Part shown: positions 1-64,000 of the stretch, piece by piece | Layout: each line of letters begins with the position of its first letter | How positions within the stretch are numbered: position 1 is the first letter of the stretch | From: an uncultured Campylobacter sp. | Lineage (GTDB): Bacteria > Campylobacterota > Campylobacteria > Campylobacterales > Campylobacteraceae | Length of the DNA stretch: 64,000 bases | Assembly: GCA_963530195.1 (NCBI GenBank) | Contig: CAUSCW010000004.1 | Coordinates: 5,937-69,936, forward strand | Direction of reading: 5' to 3' | Translations under genes and position numbers: made by a program | Notes under the pieces: model-generated | What the model saw: only the letters and a program-made list of their open reading frames with translations | Told to the model about the DNA's origin: nothing | Databases searched by the model: none

Positions 1-1468
1 GCTGATTTGTTATTATAAATAAATTATCTACAATATTTGCATATAGCTTTTTTTCTAATATATTCTCAAATTCTTTCTTATTGGTAAAATTTATAAATTT
101 CCTTACAGGCTTCTTATTATTAGGTATTTCATTGTCAAAAATAAGAATGACTGGATTTGCAGCTATGTCTTTTGTTATTTTTTTAAAATACTCAGAATAA
201 TTTACAACTTCTCGTCCTACAAAAAACCTATAGATATTTTGAATTGAATCCGCTCCATCTTTTACAAAATTTAAAAAATATTCAAGTCTCTTTGTTCTTC
301 TTAAAAATGATACTTTAAATTCAAATTTGTCATTACTATTTTTTTTAATCAAATCTGGAAAATCTGCATATAGACTTTTTATCGCAGATTTCAAATACAG
401 TATATCCGTTTTTCCTTCTGTAATAATGAGTGGTTTTTGATTAGCAAAGAAATACTTATAAAAAATAAATTTTTGATATTCTTTTTCTCTGCAATTTAAC
501 TTTTTATCATTATTTTTCTTACAATCGTTATGTTTATTATCATTAATATTGATTATATTGTTATACCGATCAATTTGATTAATAAAAGCAAATCTTCCTT
601 CAAGTTGATTCATGGTGGCATCTTTGCCATCAATATTAAAGGATTTATTCTTATAAAGAGAATTGGCCATAGCTCTTGTATATTTACAATAACTATGATT
701 TATACTTATTTTTTTATTAACAACCAATCCAGTAACTTCTTGTCTTGAATCTTTATAGAAAAGCCTAGTCTTCTTCTGGTTAATGCAAAAGCCCGCCTTT
801 TCTACTTCTTTCGAAATACACAATAAAAACTCATTATATATATTCAAAAAATCTTTATTATTGGTAGAAAATGTTAAATCATCTGCGTATCTTGTATAAT
901 CAAGCTTATATTTTTTAGCAAGTTTTAATATTCGCATATCAAATATATTACATATTATGTTTGATATAATTGGAGAAGTCGGGGCTCCTTGCGGAAGAGA
1001 ACCCTTGTAACAACATAATTGAGCTATAATAATTGCTATATCTTTTGGGATTCTGAAATTTATATTTTTTTCAAAAAACCCAACAACTCTACCGAAATGA
1101 AAGCTAGCGAAAAAGTCCTTTAAATCTATATTTAAAACAAACCGCTTATTTCTGTGGATTCTAGCATTAGTTATTATGCTTTTGCCTTTTTCAAAACCGT
1201 GAGAGATATTAATTTTTATATTTTCATCTTTTTTGATCTTATTTTGATAGTTATACAGCTTATTCATTAGTCTATTTTGTATTTTTTTTAAAATCTTCTT
1301 ATCAGGCGCATTAATGATTCTAGTGCCACCATTCTTCTTTGGTATTTCAAATGTAGTATATAAATTCTCCACTTTAATGTGATAAAGTATGTAGGTTAAT
1401 AATTTAAGTTCAATTCCCAAAAAAACAGCAAAATCTTTTCTTGTTTTTACATCTTTTAAACTAAGCAT
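1..1468 (-). CDS. Retron reverse transcriptase-TOPRIM fusion, Ec67/Eco2 (type I-C) family; 3' end runs off the window
   Basis: Hand translation from ATG 1468 (RBS GGATAG) is open to base 2: MLSLKDVKTRKDFAVFLG...FEIPKKNGGTRIINAP...SHGFEKGKSIITNARIH (retron region X NAxxH, 1168-1154)...IDLKDFF...LPQGAPTSP...YTRYADDLTFS (YADD 889-878)...RQEVTGLVVN (region Y VTG 736-728)...PLIITEGKTDILYLKSA (TOPRIM, 421-404)...ILIFDNE. Confidence 0.96.
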   Translation of the reverse strand, partial: MLSLKDVKTRKDFAVFLGIELKLLTYILYHIKVENLYTTFEIPKKNGGTRIINAPDKKILKKIQNRLMNKLYNYQNKIKKDENIKINISHGFEKGKSIITNARIHRNKRFVLNIDLKDFFASFHFGRVVGFFEKNINFRIPKDIAIIIAQLCCYKGSLPQGAPTSPIISNIICNIFDMRILKLAKKYKLDYTRYADDLTFSTNNKDFLNIYNEFLLCISKEVEKAGFCINQKKTRLFYKDSRQEVTGLVVNKKISINHSYCKYTRAMANSLYKNKSFNIDGKDATMNQLEGRFAFINQIDRYNNIININDNKHNDCKKNNDKKLNCREKEYQKFIFYKYFFANQKPLIITEGKTDILYLKSAIKSLYADFPDLIKKNSNDKFEFKVSFLRRTKRLEYFLNFVKDGADSIQNIYRFFVGREVVNYSEYFKKITKDIAANPVILIFDNEIPNNKKPVRKFINFTNKKEFENILEKKLYANIVDNLFIITNQ

Positions 1469-1491
1469 AACTATCCAAAGGAAAAATCAGA

Positions 1492-1605
1492 ATGTGTGGC
1501 AACTCATTATACAAAATAATTGCATTATTGTAAGCATGTAGCAAAGTTTGCCAACATTTTAGTCAACGTTTGCGAAACACAAACACAAAATCTAGCCACA
1601 CATCT
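1492..1605 (-). ncRNA. Retron msr-msd non-coding RNA
   Basis: 9-bp perfect inverted repeat ATGTGTGGC (1492-1500) / GCCACACAT (1595-1603). On the minus strand the 5' arm is followed by TAG (candidate branching G at 1592). Internal hairpins at 1568-1584, 1536-1557 and 1510-1532. Lies 24 bp upstream of the RT start. Confidence 0.88.
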
Positions 1606-1610
1606 TTGAA

Positions 1611-1635
1611 ATTGTAAATATTTTTAGCTTAATTA
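1611..1635 (-). promoter_or_regulatory. Putative sigma70 promoter of the retron
   Basis: -10-like TACAAT at 1616-1611 with upstream TTAAGCTAAAA AT-rich element; would place +1 at about 1605-1604, just before the msr inverted-repeat arm. Confidence 0.6.
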
Positions 1636-2187
1636 ACTATTAAACTCATTGAGTAAAAATTTATCAGTTTAATAAGCTTTTTATGACTTTAGAAAATATC
1701 TTTATGCCAGCCGTATTTTGCGATGGGTTTTTCGTGCTATCTTTTCCCCTTCTACCCCCATATCGGCAATATAATCGTAGCTTTTGATGATTATCCACGC
1801 TCCGTCATATCAAAGACCAAGTCGCTGAGATTTACCAAATAATGCAGTACATGCAGAATCCATCGATATCGGTAAATGTGGTTTCGTAGTCGTTTTAAAG
1901 GATATAAAGTGTATTTCCCGTACCCGAGCGACTATAAGTTATTTCGCCGACTTCATGCACTATGCCCTCATTACTTATGCCAAAGTGCGCGGCGCTCGGG
2001 CTACCGCCTGATATACCGCTTTTGCGAAGGCTGCTTTTGCGTAGAAATTTGGCAGCGCGCCGCGTAAAGATACCGCTCTGCGCGAAATTTTGAAATTTTG
2101 CGTTTTGTAAATTTTAAATTTAATGCGTCGTTTGGCAACTGTCGCGAGACGGCGAAATTTTATAATGTAATAGGCGCCGCTTTTTGA

Positions 2188-2532
2188 ATACGGATAGCCC
2201 GCCACCGCGAAGTAAAATTTAAACCATACGGCGCGAGCGAGGTCGTTTTTGAGCCCGAAGCGCAAAAGGCGCTACAGCACATCAAGGCTTTGGGGCTTGA
2301 GCGGCTAAACGTCTGCATCGCAAAGACGCAGTATAGCTTCAGCGACGACGCCAAGGCGCTCGGGCGAGCGCGCGGCTTTAAGCTTAGCGTTAAAGACCTT
2401 CAAATCCGCACGGGAGCGGGCTTCATCGTCGCCGTCTGCGGCAAGATAATGCTTATGCCGTGGCTGCCGAAGGTTCCTAACGCGCTAAATATGAAGATCA
2501 CGAGCGAGGGGCTCATAAGCGGTCTGGCGTGA
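2188..2532 (+). pseudogene. fhs: Formate-tetrahydrofolate ligase C-terminal remnant
   Basis: YGASEVVFEPEAQKAL...VCIAKTQYSFSDD...GAGFIVAVCGKIMLMPWLPKVPNA...GLISGLA matches the Fhs C-terminus. In-frame stop at 2185, no N-terminal ~440 aa, and conserved MPGLP reads MPWLP. Confidence 0.85.
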
Positions 2533-2949
2533 AATTTTATTTTTTGCGCGTCCATTTTTTTGCGCGCCCGCCTTGGGGTTTAAGCTTAGCTCACCGGCCT
2601 AGTAGCGATTTAGGCTTAGCATTCGTAGGTACTCAGATGAGAGAGCGGAGTAGAGTTACCGATTCGCAAAATTTGGCTGAATTTGCTCGCTTGCGGGTAA
2701 ATTTTAAGCGCGGGATTTTGCGGATCGGCTTTGATTTTTAAAAACAGAGGCGAATTTGACGAGAATTTGACGAATTGCCCATAAATTCTCGCCAAAGCGG
2801 ATAAAATTGCTTGCCTTTTTGGCAAATCGCCACTAATCGTAAATTTGAGATTTTTACGTCAAATTTAGGGGAAAATCGACGTAACGTATTTCGGCGTTTT
2901 TATTGATCAAATTTGCCCAGGAAAGCCAAAAATCCTGCGCGAAACAGAG

Positions 2950-3390
2950 CTAAATTTTAACCTTCTCCCACGTCTCAATCCCGCCTGCAATCTCCTCAAA
3001 AACGCCTGCGATTTCTATATTTTTTACGCTTAAATTTCGCTCGTAAACTACTCTGTCGCGCGTTTTTAGCTTCTTTTGTAAAAAGGCGAATTCATACTCG
3101 ATCTGACCGCGAGCGACGCTGATTTTAGCCAAATTTCGCGCGTCAAATTCGCCCACCTTCGCGGCGTCAAATTTATACCCGCGAGCGCAGCCCTCCTCAT
3201 AAACTTCCGCTAGATACGCATTTATCGCCTCTAGCGCGTTTTCATGCGCGTAAAAGCGGTCGAGCTGCGGGTGATTTTTGTAGCCCTTAGTAAGCCCAGC
3301 CAGCACGTTTTTAGCTAGCAGCGCCTCGCGCCACAGCGCCACGAGCCCCTTTGCGTCGAGATATTTAAAGCTTATCGTCCAAAGTCTCAT
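2950..3390 (-). CDS. Pyrimidine-dimer DNA glycosylase / endonuclease V (DenV-like) family protein
   Basis: MRLW...YLDAKGLVALWREALLA...GYKNHPQLDRF signature. Confidence 0.85.
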   Translation of the reverse strand: MRLWTISFKYLDAKGLVALWREALLAKNVLAGLTKGYKNHPQLDRFYAHENALEAINAYLAEVYEEGCARGYKFDAAKVGEFDARNLAKISVARGQIEYEFAFLQKKLKTRDRVVYERNLSVKNIEIAGVFEEIAGGIETWEKVKI

Positions 3391-3532
3391 TTTCGCCTTT
3401 CGTTAAATTTCGTCTTCAAATTCGGCGCGCTTTGCGCCGCAGCCTGAGCGGCGATAAATTCGCGCCTTAAATTTGACCGCGCCCCAGATTAGAGGCTAAA
3501 TTTTATCTCGCCGCACCTTTGAGCTTGTTTGC

Positions 3533-4639
3533 TCATTGCAACTTGCCTCTGCATAGCACGGGGATCTTTTCTACGACCTCGCCGCCGCTTACGAGGTAGG
3601 CGAACTCGTGCAAATTTACGACGGGGCAGATGTGGTTTGGATAAATTTCGAGCCGATCGCCTACGCGCACGGCGTCTCGCAGCGCTCTGTCGTAGATGAT
3701 CGCATGCTCGTCGTAAACGCCGCTCACCCACACGTCCGTGCCCTTTATGCGTCCGAGCCCGGGCGTTGCCGTAAAGCCCTCGGTGCGCCTTTGCTGCGTG
3801 AGCCCCTTGGCGCCGACGTCGGTGATGATGCGATCCGCCGTAGGTCTGCTGATGACGGTCGTAAGGATGCTCGCGGCGTTCATCGAATAATCGCCGTACG
3901 CCTGCGCTTGCGAGGCGTCCATAAAGATATAGGTGCCCGGGCGGATCTCGGTGACGCCCTTTAAAATTTCAAAATCGTTGATGAGCGAAGGCGTCGAGCC
4001 GATGCTAACGACGCGTGCGGGTAGAGCTAGCTCGCGCGCGATATCCGCAAACTCCAGCGTGCGGCGCTGCGCGGCTAGGTGGATGCGCTCGCATTCGCTT
4101 TTGCAGGCGGCTTTGTAGGAGTGGCCGTCGTGGGAGAATACGCCGCGGAATTCTATATTTTTACAGCCTTTTAGAAATTTTATAAACGCTGCGAAATCCT
4201 GCTTTTCCACAAAGCCCGAGCGGTTTTCGCCCACTTCGATCTCGGCAAGCATGCGGGCCTTCGTGCCGCTGCGCTCAAAGGCGCGCTCTATCAGGCTCGC
4301 CTGCTCTATGCTATCTGCGCCGAAGCTTAAGTTTATCCCTGCGCGCAAAAGCGCGATGATGCGCTGAAATTTCAGCTCGCCCACGATCTCGTTTGCGATA
4401 AATATATCTTTCAGCCCGTTTGCCGCCATGATCTCGGCCTCGCCCGTTTTGGCGACCGTGATGCCCGCAGCGCCGATGCTCTCTTGCAGCTTCGCGAAAT
4501 AGGGCATTTTGTGCGTTTTGGTGTGCGGGCGCAGGCTCACGCCCGCGGCGTCCGCGTAGCTTTGCATCTTTTGCAGGTTGCGAAGCACGATCTCGCGATC
4601 AATCAGCAACGCCGGCGTGTCGATGTCGGATACCCTCAT
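3533..4639 (-). CDS. DSD1/D-threonine aldolase family PLP-dependent enzyme (alanine-racemase fold)
   Basis: TPALLID, LRPHTKTHK (PLP Lys), HDGHSY, SIGSTP, EIRPGTYIFMD, DEH, PNHICP motifs; RBS GGAGG. Confidence 0.9.
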   Translation of the reverse strand: MRVSDIDTPALLIDREIVLRNLQKMQSYADAAGVSLRPHTKTHKMPYFAKLQESIGAAGITVAKTGEAEIMAANGLKDIFIANEIVGELKFQRIIALLRAGINLSFGADSIEQASLIERAFERSGTKARMLAEIEVGENRSGFVEKQDFAAFIKFLKGCKNIEFRGVFSHDGHSYKAACKSECERIHLAAQRRTLEFADIARELALPARVVSIGSTPSLINDFEILKGVTEIRPGTYIFMDASQAQAYGDYSMNAASILTTVISRPTADRIITDVGAKGLTQQRRTEGFTATPGLGRIKGTDVWVSGVYDEHAIIYDRALRDAVRVGDRLEIYPNHICPVVNLHEFAYLVSGGEVVEKIPVLCRGKLQ

Positions 4640-4712
4640 AAGCTTCCTCCTAGTTAAATTTACGAAATTTTAATGCAGCCGCGCTTAGTAACTGCGCCCG
4701 TTTCGCAGTGCC

Positions 4713-4880
4713 TAAATTTTAAAATTTAGCGCCGCTTGCAAAGGGCGAAATTTACCTGTCACTTGCAAAAAGCGGAATTTGTGCGCCGTAAATTTAGCGC
4801 CGCCTGCGAAATGCGGCTTGCTCGCTGCAAATTCGGCGCCATTCGCGAAGCGTCTGAATTTAGCGAGCAAATTTGCGTTT
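4713..4880. repeat. Intergenic array of RAATTY-cored ~15-25 bp units
   Basis: AAATTTAGCGCCGC occurs twice (about 4722 and 4790), plus AAATTCGGCGCC, GAATTTAGCG, AAATTTGCG variants. Confidence 0.6.
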
Positions 4881-5291
4881 CCGTGTCGCGCAAAGCAGCA
4901 CCGGTAAAAGCAATACCGCGCGCCGCATGAAAAAGTCAAAATAAAATTTTAAAATGCGCCGAGTAAAAATCAATATGCGCGCCGTACCGCTAGGCTCACG
5001 GAGTTTTCAGCTCCGCTTCACGCCGTTTTATTCCTCGCGCGCCTGTTTTTCTTGCGGCGCATATTCGCGTTAAATTTTTCGGCAAGCGACCCGGCGTACT
5101 AGCCGTTTTGCGCTGCTGTCTCTGTTTCCGCGCCGCCGCTCATATTTTTTTGATAAATCCGTTTGCACCGCTGCCAGTGTTTTTTACTAAAGCTCGTTTT
5201 GCGCCGCGCACTGCACATCGCCACCTATTTAGTGCCGTCGCTCGTTTTAGCAGCGACATTTCATTTCTGGTGCGCCTCGCTTCGCGATTTA

Positions 5292-6005
5292 CTATTTTTT
5301 GTCTTGTAATACCTTGTCGCGCCATTTCGAGTTTGCTTTATTATCGGTCGCTACGTCTTTGGATATCTCGGCTGCCGCTTCGAAATTTTTACTTACACCC
5401 TCTTTGGAATTCTCGTATTTTAGGGCATTTTCGCTTTTGATGCCGATGCTTTGCGCCTCACTTGCGGCGTCGATATTAGCGCCTAAAAAGATAAACTCCC
5501 AGTCATATTTTTCCTGCTTGTCGCTAATCATCTTCTTAATCTGCGCTTTGGAGTATTCGCGGCTTGAGTTTTCCTGCCCGTCGGTGATGATGACGAAAAG
5601 CACGCGATTGTTTTTGGCATAGATGTCTGGTACCCGCTCGATACGTGCTATAGTGCTGCCGACGGCGTCAAGTAGCGCGGTGTTGCCACCGGCGTAGTAC
5701 TCCTTGGACGTTAGATTTTCGACCTTCGCAAGCGGCGTGCGGTCGTGGATGACATTAAATTTCGTATCGAAAAGCACGGTCGTGACGCTGGCGTCGATGC
5801 CCTCTTTGCGCTCCTTTTCTATCATCGAGTTAAATCCGCCGATCGTATCGCTCTCAAGCCCGCTCATCGAGCCTGATTTATCTAAGATCAGCACCAATTC
5901 CAGGTGATTTACGCCGTCTTTATGATCGGGCGGCGTCTCTAGCTCTACACTTTTGGCAAACAATATGCCCGCAAGCGCGGCAACAAGAAGGATGATTTTT
6001 TTCAT
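5292..6005 (-). CDS. Exported von Willebrand factor A (vWA) domain protein
   Basis: N-terminal signal peptide; MIDAS ILDKSGSM, TALLDAVG, VIITDGQEN. Confidence 0.88.
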   Translation of the reverse strand: MKKIILLVAALAGILFAKSVELETPPDHKDGVNHLELVLILDKSGSMSGLESDTIGGFNSMIEKERKEGIDASVTTVLFDTKFNVIHDRTPLAKVENLTSKEYYAGGNTALLDAVGSTIARIERVPDIYAKNNRVLFVIITDGQENSSREYSKAQIKKMISDKQEKYDWEFIFLGANIDAASEAQSIGIKSENALKYENSKEGVSKNFEAAAEISKDVATDNKANSKWRDKVLQDKK

Positions 6006-6059
6006 AGGGGCTCCTTTGTTAAAATTTTATTATTTTACTATTGTATCGCTTAATCAATG

Positions 6060-6250
6060 AAATTTTATCGCAAAGCTTCGCCGCACGCCCCTGCTGGGTA
6101 AATTTTAATACGAAATTTTGTCGTGGAATTTTAACGTATCCTTGCAAGAGGCGCCGCAAATTGAGGCGTGACATAGAATTTTGCATGGCACAGAATTTCA
6201 CCGCGAAATTTTAAGGCGTAGAATTTTATATGGCACGGAATTTTATAACG
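6060..6250. repeat. Intergenic RAATTY array with 25-bp imperfect direct repeat
   Basis: TAGAATTTTGCATGGCACAGAATTT (6174-6198) and TAGAATTTTATATGGCACGGAATTT (6219-6243), among about 9 RAATTY words. Confidence 0.65.
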
Positions 6251-6258
6251 CCGCAAAA

Positions 6259-7152
6259 TCAAACGTCTGCGGATCTGCTCCGTTTCGCGCTGAGGTAGCT
6301 TCCGATCTCGCTTATCAAGACGCCTGCGAGGATGAGCGCCGCGCCTAAAATTTGCATCGCGTTTAGCCTTTCGCCGCCTACGAATACCCCCATAATGCCC
6401 GCCGTTACGGGCTCTAGCGTGAAAAACAGAGCGGTTTTTACGGGCGTCGTGTATTTTTGCATCAAAGCTTGCGCAAAAAAGCCAAAAACCGTTCCCAGCA
6501 AGCAGATCACCGCCATCGCGACGAAAAAGCTTCGGTCCATCACCGGCACGATGCTGACTCTCTCAAAAAAGATCGTCGCGAAGCAGCAAAGCACGCTTAG
6601 GCAGAGGATCTGTACGTAGGCGATGCCCGCTACGTCGCAGCTTTGAACGAAGCGATTGGTTAGCACGATGTGAAACGAATACGCGCACGCGCAGACTAGC
6701 GCCAGCGCTTCGCCCTTGCCGAGCCCAAGCTGCGTGTCGCCGATGAGATAGAGCCCAGCGATCGCAAGCGCGATACCCGCGTAGGCGTAGGAGTAAATTT
6801 TATGCCTAAACAGCGCCGCGGCGATGAAGGGCACGAGTGCGACGTTTAGGCCGATGATGAAGGCTACGGAGGAACTTTGCGCGAATTTAAAGGCGAAGGT
6901 CTGCGACGTAAAACCCGCGAATAAAAACAGGCTAAGCATCGCGCCGTGCTTGATCTCACGCGAAGTTATGGCTTTGAGCTTCGGGAAAAATATCGCGCCT
7001 GCGATGATGCTCGCGGCGAAAAAGCGCCAAAATAGCAGCACGAAGACGTTGTTGCTCGCAAGCGCCTGCGAGGTGGGCAGATACCCGAGCCCAAAAGCGA
7101 TCGCTACGAAGAGCATTCCGATGTCGGCTCTAAATTCCAAACTTTTATTCAT
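6259..7152 (-). CDS. DMT/EamA family transporter
   Basis: About 10 TM helices in two EamA repeats; LLFWRF, TLEPV, GERLN motifs. Confidence 0.9.
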   Translation of the reverse strand: MNKSLEFRADIGMLFVAIAFGLGYLPTSQALASNNVFVLLFWRFFAASIIAGAIFFPKLKAITSREIKHGAMLSLFLFAGFTSQTFAFKFAQSSSVAFIIGLNVALVPFIAAALFRHKIYSYAYAGIALAIAGLYLIGDTQLGLGKGEALALVCACAYSFHIVLTNRFVQSCDVAGIAYVQILCLSVLCCFATIFFERVSIVPVMDRSFFVAMAVICLLGTVFGFFAQALMQKYTTPVKTALFFTLEPVTAGIMGVFVGGERLNAMQILGAALILAGVLISEIGSYLSAKRSRSADV

Positions 7153-7373
7153 CTGTGTCCTTTTTGAAAATTTAAAATCGTAATTTTACGAAATTTTAGG
7201 TAAAAAATAGGCTAAATTTTGACGATTTTGACGGAGCGGTTTGGAATTTTGGTTTTTTAAGATCGCGAGTTAAATTTTAAGCGCCCGGCTCGTTTTAAGC
7301 TTTCGGCTCGTCTTTTTAGGCTTGTATTGGGCTTGCGCGCGCGATCATTGCGCCGCGTGGATAAATTTAAAAT

Positions 7374-8096
7374 TTAATCGCCCGCGCCCTCTTTGTCGTT
7401 TTTTAGAATTTCTATGTTTGCGCGCTCATTCGCGCCTTTTAAGCTTATAGTTTTTTTGAGCGCGGATTTAAGGGGAGCCTTCGCCTCTTTTGATTTCATC
7501 ATCTTATAGCGCCTCTTTCTTATCTCTGCTTCAATAAATTTTATATCTTGCTGTGCGTATGGGAATGAGAGCGTGAAATTTTTTCCGCTTTGCCCGTCTT
7601 CTACTATCAAAATTGGCATCTCGCCCCTCATCCCTTTCTCCGTAAGGGCGTTTTCTATATCGATCTTTGTGCTAAATTTAAACGATAAAAATCTCCACTC
7701 TTTCCTTACGGTGCGGCTATCTATGATGACGCCCTTTTCGGATAACGGCAGTATGGCAATTAGCATCATTGCAAGACCCATCGCGATCACGAGTGCGGTC
7801 TCGCCGCCGCCTCTTTGCATATACCCGCCTACGCATAAAGGGTCATTTGTATCAAAGCATGCAACTTTACCTCCGCCTCTTGTTGTTTTTATCCAAGGCT
7901 CATCAAACGCTACCAGCGAACCCCAGGATAAAAATAGCACGATAAGCATAGTTTTTGCTATGGGGCTAGGAGGAATGAGCCAGGCGCCCTTTTGCACGGT
8001 TTTATAAGAGGCGTTGCTTTTAAAAACCATGCTTTTAAAAATAGCAAGCCCAAACAGTAAAAGATTTATGCCGAATATCAAATATAAAAATATCAT
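7374..8096 (-). CDS. Hypothetical membrane protein (paralog of 8139-8831)
   Basis: 3 hydrophobic segments; shares SYKTVxxG..IPP, CFxxxDPxCVxGY and KGxxID...KEW motifs with its neighbour. Confidence 0.75.
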   Translation of the reverse strand: MIFLYLIFGINLLLFGLAIFKSMVFKSNASYKTVQKGAWLIPPSPIAKTMLIVLFLSWGSLVAFDEPWIKTTRGGGKVACFDTNDPLCVGGYMQRGGGETALVIAMGLAMMLIAILPLSEKGVIIDSRTVRKEWRFLSFKFSTKIDIENALTEKGMRGEMPILIVEDGQSGKNFTLSFPYAQQDIKFIEAEIRKRRYKMMKSKEAKAPLKSALKKTISLKGANERANIEILKNDKEGAGD

Positions 8097-8138
8097 GCCG
8101 CCGCCTTAAATTTAGATATTTTTAGCGTTAAATTAAGC

Positions 8139-8831
8139 TCAAGAATTTTGCTCGCTTGCTTTAGTTTTTGAAATTTCAGCGAGCTTTTCGGATATAAAAT
8201 TTTGCAAAAAATCTATATCCCTTCGTGCATATAAAAATCCCGCCCCGAATTTAATGCCGCTAATTTTGCCTCGTATGCTGATTATTTTTACGTTCCATCT
8301 TAAAAATCCCGCGGCGTAGGTCATCTCATCAAAGTTTATCCTTTCCGTATGCCTAAACGGCAGAACTTCCCATTCTTTGCAGATGCCGCTTTTATCTATT
8401 CTGATTCCTTTTTGAATTAGCACGATAAATGAAAAAATTATGGCGCAGACAGATATGATTTTGCCGAGTATTAGTCTTAGCTCGCTTATTTGCAGATATC
8501 CGTCCACGCATCTGGGATCGCCTTCTTCGAAGCATCTTAAATTTATGCCTGCCGCTTTATACTCTTGCGAGCAAACTTTATCATGGGTGTAAAAGCAGGG
8601 TATCGGATTACCGTTATGTTTTGCTACGTGCGGGCTGGATAGAGTGACTACGCCGAAGCTTAGGAATATTATAAACATAGATATTTTTAAAAGCGGATCG
8701 GGTGGGATAAATAATGTCCCGCGATAGACGGTTTTATACGATCTGTTTGTCTGAAGCAATGAAACAAGAAGGCAAAAGCCTATCGTAACATAAAGGATTA
8801 TCGTAGCAAACTCGACTATACTTTGCGACAT
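8139..8831 (-). CDS. Hypothetical membrane protein (paralog of 7374-8096)
   Basis: Same motifs, with the Cys-pair loop present twice (CFYTHDKVC and CFEEGDPRC). Confidence 0.75.
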   Translation of the reverse strand: MSQSIVEFATIILYVTIGFCLLVSLLQTNRSYKTVYRGTLFIPPDPLLKISMFIIFLSFGVVTLSSPHVAKHNGNPIPCFYTHDKVCSQEYKAAGINLRCFEEGDPRCVDGYLQISELRLILGKIISVCAIIFSFIVLIQKGIRIDKSGICKEWEVLPFRHTERINFDEMTYAAGFLRWNVKIISIRGKISGIKFGAGFLYARRDIDFLQNFISEKLAEISKTKASEQNS

Positions 8832-9089
8832 AATAATGACCTTGTTTTTGGATTACGCAAGCTCGCGTCTTTGGCAATTTTAGCGCAAAATTTCTAAATT
8901 TACGAGATTCTAAGCGCGTTTTTTATAAATCGCGCTTAGAATTTTATCTCGCTAGCGTGATCTAGCCGCGCGAAAGGCGGATTAAATTTTTAGCTTTGAT
9001 ATTCTGAAATATGCAGTTTATGACATTACGCGAGGTGCCTAGGCGCTCTTGCGATGCCATAACGTGCCTTAAAATTTCGCATCCTAAAT

Positions 9090-9132
9090 CTTAATGATAA
9101 TTATCTAAATATTTAAAATCGCACAATATAAT
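9090..9132 (+). promoter_or_regulatory. Putative Fur box and -10 element of the PepSY gene
   Basis: TAATGATAATTATC at 9092-9105 resembles the Fur consensus; TATAAT at 9127-9132. Confidence 0.6.
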
Positions 9133-9181
9133 TGCGAACCTCAATCAAATAAAGATTAAATTTATCTCGCAAGGATCTACA

Positions 9182-10342
9182 ATGAGCTCGCTTTTGAAGC
9201 GCAATAAAATTTTGTTTAACGTCCATCTTATTTTGTCGATCGTTTTTTCTATCCCGCTGCTTATCATTGGCGTTACGGGCGCGATTTTGTCGTATCAGCA
9301 CGAGCTTGAGGCGCTAATAAACGCGGGCTCTAAAAAGGTCGAAAAAACAGGCGAAATGCAAAGCGTGGAGAAAATCCTGCAAAGCTTTAGCGAGCAAACG
9401 GGCGCTAAGCAGCCCGTAAGGCTTGTCGTGCCCAAAAGCGATGACGAAGCCTTCGTCATTTACGCAAACAGAAATGATGCGTATCTAGTCGATCCGTACA
9501 CCGCGCAGATCATCGGCAAGGATCGCGGCACGGGCTTTGTGCTAACGGTGATGTCTCTGCACCGAAATTTGGGTTTAGCGCTAAGCGGCAACAAAACCGC
9601 GGCCGAGATCGGCAAACAGATCGTAGGCGCGAGCGTCGTGGCGATGATACTGCTTGTAATAAGCGGCGTCTGGCTGTATTTCCCAAGGCTTAGGCGTAAA
9701 TTTATCGAGGCGATAAAGCCGAATTTTAAACTCAAAAAATACGCTCTTTTTTATAACCTACACACAAGCCTAGGCTCGCTAAGTGCGGTGATTTACCTGC
9801 TTATCTGCTTAACCGGGCTTAACTGGTCGTACGGCTGGTATAACGATGCCGTGATGAAGCTTTTCGTAAGTTCGCAAAATTTGCCGCAAGCTAGCGCACC
9901 TAAAGCCGCCACTTCTAAAGATCACGCCGCCGCACCTGCTAAAGAGGAGGGCAAAAAGCCCGCTACGTATAAATTTAGCGACGCGCAGAGGGCTTATGAG
10001 ATATTCAGATCAAGTGGCATAGAGTATAAAGAATTTACCCTAATGCTCGCAGCCGGAGATAAGATCGGCGTCAGGTATTATGAGCCCGACGCGCCCGCTA
10101 CCGCCCGTCCAAAAGGCGCGAGCGTGAAGCTAAAGGAGGGCAAAGTCGCACAGCAGAAGCAGACGGACGGTATCACCGTGGGCGAGTTTAAAGACGCGAA
10201 CTATCAGCTTCACACGGGCTATTTTTTTGGGCTCGCGGGTAAAATTTTATGGTCGCTCATCTCGCTTTGCATGGCGCTTTTTATCTTTAGTGGCTTTTAT
10301 ATGACGGCAAAAAGGGCGTTTAAGTCAGAAAAGCTCAGCTAA
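9182..10342 (+). CDS. PepSY-associated TM helix domain protein (iron-regulated membrane protein family)
   Basis: HLILSI...GVTGAIL, VDPYTAQIIG, SLH, LHTSLG...LTGLNWSY, LHTGYFFG...SGFYM. Confidence 0.9.
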   Translation: MSSLLKRNKILFNVHLILSIVFSIPLLIIGVTGAILSYQHELEALINAGSKKVEKTGEMQSVEKILQSFSEQTGAKQPVRLVVPKSDDEAFVIYANRNDAYLVDPYTAQIIGKDRGTGFVLTVMSLHRNLGLALSGNKTAAEIGKQIVGASVVAMILLVISGVWLYFPRLRRKFIEAIKPNFKLKKYALFYNLHTSLGSLSAVIYLLICLTGLNWSYGWYNDAVMKLFVSSQNLPQASAPKAATSKDHAAAPAKEEGKKPATYKFSDAQRAYEIFRSSGIEYKEFTLMLAAGDKIGVRYYEPDAPATARPKGASVKLKEGKVAQQKQTDGITVGEFKDANYQLHTGYFFGLAGKILWSLISLCMALFIFSGFYMTAKRAFKSEKLS

Positions 10343-10554
10343 ATTTTACCCTCATGGCAAAGAGGTGCGACGAGCGGCGCAAGAGAGCCGAATACCTACA
10401 AAGCATTGAGATGAAATTTGCCGAAGCGGATCAGGAAAAGCTCTGATTTAACAATATTTGAGACATACTAAAATTATCGCGGATTAAGTCTATGTGAGAT
10501 ATATCGCTTTCGTGCATTTTGCTCTAGCTCGCTTTTAAATTTTGCGATTTCGGC

Positions 10555-11568
10555 TTAATGGGTTCTGATAGACATGATTTTATTTAGCTTCGTTTCATTC
10601 GCCTGAGCAAAACAAGCTTTGTCAATTTTGCCTTTTTGAAAATCTTGATCTAATTTGACTTTTAAGCGTTTGAAAATTTCCTCTTTTGAGCCGATACTGA
10701 TTAGTTTGTAGATCTCTTTTTCATCGGTTAAAATTTTATTCCTATCGCTATTTCTATCAATGGCGATAATATTAATTTTATCCCCGAAATGCTCTTTTAG
10801 CTTTTTTAAACCGCTCGGCAAGTTGCCTTGGATGCTAGACATAACTTCAATGCTCCCGCCGCGCCCATATTCGTTAAAGCGCTTAAAAGTATTGGCTAAA
10901 GCCTTTTCGGGCTCTATATGCACTGCAGCAATTGTAACGTCTAATCTATTTTGCAAGCATTGCTCTATTTTTGGGATAGTCGGCGCCGGGTTTGCCAACT
11001 GCCCTTCAAAAATAAGTTTAACTTTGTCATCAGTCATAAAATTTTTAACCGAGGTTGTTTTTCCGGCTCCCGGAATTCCGGTGATGAAAATTGCTTTGGT
11101 TTTATTAGGCTCATCGCGCTTCAAAACCTCTTCAAACTGCGTCGCCGCTAGAACTGCGGAAGAATTATGTATAGCATCGTTTACTAACGCCCTATTTTCT
11201 TTTATTTCAAAGCAAGGGAAAAGTTCTTTGAATGTATCGGAACAAATATAACGACCACCTGTGGTATTAGGGTGCTCATTATATTCTTTTAAAAAATCCT
11301 CCAAAGAATTTTCAGCAAGGACAATCGCTTCGTCTTGAATTTTTATCAATTCGGCATTAAAGCTGAAATCAATCTTTTTTATTGCGCTTACTAACTTTGA
11401 TTGGCTATTTCTTATACCTGCTTGTCGTATTCTTTCAATACTCTTTTTTGGAGCACCGCGATAAAGTTGCTTTTCTATTTTCTTGCGATATTCAGCGTCG
11501 TTTTCCATTCGCGTTAAATGATCGCTCACGCCCTGCCACATTTTCATCTCTTCTTCTGTTAAAGCCAT
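10555..11568 (-). CDS. Zeta toxin (UDP-sugar kinase, ng_zeta1-like) with N-terminally fused epsilon-like antitoxin
   Basis: Walker A GIPGAGKT (11079-11056), GGRYICSDTFKELFP, IFEGQLA, KRFNEYGRG. First ~56 aa helical and resemble ng_epsilon1 (recalled). RBS AAAGGA. Confidence 0.85.
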   Translation of the reverse strand: MALTEEEMKMWQGVSDHLTRMENDAEYRKKIEKQLYRGAPKKSIERIRQAGIRNSQSKLVSAIKKIDFSFNAELIKIQDEAIVLAENSLEDFLKEYNEHPNTTGGRYICSDTFKELFPCFEIKENRALVNDAIHNSSAVLAATQFEEVLKRDEPNKTKAIFITGIPGAGKTTSVKNFMTDDKVKLIFEGQLANPAPTIPKIEQCLQNRLDVTIAAVHIEPEKALANTFKRFNEYGRGGSIEVMSSIQGNLPSGLKKLKEHFGDKINIIAIDRNSDRNKILTDEKEIYKLISIGSKEEIFKRLKVKLDQDFQKGKIDKACFAQANETKLNKIMSIRTH

Positions 11569-11594
11569 TTCAAGTCCTTTCTAAGAAATTTGTA

Positions 11595-11621
11595 GTATTT
11601 TAATACATTCTAATTATAGCA
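11595..11621 (-). promoter_or_regulatory. Extended -10 promoter of the toxin gene with a downstream palindrome
   Basis: TGCTATAAT at 11621-11613; GTATT-TT-AATAC at 11595-11606. Confidence 0.55.
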
Positions 11622-11873
11622 TTTATCTTTCTTATAATTATGCAACAAATGTATCTTGGGCCGCAGAAATACGCTTTTGAGTTATATGGGATATTACTAC
11701 GATGAAAAAGAGAAAACAATAAAACAAATATCAAATAAAGAGCGATAAATGGCGAATATAACTAAATTTTACCTTCGCGACAAGGGCGGTAAATTTATAA
11801 AATTTTACCTCGCTAGCGAAGATGATAAATTAAAATTTACCCGCCGAGCCTGCTTAAAATTTCTTATTTAGCG

Positions 11874-12374
11874 TTATTTGCCTCTTGCTCCGCGAGTGAT
11901 CATCAAGGACTGTTCGTAGAAAATTAGCAGCGTTATTGAAACGCCCGTGCCGAGCGCCAGCGAGATCGAGATCGTGGCGAGGGCGTTGTCGAAAAACGAG
12001 ATGAGGTGGGCGAGCTTCTGCTGCGCGTCCACGGCTTTGATATAAGAAAACAGCGCCAAAACTGTCTTGTAAGCGTAGATGCCCGGGATCATCGGAAGCA
12101 GCGCGGGAAAGGCGATGATCTCTGCGGGCACCTTGAGACGCTTGGCGCAGGGCATCCCTAAAATGCCGATCAGAAACGACGCAAAAAGCGTCGCGGCGGC
12201 GATCGAAAAAATTTGGCTTTGAATCAGTAAAAACCTGCACGAATGCGCAACCGCCGCAAGCAGCGCCGAGAAAATGAGCGTCTTTTTGGGCGGCATGCAC
12301 GCATATGCAAACCCGAGCCCCGCCGCAGCGGCAAAGCAAGCATCCTTAAATACCAAAAGCGCTATATCAAACAT
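11874..12374 (-). CDS. Threonine/serine exporter family small subunit (YjjB/ThrE_2-like)
   Basis: AAAAGLGFA, PAEIIAFPALLPMIPGIYAY; overlaps the ThrE-family gene. Confidence 0.85.
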   Translation of the reverse strand: MFDIALLVFKDACFAAAAGLGFAYACMPPKKTLIFSALLAAVAHSCRFLLIQSQIFSIAAATLFASFLIGILGMPCAKRLKVPAEIIAFPALLPMIPGIYAYKTVLALFSYIKAVDAQQKLAHLISFFDNALATISISLALGTGVSITLLIFYEQSLMITRGARGK

Positions 12375-13620
12375 TTACAAGCCCTAAATTTGAGATACTA
12401 AGCGTCAGAAATAGCCCGATCGCGATGCAGATGATCAAAAGCCCCGTGTTCAGCCCTCTGCTGATGCCTACGAGCATATTTTCGTTTAGGATGTCAAAGA
12501 CGGAGTTGATCAGCCAGACGCCGGGGATCAAAAAGAGTATGCTAGATCCCACGGCGACGTCGGGCGTGGCGCTAAGCCCGTAGCGAGCGCCTAGCGAGAC
12601 GATGAAGGATACTGCGAACGAAACTGCGATGTATTGGATTTTTAGGTTGATTTTAAGCTTGCTAAGCAGATAGCGGGCGCAAATTCCAAAAGCCGTAGCC
12701 GCAAACACTAACGCCATCGCGCCGCCATCGCCGTCGAAAAGCTCGCAGAATGCGGCATTTGCGACGCTGAGTAGAACGAGGGTTTTGGCAAAGCTTTTCT
12801 TATGTGAGGCTAAAATTTCTGCAAATGCAGCCTTAGCGCGCGCAAGGGGGATTTTCTCGTCGTAAATTTCCCAGCTAAGCGCGCTTAGCTCCGAGATCAG
12901 ATCGAAGCTGATTTGCGCCGCGGCGCCCGTTTTGACATAGGTGCGGCGGATGGAGTTGTCCGCAGGATCCATCACACTGATGATGAAGTGGCGCACGAAG
13001 ATCATCAGGCTCGCCTCGTAGCCGTAAGCGCCCGCGATCCTGCATACGCAGCGCTCGATACGCGCGGTGTAGGTGCCGATGCTAAGCATCTTGGCGGCGT
13101 ATTCGCTAAGAAAATTGGTAAGCTCTTGGATTTGCGGTCTCGCCGCTTCTGCTTCTTTTGCTGCCGCCATTTCCGCTGTCGCTATTTTCTCCGCCGTCTC
13201 CACCGTCGCAACGGTATTTTGCATTGCTTTCGTCGTTTTTATTCCTACGGCGTTCGTCACAGCCTCTGTTTTTATAGCGCCCGCCGCCGTTTTTGATGCC
13301 GCTTCAGCGCCCGCTGCCGCGGAATTTTTATTTTTAAAATTTAATGCAGCGGCAGCGCCCGTGGAGGAATTTTCACTATCTAAATTTGATGCGGCGACAA
13401 TACCTGCGGCGGTAAAGCTTTGGTCGCTTAAATTTTGATCGTTCAAATTTAACGCCGAGGTTAAATTCTTGCCGCTAGAATTTCTTGTCGCAGCAGCGGA
13501 GCCTTCATCGCTCAAATTTGAAGCGGTGGAATTTTGCTCTTTTAAAGAATTCTGCTCACTTAAATTTAAACTTTCGGCGTCCTCGCAAGATCCGCTAAAT
13601 TTAGAATTTTCCCTGCTCAC
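12367..13620 (-). CDS. ThrE/YjjP family exporter with ~160-aa low-complexity N-terminal extension
   Basis: MLSIGTYTARIERCV, ANAAFCELFDGD, LFLIPGVWLINSVFD; N-terminus rich in NL/NS and Ala. Confidence 0.85.
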   Translation of the reverse strand: MSRENSKFSGSCEDAESLNLSEQNSLKEQNSTASNLSDEGSAAATRNSSGKNLTSALNLNDQNLSDQSFTAAGIVAASNLDSENSSTGAAAALNFKNKNSAAAGAEAASKTAAGAIKTEAVTNAVGIKTTKAMQNTVATVETAEKIATAEMAAAKEAEAARPQIQELTNFLSEYAAKMLSIGTYTARIERCVCRIAGAYGYEASLMIFVRHFIISVMDPADNSIRRTYVKTGAAAQISFDLISELSALSWEIYDEKIPLARAKAAFAEILASHKKSFAKTLVLLSVANAAFCELFDGDGGAMALVFAATAFGICARYLLSKLKINLKIQYIAVSFAVSFIVSLGARYGLSATPDVAVGSSILFLIPGVWLINSVFDILNENMLVGISRGLNTGLLIICIAIGLFLTLSISNLGLVNV

Positions 13621-13623
13621 GGC

Positions 13624-15006
13624 TTACCTCAAGCTGATTAGATCGAGCGGGTTGATGTGGTAGTTTTGCTGCGTCACTTCAAAGGTCAGATCCGAGCCGA
13701 TGCGCCCGATAATGTAGCCCTTTTTGACGTTGGAGCCGACGCGCACGGTAGGCGGGATCTGATTTAGATGCGCGTAGATCGTGTGGATGCCGCCGCTGTG
13801 CTCTAGGATCACGACCTTATCGAGCACGGCGGTTTCTTTGGCAAAGACCACCTTGCCCGGCAGCACCGCCTTAACCTGCGTGTCGCCGCTGTTTGAGCCC
13901 AGCACGATATTTTCGTTGAAAAGCTTGATGTTATACACGGGATCGTTGTAGTTGCCGAATTTTCGCTTCAAATACGCGCCGTTTAAAGGCGCTGCGGTCT
14001 TGGCTCCGCTGTATTTTTTAACGCGCGAGGACTGATAGCTCGAGCCGTACTGCTTGACCTTTTGGTTGATCTTGCTTACGCGCTCATCCGCTGGCTCGCT
14101 CACTTCGGGCTCGGGCTCGCTAGGAGGCGCAGGCTCGGGCTTGCCCGCCTTTTTGGCAGCCGCTTTTGCTTTGGCATACTCTTTTTCGCGTGCCTGACGC
14201 TCCTTTTGCTTCTGCGCTTCAAGCTTTGCTTGGCGCGCCGTTTCCTCCTTCTGCGCTTTGGCTTTTTCCTCGGCGTCATCGATGATCTTAAGCTCCTGCA
14301 GGGTCTTAGATATGGCGTCTTGCTCGTCGTTTATCTTCTCCAGCTTCGCGATGTAGTCCTCTTTGTCCTTTTTCATCTGCGCGAGCTTTTCTTTTTGGGT
14401 GGTTTGCTTGGCGTCGAGATCGGTTTTTTTCTTGCCATAGCCCGCCATGCTCGCCTGGATCGATTTGATCTTTTTGTTCTGCTCGTTGATAAAATTTTGA
14501 TTATTTTCGTAGTCTTTGATCAGCCCCTTAAGCTCGTCGTTCATAACGATGCCGAGCCCCTCTAAAATTTCGCTAGCCATGATAGAATCGGGCGTGGTGG
14601 TGGAATTTACGTCGGTGATGAGATCAAACGATAGCTCTTGCGAGATCACGCTTGCAATCTTGCTTTCTAGGTCGTTTTGCACGCTAAGAAGCGTGACGTT
14701 TTGGCTATTAAACTTTTCAAGCTCCTGCGCTTCGGCGGCGTATTGATCTTTTAAGCCCTCGATCGCGTCGCTTAGCTGTTTGATCTCGCCCTCGCGCTTT
14801 TTAAAGCCCTCCTGCTCCTTTACGATTTGTCCTGCAATTTCGTCGATCTTTTGCGAGAGCTGCATTCCCTCTTTTTGCGAGCTTTTGAGTTCTTGACCAG
14901 CTTTGGCGATCTTGTCTTTCGTGCTCTGCTGCTTTGCGGGCGCGGCATAAGTAAGAGCCGCGGCAAGCCCTAGCGCAAGAAGCGGCGCTAAAAAAGCTCT
15001 TTTCAT
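13624..15006 (-). CDS. envC: Murein hydrolase activator EnvC family (coiled coil + degenerate M23 domain)
   Basis: Signal peptide, long coiled coil, C-terminal HTIYAHL; downstream of ftsEX. Confidence 0.8.
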   Translation of the reverse strand: MKRAFLAPLLALGLAAALTYAAPAKQQSTKDKIAKAGQELKSSQKEGMQLSQKIDEIAGQIVKEQEGFKKREGEIKQLSDAIEGLKDQYAAEAQELEKFNSQNVTLLSVQNDLESKIASVISQELSFDLITDVNSTTTPDSIMASEILEGLGIVMNDELKGLIKDYENNQNFINEQNKKIKSIQASMAGYGKKKTDLDAKQTTQKEKLAQMKKDKEDYIAKLEKINDEQDAISKTLQELKIIDDAEEKAKAQKEETARQAKLEAQKQKERQAREKEYAKAKAAAKKAGKPEPAPPSEPEPEVSEPADERVSKINQKVKQYGSSYQSSRVKKYSGAKTAAPLNGAYLKRKFGNYNDPVYNIKLFNENIVLGSNSGDTQVKAVLPGKVVFAKETAVLDKVVILEHSGGIHTIYAHLNQIPPTVRVGSNVKKGYIIGRIGSDLTFEVTQQNYHINPLDLISLR

Positions 15007-15818
15007 GCTCGTTTATTTCCAATTTGCAGCATCACAAAACTTACTGCGATGATAGATAGCGCTAAAGCCACGCCTAAAAGAATCAGCACGTCGTAAGGCA
15101 GCACTATGGCGGTGCGCAGATCGCCGATGCCCTTAAGCGTGGTCGAAAACACCTCCCAGCCTGGAAGCGCAATGTAGAAGCAGGTCACGATCAGCGTGGC
15201 GATGAAGGAGTCTATTATCGCCATTCGGTAGAGCTTGCCGCTTTTTATCAGAAACGACGCGCCGAAAAGCTCCATGATCTCGATGCGCTCTTTGTGTTCG
15301 TAAACCCAGATACGCATCTGGCGGTGAATTAACATCACGCCTAAAAGCACGATGAGAAACGCAAAGCCGTAAACGAGGCTTTTGATAAGCAGTAAAATTT
15401 TAAAAATTTCATCGTGAGTCTTTTTAAAAATTTCAACCCGTGTGAGCGAGCCTATGGATTTTAGATCCTGCTCGATCTTGGCAAGCTGCGCGGCGTCGGG
15501 GAAGCTTTCGAGCTTGACGCTATAAAATTTAGGCAAATTTTTACTCAGCTCGGCAAAGGCGTTTTGTGAAATTTTACCCTTCAGTCGCTCGGTGATGCCC
15601 GCTGTGGAAATTTCGCTAATCGAGCTGATCTTCGGTACCGCTTTTTGCGCGTCTTGCAGGCTGAGCGAGGTTTTGGAGACTAGCACGATGTTGTATTCGT
15701 TTTGGATCGAGCGCTCGTAGCTTTTGGTTAGGTTGCTCATAAAAATTCCAAACTGCACCGAAAAAAGTAGCGCGACGAGCGAAAAGATCACGCCGAAATG
15801 GGTTTTAATCGATTTCAT
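15003..15818 (-). CDS. ftsX: Cell division permease FtsX
   Basis: 4 TM, EHKERIEIMELFGA; downstream of ftsE. Confidence 0.9.
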   Translation of the reverse strand: MKSIKTHFGVIFSLVALLFSVQFGIFMSNLTKSYERSIQNEYNIVLVSKTSLSLQDAQKAVPKISSISEISTAGITERLKGKISQNAFAELSKNLPKFYSVKLESFPDAAQLAKIEQDLKSIGSLTRVEIFKKTHDEIFKILLLIKSLVYGFAFLIVLLGVMLIHRQMRIWVYEHKERIEIMELFGASFLIKSGKLYRMAIIDSFIATLIVTCFYIALPGWEVFSTTLKGIGDLRTAIVLPYDVLILLGVALALSIIAVSFVMLQIGNKRA

Positions 15819-16494
15819 TTACTTTAGCGTCCTTAATCTCAAAATGTCGGTGCCTAAAACGAAGCGTGGCGGGCATTTTGTGCGTCACGATGACGACGCA
15901 GGCGTTCCACGACTCGCACGCCGAGCGCAGCAAATTCCAAATAATGGCGCTGGAGTAGTCGTCCAAATTTCCCGTAGGTTCGTCGCACAGCAGCAGGCGC
16001 GGATTATGCGCCATCGCACGCGCCAAAGCCACGCGCTGCTGCTCGCCGCCGCTAAGCTCGAGCGGATACTTGCCCATCTTGTGTCCGAGCTCGACGTGGC
16101 GCAGTAGCTTTTTGGCTTGGTCTTGGCAGACCTGCTGATTGTAGCCCATTATCATTAACGGAAGCATTATGTTGCGCTCGATCGTCCATTCGTTGATCAG
16201 GCGGTAGTTTTGAAAGATAATGCCGATGCGCTGGCGCAGGGTGCGCAGATCGGAGTTTGTGATGCCCTTTAGATCGCACAGGCAGACGTTCAGCTCGCCG
16301 CCGATGATGTCGATGCCGCCGTAGAAGGACTTAAGCAGCGTGGATTTGCCGCTGCCGCTCTTGCCCGTGATGATGACGAAATCTTTCGCGCCGATGCCGA
16401 AACTCGCGTCTTGGATGACTGCGCCCGCCTTTTCGTAGCCTAGCGTGAGACCCGCTGCGGTGATGATGTTGTAATCGTCCGTTATCTCTGCCAT
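15805..16494 (-). CDS. ftsE: Cell division ATP-binding protein FtsE
   Basis: [33 protein letters not shown]; likely start ATG 16494 (MAEITDD). Confidence 0.92.
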
Positions 16495-18659
16495 TGTGAA
16501 AATATCTCCGAAATTTTTTGATGTGCCGCGTGGTTTTCGCGCGTAGGAAGCGGGCGGCGGATGAAGTAGCGCGTACCGCTTGCGTTTGCGCGGATAAAAC
16601 ACTGCTGCGGAAAGTCGAATGCCCCGAGCGAAAGCAGGATTAGCACGTCTTGCGGCTCGGCAGCGCACGGCTTGCTTTGCCGTTCGTCTTGCGGCTCGGC
16701 GCAGCTTGGTTCGCTTTGCCGTTTATCTTGCTGCTCGGCACAGTTTAATTTGCCTTGGTGTTCGGCTTGCAACTCGTCATGGCTTGGCTCGCTTTGGTGC
16801 TCAACTTGCGACTTGATAGAGTTTGACTTATTTTGTAATTCTGCTTGCGGTTCAGCAGCGCGGTTTAGCTCGTTTTTCAGTTCGGCTTGCGGCTCATTTT
16901 TGTAAGATGCGGCACTTGCGTTTGTTGTATTTTTAGTATTCGCTGCGCCGCCGTCTGTTAAATTTACGCCCTTTGCGCTCAAGCGATCCTCGTTTAAATT
17001 TGCGCCCGTTTCATCTGCATGGTTTGTATTTAGTGCGTCGCTCGCTTTTTTTAGAATTTGCGTAACGTTCGCTTCGTCTGTGCGGGTCGCATTTGGCGTG
17101 GCGCTCTCTTTTATTGCACTGGTTGCTGAGAATGAGCCGTCCAAATTCGGCGCATTGTTTGTATCTATTGTGCCGATCGCTGCGGGTGTAGTGCTCGCAC
17201 CTGTTGCGTCGATAGCTGCAAGCGCACCCTCCGTGCCGCTTGTTGCGATCTGCTCGCAGGCTAAAGCGCGCTTTTTGCCAGGGGCAGTGCGGCTAAATTT
17301 AGCGCTTACCGCGATGGGAACGTCGCTCGTTAAATTTACGCCGCTTGCGCTCAAGCGATCCTCGTTTAAATTTGCGCCGGTTTCATTCGTGCGGTTTGTA
17401 TTTGGCGCGGCGCTCGCTTTTTTTAGAATTTGCGCAGCGTTCGCGCAAGCTGAAATTTTATCGCCCGCTGTCGTAGCTGAAATTTTGCCGCAGTCTACCG
17501 AAATTTCATCCGTGCTTGCGCGCTCGGTTAAATTTTTGCCGCGCGTTGCGCCTAAATTTATAGCCTCGCCGTTTATAGCTTCGCCCGCGCCGCTTAAATT
17601 TACGCCGTCCGCCGCGCAAGCTCCGTCCGCATCCAAGCTTTTCTGCGCGTCAAAGTAAAAAATTTCCTCAAAATGCACGAAAAAATCCTCGCCTTTGAAG
17701 GTAGAATTTTTAAAATTTCGCGCGATTGCCGCCGCGTCAAATTTTAAAAATTCCATCTCAAACCGCTGCGGTTCGCCCTGGCCCGCGGTTTTGTTCTCGT
17801 AGATCAGATCATAGATGTCTTTATCCATCTTGCGCCATCTATCCTCGTATTTGCTCGCTATGGCGGCGTCTCGGTTTTTAAAATGCAAAATTTCGCCTGC
17901 TTTGCGCTGCACGTAGGGCGAGAGCTTTTGCATCGCGTAGAGGAAGTACTCCTCGCTGTCGGTGCGAAGCTCGAAGCGACCGCCGAGCTCGAGCGTGCGT
18001 GCGATCTGCGAGGCGAACTCGTCGCTTATGACGCGGCGGTGCGGTGCGTCGTCCCACGGCACGGGGAAGTGCAAAAACACGCGCTGCAGGCAGCCCGCGG
18101 GAAGCAGGCTCAGTAAAACCCGCGCGTCGGTGGCTATGAGAGCGATGTTTTGCAGCCCCTCGCGGATCGCTAGCTTTGCGACCTGCTCGATTGCGGGCTT
18201 GTAAATTTCGATGCCGATTATCAGCGCGTCTTGATTTGAGCGCGCTTGATGAAGCAGGTGTCTGCCCGAGCCGAAGCCGATCTCGATGAAAATTTTATTA
18301 AATTTAGAGCTTTTTATGAGGGATAAAATTTCATTCTCGTCCAAAATTAGCGGCGTTTTTTCGGTAAGCGAGCTGTCTTTGTAAGCAAACGCCTGCGAGA
18401 TGATCGGCCCGCAGAAGCGCTCTTTAAAAATTTCGAGCGCTCGCTGCAGATGACCGATCTTGGCGGGCTTGGTGATCTTTTCGCCCTTTACTATCACCTT
18501 GTCGCCGCTGGGCTTAACGATGATAAAAAACTCGCTATCAAAGCTTTTGGTTCGCACGAGCGTCAGGTTTCTGCCGCGCGCCGTTTCTAAAAATTCGGTC
18601 TCGCCGAGCTTAATCGGCAGCCGCGGCAGGCTCACGCTGCGGGTTATGAAATTTGGCAA
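16482..18659 (-). CDS. trmB: tRNA (guanine-N7)-methyltransferase with ~334-aa internal insert
   Basis: IEIGFGSGRHL, LHFPVPW, ELRTD, SKYEDRW; low-complexity insert at about 16650-17651. Confidence 0.92.
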   Translation of the reverse strand: MPNFITRSVSLPRLPIKLGETEFLETARGRNLTLVRTKSFDSEFFIIVKPSGDKVIVKGEKITKPAKIGHLQRALEIFKERFCGPIISQAFAYKDSSLTEKTPLILDENEILSLIKSSKFNKIFIEIGFGSGRHLLHQARSNQDALIIGIEIYKPAIEQVAKLAIREGLQNIALIATDARVLLSLLPAGCLQRVFLHFPVPWDDAPHRRVISDEFASQIARTLELGGRFELRTDSEEYFLYAMQKLSPYVQRKAGEILHFKNRDAAIASKYEDRWRKMDKDIYDLIYENKTAGQGEPQRFEMEFLKFDAAAIARNFKNSTFKGEDFFVHFEEIFYFDAQKSLDADGACAADGVNLSGAGEAINGEAINLGATRGKNLTERASTDEISVDCGKISATTAGDKISACANAAQILKKASAAPNTNRTNETGANLNEDRLSASGVNLTSDVPIAVSAKFSRTAPGKKRALACEQIATSGTEGALAAIDATGASTTPAAIGTIDTNNAPNLDGSFSATSAIKESATPNATRTDEANVTQILKKASDALNTNHADETGANLNEDRLSAKGVNLTDGGAANTKNTTNASAASYKNEPQAELKNELNRAAEPQAELQNKSNSIKSQVEHQSEPSHDELQAEHQGKLNCAEQQDKRQSEPSCAEPQDERQSKPCAAEPQDVLILLSLGAFDFPQQCFIRANASGTRYFIRRPLPTRENHAAHQKISEIFSQWQR
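16957..17444. repeat. 116-bp imperfect direct repeat inside the trmB insert
   Basis: 16957-17072 and 17329-17444 (offset 372), encoding QILKKAS..NTN...ETGANLNEDRLSA.GVNLT twice. Confidence 0.9.
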
Positions 18660-18662
18660 ACT

Positions 18663-19337
18663 TTATTCTGCCTGCGCTGCGGCAATGACTGCACTAGGCT
18701 TGGACAGCTCTCCGCTTTCGGTTTTGACGGTGATGCGGTATTCGTATCCTTCGCCGTAATCGATATTGTCGATATATTCAGCACTAAGTCTGCCGCGAAC
18801 CTCTTTAATCGTGCTCCACGACTCGCCTCCTTTAGGACGGCGCTCGATTAGATAGGAGCTTACGCGAAGATCCGGATGCGGGCGCCAGATGATCTTAACG
18901 CGGCCAGGAAGCCCGTAGATCGCCTGCGCAAACGGCACGGACTCTAGCATTTTCGCCGTGCTTGCGATAGCGACTGGAGAAGGAGCCGAAACGCCCTTGG
19001 CGCCGTATGTGCGCACGGTGTATTTATACGAAGTGCCCGGCTGCAGCCTCGTATCTACGTAGTGAGTGGAGTATGGATCTGCGATGGTGGCGATCTTTTT
19101 GGCTTCGCCGCCGCTTGCGGGCGCTCGGTAAACGACAAAGCCCAGCACGGCGGCATCACCGTCGTATCTAGGCCACTCAAGCCCGATCTCATTGTCGCTC
19201 GTGATCGTCCTAATCCCCTCTACACGCGGAAGACTCTCGTCGCTTGCACTAGGCGCGCTAGACATAGCGCAGCCACCCGCTAATATCGCTAAAGTAGCGC
19301 TCAACGTTAGTCGGTAAAATTTTTTCATAAATTTCAT
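18663..19337 (-). CDS. Fibronectin type III domain lipoprotein (FlpA-like, two Fn3 domains)
   Basis: Lipobox LAGGC; YVDTRLQPGTSYKYTV, YEYRITV; syntenic between rluD and trmB. Confidence 0.8.
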   Translation of the reverse strand: MKFMKKFYRLTLSATLAILAGGCAMSSAPSASDESLPRVEGIRTITSDNEIGLEWPRYDGDAAVLGFVVYRAPASGGEAKKIATIADPYSTHYVDTRLQPGTSYKYTVRTYGAKGVSAPSPVAIASTAKMLESVPFAQAIYGLPGRVKIIWRPHPDLRVSSYLIERRPKGGESWSTIKEVRGRLSAEYIDNIDYGEGYEYRITVKTESGELSKPSAVIAAAQAE

Positions 19338-20940
19338 CCTTTACCTTTTGATTTGTCGTAAAATTTAGAAATTCGCTCGGCAAGCCCGCGCAAATTTTCA
19401 CCTCTTTGCCGCTTCGCGGATGGATGAAATAGAGCAAATAGGCATGGAGCAAAATTCTGCTAATTTTAGCGTTTTCGCTCTTAAATCCGTATAAATGATC
19501 GCCCAAAATGTGCCGATTTATCGAGCTTAAATGCACGCGGATCTGATGCGTGCGACCCGTGAAGAGCTTCGCCGCGACGAGATTGAAGCTCTTTAGGCTT
19601 ATCGGTGGCAGAATTTGGTTTTGAGCGGGATTTTTAAAATTTAAAGTTTTATTCTCGGCAAGACGGGCGGCTCTGGTTTGATCCGCGCTCATATCGGCGG
19701 ATAAAATTTTGTCGGCGCCCGCATATGCGCTCATTTTGGCGGTTAAAATTTTATCTACGTTATCCGCGCGGTTGCTTGGAATTTTATCTGCGCTTTGGAT
19801 TGAAATTTTATCCACGCTACGCATATGATTATTTAAAACTTTATCCTCGCCTGCGTAGTCGTTTAAAATTTTATCCATGCCCGCGTTCTTGCTCGCGCTC
19901 GATCCGGTAGTTGAAATTTCATCTGTGCCGGCGGATGGGTCTGCATTTAGAATTTCGTTCCCGCGCACGCTCACGTCGGTGGCTAAAATTTTACTCATAT
20001 CTGCGTCCCTGTTAGCGTTTAAAATTTTATCCTCGTCCGCATACATAGCCGAGATTTTGCCCGTATCTGTGGTTGCGTCTAAAATTTTATCGACATCTAA
20101 AATTTTATCCGTAGCGTCACCAGAAATTTTGTCCTTAGCCGAAATTCTACTTGCGCTTGCGTTCGCAGCTAAAATTTTATCGGCGGCTGAAATTTCATCC
20201 ATGCCCGCGCTCTTGTCGGCAGCTGTACCATCGCCCGCGCTCGTACTTGAAATTTCATTGCTCTTTTCGGCGGATTTTTGAAGTTCCGTTAGTTCCGCTC
20301 CGCTAAGAATTTCATAAAACGCGCTCTTTGCGCTGCGTCCGCCGGGCACAATCCCCATTTTTAGACGGTTTGCTGGGTTACGAGCGATAGGACGCTCGAT
20401 TACGCAGGGCTGCTTCAGCGGCAGGTCGATTAGCGCGAGGTATATCCGCCCCATGCTCTTATCGCTTAGCTGCGCCGAGAGCGCGGCGTGCGCGGCGTTG
20501 TTTTTAGCGACGAGCAGGGCGCCGCTGGTGAGTTTATCCAGGCGGTGCACGATGCCCGCGCGAAGCTCGCCTCCGAGCGTGGAAAGCAGATAGCCGCGAG
20601 AGTTGAGCCAGTCCACAAGCGTGGGCTCTTTAACGCTTGCGGCGGGATGGACGGTAAGGCCCGCGGGTTTATTTACCACGAGCAGATCATCGTCCTCGTA
20701 TAAAATTTCAACGTCGAAATCCAGCCGTTGCGCGCTTGTTTGCTGCGGCGCGGGCGCGGGGTAGTCGATGTGCACGAGTTCGCCAGCGGATAGCTTGTAG
20801 CCGGGCCTGCTCTGCACGACCCCGTCCACTCTGACCGCTTCGGATTTGATTAAATTTGATATTTGATTGCGCGAAATTCCAAGCTGCGAGCTTAAAAAAA
20901 CATCGAGCCTTTCGCTACATTGTGCTATTAGATTATCCAA
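19258..20940 (-). CDS. rluD: RluA/RluD family 23S rRNA pseudouridine synthase with ~235-aa insert
   Basis: S4 domain RLDVFL, VNKPAGL, HRLDKLTSG, TGRTHQIRVH, GDHLYG; DKIL/DEIS repeat insert at about 19590-20300. Confidence 0.9.
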   Translation of the reverse strand: MDNLIAQCSERLDVFLSSQLGISRNQISNLIKSEAVRVDGVVQSRPGYKLSAGELVHIDYPAPAPQQTSAQRLDFDVEILYEDDDLLVVNKPAGLTVHPAASVKEPTLVDWLNSRGYLLSTLGGELRAGIVHRLDKLTSGALLVAKNNAAHAALSAQLSDKSMGRIYLALIDLPLKQPCVIERPIARNPANRLKMGIVPGGRSAKSAFYEILSGAELTELQKSAEKSNEISSTSAGDGTAADKSAGMDEISAADKILAANASASRISAKDKISGDATDKILDVDKILDATTDTGKISAMYADEDKILNANRDADMSKILATDVSVRGNEILNADPSAGTDEISTTGSSASKNAGMDKILNDYAGEDKVLNNHMRSVDKISIQSADKIPSNRADNVDKILTAKMSAYAGADKILSADMSADQTRAARLAENKTLNFKNPAQNQILPPISLKSFNLVAAKLFTGRTHQIRVHLSSINRHILGDHLYGFKSENAKISRILLHAYLLYFIHPRSGKEVKICAGLPSEFLNFTTNQKVKDEIYEKILPTNVERYFSDISGWLRYV

Positions 20941-20993
20941 ATTTATACCTTTTTTGGCTATTCTTACGTCAAAATTTTAATTAGGATTAAGCG

Positions 20994-22100
20994 TTGTTTA
21001 AAATTGACAAAAAGATTTTAGCATATTTTGATTTCATTCAACCTTTTTTGATCGTACCGATAGTGGTTTTTTCATACGTTTTAATAAGCGAGGCAAACGA
21101 TGTGCTGTCCTCAAAACAGGTCGTTTATTTCAGCGTAGGATTTGCCGTTTTTACTCTATTTTTTCTCTTTCCGATACGCAAATTTTTATATCTGATCCCG
21201 ATATTTTATTGGACCAACATCATATTGCTGCTCAGCGTCGATTTTTTCGGCGTTAGCAAGCTAGGAGCGAGGCGCTGGCTGGAGATCCCTTTCGTGCATT
21301 TTACGCTGCAGCCCAGCGAGGTGATGAAGCCCGCGTTTATCCTGATGCTGATGTATCTGATACACAAAAATCCGCCGCCGAAAAACGGCTACGGGCTGAA
21401 GGATTTTTTGCGCCTTAGCTTCTACATACTTCTGCCTTTTGTTCTGATCGCTAAAGAGCCCGATCTAGGCACCGCCGCGATACTTTTTTTGACGGGATTT
21501 GCGATCCTTTTCATCATCGGCGTGGATAAAAAAATTTGGCTCACGCTCATCATCGTTTTTGTGGCCAGCTCGCCGATTTTGTACGAAAACATGCACGATT
21601 ATCAAAAAAAGCGCATCGCCGATTTTATCAGCGAGGAGCCCAATTACCAGGTTAAGCAGGCAATCATCGCTATCGGAAACGGCGGCATCTACGGCAAGGA
21701 TAGGGATGAAGCGACGCAGACGCACTTTAAATTCTTGCCGATTGCGACGAGCGATTTTATCTTCGCTTATACGATCGAGCGCTTCGGCTTCGTGGGGGCT
21801 GCCGCGCTGATCGCGCTGTATGCGCTGCTGATACTGCATCTGCTAAGCCTGAACTACGATTTTAAAAGCGATTATCTGATACGGGTCTTTACGAGCGCGC
21901 TTGCCTCGCTCATTTTCATTTATACGGGCGTCAATATCTCGATGGTGGTGGGCTTCGCGCCCGTCGTGGGCGTGCCGCTGCCGTTTTTCAGCTACGGCGG
22001 CAGCAGCTTCATTACCTTTATGATCCTCTTTGGAATTTTACAAAATTTGCTGACGTTTAGGATGAAGGATAACTACAAAACCTACAAGATCAGGATGTAA
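20994..22100 (+). CDS. rodA: Rod shape-determining SEDS protein RodA
   Basis: GARRWL, QPSE, EPDLGTA, SDFIF, PFFSYGGSS. Confidence 0.93.
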   Translation: MFKIDKKILAYFDFIQPFLIVPIVVFSYVLISEANDVLSSKQVVYFSVGFAVFTLFFLFPIRKFLYLIPIFYWTNIILLLSVDFFGVSKLGARRWLEIPFVHFTLQPSEVMKPAFILMLMYLIHKNPPPKNGYGLKDFLRLSFYILLPFVLIAKEPDLGTAAILFLTGFAILFIIGVDKKIWLTLIIVFVASSPILYENMHDYQKKRIADFISEEPNYQVKQAIIAIGNGGIYGKDRDEATQTHFKFLPIATSDFIFAYTIERFGFVGAAALIALYALLILHLLSLNYDFKSDYLIRVFTSALASLIFIYTGVNISMVVGFAPVVGVPLPFFSYGGSSFITFMILFGILQNLLTFRMKDNYKTYKIRM

Positions 22101-22201
22101 ATTTAGCCCGCACGGATAAATTTTGAAATTCTACAAAATCGCGCGAGGTTTATTTTGAGCTTCTGGCGGTGAAATTTGAAGTAGGCGCTAAATTTAGCTC
22201 G

Positions 22202-22528
22202 CTACAAAATCACGCCGATGCCGAGCGTAAAAACCACCGCGAAAAAGGCGTATGTAAAGGCAAATTCCAAAGTTTGCGAATTAAAAAATCCGTAGTACAA
22301 AACGCTCGTGAAAAATCCGCCCACGAAGGCTACGGCAAAGATCCCGATCCGCGCTGCGACTGGCTTTGCGCCGCAAAATTTGTATAGGTAAAAAACCCCG
22401 CAGAAGCTGATCGCAAACCAGATCATCGCAGGCACTGGCCCGCTTAGGCCTATCATTCCGAAAAGATTGGCTAAATTTAAAAGCAGTAAAAATATCACCA
22501 CAAGCGCGATCAGCGCGGATTTGATCAT
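22202..22528 (-). CDS. Hypothetical 4-TM membrane protein
   Basis: Hydrophobic ORF with ATGA overlap to the upstream gene. Confidence 0.65.
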   Translation of the reverse strand: MIKSALIALVVIFLLLLNLANLFGMIGLSGPVPAMIWFAISFCGVFYLYKFCGAKPVAARIGIFAVAFVGGFFTSVLYYGFFNSQTLEFAFTYAFFAVVFTLGIGVIL

Positions 22529-23268
22529 CTATCGCGCCTTGCATCGGGCGCGGAATTTTCGTTCGAATCTAGCTTGGAATTTTCGCCGCCCTGATTGAAA
22601 TTTTGCGAGGAATTTTCATCCGCGCCGCCTTCGCCCGCGCCGCCATTTGAAATTTTAAAATTTTCGTCGGAAATTTCACCGACGCGATGCGTAGAATTTT
22701 CATCGGCGCCGCTTGTGAAATTTTCACCGAAGTCGCCACTGGAGTTTAAAATTTCATCCTCGTTTTGAGAATTTAAAATTTCGCCGCCGCTTTTAAAGTT
22801 TAAAATTTCATCAGCCGCAGCGTCTTTGCTTTGCGGCTCCCGCGTCTCTTTTGCGCCGCCGAAATCCGCGTCTTTTAAATTTGCGTTCTCATCTAAATTT
22901 TTAGAGCCTTTGTCCGCAGAATTTTTATAAATTTTATTTGAAAATCTTTTGTGCCTGATCTGCAGATAAAAGACGAAGGCGACGAACGCCACCGCCGTGA
23001 TCGCGATGTAGTAGCGGTTTTCGAAGAGCAGCACGCCCTCTACCAGCCCCGAAAACAGCGCGAGCAGCGAGGCGGTAAGAAACGGAAAGCGCACTACGTC
23101 TTTTTCGCCGATCGCTAAGGCGATGAGCGCGACGCCGAATATCGTGGCGTTTAGCAGTGCGCCTAGGACTTTGATCTCGGCAAAAAGGCTCGGATTGACG
23201 CGCGAAGTGACGTAGGGCGCGAGCGCGACGGCGGCGAAAAGTAGGATCAAAAATACGATTTTTTTCAT
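22525..23268 (-). CDS. Hypothetical membrane protein with acidic DEILN/ENF low-complexity tail
   Basis: Likely start MKKIVFL at 23268 after AAGG; 4 TM then a RAATTY-rich tail. Confidence 0.65.
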   Translation of the reverse strand: MKKIVFLILLFAAVALAPYVTSRVNPSLFAEIKVLGALLNATIFGVALIALAIGEKDVVRFPFLTASLLALFSGLVEGVLLFENRYYIAITAVAFVAFVFYLQIRHKRFSNKIYKNSADKGSKNLDENANLKDADFGGAKETREPQSKDAAADEILNFKSGGEILNSQNEDEILNSSGDFGENFTSGADENSTHRVGEISDENFKISNGGAGEGGADENSSQNFNQGGENSKLDSNENSAPDARRDR

Positions 23269-23935
23269 TTCAGACCTTTTAAAATTTATCTTTAATTTAC
23301 GATTCAGCTGCACCTTTAATGCACATAGAGCGCAGGCATCGGCGCGTTGCAACTGCCGCGTTCGCAGCATTACGCAAATATCGCGCGTCCTGCGGACATA
23401 GCGCGAAATTTTAGGGCGCTACCGCGCCGTTAAGCGCGGCTAGAGCGATATTACACGCTCATAACTTAAAGCGCAATCCTAATTGTGCGGACGCGGTTTG
23501 AAAGACGGCTCGCATTAGCGTGACTAAATCGTTATTTTCGTGCGGCTTAAATGCGATTTTGTCGGTAAATTTAACCGCCAGCCGCGCTCTGCTGCGCTCG
23601 TAGCGCCAAGTCCGCGTTTAAAAGTTTTACGCCAAGCTGCGCTAAAAGTTCCGCGTCTAAGCCGTATGCGTCCCCGGACCGCATATACCGCAAGATGCTC
23701 CGCAAAATTTACCCGCCAGCAGTAAATATTCGGCACGCGGGCGAATTTTACACGCAAACGCCGCACGTTTTACTTTAAATTTAGCGCGGCGGGCTTTAAA
23801 ATTTTAAATTTACCGCCTCCGCACTCTGTTTATCCGCAAGAGCTATCGCACCTGCTAAAATTTATCTGCGGAGCAGATCTCGCGCCGAAATAAAATTCAT
23901 ATCGCTTGCAAAAATGCGCGGCGCGTAAAATTTCA

Positions 23936-25774
23936 TCACTTGTTTTTCTGAAAGTACGCGTCCACGCCGTTTGCGATACCCTGAGCGATGCGGTCTTGAT
24001 AGGCGCTTTTGCCTAAATTTTTACCCTCATCCGGGTGCGTGATGTAGCCGATCTCCACGAGTACTGCGGGCATCGTAGCGCCTACCAGCACCCAAAACGG
24101 CGCCTCGCGCACGCCGCCGTCCTTGCTTGAAAAGCTCTTTTTGACCGAGCTTAGCATATAGCTTTGAATATCGATGGCAAGCTTGTTTGAAGAGATTATC
24201 TTCTCGCGGTTTAAAAAATTTAGGAAGGTCTGCTTCGAGAAGGTATTCATATCCTCCAAATCGCCCCTGTTTTCGAGCGCGGCGGCGTTTTTACTGCGCT
24301 CGCTTCTAGCCGGGCTTAAGAAAAATGTCTCCACGCCGCTCATTTTAAGTGCTGAGCTAGCGTTAGGAGCGGCATTTGCGTGGATCGAAATAAACATATC
24401 GGCGTTTTTTTTAGCGGCGAAAGCAGTGCGCGATCGTAGATTTATAAAAATGTCGGTGCTACGCGTGTAAAGCACCCTATAGCCGCGCTTTTGAAGCAGC
24501 GCGCCGAGCTTTTTGGATGTGGCTAGCACGACATTTTTTTCCTTTAGCCCGTTTCCGACCGCGCCAGAATCGCTGCCGCCGTGACCGGGGTCGATTACGA
24601 TGAGCTTGCCCTTAGTGGATTTGTAAATTTTACCGGCGGCTACGGACGCGGTTTTGGCGCCTTGAGATTCATCTATCGTGCTGATTTGCGGCTCGCTATC
24701 TTGCTCTCGTCCGCGCTTGCGCCCTGATTTTTGATCCTTGTTTTTTTCTTCGCGCGCGGATTTTGTGGCTTTTAAGCCTTCAGCCGTACTTAAAATCATC
24801 ATATTGCCGTTAATTTCTACGTTTGCGTTGAATTCTTTCGGGTCGCTAAGTACGATGCGCACGGTCTTATCGTTGTATTGCGAGGCGCGTACATCGCTAA
24901 CGAAGCTATCTTTAAGCCGCGTTTTTTGTGACTTTTGCCGCGCGCTAAAATCAATCACGAAGCGAAAATTATCGCTACCTGCGATCGTAAAATCTTTATA
25001 ATCGCTGCGCTTTAGATCGCGGTTAAACTCAAGTACGATCTCATCTCCATCGCCGCGCAGCGATGCTAGAGCGAGTTTGGCATCGGGGGCGGATTTTTTT
25101 ACGCTGCTTTTGCGAAGCTCAGAATCTAATCGCTCGGTCGCAGCACTATCCGCAGAATTCTGCGCTTGCGAGGACTCGTTAGTTTCTGCGGGATTTTCGC
25201 TCGCGTCGTTGCTACGCGCATCGTCTGTTAAATTTTGTGCGTCGTCTGCGCCGCGGGGCCTAGTGGAGCGTAAAAACTCCAAATCCTCGCTAGATAGCGA
25301 GCTTAGATCGGCTTCTTCTGGCGCGCGCGTATTTTTGAGATTTTTGGAAGTGGAATTTTTTGAATTCTTAGAATTTTTGGAGGCGGAGGCTTTGGGGCTA
25401 TGCGCTAAATTTGAAGCGTTTTTCTCGTCCGAGCTTTTGGAATTTTTTGCGTTTTCATCTTTGAGCTTTTTAGAATTCGTGCTGCTATCGCTTGCTTTGC
25501 CCTGTAATTTGGCTAGCGCAGATTCATAAGGCGAGGAGTCAAGTCCTAAATTTTTCGAGCTGTAAACCAGCCTCTTTAGCGCTTTAATGCGGACCTCTTT
25601 ATCGGACGCGCCTTGGTAGAGCGATTTTAACTCTTTGTGCAGCGAGCGCTTGTAATTTAGCGTCGCTACGATGAAATCCTTGTCGAATTTCGCAAAAAAC
25701 GCTTCGCTGGAAGCTCCAAACGCCAATACGCAGCTAAAAGCCGCGATTAGAAAAATTTTAACTATCTTCGCCAT
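23936..25774 (-). CDS. amiA: N-acetylmuramoyl-L-alanine amidase (AMIN + Amidase_3)
   Basis: IDPGHGG, EKNVVL, SIHANA, PAVLVEIGY; KNS-rich low-complexity linker at about 25080-25500. Confidence 0.92.
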   Translation of the reverse strand: MAKIVKIFLIAAFSCVLAFGASSEAFFAKFDKDFIVATLNYKRSLHKELKSLYQGASDKEVRIKALKRLVYSSKNLGLDSSPYESALAKLQGKASDSSTNSKKLKDENAKNSKSSDEKNASNLAHSPKASASKNSKNSKNSTSKNLKNTRAPEEADLSSLSSEDLEFLRSTRPRGADDAQNLTDDARSNDASENPAETNESSQAQNSADSAATERLDSELRKSSVKKSAPDAKLALASLRGDGDEIVLEFNRDLKRSDYKDFTIAGSDNFRFVIDFSARQKSQKTRLKDSFVSDVRASQYNDKTVRIVLSDPKEFNANVEINGNMMILSTAEGLKATKSAREEKNKDQKSGRKRGREQDSEPQISTIDESQGAKTASVAAGKIYKSTKGKLIVIDPGHGGSDSGAVGNGLKEKNVVLATSKKLGALLQKRGYRVLYTRSTDIFINLRSRTAFAAKKNADMFISIHANAAPNASSALKMSGVETFFLSPARSERSKNAAALENRGDLEDMNTFSKQTFLNFLNREKIISSNKLAIDIQSYMLSSVKKSFSSKDGGVREAPFWVLVGATMPAVLVEIGYITHPDEGKNLGKSAYQDRIAQGIANGVDAYFQKNK

Positions 25775-26846
25775 TTACAAGTTTTTCTATCAATTCCTTC
25801 ACGGATATTATTTCGTTTAATCGCCATCCATTCGCGCCGGTAAAAAACAGACCGCTTTGCGTTTTGCCAAGATATGCGTCGCTTAGGCGATCTGCGATAC
25901 AGTATCCTACGGCGTTAGCGCCTTTGCCGCGCTCGCATGGGCTTACGCAGTTGCTGATACAGCGGATTTTGGGCGCCGTGCCTGCGGCGATCATATCTTG
26001 TAAATTTGTATGAATTCCTCGCGCGGGATAGCCCACGGGCGATTTTAGAAGCTCAATGTCCTCTTTTTTGGCGTTAAGAAGCACCTGCTTAAATTCCTCC
26101 GCGGCGTCGCATTCAAAGGTGCCGATGAAGCGCGTGCCCATCTGCACGCCGTCGGCGCCCAAAGACTTCACGCGATCGATGTCGGTTTTATCCCAAATTC
26201 CTCCTGCGACAAATAGCGGGAAGCTGCCCCATTGCGAGATTTCTGCTTTTACTTGCGGGATTAGATTATCTAGCGCAAACGCCGGATCGCCGCACTGCTC
26301 GTAGGTAAAGCCCTGATGTCCGCCGCTAAGAGGGCCTTCGAGCACTACGGCGTCGGGAATTCTGTCGTAGCGCTGCTTCCAGCGCTTGGCGATGATCTTA
26401 AGAGCCTTAGCGGAGGAGACGATAGGCACGAGCGCGACGTCCGGGAAATCGGCCGTAAATTCCGGCAGATTGGTAGGAAGACCCGCACCGCTTATAATGA
26501 TGTCGATACCCGCCTCGCACGTGTCGCGCACGATGCGTTCGTAGTCGTTCGCCGCGCACATTACGTTCATCCCCAAAGGCGCATTGCCACAAATTTTACG
26601 GGCGTTTTGTACGATTGTAAAAAGCGCCTCTTTGCTATAAAAATTCTCGCTTTGATAGGGTCTGCCCTCGAGCGATTTTTTGGCAAATTTAAGATTTTCG
26701 TAGTAGCCTGTGCCGACCGAGCTAATCACGCCTAGGCAGCCGTTTAGGCTGACATTGCCGGCTAGCTTGTCCCAGCTGATACCAAGTCCCATGCCGCCTT
26801 GAATTATCGGGTGCGCAATCTCGTGTTTGCCTATTTTTATACTCAT
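25758..26846 (-). CDS. Nitronate monooxygenase / FabK-FabX-like flavoprotein
   Basis: PIIQGGMG, SGAGLP, EGPLSGGHQG, GVQMGTRF, CxxxCxxxC cluster. Confidence 0.85.
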   Translation of the reverse strand: MSIKIGKHEIAHPIIQGGMGLGISWDKLAGNVSLNGCLGVISSVGTGYYENLKFAKKSLEGRPYQSENFYSKEALFTIVQNARKICGNAPLGMNVMCAANDYERIVRDTCEAGIDIIISGAGLPTNLPEFTADFPDVALVPIVSSAKALKIIAKRWKQRYDRIPDAVVLEGPLSGGHQGFTYEQCGDPAFALDNLIPQVKAEISQWGSFPLFVAGGIWDKTDIDRVKSLGADGVQMGTRFIGTFECDAAEEFKQVLLNAKKEDIELLKSPVGYPARGIHTNLQDMIAAGTAPKIRCISNCVSPCERGKGANAVGYCIADRLSDAYLGKTQSGLFFTGANGWRLNEIISVKELIEKLVNGEDS

Positions 26847-28051
26847 TAATCCACCTTTAATTTAGCGAATTTTTTCTTTCCTACTTGGAGTGTATATTCG
26901 CCAGAGCTAAGCTGAAGCTGCTCATCTAAAATTTTATTTTGATCGATACTGACGGCGTTTGATTTTATCAACCTGCGCGCATCCGAGCTGGATACTGCGA
27001 GCTTGCAGCTGATGAGCGCCTTTACGATCCATGCAGGCGAGCTTACGTGGTACTCCTTGATCTCGCTAGGAAGCTCGCCGGCGCCGTGGACGCGGTCAAA
27101 TTCCTGCTTGGCTTCAAAGGCGGTGTTTTCGTCATAAAATTGCGTGACGATCTCGGAGGCAAGCTCCTCCTTAACCGCCTTAGGATGGATTGAGCCATCC
27201 GCCACGAAGCCTTTTATTAGCTCAATATCTTCGCTGCTCTTTTGGCTTAGCAGATTATACCAATCCCACATTAACGCATCGCTGATACTCATCACCTTGC
27301 CGTACATATCATGCGGCGTATCGGTTACGCCGATGTAGTTACCAAGGCTTTTGCTCATTTTGTTTGTGCCGTCGGTACCTACCAAAAGCGGCATCATCAC
27401 GACGCTTTGCTCTTTACCGATATCGTAAATTCTTTGCAGCTGGCGACCCATTAAAAGATTAAATTTCTGATCGGTACCGCCGAATTCTATATCGCATTTC
27501 ATGCAAACGCTGTCGTATCCCTGCAACAGCGGATACATAAACTCGCTGATGCTGATCGGCTGCTCGGCCTTGTAGCGCTTCTCGAAGTCGTCGCGCTCGA
27601 GCATCCTGGCAACATTGAAAGTGCTTGATAGCTCGATCATACCGCTAGCACCCAGGCGGTTGGTCCATTCGGAGTTAAACATCACCTTGGTTTTGGCGGG
27701 ATTTAAAATTTTAAAGACCTGCTGCTCGTAGGTTTTGGCGTTTTGAAGCACGACTTCGCGCGCTAGCTTTTTACGAGTCTCGCTCTTGCCCGTAGGATCG
27801 CCGATTTGAGCGGTAAAATCGCCGATTAGAAATTGCACGATCGCGCCGTGGTTTTGTAAAAACGCGAGTTTATTTAGAACGACGGCGTGTCCTAGGTGTA
27901 GATCCGCAGCAGTGGGGTCCATGCCGATTTTGACGTAAAAGACCTCGCCGCTGTCGTAGTAGCGCCTAATCAGTGCCTCAATCTGTTCTTCGCCGATGAT
28001 CTCCGCGACACCGCGCTTAAAATTTTCCATAATGCCTTGAATGTCAGCCAT
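26846..28051 (-). CDS. tyrS: Tyrosine--tRNA ligase
   Basis: GMDPTAADLHLGH, YPLLQGYD, GGTDQKFN, KMSKS. Confidence 0.97.
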   Translation of the reverse strand: MADIQGIMENFKRGVAEIIGEEQIEALIRRYYDSGEVFYVKIGMDPTAADLHLGHAVVLNKLAFLQNHGAIVQFLIGDFTAQIGDPTGKSETRKKLAREVVLQNAKTYEQQVFKILNPAKTKVMFNSEWTNRLGASGMIELSSTFNVARMLERDDFEKRYKAEQPISISEFMYPLLQGYDSVCMKCDIEFGGTDQKFNLLMGRQLQRIYDIGKEQSVVMMPLLVGTDGTNKMSKSLGNYIGVTDTPHDMYGKVMSISDALMWDWYNLLSQKSSEDIELIKGFVADGSIHPKAVKEELASEIVTQFYDENTAFEAKQEFDRVHGAGELPSEIKEYHVSSPAWIVKALISCKLAVSSSDARRLIKSNAVSIDQNKILDEQLQLSSGEYTLQVGKKKFAKLKVD

Positions 28052-28065
28052 TTGCTCTCCCTTAT

Positions 28066-30258
28066 TTAGTTTTTATATACGTCCGTAAGCGATACGAAAT
28101 CCACGATTTTAAAGCGGTTTTTGAGTTTATCTTTAATCTCCGTGGAGTCTAAATTTTCGTTTAGCTCGATGATAATCTCAAAATAATCCGACGTCGTTTC
28201 GCTGTTTTCATTGAGGCTTATCGACACTAGATCGACCTCAAGCTTGACTAAATAGTTCAAAAACGTCGCCAGCGAGCCGCGCTTGTTTTCTAAATTTAAT
28301 ATGATCTTGTAGCGGTGCGGCGCATTACGCGTCCATTTTACGAAGATCATCTCATCGGTTTTGATTAGCTCGCTTGCACGTTCGCACAGCTTATGATGCA
28401 CCGTTACGCCGTGTCCGTTGCGAAAGCCGATGATGTCGTCGCCGCGCTTTGGGTTGCAGCAGTAATCAAACTCAACCTCGTCGATTTTAAAATTTGAATA
28501 CACCACGATGTTGTCAAATTTTTGCTTCTCGATCTCATACTTGCTGCGAAATTTCATATTGAAAAATTTTTCTTTGAGCGGGTATTTTTTCAGCGCATTT
28601 ACGACGTCTTTTAAAAATACCGAGTCGTAAGCAGCTTTGCCGATCTTTTTGCTTAAATTTTCTTTTTCAAGCCAGCTTAGAATGCTCTCCTTGCTCGTCG
28701 TAAAGATCGCGCATAAAATTTTAATCGCTACTTCAAAATTTATGTCTCTGATCTTTTGCTTGCAAAACGCCTTTATCGTTGCGCGCGCCTTGCCCGTTTT
28801 TACAGAGCTTAGCCAGCTGCAGCGGTAGTGTGGCTCGCTTCCGGTTATGATATGAACGATGTCGCCGTTTTTTAGCTCCGTTAGAAGCGGCACCTTGACG
28901 CGGTTTATAAAGGCCTCTGTCGCTTTTAAGCCCACTTGAGAGTGTATCTCGTAGGCGTAATCAAGCGCCGTAGCGCCGCGCGGCAACGTAAAAATTCCGC
29001 CCTTGGGCGAATATACGGCGATATCCTCGACGTAGAGGCTGTCTTTGGCGTATTCGTAAAGATCCTCGGCGTTGGCGTCGTCTTCTTCCTGCATGCCGAT
29101 GTCGTTTAGCCAATCAAGCTTCGGATTGATCGAGCCGCTATATTTATATTTCCAGTGAGCGGCGACGCCAAATTCCGCGGTGTTATGCATATCAAAGGTG
29201 CGGATCTGCACCTCTACGATCATACTTTCGTTAAAAACGGTCGTGTGGATCGTCTGATATCCGTTTTGCTTCGGAAGCGCGATATAATCCTTAAAGCGCG
29301 ATATGAGCGGGTTAAATTTAGTATGGATTATGCCCAGAGCTAAGTAGCAATCCATTGGCTTTTGCACGATGATGCGGATAGCCAAAAGATCGAGCACCTC
29401 CTCGATCGAAATTCCTTTGCGCTGCATTTTTAAAAAGATCGAGTAGTAGTGCTTCATCCGCTTTTGGATCTCAAAGCTGCCCTCGCTAAAGCCGTTTGAG
29501 AGCATGTACTCTTTGATCTTTTCGCTAAATTTGCTCAAGCTCATCTGAAGCTGCTGCTTATGCTCCTCGACGTAATCGGCGATCGCCGAGTACTCTTTAG
29601 GCATAACGTATTTGAAGCTAAGATCTTCAAGCACGTTTTTGATCGATGAAATTCCAAGCCTGTGCGCGATCGGCGCATAAACCAAAAGCGTCTCCTCGCC
29701 GATGCGTTTTTGTTTATCGGGGCGGAGTGCGTCTAGGGTTAGCATATTGTGCAGCCTATCGCAGAGCTTTACGACTAAGACGCGCTGATCGTTAATGGAG
29801 ATCATCAGCATCCTACGGAAGGTAAGCGCTGTGGTGCGAAGCTTGGCGTTACTATCGCTGGATGGAGCCAGCTTATCCTCTCTGATATTTACGATTTTAG
29901 TAAGCCCTTCTACGATTTTGGCTACTTCGTCACCGAATCTTTGTCTGACCTGCTCGATGCTGTAATCTGTATCCTCTACTACGTCGTGTAGTAGCGCAGA
30001 TATTACCATTGCGTCGTCTCCACCCATAAAAGATACGAAGCAGGCTACCAAAATCGGATGGATCGCATACGGCTCGCCGCTTTTGCGAAACTGCCCGTCG
30101 TGCTGCGCGATGCATAAATTTATAGCATCCACTAGCAGTGGAGTTGGCTCTTTTAGATTATAAAGCAGCTGCTTGGCGCTTTGAATGTCTTTGGTATCGA
30201 CGACATCGTCGATGAGACTTTCTAAGAAGTTATCATTAATCCTTGTCAATGATTCCAT
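28066..30258 (-). CDS. spoT: Bifunctional (p)ppGpp synthetase/hydrolase
   Basis: RKSGEPY, LHDVVED, DRLHNM, NGYQTIHT, EVQIRT, TGS and ACT domains. Confidence 0.95.
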   Translation of the reverse strand: MESLTRINDNFLESLIDDVVDTKDIQSAKQLLYNLKEPTPLLVDAINLCIAQHDGQFRKSGEPYAIHPILVACFVSFMGGDDAMVISALLHDVVEDTDYSIEQVRQRFGDEVAKIVEGLTKIVNIREDKLAPSSDSNAKLRTTALTFRRMLMISINDQRVLVVKLCDRLHNMLTLDALRPDKQKRIGEETLLVYAPIAHRLGISSIKNVLEDLSFKYVMPKEYSAIADYVEEHKQQLQMSLSKFSEKIKEYMLSNGFSEGSFEIQKRMKHYYSIFLKMQRKGISIEEVLDLLAIRIIVQKPMDCYLALGIIHTKFNPLISRFKDYIALPKQNGYQTIHTTVFNESMIVEVQIRTFDMHNTAEFGVAAHWKYKYSGSINPKLDWLNDIGMQEEDDANAEDLYEYAKDSLYVEDIAVYSPKGGIFTLPRGATALDYAYEIHSQVGLKATEAFINRVKVPLLTELKNGDIVHIITGSEPHYRCSWLSSVKTGKARATIKAFCKQKIRDINFEVAIKILCAIFTTSKESILSWLEKENLSKKIGKAAYDSVFLKDVVNALKKYPLKEKFFNMKFRSKYEIEKQKFDNIVVYSNFKIDEVEFDYCCNPKRGDDIIGFRNGHGVTVHHKLCERASELIKTDEMIFVKWTRNAPHRYKIILNLENKRGSLATFLNYLVKLEVDLVSISLNENSETTSDYFEIIIELNENLDSTEIKDKLKNRFKIVDFVSLTDVYKN

Positions 30259-30454
30259 CTAATGCGATCTTACCTTCGGCTAGTTCCAAGATTGCTATAT
30301 CGGCAAATTTCATCCTGCGAGTATCTACGTTATCTATTAATGGCAGTTCGCCCGCAGCTAGCTGCTCGGCGCGTTTGCTTATCATCAAAGATAGCTTATA
30401 TCGGTCTCCGCCCGTTACTTTTAAAGCCTTGGCTACAATTTGTTCGGTTCTCAT
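30236..30454 (-). CDS. rpoZ: RNA polymerase omega subunit
   Basis: DRYKLSLMISKRAEQL; RBS GGAG. Confidence 0.93.
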   Translation of the reverse strand: MRTEQIVAKALKVTGGDRYKLSLMISKRAEQLAAGELPLIDNVDTRRMKFADIAILELAEGKIALDGIIDKD

Positions 30455-30477
30455 CAATTCTCCTTAAATTTAAAATT

Positions 30478-31227
<750 letters not shown>

Positions 31228-31261
31228 TTATCCAAAAGTCGTTTAAAAATAACTTTTTAGG

Positions 31262-32608
31262 CTATTTTAGATGATCTTTAAGGCGGTTTATCCAGATCTT
31301 TTTCGGAGCGATTATCTCGCTAGCGCTGCCGTTTACGGCGTGATAGATCATCGTGCCGTGCAAGCTCGCGTAGTAGCGGATTATGAGGCGCTGCAAATAG
31401 GGCTCGTAGCTCGGCACGAACCAGCCGTTGTTGCTGATCGCTACGACGTATTTGGGCGAGCCCTCGTAAAGCTCCGCGCGCGTAGCCTCATAGCAAACAG
31501 CGCTTCTTACGCTTCGCCCGCCAAGCTCGTAGTCGCTAAAACCGCTAGCCGTCGAAAAATCGGTCGCGCCGCCTAGCAGCACGCGGTTAATGAAATTTCG
31601 CGCAAATTCCGGCAGCGGCACCATTTCGCCAAACGGCACCAAAATGTGCTTATCAAAGCGCTTCATTTCCCCGTTCGTAAAAAGATAGGCGCTGTTGTAA
31701 AATTTCCCGTTCTCATACGCTTCCGCGCCCGCTACGATAGTAATTGCACGCGATTTTTCCTTTAGGGCTTCAACTAGCACATTTTCTAAATTTAGCGGCA
31801 TCGCAAAGGCGCTCTCGGGCAAAATTATCGCGTCCTGCCCCGCTGCGATCGCATCATCGATGCGGGCTAAATTTGCCAACGCGGCGGATAAAATTTTATC
31901 CTTTGCCCAGATGTCATACTGCGAAATATCGGTGTTTGCGAGCGAAATTTTAATCGGTAGCGGCTCAGGCTCCTTTTGGCTAAATTGCAGCGCGCAGATC
32001 AAAAATACCGCGAAGATCGCGGCATTAAGCTTAGCCCGGGCGCCGTGCCCCCGTAGATAAAAAACTGCGCAAAGCCCCGCTAAAATCAGAGCCAGCGCGC
32101 TAAGATCGGCTCTGAAAATTCCATGGCTTAGCAGCAGTTCAAAATTTAGCCAATCAAAGCCGAAAGGATGGATAAATTTTAGAATTAAAAGGCACGCGGC
32201 GCGCAAAACGGGTGCGTCAAAGATCGCAAAGATGCGGAAAATAAAGGCGTAAACGAGACAAATTCCAAGAATTTCAAGCGGAATCAAAAACGCAAGACCG
32301 AAATAGATCAGACTGAAGCTGATCCAGTGCATCCACAGCGCGCCGATAAAAAATCCGCACCAAAACCACTCCGCCTTGCTTGCCTTTAGCAGATAATAAA
32401 ACGCCGCTATCGCAATTAAAGGCGAGAAAAATTCCGCCACCAAAGCAGCCAAGCCGTCAAATTTAGAGCTTAAAATTTCTACGAAAATAAAATTTGAAAG
32501 CGCAAGGGCAAGAACAAAGCCTTTATTTATGTAACTTAATGTAAAATAGCTACTTTTTAAATTTCTAATGAAGGAAACACATGGAACAAGGAAATTTCTT
32601 TGCATCAA
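31262..32608 (-). CDS. lnt: Apolipoprotein N-acyltransferase (start uncertain)
   Basis: LPESA, KHILVPFGE, VCYE, ISNNGWF; N-terminal TM region. Confidence 0.88.
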   Translation of the reverse strand: MMQRNFLVPCVSFIRNLKSSYFTLSYINKGFVLALALSNFIFVEILSSKFDGLAALVAEFFSPLIAIAAFYYLLKASKAEWFWCGFFIGALWMHWISFSLIYFGLAFLIPLEILGICLVYAFIFRIFAIFDAPVLRAACLLILKFIHPFGFDWLNFELLLSHGIFRADLSALALILAGLCAVFYLRGHGARAKLNAAIFAVFLICALQFSQKEPEPLPIKISLANTDISQYDIWAKDKILSAALANLARIDDAIAAGQDAIILPESAFAMPLNLENVLVEALKEKSRAITIVAGAEAYENGKFYNSAYLFTNGEMKRFDKHILVPFGEMVPLPEFARNFINRVLLGGATDFSTASGFSDYELGGRSVRSAVCYEATRAELYEGSPKYVVAISNNGWFVPSYEPYLQRLIIRYYASLHGTMIYHAVNGSASEIIAPKKIWINRLKDHLK

Positions 32609-32853
32609 TCCTGCCTATCGTCGTAATCTTTGCGATTATGTATTTTTTGATTATCAGACCGCAGCAAAAGCAGGCCAAGGATCATAAAGCGATGGTCGAT
32701 GCGCTCGGCAAAGGCGATAAGATCATAACTAGCGGTGGCATAAAATGCACGGTCGTGAAAACAAACAATGATTTTATCACAGTTAAGCTTAACGATGAGG
32801 TCATGGTCGAGCTAGATAAACAATTTGTGGCAAGAAAATTAGATGAGCAGTAA
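32581..32853 (+). CDS. yajC: Preprotein translocase subunit YajC
   Basis: YFLIIRPQQK, GDKIITSGG. Confidence 0.95.
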   Translation: MEQGNFFASILPIVVIFAIMYFLIIRPQQKQAKDHKAMVDALGKGDKIITSGGIKCTVVKTNNDFITVKLNDEVMVELDKQFVARKLDEQ

Positions 32854-34447
32854 AATTTCATACCGCCTGCTGATCTTTTTGGCTGCGGTTATTTTTTCGG
32901 CGATTTTTGCCGCGCCTTCGATCTTTCAGACCGAAAAGGGAAGCAAGATAAACTTGGGTCTGGATCTGCAAGGTGGCCTGCATATGCTTTTGGAAGTTCA
33001 AAGCGACGAGGCGGTCGTTTCAAAGATCAAATCGATCGCCGCTAGCGTCAATTACGCCGCCAAGCGCGATGATCTGCTGATGGACGGGCTAAAATTGGAG
33101 GGCGATTCGTTTGAGTTTGAAATTTTAGACGCGGACGAGGCTTCTAAATTTGATGCGATTCTGCATAACGCCGCAAGCGGACTGGACATTCAAAAATCGG
33201 GCGAAAAATATCGCGTCACGCTAACGCCCGAGGAGATCGAAGCTACTAAAAAATACGCAATCGAACAGGCCGTTGAGACTATCCGAAACCGCTTGGATCA
33301 ATTCGGACTTGCGGAGCCTACGGTAGCAAAGCAGGGCGAGAGCTATATTTTGGTTGAGCTTCCGGGCGTCAAAAGTGCAGCGGATGAGCAGCGCGCCAAG
33401 GATCTGATCGCCAAAGCGGCTCACTTGCAGCTTATGGCGGTGGACGACGTACGCCAAGACCGCGCGCAAACTATTAGCGCAGCGGATGCCAGAGCTTACG
33501 GCGACGTGATCTACCCGGACGTTAAGAATCCGAATTATAAGTATCTCATAAACGAAATTCCGGTGCTTGATGGCGCGATGCTAGTCGATGCGAAGGTCGC
33601 TTTCGATCAGCACACCAACCAGCCGATCATAAATTTTACGCTAAATTCTCAAGGTGCTCAAATTTTTGGCGATTTTACTGGCAAAAACGTCGGTAAGCGC
33701 CTTGCGATCGTGCTTGATGGCAAGGTTTATTCCGCGCCGCGCATTAACGAGCGTATCGGCGGTGGCAGCGGTCAGATCAGCGGCGGATTTAGCGTCGAGG
33801 AGGCGCACGACGTAGCGATCGCGCTTAGAAGCGGTGCGCTTTTAGCTCCGGTTAAAGTATCCGAAACGCGCAGCATCGGCCCTAGCCTAGGACAAGACAG
33901 CATCGATAAAAGTATGGCGGCGCTTAGTCTTGCGGCGGTTGCGATTTTGATCTTTATGATTTTATACTATGGCGTAGCGGGGCTTTTTGCCGATATCGCG
34001 CTTGTAGTCAATATTTTATTTCTGATCGCTTGTATGGCGCTTTTTGGTGCAACGTTAACGCTTCCTGGAATGGCTGGAATCGTACTAACTATCGGAATGG
34101 CGGTAGATGCGAACGTCATCATTAATGAGCGTGTTAGAGAGGTGCTAAGGACGGGAGTTTCGATCCGTCAAAGTATAAATAAAGGCTATGAAAATGCGAT
34201 GAGCGCGATCGTGGATTCAAATATCACTACGCTAATTACTTCTGCTGCGCTTTATGCTTACGGCACGGGTCCGGTGAAAGGTTTTGCCGTCACGATGAGC
34301 ATCGGTATCGTAGCGTCGATGATAACGGCTATTTTAGGCACTCACGGAATGTTTGAGTTAGTAATGGATAAGATGGAAAAGAGCAAAAATACCGCACTTT
34401 GGCTCGGTTATAAAGTAAGAGGAGGCGCAAATGCAAGTGTTCGATAA
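32843..34447 (+). CDS. secD: Protein translocase subunit SecD
   Basis: LGLDLQGG, IRNRLDQFG, GMAVDANV. Confidence 0.97.
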   Translation: MSSKISYRLLIFLAAVIFSAIFAAPSIFQTEKGSKINLGLDLQGGLHMLLEVQSDEAVVSKIKSIAASVNYAAKRDDLLMDGLKLEGDSFEFEILDADEASKFDAILHNAASGLDIQKSGEKYRVTLTPEEIEATKKYAIEQAVETIRNRLDQFGLAEPTVAKQGESYILVELPGVKSAADEQRAKDLIAKAAHLQLMAVDDVRQDRAQTISAADARAYGDVIYPDVKNPNYKYLINEIPVLDGAMLVDAKVAFDQHTNQPIINFTLNSQGAQIFGDFTGKNVGKRLAIVLDGKVYSAPRINERIGGGSGQISGGFSVEEAHDVAIALRSGALLAPVKVSETRSIGPSLGQDSIDKSMAALSLAAVAILIFMILYYGVAGLFADIALVVNILFLIACMALFGATLTLPGMAGIVLTIGMAVDANVIINERVREVLRTGVSIRQSINKGYENAMSAIVDSNITTLITSAALYAYGTGPVKGFAVTMSIGIVASMITAILGTHGMFELVMDKMEKSKNTALWLGYKVRGGANASVR

Positions 34448-35399
34448 GGGCAAAATTTATGATTTTATGAAATTTAGATATTTTACCTTTGCGCTTTCTG
34501 CTGTTTTGATAATAGGCTCTATTGCGCTGTTTTTCATTAAGGGCATTAATTACGGCATCGATTTTAGCGGCGGTACGCTCATTCAGGTTAAATATGATGC
34601 CAAAGCGCCGCTTGATGAGATTAGAAAGCGCTTCGAAGCGGCAAATTTAGGCAATATCAACGTTACGGAATTTGGTAGCGATCAAGAGGTTACGATTAGA
34701 TATTCGGGCGCTGCGAGTGAACTGGGCGATAATCCCGCCTTAGCGGCGCAAAAAATTTTGCAAGGTAGTGGAAACTTCGACATTCGCAAGGTCGATATCG
34801 TAGGTCCTAAAGTCGGCGAGGAGCTTCGCACAAACGGAATTTTAGCGGTATGCGTGTCGTTTGCGCTCATTTTGGTTTATATCACCCTGCGGTTTGAGTG
34901 GAGATTTGCGGTCGCCGCAGTGCTATCGGATCTGCACGACGTCGTAGTCGCCGTAGGCGCGATGATTTTAGCTGGCGTGGATTTCAACCTTGAAATTTTA
35001 GCTGCACTGCTAACTATAATGGGCTACTCGCTTAACGATACTATCGTTGTTTTCGATAGAATTCGAGAGGGTGTAAAAGATAGTAAATCGATTAAGCTTG
35101 ACGAGGTTATAAACGAATCAATCTCTCATACGCTATCGCGCACGCTGCTTACTTCGCTTACGACTCTCATCGTCATCGTGATTTTATTCGTCTGGGGAGG
35201 TGAGATGATCCACGGCTTTAGCTTCGTGATGCTAATAGGCGTCATAGCAGGAACATTCAGCTCCGTATTTGTAGCTGCTCCGATGCTGATTTTGTTTAAA
35301 TTTAATGTCGAGAAATACCGCGCGTTTTTAGCCGAAAAACAGCGCCGTATTAAAGAGAAAGAAAAGAATCGCGCCATGTATGAAAAAGGCACGGTGTAA
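34431..35399 (+). CDS. secF: Protein translocase subunit SecF
   Basis: GIDFSGG, GYSLNDTIVVFDRIRE. Confidence 0.97.
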   Translation: MQVFDKGKIYDFMKFRYFTFALSAVLIIGSIALFFIKGINYGIDFSGGTLIQVKYDAKAPLDEIRKRFEAANLGNINVTEFGSDQEVTIRYSGAASELGDNPALAAQKILQGSGNFDIRKVDIVGPKVGEELRTNGILAVCVSFALILVYITLRFEWRFAVAAVLSDLHDVVVAVGAMILAGVDFNLEILAALLTIMGYSLNDTIVVFDRIREGVKDSKSIKLDEVINESISHTLSRTLLTSLTTLIVIVILFVWGGEMIHGFSFVMLIGVIAGTFSSVFVAAPMLILFKFNVEKYRAFLAEKQRRIKEKEKNRAMYEKGTV

Positions 35400-35408
35400 G
35401 GATAAAAG

Positions 35409-35750
35409 ATGAACTGGGGAAGGGTAATTTACATATTTTTTGCGCTGATGAGTATGACTACGATAGGCGGGTTTTTGTATGAGAAGAATGAAATTTTACT
35501 TTTCATAGCAACCAGCGTGAATGCAGTCTCGACGCTTTTGAAGGTAGGCGTGCGAAATATGCTAGCAGCCGAGCTTTTTGCAAGCTCGCTCGTAGCGGAT
35601 CTGCATCTCATACCGGCGTTCGTTTTGATTGTAGTAGCGCCGGGAGATCTATCGATCGTGACCTCGCTTGCGATCGGCGCGCTACTTGCAAACTTTTTCT
35701 CGCTAATTTTAATAGCGATCGAGTCGGCAAAAACTAAAGACGAATTCTAG
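35409..35750 (+). CDS. Conserved Campylobacterota membrane protein between secF and leuS (DUF6394-like)
   Basis: MNWGRV...ASSLVADLHLIPA; family assignment from recall. Confidence 0.7.
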   Translation: MNWGRVIYIFFALMSMTTIGGFLYEKNEILLFIATSVNAVSTLLKVGVRNMLAAELFASSLVADLHLIPAFVLIVVAPGDLSIVTSLAIGALLANFFSLILIAIESAKTKDEF

Positions 35751-35759
35751 GAGCGCAAA

Positions 35760-38207
35760 ATGCCTTACGATAGTAAAAGTATTGAGCTTAAATGGCAGAA
35801 AATTTGGGATGAAGAGGGAGTTTTCGAGCCTAAGGACGATTACAGCCTGCCTAAAAAATATATCCTTTCGATGTTTCCCTACCCAAGCGGCCGCATCCAC
35901 ATGGGGCACGTGCGAAACTACAGCATCGGCGACGCGCTGAGTCGCTATTATAGGCTGCGCGGATACAACGTGCTTCAGCCGATCGGCTTTGACAGCTTCG
36001 GAATGCCTGCGGAAAATGCGGCGATCAAACACGGCATTCACCCTAAAACTTGGACTTACGAAAATATCGATTATATGAAAAAGGAGCTGCACCGCCTTGG
36101 CTTTAGCTTTTCGGCTCGTCGCATGCTCGCTACATCCGATCCGCTTTATACGCGCTGGGAGCAGGAATTTTTCATCAAACTTTTTGAAAAAGGACTCATC
36201 TATAGAAAAAGCGCCGTGGTCAATTGGTGCGAGCACGATCAGACGGTTCTTGCCAACGAGCAGGTTGAGGAGGGCAGGTGCTGGCGCTGCGGCAATGAGG
36301 TCGTGCAAAAGCAGATGCCTGGCTACTACCTAAAAATCACCGCCTACGCGCAGGAGCTTTTGGATTGCCTAAAACAGCTTGAGGGCAAGTGGCCCGCTCA
36401 GGTGCTTACGATGCAGGAAAACTGGATCGGGCGCAGCGAGGGTTTGGAATTTAGCTTTAAATTTGATGAACAAAGCAGCGCTAAGCTCGGCGGCATCGAG
36501 GGCTTTAAGGTTTTTACGACGCGCCCCGATACGATTTACGGTATGAGCTATGCGGCGCTTGCGCCAGAGCACGAGGTCGTAAAGAGACTTTTGGATGAAG
36601 GTCTACTTGACGTCCAGGCTGCGGCGAAGGTGAGAGAAATTTTAAATCAAAGCCCGCGCGAGCGCCAAGCAAGCGATAAAGACGGTGTGAGCCTCGGGAT
36701 CAGCGTGCTTCATCCGCTAAGCGGCAAAAAGATCCCCGTTTGGACTGCAAATTTCGTCCTGGCAGAATACGGCGGCGGCGCGGTTATGGCGGTACCTGCG
36801 CACGATGAGAGAGACTTTGAGTTTGCAAAGAAATTTAACCTGCCGATCATTCAAAGCATCGCTCCTAAAAGCGGCGATTACGACGCTAGCAAAGCCTACG
36901 TCGAGAGCGGAGTTTTGGTAAATTCCGAAGAGTTTAGCGGCATGGATAGCGAGAAGGCAAAAAGCGTCGTTATCTCAAAATTTGAGGAGCTAAAGCTCGG
37001 ACGCCGCGTGGTAAATTTTAAACTGCGCGATTGGGGAGTGAGCCGCCAGCGCTACTGGGGCGCGCCGATCCCGATGATCCACTGCCCAAAATGCGGGCTT
37101 GTAAGCGAAGAAATTTCAAATCTGCCCGTAGAGCTTCCGCAGGATATTAAGATCACCGGCAAGGGCAATCCACTCGACGCGCATCCTAGCTGGAAGTTTT
37201 GCAAATGCCCTAAATGCGGCGGCGACGCGATGCGCGAGACCGACACGCTCGATACATTTTTTGAAAGCTCATGGTATTTCGCGCGCTACGCAAGCGACGA
37301 ACGGACGTGGCGGCAGCGGGCGTTTGACGAGCAAAGCGTGAATTACTGGATGAACGTCGATCAGTATATCGGCGGCATCGAGCACGCGATCCTGCACCTT
37401 TTATACGCGAGATTTTTCCAAAAGGCTCTTCGCGACATAGGCTATCTGCGCGATAGCGAGCCGTTTGAGCGGCTGCTAACTCAGGGCATGGTGCTAAAAG
37501 ACGGCGCGAAGATGAGTAAAAGCAAGGGAAATACCGTTGATCCCGATGATATTATCGAGACCTACGGCGCCGATACGGCGAGACTTTTTATACTTTTTGC
37601 CGCGCCGCCGCAAAAGGAGCTTGAGTGGAACGACAGCGCGGTAGAGGGCGCGTATAAATTTTTAAATCGCCTATACGATCGCGCCGAAAATGCCTACGCT
37701 ACTGATAAAATTCCGCAGATCGACCACGCCGCTTTAAATAAAGAGGAAAAATATGCCCGTCTTAAAATTTATGAGGCGCTTAAGAAATCACAGCAGGTTT
37801 ATGAGAACAGCTTTGCTTTTAATACCCTAATCGCCGCGTGTATGGAGGCGCTAAATGCGCTAAATGCGCAGAGTAACAAAGACGTATTTACCGAGGGATA
37901 TTTCGTGATCTTAAATCTGTTAGAGCCTATAGTGCCGCACATCTGCGCCGAGCTTAGCGAGAAGCTGTTTAAGAGGCGTAATTTCGGCGAGCTGAGAGTT
38001 TGCGAAGAGGTATTCGAAAGCGATACTATTAAACTTGCCGTCACGATTAACGGCAAAAAACGCGCCGAGTTTGAGGCGAGCGCTGGCCTAAGCGAGGGCG
38101 AAATTTTAAGCCTTGCGAAACAAAACTGCGCCAAATGGCTAGAAGGCAAGAGCATCGTAAAAGAAATTTATGTCAAAAACAAGCTTGTAAATTTGGTGAT
38201 AAAGTAG
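35760..38207 (+). CDS. leuS: Leucine--tRNA ligase
   Basis: [35 protein letters not shown]. Confidence 0.98.
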
Positions 38208-38213
38208 GCGAAG

Positions 38214-38753
38214 ATGAGAAAAGCTTTAACCGTTTTTTGTTTGATTTTTTTAATCGGCTGCGGCTACAAGCCCGTTTCAAGGATTGCAAAAGAGACGATG
38301 AGCGGAAGTGTATTCGTAGATGTAATGATGAGCAAGACCGATCCGCAAAACACCGTCGCTATCAAAGATGCGATCAGACAGGGTATAGTCCAGCGCCTAG
38401 GGATGAGCCTTGCGGATAAAAACTCGGCGCAGACGATCGTAGTAGCGAGCATAAAAAGCCTAAGCTTTAGCGAGCTTTCATACGATCAGTTCGGCTACGT
38501 CACTAGCTATCGTGCGAATCTTGTCGTAAATTTTAGCACCAAGCTTAAAAACGGCGAGGTTTTCAGCAAGGATTGCGTGGGCGATTACGATTTTAAAGTT
38601 AGCCGCCTAGTCAAAAATAGCTACGATACGAGCTCGATCATTAGCGATAAGGACCGCTACAAGGCGATCGAAAATGCCTCCGCGCAGGCGTTTGACGAGT
38701 TTATTTCGGCGCTTGCGATTAGGGGATTCAGACTTGAGCGGGCACAGCATTAA
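38214..38753 (+). CDS. lptE: LPS assembly lipoprotein LptE family
   Basis: Lipobox LIGCGY; position after leuS. Confidence 0.75.
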   Translation: MRKALTVFCLIFLIGCGYKPVSRIAKETMSGSVFVDVMMSKTDPQNTVAIKDAIRQGIVQRLGMSLADKNSAQTIVVASIKSLSFSELSYDQFGYVTSYRANLVVNFSTKLKNGEVFSKDCVGDYDFKVSRLVKNSYDTSSIISDKDRYKAIENASAQAFDEFISALAIRGFRLERAQH

Positions 38754-40377
38754 AGAATTTTTGCAAAATCGCCCGATTTATTACAAAAAAATCGACTATG
38801 AGCGCTTCCCACGGGCGTATGCTGCCATTAAAGATAAAATTCCGCTCAAAAACGTCATCCAGATCATCGGCACCAATGGTAAGGGCAGCACCGGGCGGTT
38901 TTTGGCTAATGCGATCGCCGCAGCGGGCTTTAACGTCGGGCACTACACCAGCCCGCATGTTTTTAGGCTCAACGAGCGCATCTATCTAGGCGGACGCATC
39001 GCGCAAAGCCCTGTTTTTGCGTTAAATTCAGGCGCTTCAAATTTTAAAAACGAGCAAAATTCCGCTTCGGCGTCAAATTTTACGGAAAAACAAAATTCCG
39101 CAAAGATGCAAAATTTTACGAGCAGAGAAAATTCCGCCTCTCAAATTTCTATTTCTAATTTGCAAAATTCCGCCACGCAGGATTTTATCGCCACGCAGAA
39201 TTTGCATAGCGAGCAGAATTCTGCCTTGCAAAGCTTCGTTTCTACCACGCAAAATTTTTGTAGCGAGCAGAATTTTATTGCGCGAAATTCCATAGATACG
39301 CAAAATTTTGCTTCTACACAAAATTTATGGAATTCGCAAGATCTCAAATCGTCGTCTGAGCAAAATTTAAAATTCTCGACGGAGCAAAATTTTAAATCTC
39401 AGCTAAGATCAAATTCCAAACCCGCTCAAAGCTCGCTTCCCATTTCGCTAGGTCGTGATGCTACGGATGAGGAGCTTGATTTCGCGCATGAGTTTTTGCA
39501 AGAGAGCTTGCCTGCGGAGTTTAAAGATAGCCTGTCGTATTTCGAGTATCTCACGCTTGGGGCGGCAGTGATCTTTAAAGATTGCGATTACTGCGTGATC
39601 GAGGCTGGGATGGGCGGCGAGTTTGACGCTACGTCGAGCTTCGGGCGCACGCTGTCGCTTTTTACACCGATCGGTACCGATCATTTGGGCATGCTAGGAC
39701 AAAATCTAGAGCAGATCGCCCACACCAAGCTCATTACTATGGATAAAGAGGCGATTTTAAGCGATGAGATGAGCGAGGTTCCGCTTCGTATCGCGCAGCA
39801 GATCGCAGAGCAAAAAGGAACTCATTTGAGGTTTGCAGCAGAGCTTTTAAGCGAGAGTGAGCGAGCGCAGATTGCGGAATTTTGCGCGCACAATAATCTG
39901 CCTAAATTTCAAATTTCAAATTTAGCCCTAGCGCTTGCCGCGATGAAATTTTTAAATCTGAAATTTGAAATTCCGCAGCTGCCACCTCTAAATTTACGTG
40001 GCAGGATGGAAATTTTGGCGCCGAATTTGCGCGTGGATGTTGGACACAACGAGCTTGCGGCGCAGCGAGTCGCCCGCGAAATTACCGAAATCTACGGGGG
40101 CAAAAAAATCGTGCTGATTTACAATGCTTTTGCCGATAAGGACGTGGCTGCGGTGCTGCGGACTTTAGCGCCTGTAGTGGAGCGCGTGGAGATCTTTAAC
40201 TACGAGGTTGCGGATCGCGAAATGGCGGCAGAGGCGATAATCCGTGCGCTTGACGCGCTTAAAATTCCGCATTCACCGTTTCGCGGCGAGCTTAGAGCGG
40301 ATGAGGAGTATTTGGTTTTCGGCTCGTTTCATTTAGTAGAAAATTTCATTTTATGGCTTGAGGCGCGCCGTGGCTAA
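38734..40377 (+). CDS. folC: Folylpolyglutamate/dihydrofolate synthase with ~150-aa QN-rich insert
   Basis: IGTNGKGS, HYTSPH, EAGMGG, LRGRME, DVGHN; probable TTG start at 38734 after AGGGG. Confidence 0.9.
   Translation: MSGHSIKEFLQNRPIYYKKIDYERFPRAYAAIKDKIPLKNVIQIIGTNGKGSTGRFLANAIAAAGFNVGHYTSPHVFRLNERIYLGGRIAQSPVFALNSGASNFKNEQNSASASNFTEKQNSAKMQNFTSRENSASQISISNLQNSATQDFIATQNLHSEQNSALQSFVSTTQNFCSEQNFIARNSIDTQNFASTQNLWNSQDLKSSSEQNLKFSTEQNFKSQLRSNSKPAQSSLPISLGRDATDEELDFAHEFLQESLPAEFKDSLSYFEYLTLGAAVIFKDCDYCVIEAGMGGEFDATSSFGRTLSLFTPIGTDHLGMLGQNLEQIAHTKLITMDKEAILSDEMSEVPLRIAQQIAEQKGTHLRFAAELLSESERAQIAEFCAHNNLPKFQISNLALALAAMKFLNLKFEIPQLPPLNLRGRMEILAPNLRVDVGHNELAAQRVAREITEIYGGKKIVLIYNAFADKDVAAVLRTLAPVVERVEIFNYEVADREMAAEAIIRALDALKIPHSPFRGELRADEEYLVFGSFHLVENFILWLEARRG
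39024..39416 (+). repeat. 18-bp-period RAATTY tandem array inside folC
   Basis: 21 RAATTY words by hand count; exact 18-bp spacing at 39039, 39057, 39075, 39093, 39111, 39129. Confidence 0.9.
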
Positions 40378-41263
40378 AACTAAACTCACCCTAAGCGATC
40401 ACTTTGGCACCAAGACGCTGTATTTTGGCGAGAATTTTAGATTTCAACTTAAAATTTTATCCGCGTTTTTCGTAATTTTTCTGCTCGTCCTGTTTTTTGC
40501 GATCTTTAAACTCGCGAGCGACCGATCAAATTTAAAGGAGCTAAACAAAACCCTATACGCTGAAAATCTCGCGCTTAAAGAGCAAAATATCGCACTTGAG
40601 GGCAAAAACGAGGAGGTGCTTGCCAAGCTGGACGGACGCGAGGACGATGGAGGCGGACTGGATAGTGATATCCAGGTAATGCTTGCGATGAATGAGATGA
40701 AAAAGGAGCGCAAAAAAGGCTCCGGCGCGCATATCGCAGCTAGCGAAAAAACGGCTAGCGCGATTCTTAGCGCTGTGCCTAATGGACTTCCGATGCAGTA
40801 TCGCGGCGTCACTAGCCCTTTTGGGATGCGCACTCATCCAATCAGCGGCGTTATGAGGATGCACCACGGCATCGACCTGCGAGCGAGCGAGGGCACTCCG
40901 GTGTTTGCGACGGCAGAGGGCTTCGTGCAGTTTGCAGGCGGTAGCGGCAGCGGATATGGAATTTTAGTGATTCTATCGCACAATTACGGCTTTGAGACCC
41001 GTTACGGCCACCTTAGCTCCGCGGTCGTAACGCCCGGTTCTTGGGTTAAAAAGGGCGATCTCATCGGCTATAGCGGTAACACCGGCTATAGCACCGGCCC
41101 GCACCTGCATTACGAAGTTAGGTTTTTGGCTCAAAGCGTCGATCCTGCAAATTTTATGAGCTGGAACGCGCAGAATTTCAAAAATATCTCGACCTTGGAG
41201 CCTAACGTATCGTGGCAGGAGATCGCAAATGTCGTGCAGCATCAGATCGAAAGGTTTAAATAA
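40370..41263 (+). CDS. M23 family metallopeptidase (Csd1-like)
   Basis: HHGIDL, YGHL, STGPHLHYEV; N-terminal TM and coiled coil; likely GTG start. Confidence 0.88.
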   Translation: MAKTKLTLSDHFGTKTLYFGENFRFQLKILSAFFVIFLLVLFFAIFKLASDRSNLKELNKTLYAENLALKEQNIALEGKNEEVLAKLDGREDDGGGLDSDIQVMLAMNEMKKERKKGSGAHIAASEKTASAILSAVPNGLPMQYRGVTSPFGMRTHPISGVMRMHHGIDLRASEGTPVFATAEGFVQFAGGSGSGYGILVILSHNYGFETRYGHLSSAVVTPGSWVKKGDLIGYSGNTGYSTGPHLHYEVRFLAQSVDPANFMSWNAQNFKNISTLEPNVSWQEIANVVQHQIERFK

Positions 41264-44223
41264 TGCAAGCCGAGGTTTACGAATACTTTTTGCAAAACCG
41301 AAAAGAGCTTTTGATCTGCGAGGACGATAAAGAGGCTGCGGCGTGCGAGCAGGTGCTTAAATTTATGGGCTACGCGGCCTTTTGCCTACCCGATTTTAGA
41401 GCGAGCTTCGGCGAGGATCTGCGCAGCTACATGGGCGAGCTAGCGGGCATCAGCACCGCTCTTAGCGCGTTTTACAAAGCAAGCGGCAAAAAAATTTTAA
41501 TCTCGCCGGTTCGCACGATCCTAAATAAGCTCCCCGCCGCAAGCCATCTGCGCCCGCTAAATTTAAAATTTGGCGAAGAGTTAAACTTAAGCGAGCTGAA
41601 AGATGAAATTTTACGCCTGGGATACGACGTGCGCGACATCGTCGAAAGCATGGGCGAGGTGAGCTTCCGTGGCGAGATCATCGATATTTTTTCGGTAGGG
41701 AGCGAAAGCGCGGTTAGAATTCTACTCGACGGCGAGACGGTCGAGAGTATCAGGCGCTTTGACGTCGCGACGCAAAAAAGCGAAAAAGATGAGCTTGCGC
41801 AAGCCGAGATAGCGCCGTTTTTGGCAAATTTAAGCGAGGACGAGTTTGAGAGCGTGAGCGAAAAGATATCGCGCGTGGACAGCGACGCGCTAGCTCGCGA
41901 TCTGGGCTCGCTCGGGTTTTGGTTCATCGAGGGTTTTGTAGATTACACGAGCGCGTTTGATTGCGTCTTGCTGCACGAGATCAAAAAGGATGAAATTTTT
42001 TCCGAGCGCAATTTGGATTTTTTAGACGCGATCGAGGTACTGCCCGCGGCGCGTAAATTTAAAGACCTCGCCGTGACGCCGTCGCAGGAATTTTTTGAAT
42101 TTCACCGCAGCGAGGCTATCACGCTGATCGCGCGAAACGACGCTCTGCTCGCGCCGTTTGATCTTGGCGGATTTAGCAATATCGAAATTTTACGCGAGGA
42201 TTTCGTCGTAAATTTAATAAGCGCCGAGCGGATCATCCTTTCGCTAAACAAAGCGTCGCCTAAAAAGCGCGTAAGAAGATCGAGCCTAGCTCTGGATGAG
42301 CTAAACGTGGGCGATTTTGTCGTGCACGAAGATCACGGTATCGCTAAATTTAACGGGCTTGAACTCATCGAGGTGATGGGGTGCAGCAAGGAGTTCGTAT
42401 CCCTGCTCTACGAGGACGGCGACAAACTGCTGCTGCCGGTCGAGTATCTAAATAAGATCGACCGCTACGTCGCAAGCGGCGGCGCGGTAAGCTTGGATCA
42501 TCTGGGCAGAGCGAGCTTTTCAAAAATCAAAGAGCGAGTGCGCGAAAAGCTCTTTGCGATCGCTTCAAAGATCATCGCACTGGCTGCCAAGCGCGAGCTG
42601 GTGCGAGGGCTCGTCATCAAAAATGAAAGCGCGGATTATGCGAAATTTTTAAGCGCGAGCGGCTTTAGCTACACGAGCGATCAGCAAAAGGCTGTGAGCG
42701 CGATTTTGGCGGATCTGCAAAGCGGCAAGGTGATGGACCGCTTACTTAGCGGCGACGTGGGCTTTGGAAAGACCGAGGTTGCGATGAATGCGATCTTTGC
42801 CTGCATCCGAAGTGGGCATTCGGTACTGTTTTTCGTGCCTACGACGCTGCTTAGCTCTCAGCATTACGCCACGCTTAGCGAGCGCTTTAAGGAGTTTGAA
42901 ATTCCTGTTTTCAAGCTCGACCGCTTCAGTAGCGCGAGGCAAAAAAGTGAAATTTTAAAGCGCCTGCAAAGCGGCGAGGCGATCGTCGTGGTCGGTACGC
43001 ACTCGCTTTTAAATTTAAACCCCGCAAATTTAGGGCTCATAATCATCGATGAGGAGCATAAATTCGGCGTCAAGCAAAAGGAGCGGCTCAAAGAGAAAAG
43101 CGCCGCCTCACACCTGCTTAGTATGTCCGCGACGCCGATACCGCGCAGTCTGAATATGGCGCTAAGCTCGATCAAAAGCTACTCTACGCTGCTTAGTCCG
43201 CCGCAGGACCGCTTGGACGTGCGCACCTTCGTCAAGCAGTGGGACGAAAAGATCATAAAAGAGGCGATCTCGCGCGAGCTGCGACGCGGCGGGCAGATTT
43301 TTTACGTCCATAACCACATCGCGACGATGCAAAACGCCAAAAAGAAACTGCTTGAAATTTTGCCGAGCCTTAAAATTTTAATTTTGCACTCCAAGATCGA
43401 CGCTAAAACTACGGAGGATGAAATTTTAAAATTTGTAGCGGGCGGATACGATCTGCTACTTTGCACCAGCATCGTAGAAAGCGGCATTCATATGCCGCGC
43501 GTAAATACGATAATCGTCGAAAACGCCGATAAATTCGGTATCGCCGATCTGCACCAGCTGCGCGGTCGCGTCGGGCGCAGTAACAAACAGGGCTTTTGCT
43601 ACTTTTTGATCGAAGATAAAACCGCTCTTACGCAGGACGCGCTAAAACGGCTCGTAGCGCTTGAGAGCAACTCGTTTTTGGGCAGCGGCTCGGTGCTAGC
43701 GTATCACGATCTAGAGATTCGCGGCGGCGGAAATCTGCTCGGAGAGGCGCAGAGCGGGCATATCGAAGCGATCGGCTACTCGCTTTATCTAAAGATGCTC
43801 GAAGAGGAGATCGGCAAGCTGCTAAGCAGAAAAAGCGCCGCTGCGAGCGTGGAGCTTAAAATTTCCGTAAACGCCTTTTTAAACTCGGAATTTATCAGAG
43901 AGGATCGCCTGCGCTTGGATCTTTACCGGCGGCTTAGCAAGTGCGCAGAGGCGAGCGAAGTGCTTGAAATTTTTGGCGAGATCGAGGATCGCTTCGGGCG
44001 CGCGGACATTTACACTAAGCAATTCATAGACGTGATGATGATTAAGGTTTTGGCTACGAAGCTTGGCTTGCGCGTGATTTCGAGCATGGACGAAAATATC
44101 TTAATCACCCTTGCAAACGGCGATAAGGTGCGATTAAAGGCACAGACGCGCGACGATGACGACGTGATAAATGAAATTTTAATCTATCTGCGAAGGGAGC
44201 TAAAAAATGCGAACTTGCGATGA
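41263..44223 (+). CDS. mfd: Transcription-repair coupling factor
   Basis: GDVGFGKTEVA, DEEHKFG, QLRGRVGR, TRCF C-terminus. Confidence 0.96.
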   Translation: MQAEVYEYFLQNRKELLICEDDKEAAACEQVLKFMGYAAFCLPDFRASFGEDLRSYMGELAGISTALSAFYKASGKKILISPVRTILNKLPAASHLRPLNLKFGEELNLSELKDEILRLGYDVRDIVESMGEVSFRGEIIDIFSVGSESAVRILLDGETVESIRRFDVATQKSEKDELAQAEIAPFLANLSEDEFESVSEKISRVDSDALARDLGSLGFWFIEGFVDYTSAFDCVLLHEIKKDEIFSERNLDFLDAIEVLPAARKFKDLAVTPSQEFFEFHRSEAITLIARNDALLAPFDLGGFSNIEILREDFVVNLISAERIILSLNKASPKKRVRRSSLALDELNVGDFVVHEDHGIAKFNGLELIEVMGCSKEFVSLLYEDGDKLLLPVEYLNKIDRYVASGGAVSLDHLGRASFSKIKERVREKLFAIASKIIALAAKRELVRGLVIKNESADYAKFLSASGFSYTSDQQKAVSAILADLQSGKVMDRLLSGDVGFGKTEVAMNAIFACIRSGHSVLFFVPTTLLSSQHYATLSERFKEFEIPVFKLDRFSSARQKSEILKRLQSGEAIVVVGTHSLLNLNPANLGLIIIDEEHKFGVKQKERLKEKSAASHLLSMSATPIPRSLNMALSSIKSYSTLLSPPQDRLDVRTFVKQWDEKIIKEAISRELRRGGQIFYVHNHIATMQNAKKKLLEILPSLKILILHSKIDAKTTEDEILKFVAGGYDLLLCTSIVESGIHMPRVNTIIVENADKFGIADLHQLRGRVGRSNKQGFCYFLIEDKTALTQDALKRLVALESNSFLGSGSVLAYHDLEIRGGGNLLGEAQSGHIEAIGYSLYLKMLEEEIGKLLSRKSAAASVELKISVNAFLNSEFIREDRLRLDLYRRLSKCAEASEVLEIFGEIEDRFGRADIYTKQFIDVMMIKVLATKLGLRVISSMDENILITLANGDKVRLKAQTRDDDDVINEILIYLRRELKNANLR

Positions 44224-45190
44224 AAATATCAAAAAAAGCGCGAGCAAAAGCAGAAGTGAAGAGTCAAATTTAGACGCGGCGAGCGGTTTAAATTTAGCGT
44301 CGCAAACCGTCCTAAAAAGCGCACAGAGCGGCGCCGGCGAGCAAATTTATTTCAGCGATTTTAGCGCGATTGATTGGCGCACGGTACAGGTCGTCGTCTT
44401 TCGCGCGAATAAAAAGGCGCTAAAGATCGTCCGCGACATCGATTTTACCGATCTTGACGCGCTAGTGGGGCTAGAGAGCCAAAAATCGGCTCTTATAAAA
44501 AACACGGACGCCTTCCTGCGCGGCTGCAGTGCCAACCACGCGCTTTTGTGGGGCGAGAGCGGCTGCGGCAAATCAAGTCTTGCGAAGGCGGTTTTTTCTA
44601 AATTTATCCCGCAAGGCCTTAAGATCATCGAGATCGGCAGGGACGATCTGGGCTTTCTTGTGGGTATAATTGATGCGATCCGAGAAACGAACTTTAAATT
44701 TATCATCTTTTGCGACGACTTGAGCTTTGAGCTCGGCGAGAGCGGTTACAAGCACCTAAAACCGCTACTTGAAGGCTCACTGGAGCGCGCGCCGCGCAAC
44801 GTGCTGATGTATGCGACGTCCAACCGCCGCCACATCGTAGGCGAATGCGCAAGCGATAACGACGCCGCGCAGATAAGCTGCGGCGAGCTGCACCTAAGCG
44901 ACGCGGCGAACGAGCGAATCAGCCTTAGCGAGCGCTTTGGGCTACAGCTAAGCTTTTACGGCGGGAGCATGCAGGAGTATTTAGGGATCGTAGATGCCTA
45001 TTTTGCGGCTGCGCAAGGTATGAGTGCGGCGGAATTTCGCTTGAGCTTTGCCGCAAATTTAGACGAGCTGCACGCAAAGGCGCGGGAGTTTGCGATGCTT
45101 CGCGCAAGCCGAAGCGGTCGGGCGGCAAAGCAGTTTTTCTTGAGCTTTGGCGAGGAATTTTTTGCAAATTTAAAAGGCGGCGGCAGATGA
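44207..45190 (+). CDS. DUF815 family AAA+ ATP-binding protein
   Basis: WGESGCGKSSL, FCDDLSF, YATSNRRH, SLSERFG, RSGRAA. Confidence 0.88.
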   Translation: MRTCDENIKKSASKSRSEESNLDAASGLNLASQTVLKSAQSGAGEQIYFSDFSAIDWRTVQVVVFRANKKALKIVRDIDFTDLDALVGLESQKSALIKNTDAFLRGCSANHALLWGESGCGKSSLAKAVFSKFIPQGLKIIEIGRDDLGFLVGIIDAIRETNFKFIIFCDDLSFELGESGYKHLKPLLEGSLERAPRNVLMYATSNRRHIVGECASDNDAAQISCGELHLSDAANERISLSERFGLQLSFYGGSMQEYLGIVDAYFAAAQGMSAAEFRLSFAANLDELHAKAREFAMLRASRSGRAAKQFFLSFGEEFFANLKGGGR

Positions 45191-45312
45191 ATACGGCGCG
45201 CGAATTTAAATTTGGCGTAAATTTTATCGCAGTGCTAGAGTGCGCGCAAAAAATCGCCGTCGCCGCGCGAAATTTTAGAAACGATGCTAGAAATTTCGGA
45301 GGTACGAGATGA
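45187..45312 (+). CDS. Putative 41-aa coupling ORF
   Basis: MNTAREFKFGVNFIAVLECAQKIAVAARNFRNDARNFGGTR; ATGA overlaps with both neighbours. Confidence 0.4.
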   Translation: MNTAREFKFGVNFIAVLECAQKIAVAARNFRNDARNFGGTR

Positions 45313-46007
45313 GCGCGACCGAGCTTTTTATCGCGCTTTTTCGCGTCGTGAAAATCAAGGATTTTCGCTGGTGGCCCGCGTTTGGAAGCTTTGAGGTGGT
45401 CGTAGGGGCGATTTTGATCCAAAATACGGCGTGGCGCAATGCCGATGCGGCACTGCAAAACCTGCGTAGCAAGGAGCTTTTGAGCTTAGAAAGCATCGCC
45501 GGGCTAGACGAAGCGGAGCTTGCGGAGATCATCAAAGTAAGCGGATTTTATAATCAAAAAGCTAGGCGCCTAAGCTTGCTTTGCAAAGCGATAATCGCGG
45601 ATTTTGGGGATTTTGAGAGCTTCAAAGCGGGCGTTAGCCGCGAGTGGCTGCTAGCGCGCAAGGGGATCGGCGCGGAGAGCTGCGATGCGATCTTGTGCTA
45701 TGCGTGCGAGCGTGCGATGATGGTCGCAGACAGCTATTCGGCGCGGCTGCTCGGGGCTTTGGGCTATGAGTTTGAAAGTTACGACGAGCTTAGCGCGTGG
45801 CTCGGCGAGCTGGAATTTGAGCGGATCTATGAGTTTGTAAATTCCGCTAATTTTCCCTGCGATGCGGCGGCAAAAGCAGAGAAGCTGAAGAACGAAAACG
45901 GCGCGTATGCATTATTTCACGGGCTCATAGTGGAATTTTGTAAAGCGCATTTGAAAGGTAAAATTTTCGATGAGAGCGCGAAAATAATTTTAAATGATTT
46001 GAGGTAG
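45309..46007 (+). CDS. HhH-GPD family DNA glycosylase (endonuclease III-related)
   Basis: FEVVVGAILIQNTAW, SGFYNQKA, KGIGAESCDAILCY. Confidence 0.88.
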   Translation: MSATELFIALFRVVKIKDFRWWPAFGSFEVVVGAILIQNTAWRNADAALQNLRSKELLSLESIAGLDEAELAEIIKVSGFYNQKARRLSLLCKAIIADFGDFESFKAGVSREWLLARKGIGAESCDAILCYACERAMMVADSYSARLLGALGYEFESYDELSAWLGELEFERIYEFVNSANFPCDAAAKAEKLKNENGAYALFHGLIVEFCKAHLKGKIFDESAKIILNDLR

Positions 46008-46009
46008 AT

Positions 46010-48070
46010 ATGTTTAACACTAAAATTTTAGAAAATTTAATGGTTGCTTTTTGCTTTTGTATAACGCTTGCGTTACATTTACTGATATTTAACCATTACT
46101 TCTCACTCCAAGAAGGCTGGTGGGAAACCTATGCTTATTTAGTAAATAGGGGAGAGGTAATCAATAAAGATTTTTATCTAGCATGGACTCCGTTATTTGT
46201 ATATATAAACGCCTTCTATCAAAAAATATTCGGAATAAATTTTTTTGCTTTTGCCTGCATCGGTGTAGTAGCTGCAATGATACAGGTAATTTTATTGTAT
46301 TTGGTTTTAAGAGAATTTTTTTCAAAACCGGCTAGTGCTATAGGAGCTCTTTTTGCGACATTTTTAAATATAAACAGCGGTACTTATATTGCCAAAGATT
46401 ATCATACGTATGTATATATTACCGAATTTTTAACATTACTATTTTTGATAAAATATATAAAAAATTATAATTCTAACATAGGCAGATTTTATCATATAAT
46501 TGGAATTTTATTTTGTGTTTTATTGTTTTTTGTTAAACAAAATGTGGGCCTGGTCCTTTTTGCCGGTTTGTTTGTTGCATATGCTTTTGTTGCTATAAAC
46601 TTTAAAGATTATATAAAAAGAATTTGCTTTTTACTCATTATTTCGGCTATATTTTTTACTATCATGAATTTTATCATTCCTTTTAATTTATCTTCTATAA
46701 CAGAAAATGATTCCAAGGGCAGTTTTTTCGCTATGGCCACGAGATTTGCTACATATCCTTTAAACCAAACTATATTAAAAAATTCGCTTATTGTATCAAT
46801 GGTTGCACTTATCTTGTATATTATTAGATTAAAAATAGCAGAAATTTATACTAACCTATATAGAAAAATGATAGCCAAAACTACAATAGAATTTCGTATA
46901 TTAATGCTTATTATATTACATATAATTATAATATACTGTATGTTTGTCAGGATGAGTGGAATTGGAATAGAAATAAAGAATTTTATATCTCTTTCAATAG
47001 GTATTATTTTATTCTTACTGTATATATGCTTCAATAGAAATAATATAGTCGGTAATTCATCAAAGATATATGCCTTTATGATTGTAGCCATGGCCGCCAT
47101 ATCTTATTCGGGTACTTTGGCTGATGCTTTTACGGCGAGTGGTAATATGATATGTATAGCTTTTGCCAGCGCATTTATTATAAATATAAGTAGATTAAGA
47201 CAAATAAAATACATTACTATATATATACATTTAATAATAATATTTTTTATGTTTTTAGCAACTATAAGAATGCCGTATTATTGGAATTTCAATACTCAGG
47301 TAGATATCTTTAGCGCCAATTCTAAAAGTTTATACGCTCAGTTAGATGGTATTTATATGGATGAGCGGATATCAGATATTTTTGATTATTTTGATAAGTA
47401 TGTAGCTACTAAATCTAAAAACCAAAAAGATTTCTATTTTTTTAACTTTCCTATAATGTACTTATTGAATAATAAAATTCCACCGTATTATTTAGTAACT
47501 CATTGGCTAGATGTGTCATCGTCCAAGGCTATATCTAGGGAATATGATGAATTTGTCAAATCTCCTGCGCAAAATATTGTTATGTATCAATATCAGACAT
47601 TTTTCTTTACTGTGCACCGGAATTTTCAAGTTAAAAGCTCTTTTAAACAGCTTGATTTTCATGAAACCATGAATAAATGGGTGCAGGAAGGGAAATATAA
47701 ATTTATAAAGTCATTTGTAGTTCCATATGATAATGTGCCGGTCGAGGAAGAAAAAAACCATCTTCTTAAAAATATGTTGATTATTTTGCAAAATGAAAAA
47801 TTTTTCGGCATGGATAGGTCACAATTTACGGAGTGGTTAAAGGGAAACGGTATAACATTAGTTACTATTAGACGTGATAAAAAAATAGCTACTGACCAAA
47901 ATGACACAAAGCAAGAAGATGACCGTTTGCAAAATGGTGATGTATTACAAATGGATGGTAGTATCGTTGATCTGTGCAGGGTATTTCCAACTCTAGGAGT
48001 AGCTCCGACTGAAGCAACCTTTTTCAACACAATTAACGTATATGAAAAACAAGGAGATCGTAGTGAATAG
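46010..48070 (+). CDS. Multi-TM GT-C-fold glycosyltransferase (GtrC-like), copy 1
   Basis: About 11-13 TM, acidic first loop QEGWWETYA, FFVKQN, C-terminal soluble domain; low GC; upstream of gtrA/gtrB. Confidence 0.65.
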   Translation: MFNTKILENLMVAFCFCITLALHLLIFNHYFSLQEGWWETYAYLVNRGEVINKDFYLAWTPLFVYINAFYQKIFGINFFAFACIGVVAAMIQVILLYLVLREFFSKPASAIGALFATFLNINSGTYIAKDYHTYVYITEFLTLLFLIKYIKNYNSNIGRFYHIIGILFCVLLFFVKQNVGLVLFAGLFVAYAFVAINFKDYIKRICFLLIISAIFFTIMNFIIPFNLSSITENDSKGSFFAMATRFATYPLNQTILKNSLIVSMVALILYIIRLKIAEIYTNLYRKMIAKTTIEFRILMLIILHIIIIYCMFVRMSGIGIEIKNFISLSIGIILFLLYICFNRNNIVGNSSKIYAFMIVAMAAISYSGTLADAFTASGNMICIAFASAFIINISRLRQIKYITIYIHLIIIFFMFLATIRMPYYWNFNTQVDIFSANSKSLYAQLDGIYMDERISDIFDYFDKYVATKSKNQKDFYFFNFPIMYLLNNKIPPYYLVTHWLDVSSSKAISREYDEFVKSPAQNIVMYQYQTFFFTVHRNFQVKSSFKQLDFHETMNKWVQEGKYKFIKSFVVPYDNVPVEEEKNHLLKNMLIILQNEKFFGMDRSQFTEWLKGNGITLVTIRRDKKIATDQNDTKQEDDRLQNGDVLQMDGSIVDLCRVFPTLGVAPTEATFFNTINVYEKQGDRSE

Positions 48071-48397
48071 CTCCGTTAGAGATAAATTTGTATTAATACT
48101 GTGCTTGAGCATAATATTAATACCGCATCTCTTTATATTTGACCATTACTTCTCACTCCAAGAAGGCTGGTGGGAAACCTATGCTTATTTAGTAAATAGG
48201 GGAGAGGTAATCAATAAAGATTTTTATCTAGCATGGACTCCGTTATTTGTATATATAAACGCCTTCTATCAAAAAATATTCGGAATAAATTTTTTTGCTT
48301 TTGCCTGCATCGGTGTAGTAGCTGCAATGATACAGGTAATTTTATTGTATTTGGTTTTAAGAGAATTTTTTTCAAAACCGGCTAGTGCTATAGGAGC
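46092..48397 (+). repeat. 256-bp identical direct repeat shared by the two GT-C genes
   Basis: 46092-46347 equals 48142-48397, compared base by base (offset 2050). Confidence 0.95.
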
Positions 48398-50105
48398 CAC
48401 TTTTGCTAGTTTTTTATGGTTTAGTATGGAGACATATATACCGAAGGATTATCATACCTACGTCTTCATCATAGAATTTTCTACCCTACTATTTCTAGTA
48501 AAATCCATAAAAAATGAGAATTCTAAACAAGGCGTTATATATCAAATATTTGGAATTTTATTTTTAGTCCTACTTTTTTTCATAAAGCAAAATGTGGGAT
48601 TGGTTCTTTTTGCAAGTCTTTTTGTATCTTATGCTTTTATATCTAGTAGCGTAAAAAATTATTTTAAAAGAATAGGATTTTTACTACTCTTTACTATTAT
48701 ATTCTTTGCATCCATAAATTTCATAATGCCTTTTGATCCTTCATCAATAACAGATAATGATTCAAAAGGAAGTCTATGGACGATAGCGACGAGGTTTATT
48801 TTTGAACCAGAGCTTAGTCGGATATTAACAATAAGTGTGTTGGAATTTTTTATAATATTAATTCTTGTACATTTTAGAAAAAAGATTGTATATCTATATG
48901 ATGCATTGGTAGGACAAATTGCAGCAAGAACAACTATCTTATTTCGGTTTACTATCGTAGCTATTGGACTGACTGCGCTTACTTATATTGCTTTATTTCA
49001 TAACACTGTTATATTATATATTATTAAATATATCTCTTATATTAGCTTTTCCATAGCTATGATTTTGTATATCATGTTTGCTGCTATGTTTTATAAAAAC
49101 AGTAGCATTTTTGGATCAAAAATTTATATTTTCATTACTTTTTGTGCTGCTGCTATAGTTTATAGTAATACTTTCACTACTATCGCCTTAAATATGAATA
49201 GCATTCTTTTGTGTGCAGGGTTGGCATTCGGCTTTTTATTAAATCAAAATTTGCGCAAAATAGCCAGGATTTTATTGATCTATTGGATGCTTGTAATGGT
49301 ATCTTTCATAATATACGTAAAATTTTTAATACCATATAACTGGCTTGAAAATTATCAAGGTAGTGTATTCGAGGCCAAATCCGAGACCTCATATATTCCT
49401 TTAAAAAATATTTATATGAATCAGAAATTATCTTATATTTTTGACTATATTCATGATTATGTACCTAAAAATACAGTATCTGACAAAGATTTTTACTTTT
49501 TTAACTTACCAATAATGTATCTTTTAAATGATAAAATTCCACCATATCACCTAGTAACGCAATGGTTTGATGTAACTCCAACAAAACTGATTAAACAAGA
49601 ATATATTAATTTTACAAATAGACCAACCGAGAACATTGTTTTATATCAATACTATAAAAAAGCGTTTGATATAAACAAAAGACTTTTGAGAAAAGATGAT
49701 TTTATTCAAGAAGATTTTTATAAAGTAATGAATAAATGGGTAAAGGAGGGTAGATATAAATTTATAAACTCCTTTGTTGTACCTAATAGCTTGATGTTTA
49801 ATAATGCATCTAAAAATTTAAATATCCAAACAGATGTAATAATTCAAAATAGTAATTTTTTCGATCAAAGTTATGAAAGGTTCTATTTATGGCTACAGGA
49901 TAGCGGCGTAAATATTATGCAGATCACTAGAGACGGAGCCGTTTTGCAAGATATTAATAATACAATTAAGAATTCTGATATAGTAACCTTGAATGGTAAT
50001 GTAACCAATATAATGGAAATTTTACCTCAACTTGGGGTTGAGCCGATTGATACGGTAAATTTTAATACTATAAATATTTATAGACGAAATGGTAGCTATG
50101 ATTAA
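48063..50105 (+). CDS. Multi-TM GT-C-fold glycosyltransferase (GtrC-like), copy 2
   Basis: Paralog of copy 1; probable GTG start at 48063 after AAGGAG. Confidence 0.65.
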   Translation: MNSSVRDKFVLILCLSIILIPHLFIFDHYFSLQEGWWETYAYLVNRGEVINKDFYLAWTPLFVYINAFYQKIFGINFFAFACIGVVAAMIQVILLYLVLREFFSKPASAIGATFASFLWFSMETYIPKDYHTYVFIIEFSTLLFLVKSIKNENSKQGVIYQIFGILFLVLLFFIKQNVGLVLFASLFVSYAFISSSVKNYFKRIGFLLLFTIIFFASINFIMPFDPSSITDNDSKGSLWTIATRFIFEPELSRILTISVLEFFIILILVHFRKKIVYLYDALVGQIAARTTILFRFTIVAIGLTALTYIALFHNTVILYIIKYISYISFSIAMILYIMFAAMFYKNSSIFGSKIYIFITFCAAAIVYSNTFTTIALNMNSILLCAGLAFGFLLNQNLRKIARILLIYWMLVMVSFIIYVKFLIPYNWLENYQGSVFEAKSETSYIPLKNIYMNQKLSYIFDYIHDYVPKNTVSDKDFYFFNLPIMYLLNDKIPPYHLVTQWFDVTPTKLIKQEYINFTNRPTENIVLYQYYKKAFDINKRLLRKDDFIQEDFYKVMNKWVKEGRYKFINSFVVPNSLMFNNASKNLNIQTDVIIQNSNFFDQSYERFYLWLQDSGVNIMQITRDGAVLQDINNTIKNSDIVTLNGNVTNIMEILPQLGVEPIDTVNFNTINIYRRNGSYD

Positions 50106-50463
50106 ACGACAGGCCGTCAAGTTTCTCCTCGTAGGCATCCTAAATACTGCCTTTGGATATGGGCTATTTTCATTATTCATTTACGCTGGGCTTCACTATT
50201 CACTAGCAGTATTATTGTCTACTATCTTTGGTATTATGTTTAATTTTAAAACTATAGGTAAATTGGTCTTTAAAAGTGATGATAATAGTCTGATTTTCAA
50301 ATTTATATTTGTTTACATCATTACTTATTTTTTAAATATATTTTTTCTATGGCTTTTCAAGTGGCTTGGATTTGATAATATGTATATAAACGGTTTTGTG
50401 CTTTTGATCCCGCTAGCTGCGGTATCATTTTTATTAAATAAATTTTTCGTCTTTAGGAGATGA
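50098..50463 (+). CDS. gtrA: GtrA family flippase-like protein
   Basis: KFLLVGILNT...FLLNKFFVF; 4 TM. Confidence 0.88.
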   Translation: MIKRQAVKFLLVGILNTAFGYGLFSLFIYAGLHYSLAVLLSTIFGIMFNFKTIGKLVFKSDDNSLIFKFIFVYIITYFLNIFFLWLFKWLGFDNMYINGFVLLIPLAAVSFLLNKFFVFRR

Positions 50464-50464
50464 T

Positions 50465-51397
50465 ATGAAAAAGATCAGTATAGTTACCGCCTGCTTTAAT
50501 GAGGAGGAGAATGTAGAGGAAGTCTATGCGCGCGTAAAAAAAGTTATTGGCGAATTTCCGGAGTATGACTACGAGCATATATTTATCGATAATGCTTCGA
50601 CTGATAAAACAGTTGAAATTTTAAAACGCCTTGCAAAGGATGATAAAAATTTAAAGATCATCGTAAATTCTAGAAATTTTGGCCACATCAAATCACCAAC
50701 TTATGCGCTTTTGGGTGCAGACGGAGATGCTGTTATCTCTATCGTAGCCGATTTGCAAGATCCGCCCGAGATGATTGCGCAGTTTATAGAAAAATGGCAA
50801 GAGGGCAACGACTTGGTTTTGGCTATTAAGCGAGATAGCGAGGAGCGCGGCGTGATGTTTAAAATCAGAGAATGCTATTACGAGCTCTTATCAAAACTAT
50901 CTGAGATCGAAATTTTTAAGAATTTTACCGGCTTTGGACTTTTTGATAAAAAGGTCATCGCGGCTCTTAGACAGATGCATGATCCGTATCCGTTTTTTCG
51001 AGGAATGCTCGCGGAAGCCGGTTATAAGGTAGCTAAGATCCCTTACGATCAACCGGTAAGAATTAAAGGAGTTACCAAAAACAACTTCTACACGCTTTAT
51101 GATATGGGGATACTCGGTATAATCTGCAATTCCAAAGTACCACTTCGGCTCGCGACTTTTATAGGCATGATAATGGGTATTTTAAGCATAATAGTGGGGC
51201 TTGTGTATTTTATCCTGAAACTCATATATTGGAACGAAATGAGCGTGGGGATCGCGCCTCTTATCATACTTTTTTCGTTCGTTTCATCTGGAATTTTATT
51301 TTTTATCGGTATAATAGGCGAATATATCGGGGCAATTTATACACAAGTGTTGAATCGCCCATTGGTATTTGAAAAAGAAAGAGTAAATTTTGATTAA
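50465..51397 (+). CDS. GT2 polyprenol-phosphate glycosyltransferase (GtrB-like)
   Basis: SIVTACFNEE, IDNASTD, SRNFGH, ADLQDPP, two C-terminal TMs, GEYIG. Confidence 0.9.
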   Translation: MKKISIVTACFNEEENVEEVYARVKKVIGEFPEYDYEHIFIDNASTDKTVEILKRLAKDDKNLKIIVNSRNFGHIKSPTYALLGADGDAVISIVADLQDPPEMIAQFIEKWQEGNDLVLAIKRDSEERGVMFKIRECYYELLSKLSEIEIFKNFTGFGLFDKKVIAALRQMHDPYPFFRGMLAEAGYKVAKIPYDQPVRIKGVTKNNFYTLYDMGILGIICNSKVPLRLATFIGMIMGILSIIVGLVYFILKLIYWNEMSVGIAPLIILFSFVSSGILFFIGIIGEYIGAIYTQVLNRPLVFEKERVNFD

Positions 51398-51408
51398 AGG
51401 GAGCTTTG

Positions 51409-52182
51409 ATGAAAGTTTTAATACTAGCGGGAGGTTTCGGTACTAGGCTTGCCGAGGAGACCAGCATTAGACCAAAGCCAATGGTAGAGATCGGCGAAAA
51501 ACCGATTTTATGGCATATTATGAAAATTTATAGTTTGTACGGATTTAACGAATTCGTCATTCTACTTGGTTATAAAGGCTACTATATCAAAGAATATTTT
51601 GCCAATTATTTTTTACATCAAAGCGATATGACTATAGATTTGAAAAATGGCAAAATGGAAGTTTTAACCAATTTTAGCGAGCCTTGGAGCGTTACGCTGT
51701 TAAATACCGGACTAAACACTATGACGGGCGGTCGTATTAAGCGAGCTCAGAGCATAGTGAGAGACGAACCATTTTTACTTACTTATGGCGATGGTGTTAG
51801 TGATATCGATATCCACGAGCTTGTAAAATTTCATAAGTCCCATGGCAAAGCGCTTACGATGACTTCCGTTCAGCCGGAAGGTCGCTTTGGAGCGCTAAAT
51901 ATAGATGACGAAAGTCGCGTGCATGAGTTTAAGGAAAAACCAAAAGGAGACGGCAATTGGATTAATGCCGGTTTCTTTGTATGCGAGCCCAAGGTTTTTG
52001 ACTATATTACAAATGGCGATGCGACGATATTCGAGCAAGAACCGCTTATGAATTTAGCCCATGACGATGAAATTTTAGCGTATAAACATAGCGGCTTTTG
52101 GAAGCCGATGGATACGCTTAGAGATAAGCTTGAGTTAAATAAAATTTGGGATAGCGGTAACGCTCCGTGGAAAAAATGGTAG
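51409..52182 (+). CDS. rfbF: Glucose-1-phosphate cytidylyltransferase
   Basis: LAGGFGTRL, PKPMVEIG, TMTGGRIKR, WKPMDTLRDK. Confidence 0.95.
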   Translation: MKVLILAGGFGTRLAEETSIRPKPMVEIGEKPILWHIMKIYSLYGFNEFVILLGYKGYYIKEYFANYFLHQSDMTIDLKNGKMEVLTNFSEPWSVTLLNTGLNTMTGGRIKRAQSIVRDEPFLLTYGDGVSDIDIHELVKFHKSHGKALTMTSVQPEGRFGALNIDDESRVHEFKEKPKGDGNWINAGFFVCEPKVFDYITNGDATIFEQEPLMNLAHDDEILAYKHSGFWKPMDTLRDKLELNKIWDSGNAPWKKW

Positions 52183-53267
52183 CGATGCGAGATATGCAGG
52201 GTCTATACTCCGGAATTTATAAGGGCAAAACCATTTTGCTTACCGGACATACCGGCTTTAAGGGCTCGTGGCTTAGTCTGTGGCTGGAGCGCATGGGTGC
52301 GAAAGTGATAGGCTATTCGCTTCCGGCGCCTACAGAGCCAAATCATATAGGACTTTTAAATTTAAATGTCGTCCAGATAATGGGCGACATACGAGATCTT
52401 GTCAAATTAGACGAAGCATTTGCGACTTATAAACTCGATATCGTATTTCACTTTGCCGCTCAGGCGCTGGTGCGCCCATCTTATGCCGATCCCATCACGA
52501 CCTACGAAACCAATGTCATCGGTACGTTGAAAGTATTTGAAGCTTGTAGAAAGGCGGGCGTTCGCGCGATCGTGAATATCACCAGCGACAAGGCTTACGA
52601 AAATAAAGAGTGGGTTTGGGGATATCGCGAAAGCGATCCCATGGGCGGGTATGATCCATATAGCTCGTCGAAAGGCTGCGCGGATCTTCTAGCTAGTTCA
52701 TATCGAAATTCGTTTTTTAATGAAAAAGACTACGGTACAAAGCATCAAACGCTGCTTGCCACGTGTCGCGCGGGCAACGTCATAGGCGGCGGAGACTGGG
52801 CGCAAGACAGATTGATTTGCGACGTTATGCGCGCAGCAGCTAAAAATGAAGCGGTAACGATCCGCAATCCGCATGCGACACGCCCTTGGCAGCACGTGCT
52901 CGAGCCGCTTGGCGGATATTTGCTCGTGGGGCAAAAGTTACTTGAAGGGCGAAAGGAGTTCGGCAGCGCATGGAATTTCGGACCTAGTGACGATGGTGCG
53001 ATTAGAGTGCTTGATGTATTGAAAAGCGCCAAGCGATATTGGGATAAGATAGAATTTAAAATCAGCTCTGACGCGGATCAGCCGCATGAGGCAAATTTAT
53101 TGAAGCTTGATTGCTCTAAAGCGCGTGCACTGCTTGGTTGGAAGCCAGTTTGGGATAGTGAAACGGCATTTGAAAAAACTGTAAAATGGTATAAAAATTT
53201 CTACGAAAACGGCGTGATTGATACCGAGCAAAATTTAAACGACTACGTAAAAGATATGATGCGATGA
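52167..53267 (+). CDS. rfbG: CDP-glucose 4,6-dehydratase
   Basis: TGHTGFKGSW, TSDKAY, PYSSSK, RAGNVIGGGDW, RPWQHVLEPL; start could be 52176-52194. Confidence 0.95.
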   Translation: MEKMVAMRDMQGLYSGIYKGKTILLTGHTGFKGSWLSLWLERMGAKVIGYSLPAPTEPNHIGLLNLNVVQIMGDIRDLVKLDEAFATYKLDIVFHFAAQALVRPSYADPITTYETNVIGTLKVFEACRKAGVRAIVNITSDKAYENKEWVWGYRESDPMGGYDPYSSSKGCADLLASSYRNSFFNEKDYGTKHQTLLATCRAGNVIGGGDWAQDRLICDVMRAAAKNEAVTIRNPHATRPWQHVLEPLGGYLLVGQKLLEGRKEFGSAWNFGPSDDGAIRVLDVLKSAKRYWDKIEFKISSDADQPHEANLLKLDCSKARALLGWKPVWDSETAFEKTVKWYKNFYENGVIDTEQNLNDYVKDMMR

Positions 53268-55054
53268 TAAAAGTTAGCGATTTTATAGCAAAATTTATAG
53301 CCGAGCACGAAGATACCGCAAAGACCGTATTTATGGTCTCGGGCGGCGGGAATATGCACCTGATAGATTCGCTTGGTAAAAATGAAAATTTGGAGTATGT
53401 ATGCAACCATCACGAGCAAGCTTGCGCGATAGCCGCAGAGGGCTATGCGCGCGTCTCAAATAAGATCGGTATCGCGTATGTTACCACAGGCCCCGGCGGG
53501 ACGAACGCGATTACCGGCGTTTACGGCGCCTGGGTGGATTCTATCCCTACGATGATCATATCGGGGCAGGTGAAATTTCAAACGACCATTGCTTCGCAAC
53601 CCGAGCTAAATTTGCGTCAGCTCGGTGATCAAGAGCTCAATATCGTTGACATCGTAAGGCCTATCACAAAATATGCCGTAATGATAACGGATAAAAATGG
53701 CATAAAATTTCATCTGCAAAAAGCTGTTTATGAGGCTAAACACGGCAGACCTGGACCCGTATGGCTGGATGTGCCGCTAGATATACAAGGCGCGATGGTG
53801 GACGAAGCGGATCTGGTAGAATTTGAAATCCCCGAAGAACCGAAATTCGACACTAAAATCCCGCAGGTTTTAGATGCGTTAAAAGCTGCTAAGCGCCCTG
53901 TAATTATTGCCGGCAACGGCGTAACGCTTACTGGTGCGAACGAAGAATTTCTAAAACTAATCGAAATTTTGAAAATTCCCGTTATCGGCACTTTTGCTAG
54001 ATACGATATCGTTAGAAATGACCACGAATTGTTTTTTGGCAGATACGGCACTATCGGCAATAGGGCGGCAAATTTTGTCGTGCAAAATTCCGATCTCATC
54101 ATCGCCGTAGGCGCTAGATTAAACATCCGTGCAGTCAGTTATAACTGGGAATTCTTCGGCAGAGAAGCAAAAAAAATTTTGGTCGATATCGATGAAAACG
54201 AACTAAACAAAAAAACGATTGCTGCAGATATTAAGATTAAATCCGATGCGAAGGTTTTTATATCGGATTTGCGATCTGTGCTGAAAGACGAGCTAGATTT
54301 TGGAGCTTGGCTTGAAATTTGTAAAAATTACAGAAAGAATTATCCTACGATTGAGCCTTTTAGACAAAATGTAAAAGAGCGGGTTGATTCATATAATTTC
54401 TTCGATGTGCTATCTAATCATAAACGAGATTTAGTTTATGTATTCGGTAACGGTACGGCATGTGTTTCATCGTATCAGAGCTTGCGCTTATATGAGAATC
54501 AAAAGGTGGTAGTAAATTCGGGTTGTGCTTCTATGGGATACGATCTGCCTGCCGCAATCGGTGCCTGCTTCGCAAATGGCAAAAAAAATACGATTTGCGT
54601 TACGGGTGAAGGTAGCTTGCAGATGAATATTCAAGAGCTTCAGACAATAATTCATAATAAGCTTCCGATCAAAATCTTTGTTCTGAATAATGCAGGCTAT
54701 ATTTCTATCAGAAATACTCAAAACAACTTTTTTAAAGGGCACAAGGTAGGCTCAGATAAAGATAGCGGCGTCAGCTTTCCTAATATCGTAAAATTAGCAG
54801 AGGTTTATGGCTTTGAAGCCTGCAGGATAGAAAATCAGCTAAATTTAAAAGGGGAGTTGGAGGAAATTCTATCCAAACCAGGTGCGGTAGTTTGTGAAAT
54901 AATGCTTTCGCCTACTGAAAAAATGGAGCCAAAATTATCGTCTAAGATAAAGCCTGACGGCAAAATGGTTTCAAAGCCACTTGAGGATATGTTTCCGTTC
55001 TTGCCGCGAGAAGAATTTTATAAAAATATGATAATTAAGCCGGTAGATGAATAA
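53264..55054 (+). CDS. ThDP-dependent acetolactate-synthase-like enzyme (YerE-like carboligase)
   Basis: HHEQAC, TTGPGGTNA, GRPGPVW, GEGSLQMN...NN ThDP motif; inside a CDP-sugar operon. Confidence 0.85.
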   Translation: MIKVSDFIAKFIAEHEDTAKTVFMVSGGGNMHLIDSLGKNENLEYVCNHHEQACAIAAEGYARVSNKIGIAYVTTGPGGTNAITGVYGAWVDSIPTMIISGQVKFQTTIASQPELNLRQLGDQELNIVDIVRPITKYAVMITDKNGIKFHLQKAVYEAKHGRPGPVWLDVPLDIQGAMVDEADLVEFEIPEEPKFDTKIPQVLDALKAAKRPVIIAGNGVTLTGANEEFLKLIEILKIPVIGTFARYDIVRNDHELFFGRYGTIGNRAANFVVQNSDLIIAVGARLNIRAVSYNWEFFGREAKKILVDIDENELNKKTIAADIKIKSDAKVFISDLRSVLKDELDFGAWLEICKNYRKNYPTIEPFRQNVKERVDSYNFFDVLSNHKRDLVYVFGNGTACVSSYQSLRLYENQKVVVNSGCASMGYDLPAAIGACFANGKKNTICVTGEGSLQMNIQELQTIIHNKLPIKIFVLNNAGYISIRNTQNNFFKGHKVGSDKDSGVSFPNIVKLAEVYGFEACRIENQLNLKGELEEILSKPGAVVCEIMLSPTEKMEPKLSSKIKPDGKMVSKPLEDMFPFLPREEFYKNMIIKPVDE

Positions 55055-55775
55055 AGCTGTAGTTTTTGACTTAGACGGGACTATTTATTTTGGGAGTAAA
55101 ATTGCCGATTTTGCTTTGCAAACTATAGATGAGCTTCAATCCAATGGTTATAATGTCTTATTTTTTACTAATAATTCAACTAAAACAAGAGTTGAAATTT
55201 TAGATAAATTAATTCATATGGGTATAAGAACTACTGTAGATAAAATATATACCTCAGCTTATGCTAGTGCTATATTTTTGCAAAGAAATGATCTAAGAAA
55301 TATATTTTTAGTTGGTAGCCGTGGTTTTAAAAGTGAATTAACGAATGCAGATATAAATGTCGAGGATGAGTATAGTTGTGAAGCCGTGGTAATTGGGCTT
55401 GATTTAAATTTTAACTATGAAATTTTATCAAGAGCTCTTATTGCATTACAAAAATCTCGTAGAATAATAGTGGCAAATACAGATAAAAATTTCCCGGTAG
55501 AAAATGGTCTTTTAAGACCCGGTGCCAATGCTATGCTAAGTGCAATCCTTGGTAGTATTGATGAAGAAATTAAGCTGGATATAGTAGGAAAGCCAAGTCC
55601 TTTTATGCTCGAAATTTTATGTAAGGATTGGGGGCTTGATAAACAGCATATCGTTGTGGTAGGTGATAGGATAGAAAGTGATATGGCTATGGCAAAGAAT
55701 TTTAATTGTAAAGGAATTCTAGTTGGCAATGATATTACATTGCTGAATGTTAAGAATAAAATTTTAAGGAGCTAA
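55047..55775 (+). CDS. HAD-IIA (NagD-like) phosphatase
   Basis: FDLDGT, TNNS, GKP, VGDRIESD. Confidence 0.88.
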   Translation: MNKAVVFDLDGTIYFGSKIADFALQTIDELQSNGYNVLFFTNNSTKTRVEILDKLIHMGIRTTVDKIYTSAYASAIFLQRNDLRNIFLVGSRGFKSELTNADINVEDEYSCEAVVIGLDLNFNYEILSRALIALQKSRRIIVANTDKNFPVENGLLRPGANAMLSAILGSIDEEIKLDIVGKPSPFMLEILCKDWGLDKQHIVVVGDRIESDMAMAKNFNCKGILVGNDITLLNVKNKILRS

Positions 55776-55776
55776 A

Positions 55777-56562
55777 ATGAATGTTTTAGAATACGAGATG
55801 ATCGATATTCTTAAAAGACTTAAAGACGAATACGGTGTTTTTGAGATCAAAGCAGAGTACGAGAATGAAGGTAGCAGGCAAGAAGAGCTTTGTAGGCTAA
55901 AGGATATTACTTCTAAAATTGATCTGCCTATTATTATGAAGATTGGTGGCGTAGAAGCTGTTACCGATATGTATAATGCTATCACGCTTGGCGTAAAAGG
56001 GATCGTAGCTCCGATGGCGGAGACAAAATTTGCCGTTAGTAAGTTCGTGGCCGCTATAAATACCTTTGTAGCAGAAGATAACCGTAATGATATAGAATTC
56101 GCGATTAATGTAGAAACCATAACATGCTATGAGAATTTAGACGATATTTTATCTTTAGAAAATATCAATACATTAACCGGCATAACGATAGGCAGGGTTG
56201 ATTTTACTGCTTCGATGGGCAAAAATAGGGATTTCGCAGATAGCGATGAGATGTTAAAATATTGCGAAGATATTTACACTAAAGCAAGGGCCAAAGGACT
56301 AAAATGCGGTCTAGGCGGAGCTATATCCGCGAAGTCGTGCGATTTCATTAAATATCTCATTTCTAAAAGATTGCTTGATAAATACGAAACGCGAAAGATT
56401 GTCTATCATAAAGACGCCATAAATAATATGGAGGCTGGAATTTTAGCCGGCGTGGAATTTGAATTAGCTTGGCTTAAGAGCAAGCGTAGGTATTATCACA
56501 GAATCAAATCCGAGGATGAGAAAAGAATCGAAATGCTCGAAAAAAGGCTAAGTAGCAGATGA
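55777..56562 (+). CDS. HpcH/HpaI aldolase/citrate lyase family protein
   Basis: KIGGVEA, IVAPMAET, INVET, IGRVDF. Confidence 0.75.
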   Translation: MNVLEYEMIDILKRLKDEYGVFEIKAEYENEGSRQEELCRLKDITSKIDLPIIMKIGGVEAVTDMYNAITLGVKGIVAPMAETKFAVSKFVAAINTFVAEDNRNDIEFAINVETITCYENLDDILSLENINTLTGITIGRVDFTASMGKNRDFADSDEMLKYCEDIYTKARAKGLKCGLGGAISAKSCDFIKYLISKRLLDKYETRKIVYHKDAINNMEAGILAGVEFELAWLKSKRRYYHRIKSEDEKRIEMLEKRLSSR

Positions 56563-57488
56563 ATCTATTCATCACGGGCGGTAGCGGTTTTATCGGTTCG
56601 CATCTAAAAAAACGTCTTGCGCTAAATGGAAATTTTAACGTTTTCGCTCCAAAAAGTAGCGAGCTAAATTTGACTGACGAAAGCGCAGTTTATGATTTTG
56701 TCCGTGTGCATAAAATCGATACTATCGCCCATCTCGCCAATCGCGGCGGCGGTCGCGATACGCTGGATATGACAAATGTGACTGAGTATAATTTACGAAT
56801 CTTTTTCAATATCGCCAAGCAAAAAAACAAGGTTGCAAAGATCATATCATTTGGAAGCGGTGCGGAATACGGAAAACACAAGCCGATAATAAATGCTCGC
56901 GAGGATGATTATAAAAAGGCACTTCCGCTTGATGAATACGGTTTTTACAAAGCTATTTCGTCGCATTATATCGAGGATTGCGCGAATAATATTATCCAGC
57001 TTCGTTTATTTGGAATTTACGGCGAAATGGAGAATTACCGCTATAAATTTATTACAAATGCCGTAGTAAAAAACCTACTGCATCTACCCATCACGATCAA
57101 TCAAAACGTATTTTTTGATTACATGTATGTCGATGACCTGTTAAACGTAGTGGAATTTTATATAGAAAATGACGCGCAACATAAAATTTACAACGCAAGC
57201 AGTGGGACAAAAATCGATCTACTTAGTCTGGCTGCGCTAGTAAATGAGGCGAGCGATTTTAAATCCGAGATAATCGTGCTAAATGAAGGGCTGAATAACG
57301 AATACACTTCCGACAATAGCCTATTAAAATCCGAAATGAAAGATAAATTCAAGCTTACGCCGCATACGGAAGCGATCGGTAAAATTTGCAAATATTTTAA
57401 GCAAAATTTTACTAGCCTAGACTTAGATACCATCAAAAAAGACCCATATTTGGGAAAAATCAATGAAATTTGGAAAGGCAAAAAATGA
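56559..57488 (+). CDS. NAD-dependent epimerase/reductase (extended SDR)
   Basis: TGGSGFIG, GSGAEYG, YGFYK. Confidence 0.88.
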   Translation: MNLFITGGSGFIGSHLKKRLALNGNFNVFAPKSSELNLTDESAVYDFVRVHKIDTIAHLANRGGGRDTLDMTNVTEYNLRIFFNIAKQKNKVAKIISFGSGAEYGKHKPIINAREDDYKKALPLDEYGFYKAISSHYIEDCANNIIQLRLFGIYGEMENYRYKFITNAVVKNLLHLPITINQNVFFDYMYVDDLLNVVEFYIENDAQHKIYNASSGTKIDLLSLAALVNEASDFKSEIIVLNEGLNNEYTSDNSLLKSEMKDKFKLTPHTEAIGKICKYFKQNFTSLDLDTIKKDPYLGKINEIWKGKK

Positions 57489-58816
57489 CGCCGCAAGAAT
57501 TAAAGCAAGAAATTTTAGAAAAGACGAAAGAGTATTATAGTCTGGTTCATGAGCCAGCACAGCACGCCAAATTTGAACCTGGTAAAAGTCGCGTAAATTA
57601 CGCAGGCAGAGTCTTTGACGAGCACGAAATGATAAATTTAGTAGATAGTTCGCTTGATTTCTGGCTCACATATGGCACATATTCTAAAAAATTTGAAAAG
57701 GAATTCGCCAAAATGCTTGGCGTAAAATGGGCGTTTTTAGTAAATAGCGGAAGCAGTGCGAATTTGCTTGCATTCTTTGCGCTTACCTCGCCGCTTCTAA
57801 AAGAGCGCCGCATAAAGAAGGGCGATGAAGTTATAGCAGTAGCAGCAGGCTTTCCTACGACGGTTGCGCCTATCGTACAATACGGTGCCGTTCCCGTTTT
57901 TGTCGATATGGAGCTTGAGTATTTTAACATAGACCATACGAAGCTTGAGCTTGCGCTTAGCCCAAAAACGAAAGCCGTCATGGTAGCTCACACCCTAGGA
58001 AATCCTTTTAATATAAAAGCCGTGAAGGAATTTTGCGATAAGCACGATTTGTGGCTTATCGAGGATAACTGCGACGCGCTGGGTTCTCTGTATGACGGTA
58101 AGCCGACCGGCACATGGGGAGATATAGGCACAAGCAGCTTTTACCCACCTCATCATATGACGATGGGTGAGGGGGGTGCCACATACACAAACAATCCGCT
58201 GCTTAAAAAAATTATGCTAAGTATGCGCGATTGGGGACGCGATTGCTGGTGTGAGAGCGGCGTAGATAATACCTGTGGTAGGCGCTTTTCGCAAAAATTT
58301 GGTGAGCTACCGCTTGGATACGATCATAAATACGTTTATTCGCACTTCGGATTTAATTTAAAAGCCTCCGATATGCAAGCTGCGGTTGGATGTGCCCAGA
58401 TAGAGAAATTTCCTAACTTCGTGCAGCGTCGTAGACAAAATTTTAAAAAGCTTTATGACGGCTTAAAAGATATAAAAGAGCTTGTTTCAGTTAAAGTCCA
58501 GCCGCATTCCGAGCCTAGCTGGTTCGGCTTTATGATGACGGTTGCAGACGGGGCAAAATTTAGTAGAAATGAGCTTAGCGAGCATCTAGAGAAGGCGGGC
58601 GTGCAAACAAGAAATTTATTTGCGGGAAATATGATCAAGCATCCGCTATTTGCAGACCTTAAACTCGGAGTCGATTATAAAATTTCAGGCAAGCTAAAAA
58701 ATACCGACAAGATAATGAACGATAGTTTCTGGGTCGGCGTATATCCCGGTATGAGTGATGAGAAGATAGGGTATATTATAAAAACTGTTAGAGGATTTGT
58801 ATCTACTAGAAGCTAA
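57485..58816 (+). CDS. rfbH: CDP-4-keto-6-deoxyglucose 3-dehydratase (E1/DdhC)
   Basis: NSGSSANLLA, EDNCDALGS, SFYPPHHMTMGEGG (His in place of Lys), GRDCWC...DNTC, YDHKY. Confidence 0.93.
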   Translation: MTPQELKQEILEKTKEYYSLVHEPAQHAKFEPGKSRVNYAGRVFDEHEMINLVDSSLDFWLTYGTYSKKFEKEFAKMLGVKWAFLVNSGSSANLLAFFALTSPLLKERRIKKGDEVIAVAAGFPTTVAPIVQYGAVPVFVDMELEYFNIDHTKLELALSPKTKAVMVAHTLGNPFNIKAVKEFCDKHDLWLIEDNCDALGSLYDGKPTGTWGDIGTSSFYPPHHMTMGEGGATYTNNPLLKKIMLSMRDWGRDCWCESGVDNTCGRRFSQKFGELPLGYDHKYVYSHFGFNLKASDMQAAVGCAQIEKFPNFVQRRRQNFKKLYDGLKDIKELVSVKVQPHSEPSWFGFMMTVADGAKFSRNELSEHLEKAGVQTRNLFAGNMIKHPLFADLKLGVDYKISGKLKNTDKIMNDSFWVGVYPGMSDEKIGYIIKTVRGFVSTRS

Positions 58817-58955
58817 ATATAAATCAGATCAAAATTTTAAAGTGCTATATGTAATATAAATAGTGTTATTTTGTTTGGTTAAGCGCCGATATAGCAAAAT
58901 TTAATTAAAATTACAGCAATAAATTCGGTTAAAAAACCGATATTTAGGGGAGTTT

Positions 58956-60092
58956 ATGACGAAAAGAAAAATTTTGATAGTATTTGGAACGCGCCCGGAA
59001 GCCATTAAGATGGCTCTGTTGATAAAGGAATTTCAAAAGCACGCAGAATTTGAAGTGAAGGTTTGCGTTACGGCACAGCACAGACAGATGCTTGATCAGG
59101 TGCTTGAATTTTTTGAGATCAAGCCGGATTTTGATCTAAATTTAATGAAGCAAGGGCAGGATCTGTACGATATTACGTCTGGTGTTTTGCTTGGTATGCG
59201 CGATGTATTTAGCGAATATACCCCAGACATCGTGTTTGTGCATGGAGATACTACTACTACTTATGCCGTTTCTTTAGCGGCGTATTATCAAAAGATAGAC
59301 GTGGCACATGTCGAAGCTGGACTTAGGACGCATAATATCTATTCACCGTTTCCTGAAGAGATAAATAGGCAGATGACGGGGCTCATAGCTAAATATCACT
59401 TCGCACCGACCACCGATGCAAGAGACAATCTCTTAAAAGAAGGCAAAGATTCAAAAAATATAGTTGTTAGTGGCAACACCGTTATAGACGCGCTTTTGTG
59501 GACGATAGACAAAATCGAAAACAACGAGCTGCTAAAAAATAAAATTTTATCCTTTATAAATTCCAAATATAAGCTTAGTGATAGAAAATTTATTCTCGTT
59601 ACAGGACACAGACGAGAAAATTTCGGAGAAGGCTTTGTTAATATTTGTGAGGCTTTACGTGAAATAGCGCTAAAAAATGAAAATATCGACATCGTTTACC
59701 CCGTGCATTTAAATCCAAATGTAAGAAAGCCTGTGGGAGAAATTTTATCGGGCATTTCGAATATATTTTTAATCGATCCGCTAGAGTATGATAGTTTCGT
59801 CTATCTTATGAGCAAGTCATATATGATAGTAACAGATAGCGGCGGCATCCAAGAGGAGGCGCCGAGCCTGTGCAAGCCCGTTTTAGTTATCAGAGAAACT
59901 ACCGAAAGACCTGAAGGGATAAGAGCAGGATGTGTGAAGCTTATCGGCACCAAGCGCGAAAATATCATAAAAGAGGTGCAAAAATTATTAAATTTAAAAG
60001 ATGAATATGATAAAATGAGCAAAAGTGCAAGCCCATATGGTGACGGTAAAGCTTGTAAAAAAATACTGGAATTTTTAAAAGGAATATTGTGA
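58956..60092 (+). CDS. wecB: UDP-N-acetylglucosamine 2-epimerase (non-hydrolysing)
   Basis: GTRPEAIK, HGDTTT, HVEAGLR, HRREN, DSGGIQEEA. Confidence 0.95.
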   Translation: MTKRKILIVFGTRPEAIKMALLIKEFQKHAEFEVKVCVTAQHRQMLDQVLEFFEIKPDFDLNLMKQGQDLYDITSGVLLGMRDVFSEYTPDIVFVHGDTTTTYAVSLAAYYQKIDVAHVEAGLRTHNIYSPFPEEINRQMTGLIAKYHFAPTTDARDNLLKEGKDSKNIVVSGNTVIDALLWTIDKIENNELLKNKILSFINSKYKLSDRKFILVTGHRRENFGEGFVNICEALREIALKNENIDIVYPVHLNPNVRKPVGEILSGISNIFLIDPLEYDSFVYLMSKSYMIVTDSGGIQEEAPSLCKPVLVIRETTERPEGIRAGCVKLIGTKRENIIKEVQKLLNLKDEYDKMSKSASPYGDGKACKKILEFLKGIL

Positions 60093-61288
60093 AAAAAGTT
60101 TGCATCTTGGGTCTTGGATATATAGGGTTGCCGACGGCGGCGCTTTTGGCAAATAGAGGGTATAAAATCCATGGCGTTGATGTGGTGCAGAGCGTCGTAG
60201 ATACGATCAATGAGGGTAAAATTCATATCATCGAGCCAGAACTTGACGTATTTGTTAAAAAAGCAGTGCAGAGCGGAAATTTAAAAGCAGACGTTAAGCC
60301 CGATTTTGCAGACATTTTTATTATAGCTGTTCCGACGCCGTTTCGAGACGGATACGTGCCAAATATCGATTATGTCATAAGTGCGGCAAAATCTATAATA
60401 CCATACGTAAAAAACGATAATATGGTCGTTTTAGAATCCACTTCACCAGTAGGTACTACCGAAAAGATAGGCGAAATTTTAAAAAATGGCGGTGTTGATA
60501 TTTCTAAAATTTATATCGCTCATTGCCCTGAGAGAGTTTTGCCCGGTAAAATTTTGAAAGAACTCACCCAAAATGATAGGATCGTGGGCGGAACTACAAA
60601 AATTGCTACTAAAAAAATAGCGGAATTTTACGCAGAATTCGTAGAAGGCGAAGTTTTACAGACTGACTCGAAAACCGCAGAGATGTCGAAACTGACCGAA
60701 AATTCCTTTCGCGACGTAAACATAGCCTTTGCAAACGAACTTAGCATTTTGTGCAATAAATTCGGCATTAACGTCTGGGAACTCATTTCACTAGCAAACC
60801 GCCATCCGCGAGTTAATATTTTAAGCCCGGGCTGCGGCGTAGGTGGGCACTGCATAGCGGTCGATCCATGGTTTATAGTGCATGCGGGCGGCTACGAAGC
60901 GAGGCTGATCAAATCCGCAAGAGAGGTCAATGATCACAAAGCTGAATGGTGTATAGAAAAGATCAAAAACGCCGCTTTGAAATTTGAGCTGCAAAACGGC
61001 AGAAAGCCTAAAGTCGCGTGCATGGGGCTTGCTTTTAAGCCGGACATCGACGATTTGCGGGAGTCGCCTGCGCTAAATATAACCAGACGCCTGATCGCAG
61101 ACGGCGTAGATGTGGTCGCCGTAGAGCCCAATATCAAGGCTCACAAAGATTTTGAGATAGTGGATTATAAAAAGGCTATCGAAATTTCGGATATTATCGT
61201 ATTTTTGGTCGGACATAAGGAATTTAAAGGGCTAAAAATAGAAAAAGAAGTTTTGGATTTTTGCGGCGTGCGAAATACTAATATTTAA
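60089..61288 (+). CDS. wecC: UDP-N-acetyl-D-mannosamine dehydrogenase
   Basis: GLGYIGLP, CPERVLPG, GGHCIAVDPWF, DDLRESPA. Confidence 0.92.
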   Translation: MKKVCILGLGYIGLPTAALLANRGYKIHGVDVVQSVVDTINEGKIHIIEPELDVFVKKAVQSGNLKADVKPDFADIFIIAVPTPFRDGYVPNIDYVISAAKSIIPYVKNDNMVVLESTSPVGTTEKIGEILKNGGVDISKIYIAHCPERVLPGKILKELTQNDRIVGGTTKIATKKIAEFYAEFVEGEVLQTDSKTAEMSKLTENSFRDVNIAFANELSILCNKFGINVWELISLANRHPRVNILSPGCGVGGHCIAVDPWFIVHAGGYEARLIKSAREVNDHKAEWCIEKIKNAALKFELQNGRKPKVACMGLAFKPDIDDLRESPALNITRRLIADGVDVVAVEPNIKAHKDFEIVDYKKAIEISDIIVFLVGHKEFKGLKIEKEVLDFCGVRNTNI

Positions 61289-61307
61289 TATTTTTCAAGG
61301 TAGATTA

Positions 61308-63437
61308 ATGTTACAAGCAATAGTTAAAAAAGGTAAGGTTTTAGCAGAGCAGATCCCTGCTCCAAGCGTTTCAAGGGGATGCGTTCTTATAAAAGTAGTA
61401 AATAGCTGCATATCGGCGGGCACCGAGATAAGTGGCGTATCAAATAGCGGCAAGAGTCTGATTAGAAGGGCTTTAGAGCAGCCGGAGAATGTAAAAAAAG
61501 TCATCAATATGGTGAAATCCGATGGCATAGCCAGCGTCTACGCGAAGGTAAAGGGCAAGCTTGATAGCGGAAGCCCGACCGGCTATTCGCTTAGCGGCGT
61601 CGTCATAGCAGTCGGAGAGGGCGTTTCAAATTTTGAAGTCGGAGAGCGCGTTGCCGCAGCCGGTGCAGGGCTTGCAAACCACGCAGAATACGTAGACGTG
61701 CCAAAAAATTTAGTTATGAAAATGCCCCAGGATATGGACTTTGAGCGAGCTTGCACCGTGACGCTCGGCGGCATAGCGATGCAGGGCGTTAGGCGGATCG
61801 ATCTAAGGCTTGGCGAGACCTGCGTAGTGGTGGGGGCTGGGATTTTAGGGCTTCTTGCGGTGCAGATGCTTAAAATTTCAGGCGTTAGGGTTGCGGTTAG
61901 CGATTTTGACGATAGGCGCTTACAGATAGCAAAGGAATACGGCGCCGAGCTCGTTATAAACCCGTCAAAAGACGATTTGTTAGACGTCGTTTCATCTTGG
62001 AGCGGCGGATACGGCGCCGATGGCGTGCTATTTACCGCCGCTACGAATAGTAGCGAGCCGCTATCTCAAAGCTTTCAGATGTGCAAGAAAAAGGGCAGAG
62101 TGGTGCTCGTAGGCGTTGCCGGCATGCAGATCAATAGAGAGGATATGTATAAAAAGGAGCTCGATTTTCTCATCTCCACCTCTTATGGTCCTGGTCGCTA
62201 CGACAAGAGCTACGAAGAGCAGGGACTTGATTATCCGTTTAGCTACGTCAGATGGACTGAAAATCGAAATATGAGCGAGTATCTAAGGCTGGTAAATGAA
62301 AATTTGATAAAGCTGGATAAGCTCATAGACGCAAAATATCCTATCGAGCAGGTAAAGGAGGCGTTTGAGTCGCTGCAGACTTCGCAGAATAAGCCGCTTA
62401 TGGTTTTGCTTGACTACGGCGAGGCAAATTTAACCGAGCTTGATAACTATCTAAATCACGATAAAAAAATCATTATAAATTCTATACCCGTAAACAGAGA
62501 TGTGATAAACGTCGCATTCGTAGGCGTCGGTGGATTTGCTACCGGTATGCACCTGCCTAATATCTCAAAGCTTACGGATAAGTATAAAATTTACGCGATA
62601 ATGAACCGAAGCGGACATAAGGCAAAGGCGGTGGCACAGCAATACGGAGCGAACTACGCTACTTCAAATTTAGACGATATCTTAAATGACAAAAACGTTG
62701 ATCTGGTGATCATCTCCACAAGGCACGATAGCCATGCGGAGCTTACTTTAAAGGCGCTTGAAGCGGATAAAAACGTATTTGTAGAAAAGCCGCTTGCGAC
62801 AAACAAAGAGGAGCTTGAAAAGATAAAGAAATTTTACGAGGGGGGAGGCGATAAGCCCCTTTTATTCGTGGGATTTAACAGGCGATTTAGCGCTTACGCG
62901 CAGGAGATAAAAAAGCATACGAGCGATAGAATAAATCCGATGATAATCAGATATAGGATGAATGCGGGCTGCATACCGATGGATCACTGGGTGCATGAAA
63001 ACGGTGGCAGGATGGTAGGCGAAGCGTGCCACATAATAGATCTGATGACGGCGCTAACGGGAAGCGAGATACAGAGCGTATTTTCGCAGTCCATCACGCC
63101 GAGTAATGAAAAATATAGCGCCGAGGATAATAAATCTATCGTCTTAAAATACAAAGATGGCTCGGTGGCAAATATCGAGTATTTCGCAAATGGCAGCAAG
63201 GAGCTAAGCAAGGAATTTATGGAGATCCACTTCGACGGCAAGAGCATCGTTTTAGACGATTATAAAAGCCTAAAAGGATATGGAGTGGGGGTGAAAGAAA
63301 TTTCAACGAACGTAAGCCAAAAGGGACAGCCAGAAGAGCTCGAGGCACTATTTGAGGCTCTAAAAGGAAGCAAAAAAGGCTGGCCGATAGAGCTTTGGGA
63401 TATGGTGCAGACGACGGAGATTTCGTTTTTGATATGA
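61308..63437 (+). CDS. Bi-domain oxidoreductase (Zn-ADH/MDR-like + Gfo/Idh/MocA)
   Basis: SCISAGTE, GAGILG, SYGPGRYD; second domain VGVGGFA, EKP, GEACH. Confidence 0.88.
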   Translation: MLQAIVKKGKVLAEQIPAPSVSRGCVLIKVVNSCISAGTEISGVSNSGKSLIRRALEQPENVKKVINMVKSDGIASVYAKVKGKLDSGSPTGYSLSGVVIAVGEGVSNFEVGERVAAAGAGLANHAEYVDVPKNLVMKMPQDMDFERACTVTLGGIAMQGVRRIDLRLGETCVVVGAGILGLLAVQMLKISGVRVAVSDFDDRRLQIAKEYGAELVINPSKDDLLDVVSSWSGGYGADGVLFTAATNSSEPLSQSFQMCKKKGRVVLVGVAGMQINREDMYKKELDFLISTSYGPGRYDKSYEEQGLDYPFSYVRWTENRNMSEYLRLVNENLIKLDKLIDAKYPIEQVKEAFESLQTSQNKPLMVLLDYGEANLTELDNYLNHDKKIIINSIPVNRDVINVAFVGVGGFATGMHLPNISKLTDKYKIYAIMNRSGHKAKAVAQQYGANYATSNLDDILNDKNVDLVIISTRHDSHAELTLKALEADKNVFVEKPLATNKEELEKIKKFYEGGGDKPLLFVGFNRRFSAYAQEIKKHTSDRINPMIIRYRMNAGCIPMDHWVHENGGRMVGEACHIIDLMTALTGSEIQSVFSQSITPSNEKYSAEDNKSIVLKYKDGSVANIEYFANGSKELSKEFMEIHFDGKSIVLDDYKSLKGYGVGVKEISTNVSQKGQPEELEALFEALKGSKKGWPIELWDMVQTTEISFLI

Positions 63438-64000
63438 GTTCGTTAGTGCAAGATAGGCTTAAAAAATATGATAAAATTTTAATAATCGGACCGTATCCGC
63501 CTCCTCTTGGCGGAGTGTCGGTTTATATTTATAGACTTAGTAAATCGCTAGATAATTCGCAAGTATTTGATGTATCCAAGAATGGTTTTAAAAAATATAT
63601 CGATTTATTTGCAGTATTGTGCAGGACAAAATTTCGAGCCGTAAATATTCACTCGTTTAGTATGACGATAGTTTTTGTGCTCATGATTACTAGACTTTTT
63701 AAAAATTTTGATTTAATTGCTACTAGCCATAATCCAAGGTTGTTTGAAGAGTCTTCTAAATTTAAGGCGTTGATTTATAGAGTCTTTTTTCATTGCATAG
63801 ATGTTTTGGTGGTAGTTAATAAGCATATTTTAGACGATTACAAAAGTAGAGATTTGCATATTCCAAAAAGTATTATAATCGAGCATGCTTTTTTGCCGCC
63901 GCCGTTAGAGGAGGAAGATAAAATTTTAGCTACCTACCCTAGCTCTTTTTACGATTTTATAAAAAGTAAGACGCGAATAATAACGGCAAATGCATTTCAA
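63434..64000 (+). CDS. Glycosyltransferase family 4-like protein, truncated by the window end
   Basis: ATG 63434 overlaps the upstream stop; KILIIGPYPPPLGGVSVYIYRL; open to the end. Confidence 0.75.
   Translation, partial: MSSLVQDRLKKYDKILIIGPYPPPLGGVSVYIYRLSKSLDNSQVFDVSKNGFKKYIDLFAVLCRTKFRAVNIHSFSMTIVFVLMITRLFKNFDLIATSHNPRLFEESSKFKALIYRVFFHCIDVLVVVNKHILDDYKSRDLHIPKSIIIEHAFLPPPLEEEDKILATYPSSFYDFIKSKTRIITANAFQ

Follow-up and report, generated by a model that had tools for sequence, protein, structure and literature searches.

The closest described relatives of the locus analysed here are the type I-C retrons, in which a TOPRIM domain is fused to the reverse transcriptase (RT), and foremost among them Eco2 (Ec67) of E. 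coli (PDB entries 9LM3, 9I2F, 9I2G and 9S1F). Eco2 is described as a trimer of RT-TOPRIM/msDNA units in which the msDNA cages the TOPRIM domains; the phage endonuclease DenB starts msDNA decay, the RNase thus freed nicks the acceptor stems of tRNAs, and phage protection needs both active sites (PMC12916289). Eight residues (F46, E374, D378, D460, D462, S513, E515 and K562) are reported to be required for defence (PMC12916289, PMC12405507), and full-length Eco2 RT-TOPRIM is non-toxic without its RNA (PMC12405507). In the classification of Mestre 2020 (PMC7736814, Table 1), Eco2 belongs to subtype I-C1, while the combination of TOPRIM motifs EGxxD and DxE defines subtype I-C2 (RT clade 8), which stands in that table without any described retron. 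Members of I-C2 are 97% from Bacillota in the SPIRE survey (PMC13712802), and the Khan census lists four I-C2 retrons, each of them from Firmicutes (PMC10849725).

The locus lies at the left edge of a 64,000-nt stretch of DNA from an uncultured Campylobacter sp. (hereafter the window; Table 1), and the evidence presented below supports its classification as a type I-C retron of subtype I-C2, and not of Eco2's I-C1. An earlier note on this DNA had claimed an uninterrupted minus-strand frame of at least 489 codons with NARIH, YADD and VTG motifs, followed by a TOPRIM motif. This frame (1468 to 2) is open at the window edge, with 489 residues encoded inside; read past the window, the contig extends it by 79 codons to a stop about 240 bases outside, and the complete 568-residue frame, including the remaining TOPRIM residues, contains neither frameshift nor internal stop. 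The same note had the gene as missing from the list of open reading frames. It is indeed absent there, because the window edge cuts the ORF, which runs off base 1; the absence is an artefact, and the protein was already in the databases. The exact 568-residue sequence is present in NCBI, ENA and Logan, and its 90% protein cluster (62 members) holds entries named ‘retron Ec67 family RNA-directed DNA polymerase/endonuclease [uncultured Campylobacter sp.]’. As for expression, none of the runs recorded as RNA contains over 5% of the sampled words; the matching runs are contigs of uncertain kind.

Table 1. Features of the retron locus and its surroundings. Plain numbers are window positions; the window corresponds to G000:C4:5937-69936, where G000 is the source genome and C4 the contig.
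Feature	Position	Strand	Remarks
Left duplication copy	G000:C4:4945-5071		outside window; real 3' end of His_Phos_1 gene
Non-coding part of insert	C4:5072-5697		626 bp, between left copy and gene stop
RT-TOPRIM fusion gene, type I-C2	1..1468	minus	whole gene G000:C4:5698-7404 (stop at G000:C4:5698), 568 aa
RT catalytic/key positions	residues F40, N101-H105, Y194-A-D196-D197, V245-T-G		NARIH 101-105, YADD 194-197, VTG 245-247
TOPRIM positions	residues E351, D355, D445, E447, E498, E500, K532		TEGKTD at 350-355; first four coded in window, last three left of it
Retron ncRNA (msr-msd)	1489..1606	minus	118 nt, ends ~20 nt before ATG
a1 arm	1492..1502	minus	
msd	1504..1556	minus	predicted template of 53-nt RT-DNA; 9-10 nt missing near 1516 relative to sister alleles
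msr stem-loop	1568..1584	minus	5 of 8 pairs changed on both sides
Predicted branching G	1592	minus	invariant in 18/18 RNAs; equivalent to Eco2 G15
a2 arm	1593..1603	minus	pairs with a1
Decayed 3' end of foreign uvrA	1635..1960	minus	ends approximate; frameshifts and stops; three collinear tblastn pieces, E 5e-6
Right duplication copy	1976..2102	plus	3' end of histidine-phosphatase-family gene
Spare fhs (formate-tetrahydrofolate ligase) 3' end	2227..2549	plus	right end of outer ~6 kb segment
Pyrimidine-dimer DNA glycosylase (PF03013)	2950-3390	minus	neighbouring gene
Alanine-racemase-fold/D-serine dehydratase-like gene	3533-4639	minus	neighbouring gene

The assignment to type I-C is based on concordant observations: (i) the protein matches NCBIfam NF038237 over its full length (residues 3-567; 641 bits at a cut-off of 450), (ii) in the PADLOC check proposed by the earlier note, RT-Toprim_I-C is the best model (799 bits, 6e-241), with the best type XII (RT-TIR) and type XI (RT-protease) models far lower at 305 and 291 bits, (iii) the chains of the Eco2 structures are matched at E 3e-115, and (iv) an AlphaFold2 model computed from 119 sequences (pLDDT 91.9, pTM 0.85; a disordered stretch with pLDDT below 50 at residues 311-320) aligns in Foldseek with 9LM3/9I2F at a TM-score of 0.83 over 597 columns and 39% sequence identity to Eco2. 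As is characteristic of the type, TOPRIM is fused C-terminally to an RT with NAxxH, YADD and VTG motifs, and upstream lies an ncRNA that has both a1 and a2 arms, a predicted branching G and the msr hairpin. There is no separate effector: the gene is the single ORF of at least 120 residues between the repeats that bound the insertion, and the sole other ORF of at least 70 residues is a 72-residue antisense frame within it.

The eight Eco2 residues listed above align, in the same order, with F40, E351, D355, D445, E447, E498, E500 and K532. All of these positions except E498 are invariant in 119/119 homologs; at position 498, which corresponds to S513, 118 of the 119 have E or D. TOPRIM motif IV (E351-G-K-T-D355) conforms to EGxxD, and motif V (D445-N-E447) reads DxE, as in 119/119 close homologs, and not the DxD of I-C1. 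The earlier likening of the locus to Ec67/Eco2 therefore holds for the type and not for the subtype. With Eco2 the locus shares domain order, fold, RT motifs, the acidic cluster and lysine of TOPRIM, and RNA architecture; it differs in its modest overall identity, in having DxE for DxD and E498 for S513, and in a trimer loop unlike that of Eco2. With the I-C2 retrons of Mestre 2020 it shares the single RT-TOPRIM gene and the EGKTD and DNE motifs (PMC7736814), and differs from that subtype in its host phylum (PMC13712802) and in the predicted length of its RT-DNA.

The RNA preceding the gene is arranged in the order a2, G1592, hairpin, linker, msd and a1, a layout shared with the I-C2 copies of Listeria, Enterococcus, Bacillus and Staphylococcus (L066-L069). 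Considered alone, it folds moderately better than shuffled sequences (z -2.48; 2/200 shuffles as good), and no Rfam family reaches threshold. The structure becomes firm through covariation across 18 homologous RNAs, which come from Campylobacter, Bacillota, E. coli, Proteus and metagenome contigs. Six of the 18 are closely related to one another, and the structure was drawn from the same sequences. In this alignment 96.8% of 342 cells are paired and 13 of the 19 pairs have changed on both sides, with 0/500 shuffles scoring as high and slid controls reaching at most 52%. The RNA model was built from the window ncRNA, so that the window's own score constitutes no test. All six aligned RNAs of this Campylobacter lineage have a single U.U mismatch beside the terminal a2/a1 pair. 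Judged by these compensatory changes, what the earlier note had described as a structured RNA is a real msr/msd.

When the ends of the RT-DNA are placed by analogy with Eco2 (layout from PMC12405507), a product of 53 nt is predicted for the window, compared with 62-63 nt for sister alleles and 61-84 nt for the remaining rows; the same rule gives 65 and 68 nt for two DxD rows, near the 67 nt of Eco2. Short and long alleles differ by a single gap of 9-10 nt, which takes out roughly nt 14-23 of the 63-nt product predicted for the sister allele. Ten genomes of the genus have an assembled RNA, six with the short allele (G000, G019, G025, G029, G060 and G064) and four with the long one (G014, G020, G058 and G074). 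The short allele is likely the derived state, since G162, which belongs to another genus, has the long one. Both alleles retain an inverted repeat that lies at 24-37 nt, counted from the 3' end (no chance control; the sequence is AT-rich), and that by analogy would occupy the zone of the Eco2 three-way junction, located 18-39 nt from the RT-DNA 3' end (PMC12916289). Save for its unusually short predicted RT-DNA, the locus is an ordinary member of a known retron family.

A homolog search returned 2,126 matches at E 1e-100. The best 120 of these comprise two named Campylobacter copies, three unnamed copies at 98%, 92% and 74% identity, and 115 others at 52-59%; 16 of the latter carry an organism name, of which 15 are Bacillota and one is a Weeksellaceae MAG. 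The window protein is ~55-58% identical to the named Bacillota proteins. In quick trees the window lineage falls among Bacillota rows, with the DxD proteins of E. coli and Proteus outside; the backbone is mostly unresolved, so that no donor can be named. The trees contained no reference rows of types XI, XII or other clades; the profile scores (799 vs 305/291 bits) favour type I-C. In a phylum-wide sample, 8/401 genomes lie above the family cut-off, all within the bacterial family of the window: four of its genus, G162, and three of a second I-C2 lineage. Within the genus, 12 of 78 genomes carry the cassette at the same site, whole or in part, and 8 of 78 exceed the cut-off.

The second lineage comprises WP_087576640.1, a C. 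concisus protein named ‘retron Ec67 family’, together with relatives in G228, G244 and G277. Like the window, it exhibits the I-C2 motifs and the same RNA family, and it occurs in the same bacterial family; unlike the window, its proteins (55-56% identical) are encoded at another chromosomal site, next to a CinA-family gene, and its predicted RT-DNA measures 61-62 nt. Whether the two lineages arose from one acquisition or two, an AU test (p 0.78) leaves both histories compatible. The CinA-family gene adjoins the retron in both L089 and L090 (G277 and G228), and in G228 the retron is preceded by a 197-residue tail piece of the 748-residue gene that precedes it in G277. More distant RT-TOPRIM-like fusions, with 34-36% identity over the RT and EGITD/EGETD motifs, are present in other Campylobacterales (L062-L064; G404, G312 and G166); these lie below the family cut-off, give no match to the ncRNA model, and are possibly I-C3. 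The earlier note considered retrons little studied in Campylobacterota. Some are on record, however: the Khan census table includes two I-C3 retrons from Campylobacterales, namely from Arcobacter and Sulfurimonas (PMC10849725), and the C. concisus protein bears its name in NCBI. Among the matches listed by our search of the openly accessible literature, none deals with I-C2 retrons of Campylobacter, with I-C2 defence or with natural msd length alleles.

The insertion that holds the retron measures 2,967 bp, contains a single long ORF and neither integrase nor transposase, and is flanked by two direct-repeat copies that are identical at 118/127 positions. As four of the nine differences lie within 11 bases at the start of the repeat, the real extent of the duplication may be closer to about 115 bp. 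Among the 18 best cassette-free loci tested, 17 present a clean empty site, with one repeat copy joined straight to the right flank; in the exception (G037, L044), the end of the His_Phos_1 gene is followed not by the fhs copy but by a different locus, the break lying at the right end of the same repeat. Composition likewise sets the RT-TOPRIM gene apart (25% GC, 21% GC3) from the three flanking genes (49-59% GC, 55-67% GC3) and from the genome (47% GC), as the earlier note had observed in calling the region far more AT-rich than its flanks. The clean empty sites and the presence of a single gene with its own ncRNA support the view that the system was horizontally acquired and is self-contained.

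Insertion with long target duplication was reportedly first described by Nobusato 2000. A survey by Furuta, Abe and Kobayashi in 2010 documented it for restriction-modification (R-M) systems, including cases in Helicobacter and C. jejuni; most of the species concerned are naturally competent (PMC2853133). The present insertion agrees with those of that 2010 survey in being shorter than 20 kb, in having a direct repeat longer than 30 bp (127 bp) that is single-copy at the empty site, and in carrying no mobility gene; it differs in that its cargo is a retron instead of the R and M genes that the survey required, without a DNA-cutting enzyme known to drive the event, and in that it is nested in a second segment. 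This outer fhs segment is itself bounded by a long duplication (in G012, a 322-bp repeat of 98% identity, 5,963 bp apart). In many genomes of the genus, a DnaJ-like cysteine-rich protein, a Sel1-repeat protein and the His_Phos_1 gene are found between two copies of the fhs tail (L087:3208-9492). The one paper that our literature search returned for long target duplication together with retrons (PMC4978471) does not connect the two in its passages.

The uvrA remnant in the window is 71% identical at the DNA level to the foreign uvrA tail that lies ahead of the same retron (95.5% DNA identity) in G162. There the retron is found elsewhere in the chromosome, bracketed by a duplication of the initial 73-93 bp of the pyrimidine-dimer glycosylase gene. 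The G162 region as a whole (L088:400-7816) is a stack of uvrA, a 207-residue gene without family match, a type II methyltransferase, a fused glycosylase head/uvrA tail, the retron and the glycosylase. Since uvrA tails precede the retron at both sites, it would formerly have stood behind uvrA and have moved at least twice together with that tail. Three other short-allele carriers resemble the window in the retron (98%), the RNA (100%) and the uvrA remnant (99-100%) more closely than in the flanking glycosylase (92-94%) and phosphatase genes (90-92%; two full-length comparisons), which points to recent lateral spread between species. Campylobacter is naturally competent. A Bacillota-type retron would have reached this genus and entered the His_Phos_1 site with no integrase involved; the likely mechanism is recombination in the course of natural transformation, which would have left the long target duplication; later movement between related species would have occurred by exchange in the flanks.

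Comparison of the window gene with seven other copies of its lineage gives dN/dS values of 0.18-0.27 from small counts (against the other short-allele copies, only 11-14 synonymous and 13-14 replacement changes), which indicates that the RT-TOPRIM gene is under purifying selection. Three relatives are broken: G058 (L010/L021) is interrupted around codon 209, where a run of AT dinucleotides has gained four bases, which could be slippage or an assembly error; G244 (L059:1353-1477) has lost the a1 arm of the ncRNA and retains an intact RT-TOPRIM frame; and in G277 the frame is without its first ~42 residues. Some of these broken copies may be assembly errors.

On balance, we consider it probable that the intact I-C2 retron in the 2,967-bp insertion defends its host against phage as Eco2 does. 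An Eco2-like route is the best reading because fold, active sites and RNA layout are conserved; RT-DNA synthesis and ends, trimer, trigger and tRNA target are carried over from Eco2 (PMC12916289, PMC12405507). Accordingly phrased by analogy, the RT would use the msd as template for a DNA of a predicted 53 nt, joined to the RNA at the branching G1592. RT-TOPRIM and its msDNA would then form a trimer in which the DNA encloses the TOPRIM active sites. Cleavage of the msDNA by a phage nuclease would free the RNase, which is predicted to cut tRNA and stop translation. Against this route stand the replacement of Eco2 D462 by glutamate and the Eco2 trimer loop (325-347, R332), which is not recognisably conserved and corresponds to the disordered part of the model.

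It is conceivable, if on the whole unlikely, that the short-msd allele is dead or crippled, the loss of 9-10 nt preventing the msDNA from looping round the fingers and from joining the trimer, so that the cassette senses no phage and only hitch-hikes. The lost nt 14-23 are the stretch that loops round the fingers in Eco2 and hold two of the four DenB cuts (positions 15 and 17; PMC12916289), all other intact I-C RNAs examined (17/18 rows) yield 61-84 nt, and broken relatives have been observed. Moreover, as Eco2 RT-TOPRIM is harmless without RNA (PMC12405507), an intact TOPRIM domain is no proof that the short msDNA works. However, the short msd occurs in 6/10 genus carriers with assembled RNA, whose assembled ORF parts are all unbroken, and the allele has recently passed between hosts that are 6-10% different in the flanking genes; the inverted repeat is kept (again with no chance control in AT-rich sequence), family members vary freely in the length of the msd, and Eco2 is reported to tolerate large msd insertions (PMC12956279).

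We give less credence to an active I-C2 retron with a trigger or output unlike those of Eco2, which might attack another substrate (rRNA, mRNA or DNA), be switched on by binding or modification of its msDNA instead of by cutting, or adopt another oligomeric state. The DxE of all close homologs marks a separate subtype, the position of S513 is acidic, the trimer loop differs, overall identity is low, and the Eco2 paper itself states that the I-C classification may not reflect biology (PMC12916289). Yet the fold of the whole protein and the RNA layout (a1/a2, single msr hairpin, linker and terminal hairpin) match Eco2, and a change from D to E is conservative. Finally, that the locus is no retron defence at all and represents another RT class (group II intron remnant, DRT or Abi) or a selfish passenger is very improbable, since weak profile matches to group II RT (56 bits) and Drt2 (41 bits), both far below cut-offs, are opposed by the full-length I-C profile match above cut-off, the covarying retron RNA, the TOPRIM domain and purifying selection.

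Returning to defence along the Eco2-like route, one may speculate, with considerable doubt, that the 53-nt allele encodes a functional msDNA sensor in naturally reduced form, which has lost the loop that phage nucleases cut first, so that the set of triggering phages changed and selection swept the allele through six species-level Campylobacter genomes. If so, type I-C retrons would be tuned through the length of their msd, and two alleles on genes that are 95-99% identical would already be at hand for testing how trigger range depends on the msDNA cage. As a system the locus adds little, type I-C having been solved by cryo-EM and the protein cluster being already named in databases. Its interest lies in a cross-phylum case of an almost all-Bacillota subtype for which our literature search found no defence test, and in natural 53 vs 62/63 nt msd alleles on near-identical proteins, which offer a direct test of the msDNA part needed for caging and sensing and bear on how short type I-C RT-DNA can be.

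Comparison of the genome with itself revealed 11 same-contig repeats of at least 60 bp within 16 kb. One of them, a 137-bp copy of the nrdA 3' end, brackets a Hachiman pair behind nrdA (G000:C41:13722-17012; L083:2723-6013), with HamA of 311 and HamB of 682 residues at 26-27% GC; this site is empty in two of the 15 genus relatives drawn (G024 and G032). The integrase-free long-duplication route thus carries a retron and Hachiman in one genome, that is, cargo other than R-M systems. Further long direct repeats, of 149 and 103 bp and ~2.7 kb apart, are located at G000:C79:2180-5031 (L085) and G000:C15:1-2891 (L084), respectively; the repeat of L085 encloses a metallophosphoesterase and a 497-residue P-loop protein without notable family match.

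Follow-up and report, generated by a model that had tools for sequence, protein, structure and literature searches.

A Campylobacter gene that joins an ngε1-like antitoxin and an ngζ1-type kinase in one chain: a candidate cis-inhibited toxin

When a toxin and its antitoxin are made as one chain, does the toxin still function, and what could release it? This question is raised by a gene in a 64,000-nucleotide stretch of DNA from an uncultured Campylobacter sp. (GenBank assembly GCA_963530195.1, contig CAUSCW010000004.1), hereafter the window. The original prediction, made from the letters of this DNA, was a fusion of an epsilon antitoxin and a zeta toxin of the ngε1/ngζ1 type of Neisseria gonorrhoeae, encoded in one 337-aa ORF. 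As presented in Table 1, we found this ORF on the minus strand, and all the motifs quoted from its protein (NDAIHNSSAVL, GIPGAGKT, KRFNEYGRG and others) are present. An identical 337-aa protein was found on six contigs from NCBI, Logan and ENA. The gene is AT-rich, with a GC content of 0.376 compared to 0.472 for the genome.

Table 1. Position of the fused gene, its parts and its neighbours in the window.
Feature	Position	Strand	Basis or remark
Fused epsilon1-zeta1 gene	10555..11568	minus	single ORF, 337 aa
ngε1-like antitoxin domain, aa 1-56, three helices	11401..11568	minus	profile against 6EPG_A, shuffles, short homologues, models
Fusion junction	11398..11415	minus	one base fewer than split alleles; ancestral toxin ATG lost here
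ngζ1-type kinase domain, aa 57-326, without OB/KfrB domain	10591..11400	minus	6EPH_B, model, Pfam
D111, equivalent to catalytic Asp56 of ngζ1	11236..11238	minus	alignment; residue roles as given in PMC5923241
Walker A, GIPGAGKT	11056..11079	minus	K170 corresponds to ngζ1 K115
Remnant of lost C-terminal tail	10448..10554	minus	16 readable codons past the stop, then a deletion of about 620 bp
Candidate promoter and Shine-Dalgarno region	11575..11621	minus	
Candidate extended -10 promoter, TGCTATAAT	11621-11613	minus	position and conservation only
Shine-Dalgarno, AAGGA	11579-11575	minus	6 nt ahead of the ATG of the fused gene
PepSY-TM gene, downstream flank of the slot	9182..10342	plus	PF03929, synteny
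ThrE exporter gene pair, upstream flank of the slot	11874..13620	minus	PF12821 and PF06738, synteny

Searched alone against the PDB, residues 1-56 had ngε1 as their sole match, a weak one (E 0.032). When seven such N-termini were combined into a profile, with ngε1 itself left out, ngε1 (PDB 6EPG_A) was matched at E 1.5e-8, and the pairwise score of 66 between the N-terminus and ngε1 was reached by none of 5000 shuffles. These results confirm the predicted homology to ngε1, and its extent is wider than the residues 20-50 or so first proposed, reaching over about residues 5-56. We also recovered 31 short homologues of this part (43-95 aa), mostly free antitoxins. Pfam and NCBIfam models miss the domain, and an ESM Atlas search with residues 1-60 returned no usable match. 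Its helices were predicted both in the whole-chain model and in a model of the isolated domain (pLDDT 87.7), the third helix spanning residues 41-49 in the former and 41-55 when the antitoxin was folded alone. Fold searches with the isolated domain were too weak to be informative (6EPG_C ranked first, at E 2.4; Z 3.3). By sequence profile and pairwise comparison, a cognate ngε1-type antitoxin precedes the kinase, as in the ngε1/ngζ1 toxin-antitoxin system.

Residues 58-325 match ngζ1 (6EPH_B) at E 9.8e-92, with 147 of 264 aligned residues identical (56%), and Pfam PF06414 scores above its cut-off in this domain. The AlphaFold model of the whole chain (112 sequences; pLDDT 91.5, pTM 0.90) aligned over 270 positions with ngζ1 residues 1-270 (VIA Z 37.5, rmsd 1.1-1.2 Å), compared to Z values of at most 11 for other zeta toxins. 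The kinship with ngζ1 predicted for about residues 57-337 is thus borne out in sequence as in modelled fold, where the superposition reaches an rmsd of 1.1 Å. The residues of ngζ1 for catalysis and UDP-MurNAc binding are named in PMC5923241, and the seven active-site residues that we checked are all retained (D111, K114, N130, K170, T171, R230 and R236), K114, N130, R230 and R236 corresponding to ngζ1 K59, N75, R175 and R181. All 31 unique near alleles retain these seven residues, as do all 22 fused proteins compared across four groups, apart from a T-to-S replacement at one position in the P0039 group. Overall, the match in sequence and fold, with the P-loop late in the chain, and the conserved catalytic and UNAM-binding residues place the fusion in the ngζ1 subfamily. 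The predicted lack of the C-terminal OB-fold region was also found, the protein ending 12 aa past the kinase with no PF18790 in it; this absence is unremarkable, since PMC5923241 describes the OB/KfrB domain for gonococcal and Eikenella homologues only. According to the same source, ngζ1 phosphorylates UDP-MurNAc, UDP-GlcNAc and UDP-glucose at the C4'-OH, and the products are dead-end metabolites. By homology, the fused kinase would phosphorylate UDP-sugars at the C4'-OH and cause cell lysis. Kinase domains of the ngζ1 type also occur within multidomain proteins of up to 2003 aa (P0053, P0100, P0221, P0276 and P0319), one of them with a Fic domain.

No in-frame ATG, GTG or TTG lies in codons 21-74, in agreement with the claim that the domain junction has no ATG. 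An internal restart yielding free toxin was considered and rejected: no ATG, GTG or TTG having a Shine-Dalgarno is found in codons 2-130, and in the alleles that retain the old toxin ATG it is out of frame. Since no in-frame restart exists near the junction, free toxin would require clipping or displacement of the N-terminus. The gene had also been credited with its own promoter. A Shine-Dalgarno and a motif conserved in 17 of 18 aligned rows, TGCTATAAT, do lie upstream; the promoter is a candidate only, as the motif occurs three times in the window against 3.4 expected by chance, and it was not listed by a sigma-70 scan.

To describe the junction, we aligned the DNA of 17 loci and the window. 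In split alleles, an antitoxin gene of 63-66 aa overlaps the toxin start in a different frame, and the closest of these alleles (L010-L013) have, in comparison with fused ones, one additional base directly after the ATG of the toxin. This ATG is kept out of frame in 9 of 21 unique fused alleles and is lost in the other 12, including that of the window. We infer that the fused gene arose from a two-gene pair through the loss of a single base, the split state being ancestral, since the distant unfused homologues P0029 and P0030 start likewise (MAQ-x-KL) and since the fused pair nests among unfused sequences in trees, whose unfused rows include protein-only ones, the upstream antitoxin gene being confirmed for the loci with DNA. 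A separate antitoxin gene is present in the split sister alleles only. The Campylobacter population still holds the presumed split ancestor, a fused intermediate with the relic ATG and the fully fused allele. Fused alleles are less diverse at the junction (0.033-0.039) than in the flanks (about 0.05-0.08), and on the flank tree they do not cluster (11 changes versus a shuffled mean of 11.5). This pattern fits one haplotype spread by recombination and is no proof of selection.

The ORF of the window terminates earlier than most of its relatives. The deletion of about 620 bp beyond the tail remnant took out a second zeta relic, of streptococcal type, that is found in sister alleles. Downstream of zeta1 in L010 (7183-7691), and also in L004, L012-L014, L056, L057 and L061, we observed an ORF of 91 aa along with a classical zeta gene in truncated form (PF06414, GGQPGAGKS). 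Together they look like a relic of a second epsilon/zeta pair, an echo of the tandem pairs of gonococcal plasmids; the 91-aa ORF had no match to gonococcal epsilon2.

A GTDB scan returned 19 loci, every one from uncultured Campylobacter. We take the host to be an oral Campylobacter, probably of the C. gracilis group, judging from the published C. gracilis homologues of ngζ1. Among 78 genomes of the genus, 23 gave a match, 22 with the zeta gene and one with antitoxins only. The fused form is the commonest state (16 of the 22 gene-carrying genomes, the other six being split); it was recognised by ORF in 15 genomes, one of them IS-interrupted, and in one with a cut 5' end by a stop-free match and the junction. 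Recurrence in other assemblies had been proposed as a check, and the fusion is indeed carried by the closed, single-contig genome G004 and by further metagenome contigs. Matches were also found in 96 plasmid records; the 40 of these that were listed are gonococcal and have two annotated genes each. The insertion site is common to nearly all loci with flanks, the exceptions being L016, which differs on its upstream side, and G047, which has a second copy elsewhere. The ThrE flank occurs at high identity in 58 of the 78 genomes, and the zeta1 gene is missing from most sister genomes. The interval between PepSY and ThrE (window 10343-11780) behaves as a swappable slot: among 15 zeta-less loci, nine (L103, L107, L109, L114-L116, L120, L126 and L128) carry an unrelated orphan gene of at most about 320 aa, sometimes broken, two (L111 and L125) have an empty slot, and the other four end before the slot can be judged.

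Other loci showed related genes in mobile settings. The closed genome G011, where zeta1 had no match, contains two orphan epsilon1-type antitoxin genes (L096, 10743-10955 and 14755-14943) on an island that looks mobile and carries further genes resembling toxin-antitoxin systems; they are possible anti-addiction genes. A 273-284-aa gene without a Pfam family precedes epsilon1 in mobile-type contexts (L016, 1778-2632; L044, 710-1564; L042, 602-1423), close to a Phd/YefM antitoxin gene in the case of L016 and L044, and is probably part of a donor element.

We then compared constraint on the two forms, with partial and duplicate loci dropped and inserted bases ignored. The kinase dN/dS was 0.085-0.10 for 21 fused alleles and 0.11-0.15 for 10 split ones, compared to 0.07-0.12 for three flanking genes. 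Of the variants private to fused alleles, 19 were synonymous and as many nonsynonymous (a ratio of 0.26, departing from neutrality at p=5e-5), and the singleton ratio was 0.13-0.17 in the fused kinase versus 0.05-0.23 in the flanks. The kinase of fused alleles is under purifying selection similar to that on neighbouring genes; recombination importing sequence from split alleles may partly lower its dN/dS. The antitoxin part had a higher private-variant ratio (0.47, not significant) and no dN/dS above 1. Broken forms were also observed. One of the 21 full-length fused alleles (L062) has a frameshift near codon 100, the fused allele of G052 is interrupted just past Walker A by an IS (end of L018, start of L019), and P0132 is another fused form, truncated. 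The IS has a 17-bp terminal inverted repeat, and its ends also occur elsewhere in the genome of the window (G000 contig C11, near 34919-35650). Kinase breaks were found in none of the 10 split alleles.

Has such a fusion occurred once? With 7994 candidates scored, the antitoxin profile found at least five clusters among proteins longer than 104 aa, all of them zeta fusions: P0002 (229 members, some of them split or partial proteins), P0039 (Campylobacter JMF isolates), P0035, P0032 and P0049. Three fused groups besides that of the window (P0032/P0035, P0039 and P0049) are 46-61% identical, keep the full active site and end 5-12 aa past the kinase; none of them was found among the 325 family or 401 phylum genomes searched. 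Fused proteins occupy three separate positions in a tree of 43 rows and are united in none of its bootstrap trees, and an AU test on 24 rows under a simpler model rejected a single fused clade (p=0.003). By the starred branches, fusion must have arisen at least twice, and the four kinds of junction point to as many as four origins; the placement of P0049 is unsure, its branch being long and of odd composition. In an all-against-representatives search, only one of the best 150 matches aligned from the N-terminus with the antitoxin, and it was the cluster holding these fusions. The longer matches P0254, P0299 and P0315 were rejected as antitoxin fusions by epsilon profiles. Most unfused homologues (P0004-P0048) end in charged tails of 45-135 aa, which we take to resemble conjugative type IV secretion signals.

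The reading that we favour, with moderate confidence, is that the fused protein is a functional UDP-sugar 4'-kinase of the ngζ1 type, inhibited in cis and probably released by clipping or displacement of its N-terminus. As described in PMC5923241, ngε1 is an extended chain over the ATP site of ngζ1. The tethered antitoxin would cover this site in cis and hold the kinase inactive; once residues 1-56 were clipped or displaced, the kinase would be on and would phosphorylate UDP-sugar cell-wall precursors at the C4'-OH, preferring UDP-MurNAc as ngζ1 does, leading to arrest or lysis. In the whole-chain model, residues 50-58 are unwound into a linker. The pTM of 0.90 and the shortened third helix are compatible with docking of the antitoxin in cis; the local confidence of the model is no proof of it, since the antitoxin alone also reaches a high pLDDT. 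As a trigger we prefer stress-linked clipping, for example under oxidative stress, because ngε1 is degraded under oxidative stress in gonococci and E. coli (PMC11964940). Post-segregational killing is not expected, since a single chromosomal gene yields the two parts in a 1:1 ratio. What counts against clipping is that processive proteases probably would degrade the whole chain and not free the toxin. EzeT and CapRel are functional precedents. We count in favour of this function the retained active site, the purifying selection, the prevalence of the fused allele, its scatter over flank backgrounds and the more than one origin, and against it the frameshifted L062, the IS-cut G052 and the absence of the gene from most sister genomes. 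More speculatively, and with clearly less confidence, stranded chromosomal ngε1/ζ1 modules may have turned repeatedly (two to four times) into tail-less single-chain switches. These would be peptidoglycan-precursor kinases whose tethered antitoxin responds to one particular signal, for example a protease, redox stress or a phage protein, and the Campylobacter population would still contain each stage between the addiction module and the sensor-effector.

The losses at the locus could also be read as decay. Fusion would then have locked the toxin permanently, and the allele would have spread by removing the risk that a stranded plasmid module is activated by accident, and would now be slowly lost. 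Several observations go in this direction: the adjoining second zeta gene is truncated or deleted, the tail is gone in many fused alleles and reduced to 5-12 aa in other fused groups, fused alleles are found frameshifted, IS-interrupted or truncated, and the slot is often empty or taken by another gene. However, a locked and useless kinase should drift, and the constraint equals that on the flanking genes even for singletons; outright gene loss would have brought the same relief, and the three other fused groups retain the full active site. We consider a permanently locked toxin unlikely, though it deserves to be weighed seriously.

An improbable alternative is that binding of a phage protein makes the antitoxin release the kinase, causing abortive infection, in the manner of CapRel, which PMC9712102 describes as activated without proteolysis. 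The patchy and exchangeable distribution and the repeated fusion would suit such a role, and a phage trigger had been put forward as a possibility in the original prediction. This part of it was not supported: 54 pattern matches in viral contigs included no relative, the one phage match was weak (24% identity), the matches of PADLOC and NCBIfam were at the level of the P-loop only, no defence genes were recognised at the site, which is flanked by core genes, and the antitoxin part, as seen above, has no dN/dS above 1. Slightly less probable still is a leaky enzyme whose tether only damps the kinase, so that UDP-sugar pools for peptidoglycan or LPS would be tuned continuously at a low level. 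The conserved kinase, the constitutive-looking candidate promoter and the 1:1 stoichiometry agree with this, as does the N-terminus of EzeT, which "strongly attenuates" kinase activity (PMC10532202); such tuning is hard to reconcile with the dead-end nature of ngζ1 products (PMC5923241) and with a gene dispensable in most sister genomes. A role in anti-addiction, with the gene retained for an antitoxin part that neutralises zeta1 toxins brought in on plasmids, is very improbable: split pairs do occur in mobile-looking contexts (L044 and L016) and orphan antitoxin copies in G011, but a tethered antitoxin would already be occupied by its own kinase, and the constraint on catalytic residues would be left unexplained. 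Finally, a join made by assembly or sequencing error can practically be discarded: although the window belongs to a 105-contig assembly, the fused form recurs in 16 genomes, single-contig G004 included, and in further metagenome contigs, bears additional changes at the junction, and is crossed at that point without a gap by a contig of an independent run.

Compared to ngε1/ngζ1 of the conjugative plasmids of N. gonorrhoeae (PDB 6EPG/6EPH/6EPI; PMC5923241), the fusion has homologous parts, the antitoxin ahead of the kinase as on the plasmids, the same active-site residues in a kinase 56% identical, the same rewired topology and, in some sister alleles, a second zeta pair adjoining. It differs in being one chromosomal chain instead of two genes and in lacking the OB/KfrB domain or a tail, and loss of a separate antitoxin cannot release the fused toxin. 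EzeT of E. coli is, as reported in PMC4826407, PMC4803016 and PMC10532202, likewise a chromosomal single chain with an N-terminal cis antitoxin and a C-terminal zeta kinase, thought to derive from an operon fusion. In contrast to the Campylobacter protein, it belongs to another zeta clade and acts as a UNAG-3' kinase, with an N-terminal domain of about 83 aa and toxicity only below 30 °C; the unfused form of the Campylobacter fusion, probably ancestral, and the intermediate allele persist in the population. An origin independent of EzeT, as predicted, is supported; according to PMC10532202, ngζ1 and EzeT belong to separate clades. The fused toxSAS CapRel resembles the present case as a fused toxin-antitoxin that also has unfused members and in which fusion or fission has recurred, and differs by an unrelated toxin, a C-terminal antitoxin, a prophage location and demonstrated phage sensing (PMC9712102). 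Streptococcal epsilon/zeta and PezAT (PDB 1GVN, 3Q8X and 2P5T) share the zeta kinase fold (Z about 10-11, rmsd 4.5-4.9 Å, PF06414), whereas their antitoxin is a three-helix bundle, the complex is a heterotetramer, phosphorylation is at the 3'-OH and the topology is another.

Proteins of C. gracilis have been given as the closest or second-closest homologue of ngζ1 (CAMGR0001_1552 in PMC2848598; WP_005872309.1 in the supplement of PMC5923241). The words "fusion" and "fused" are absent from the main text and supplements of PMC5923241, whose alignment figure shows the kinase domain only, and no ngε1-ζ1 fusion turned up in a literature search that covered few of the subscription journals. Fused toxin-antitoxin systems are already known from EzeT and CapRel; what appears to be new is a single chain of the ngε1/ζ1 type together with its split form, an intermediate and parallel fusions. 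The operon origin of EzeT is only inferred; here, near-identical split, relic-ATG and fully fused alleles share one chromosomal site. Together with the independent fusions and the solved structure of the unfused complex, these alleles make the effect of fusion on a type II system, defusing it or rewiring its trigger, directly testable. The case also illustrates that "orphan" zeta genes can conceal an antitoxin undetected by Pfam or NCBIfam models.

Elsewhere in the window, two genes (16482-18659 and 19258-20940), presumably TrmB-like and RluD-like, carry long in-frame low-complexity repeat insertions. Two stretches, 1-2000 and 46001-51000, have a low GC content (0.25-0.35) and are probably other acquired islands.
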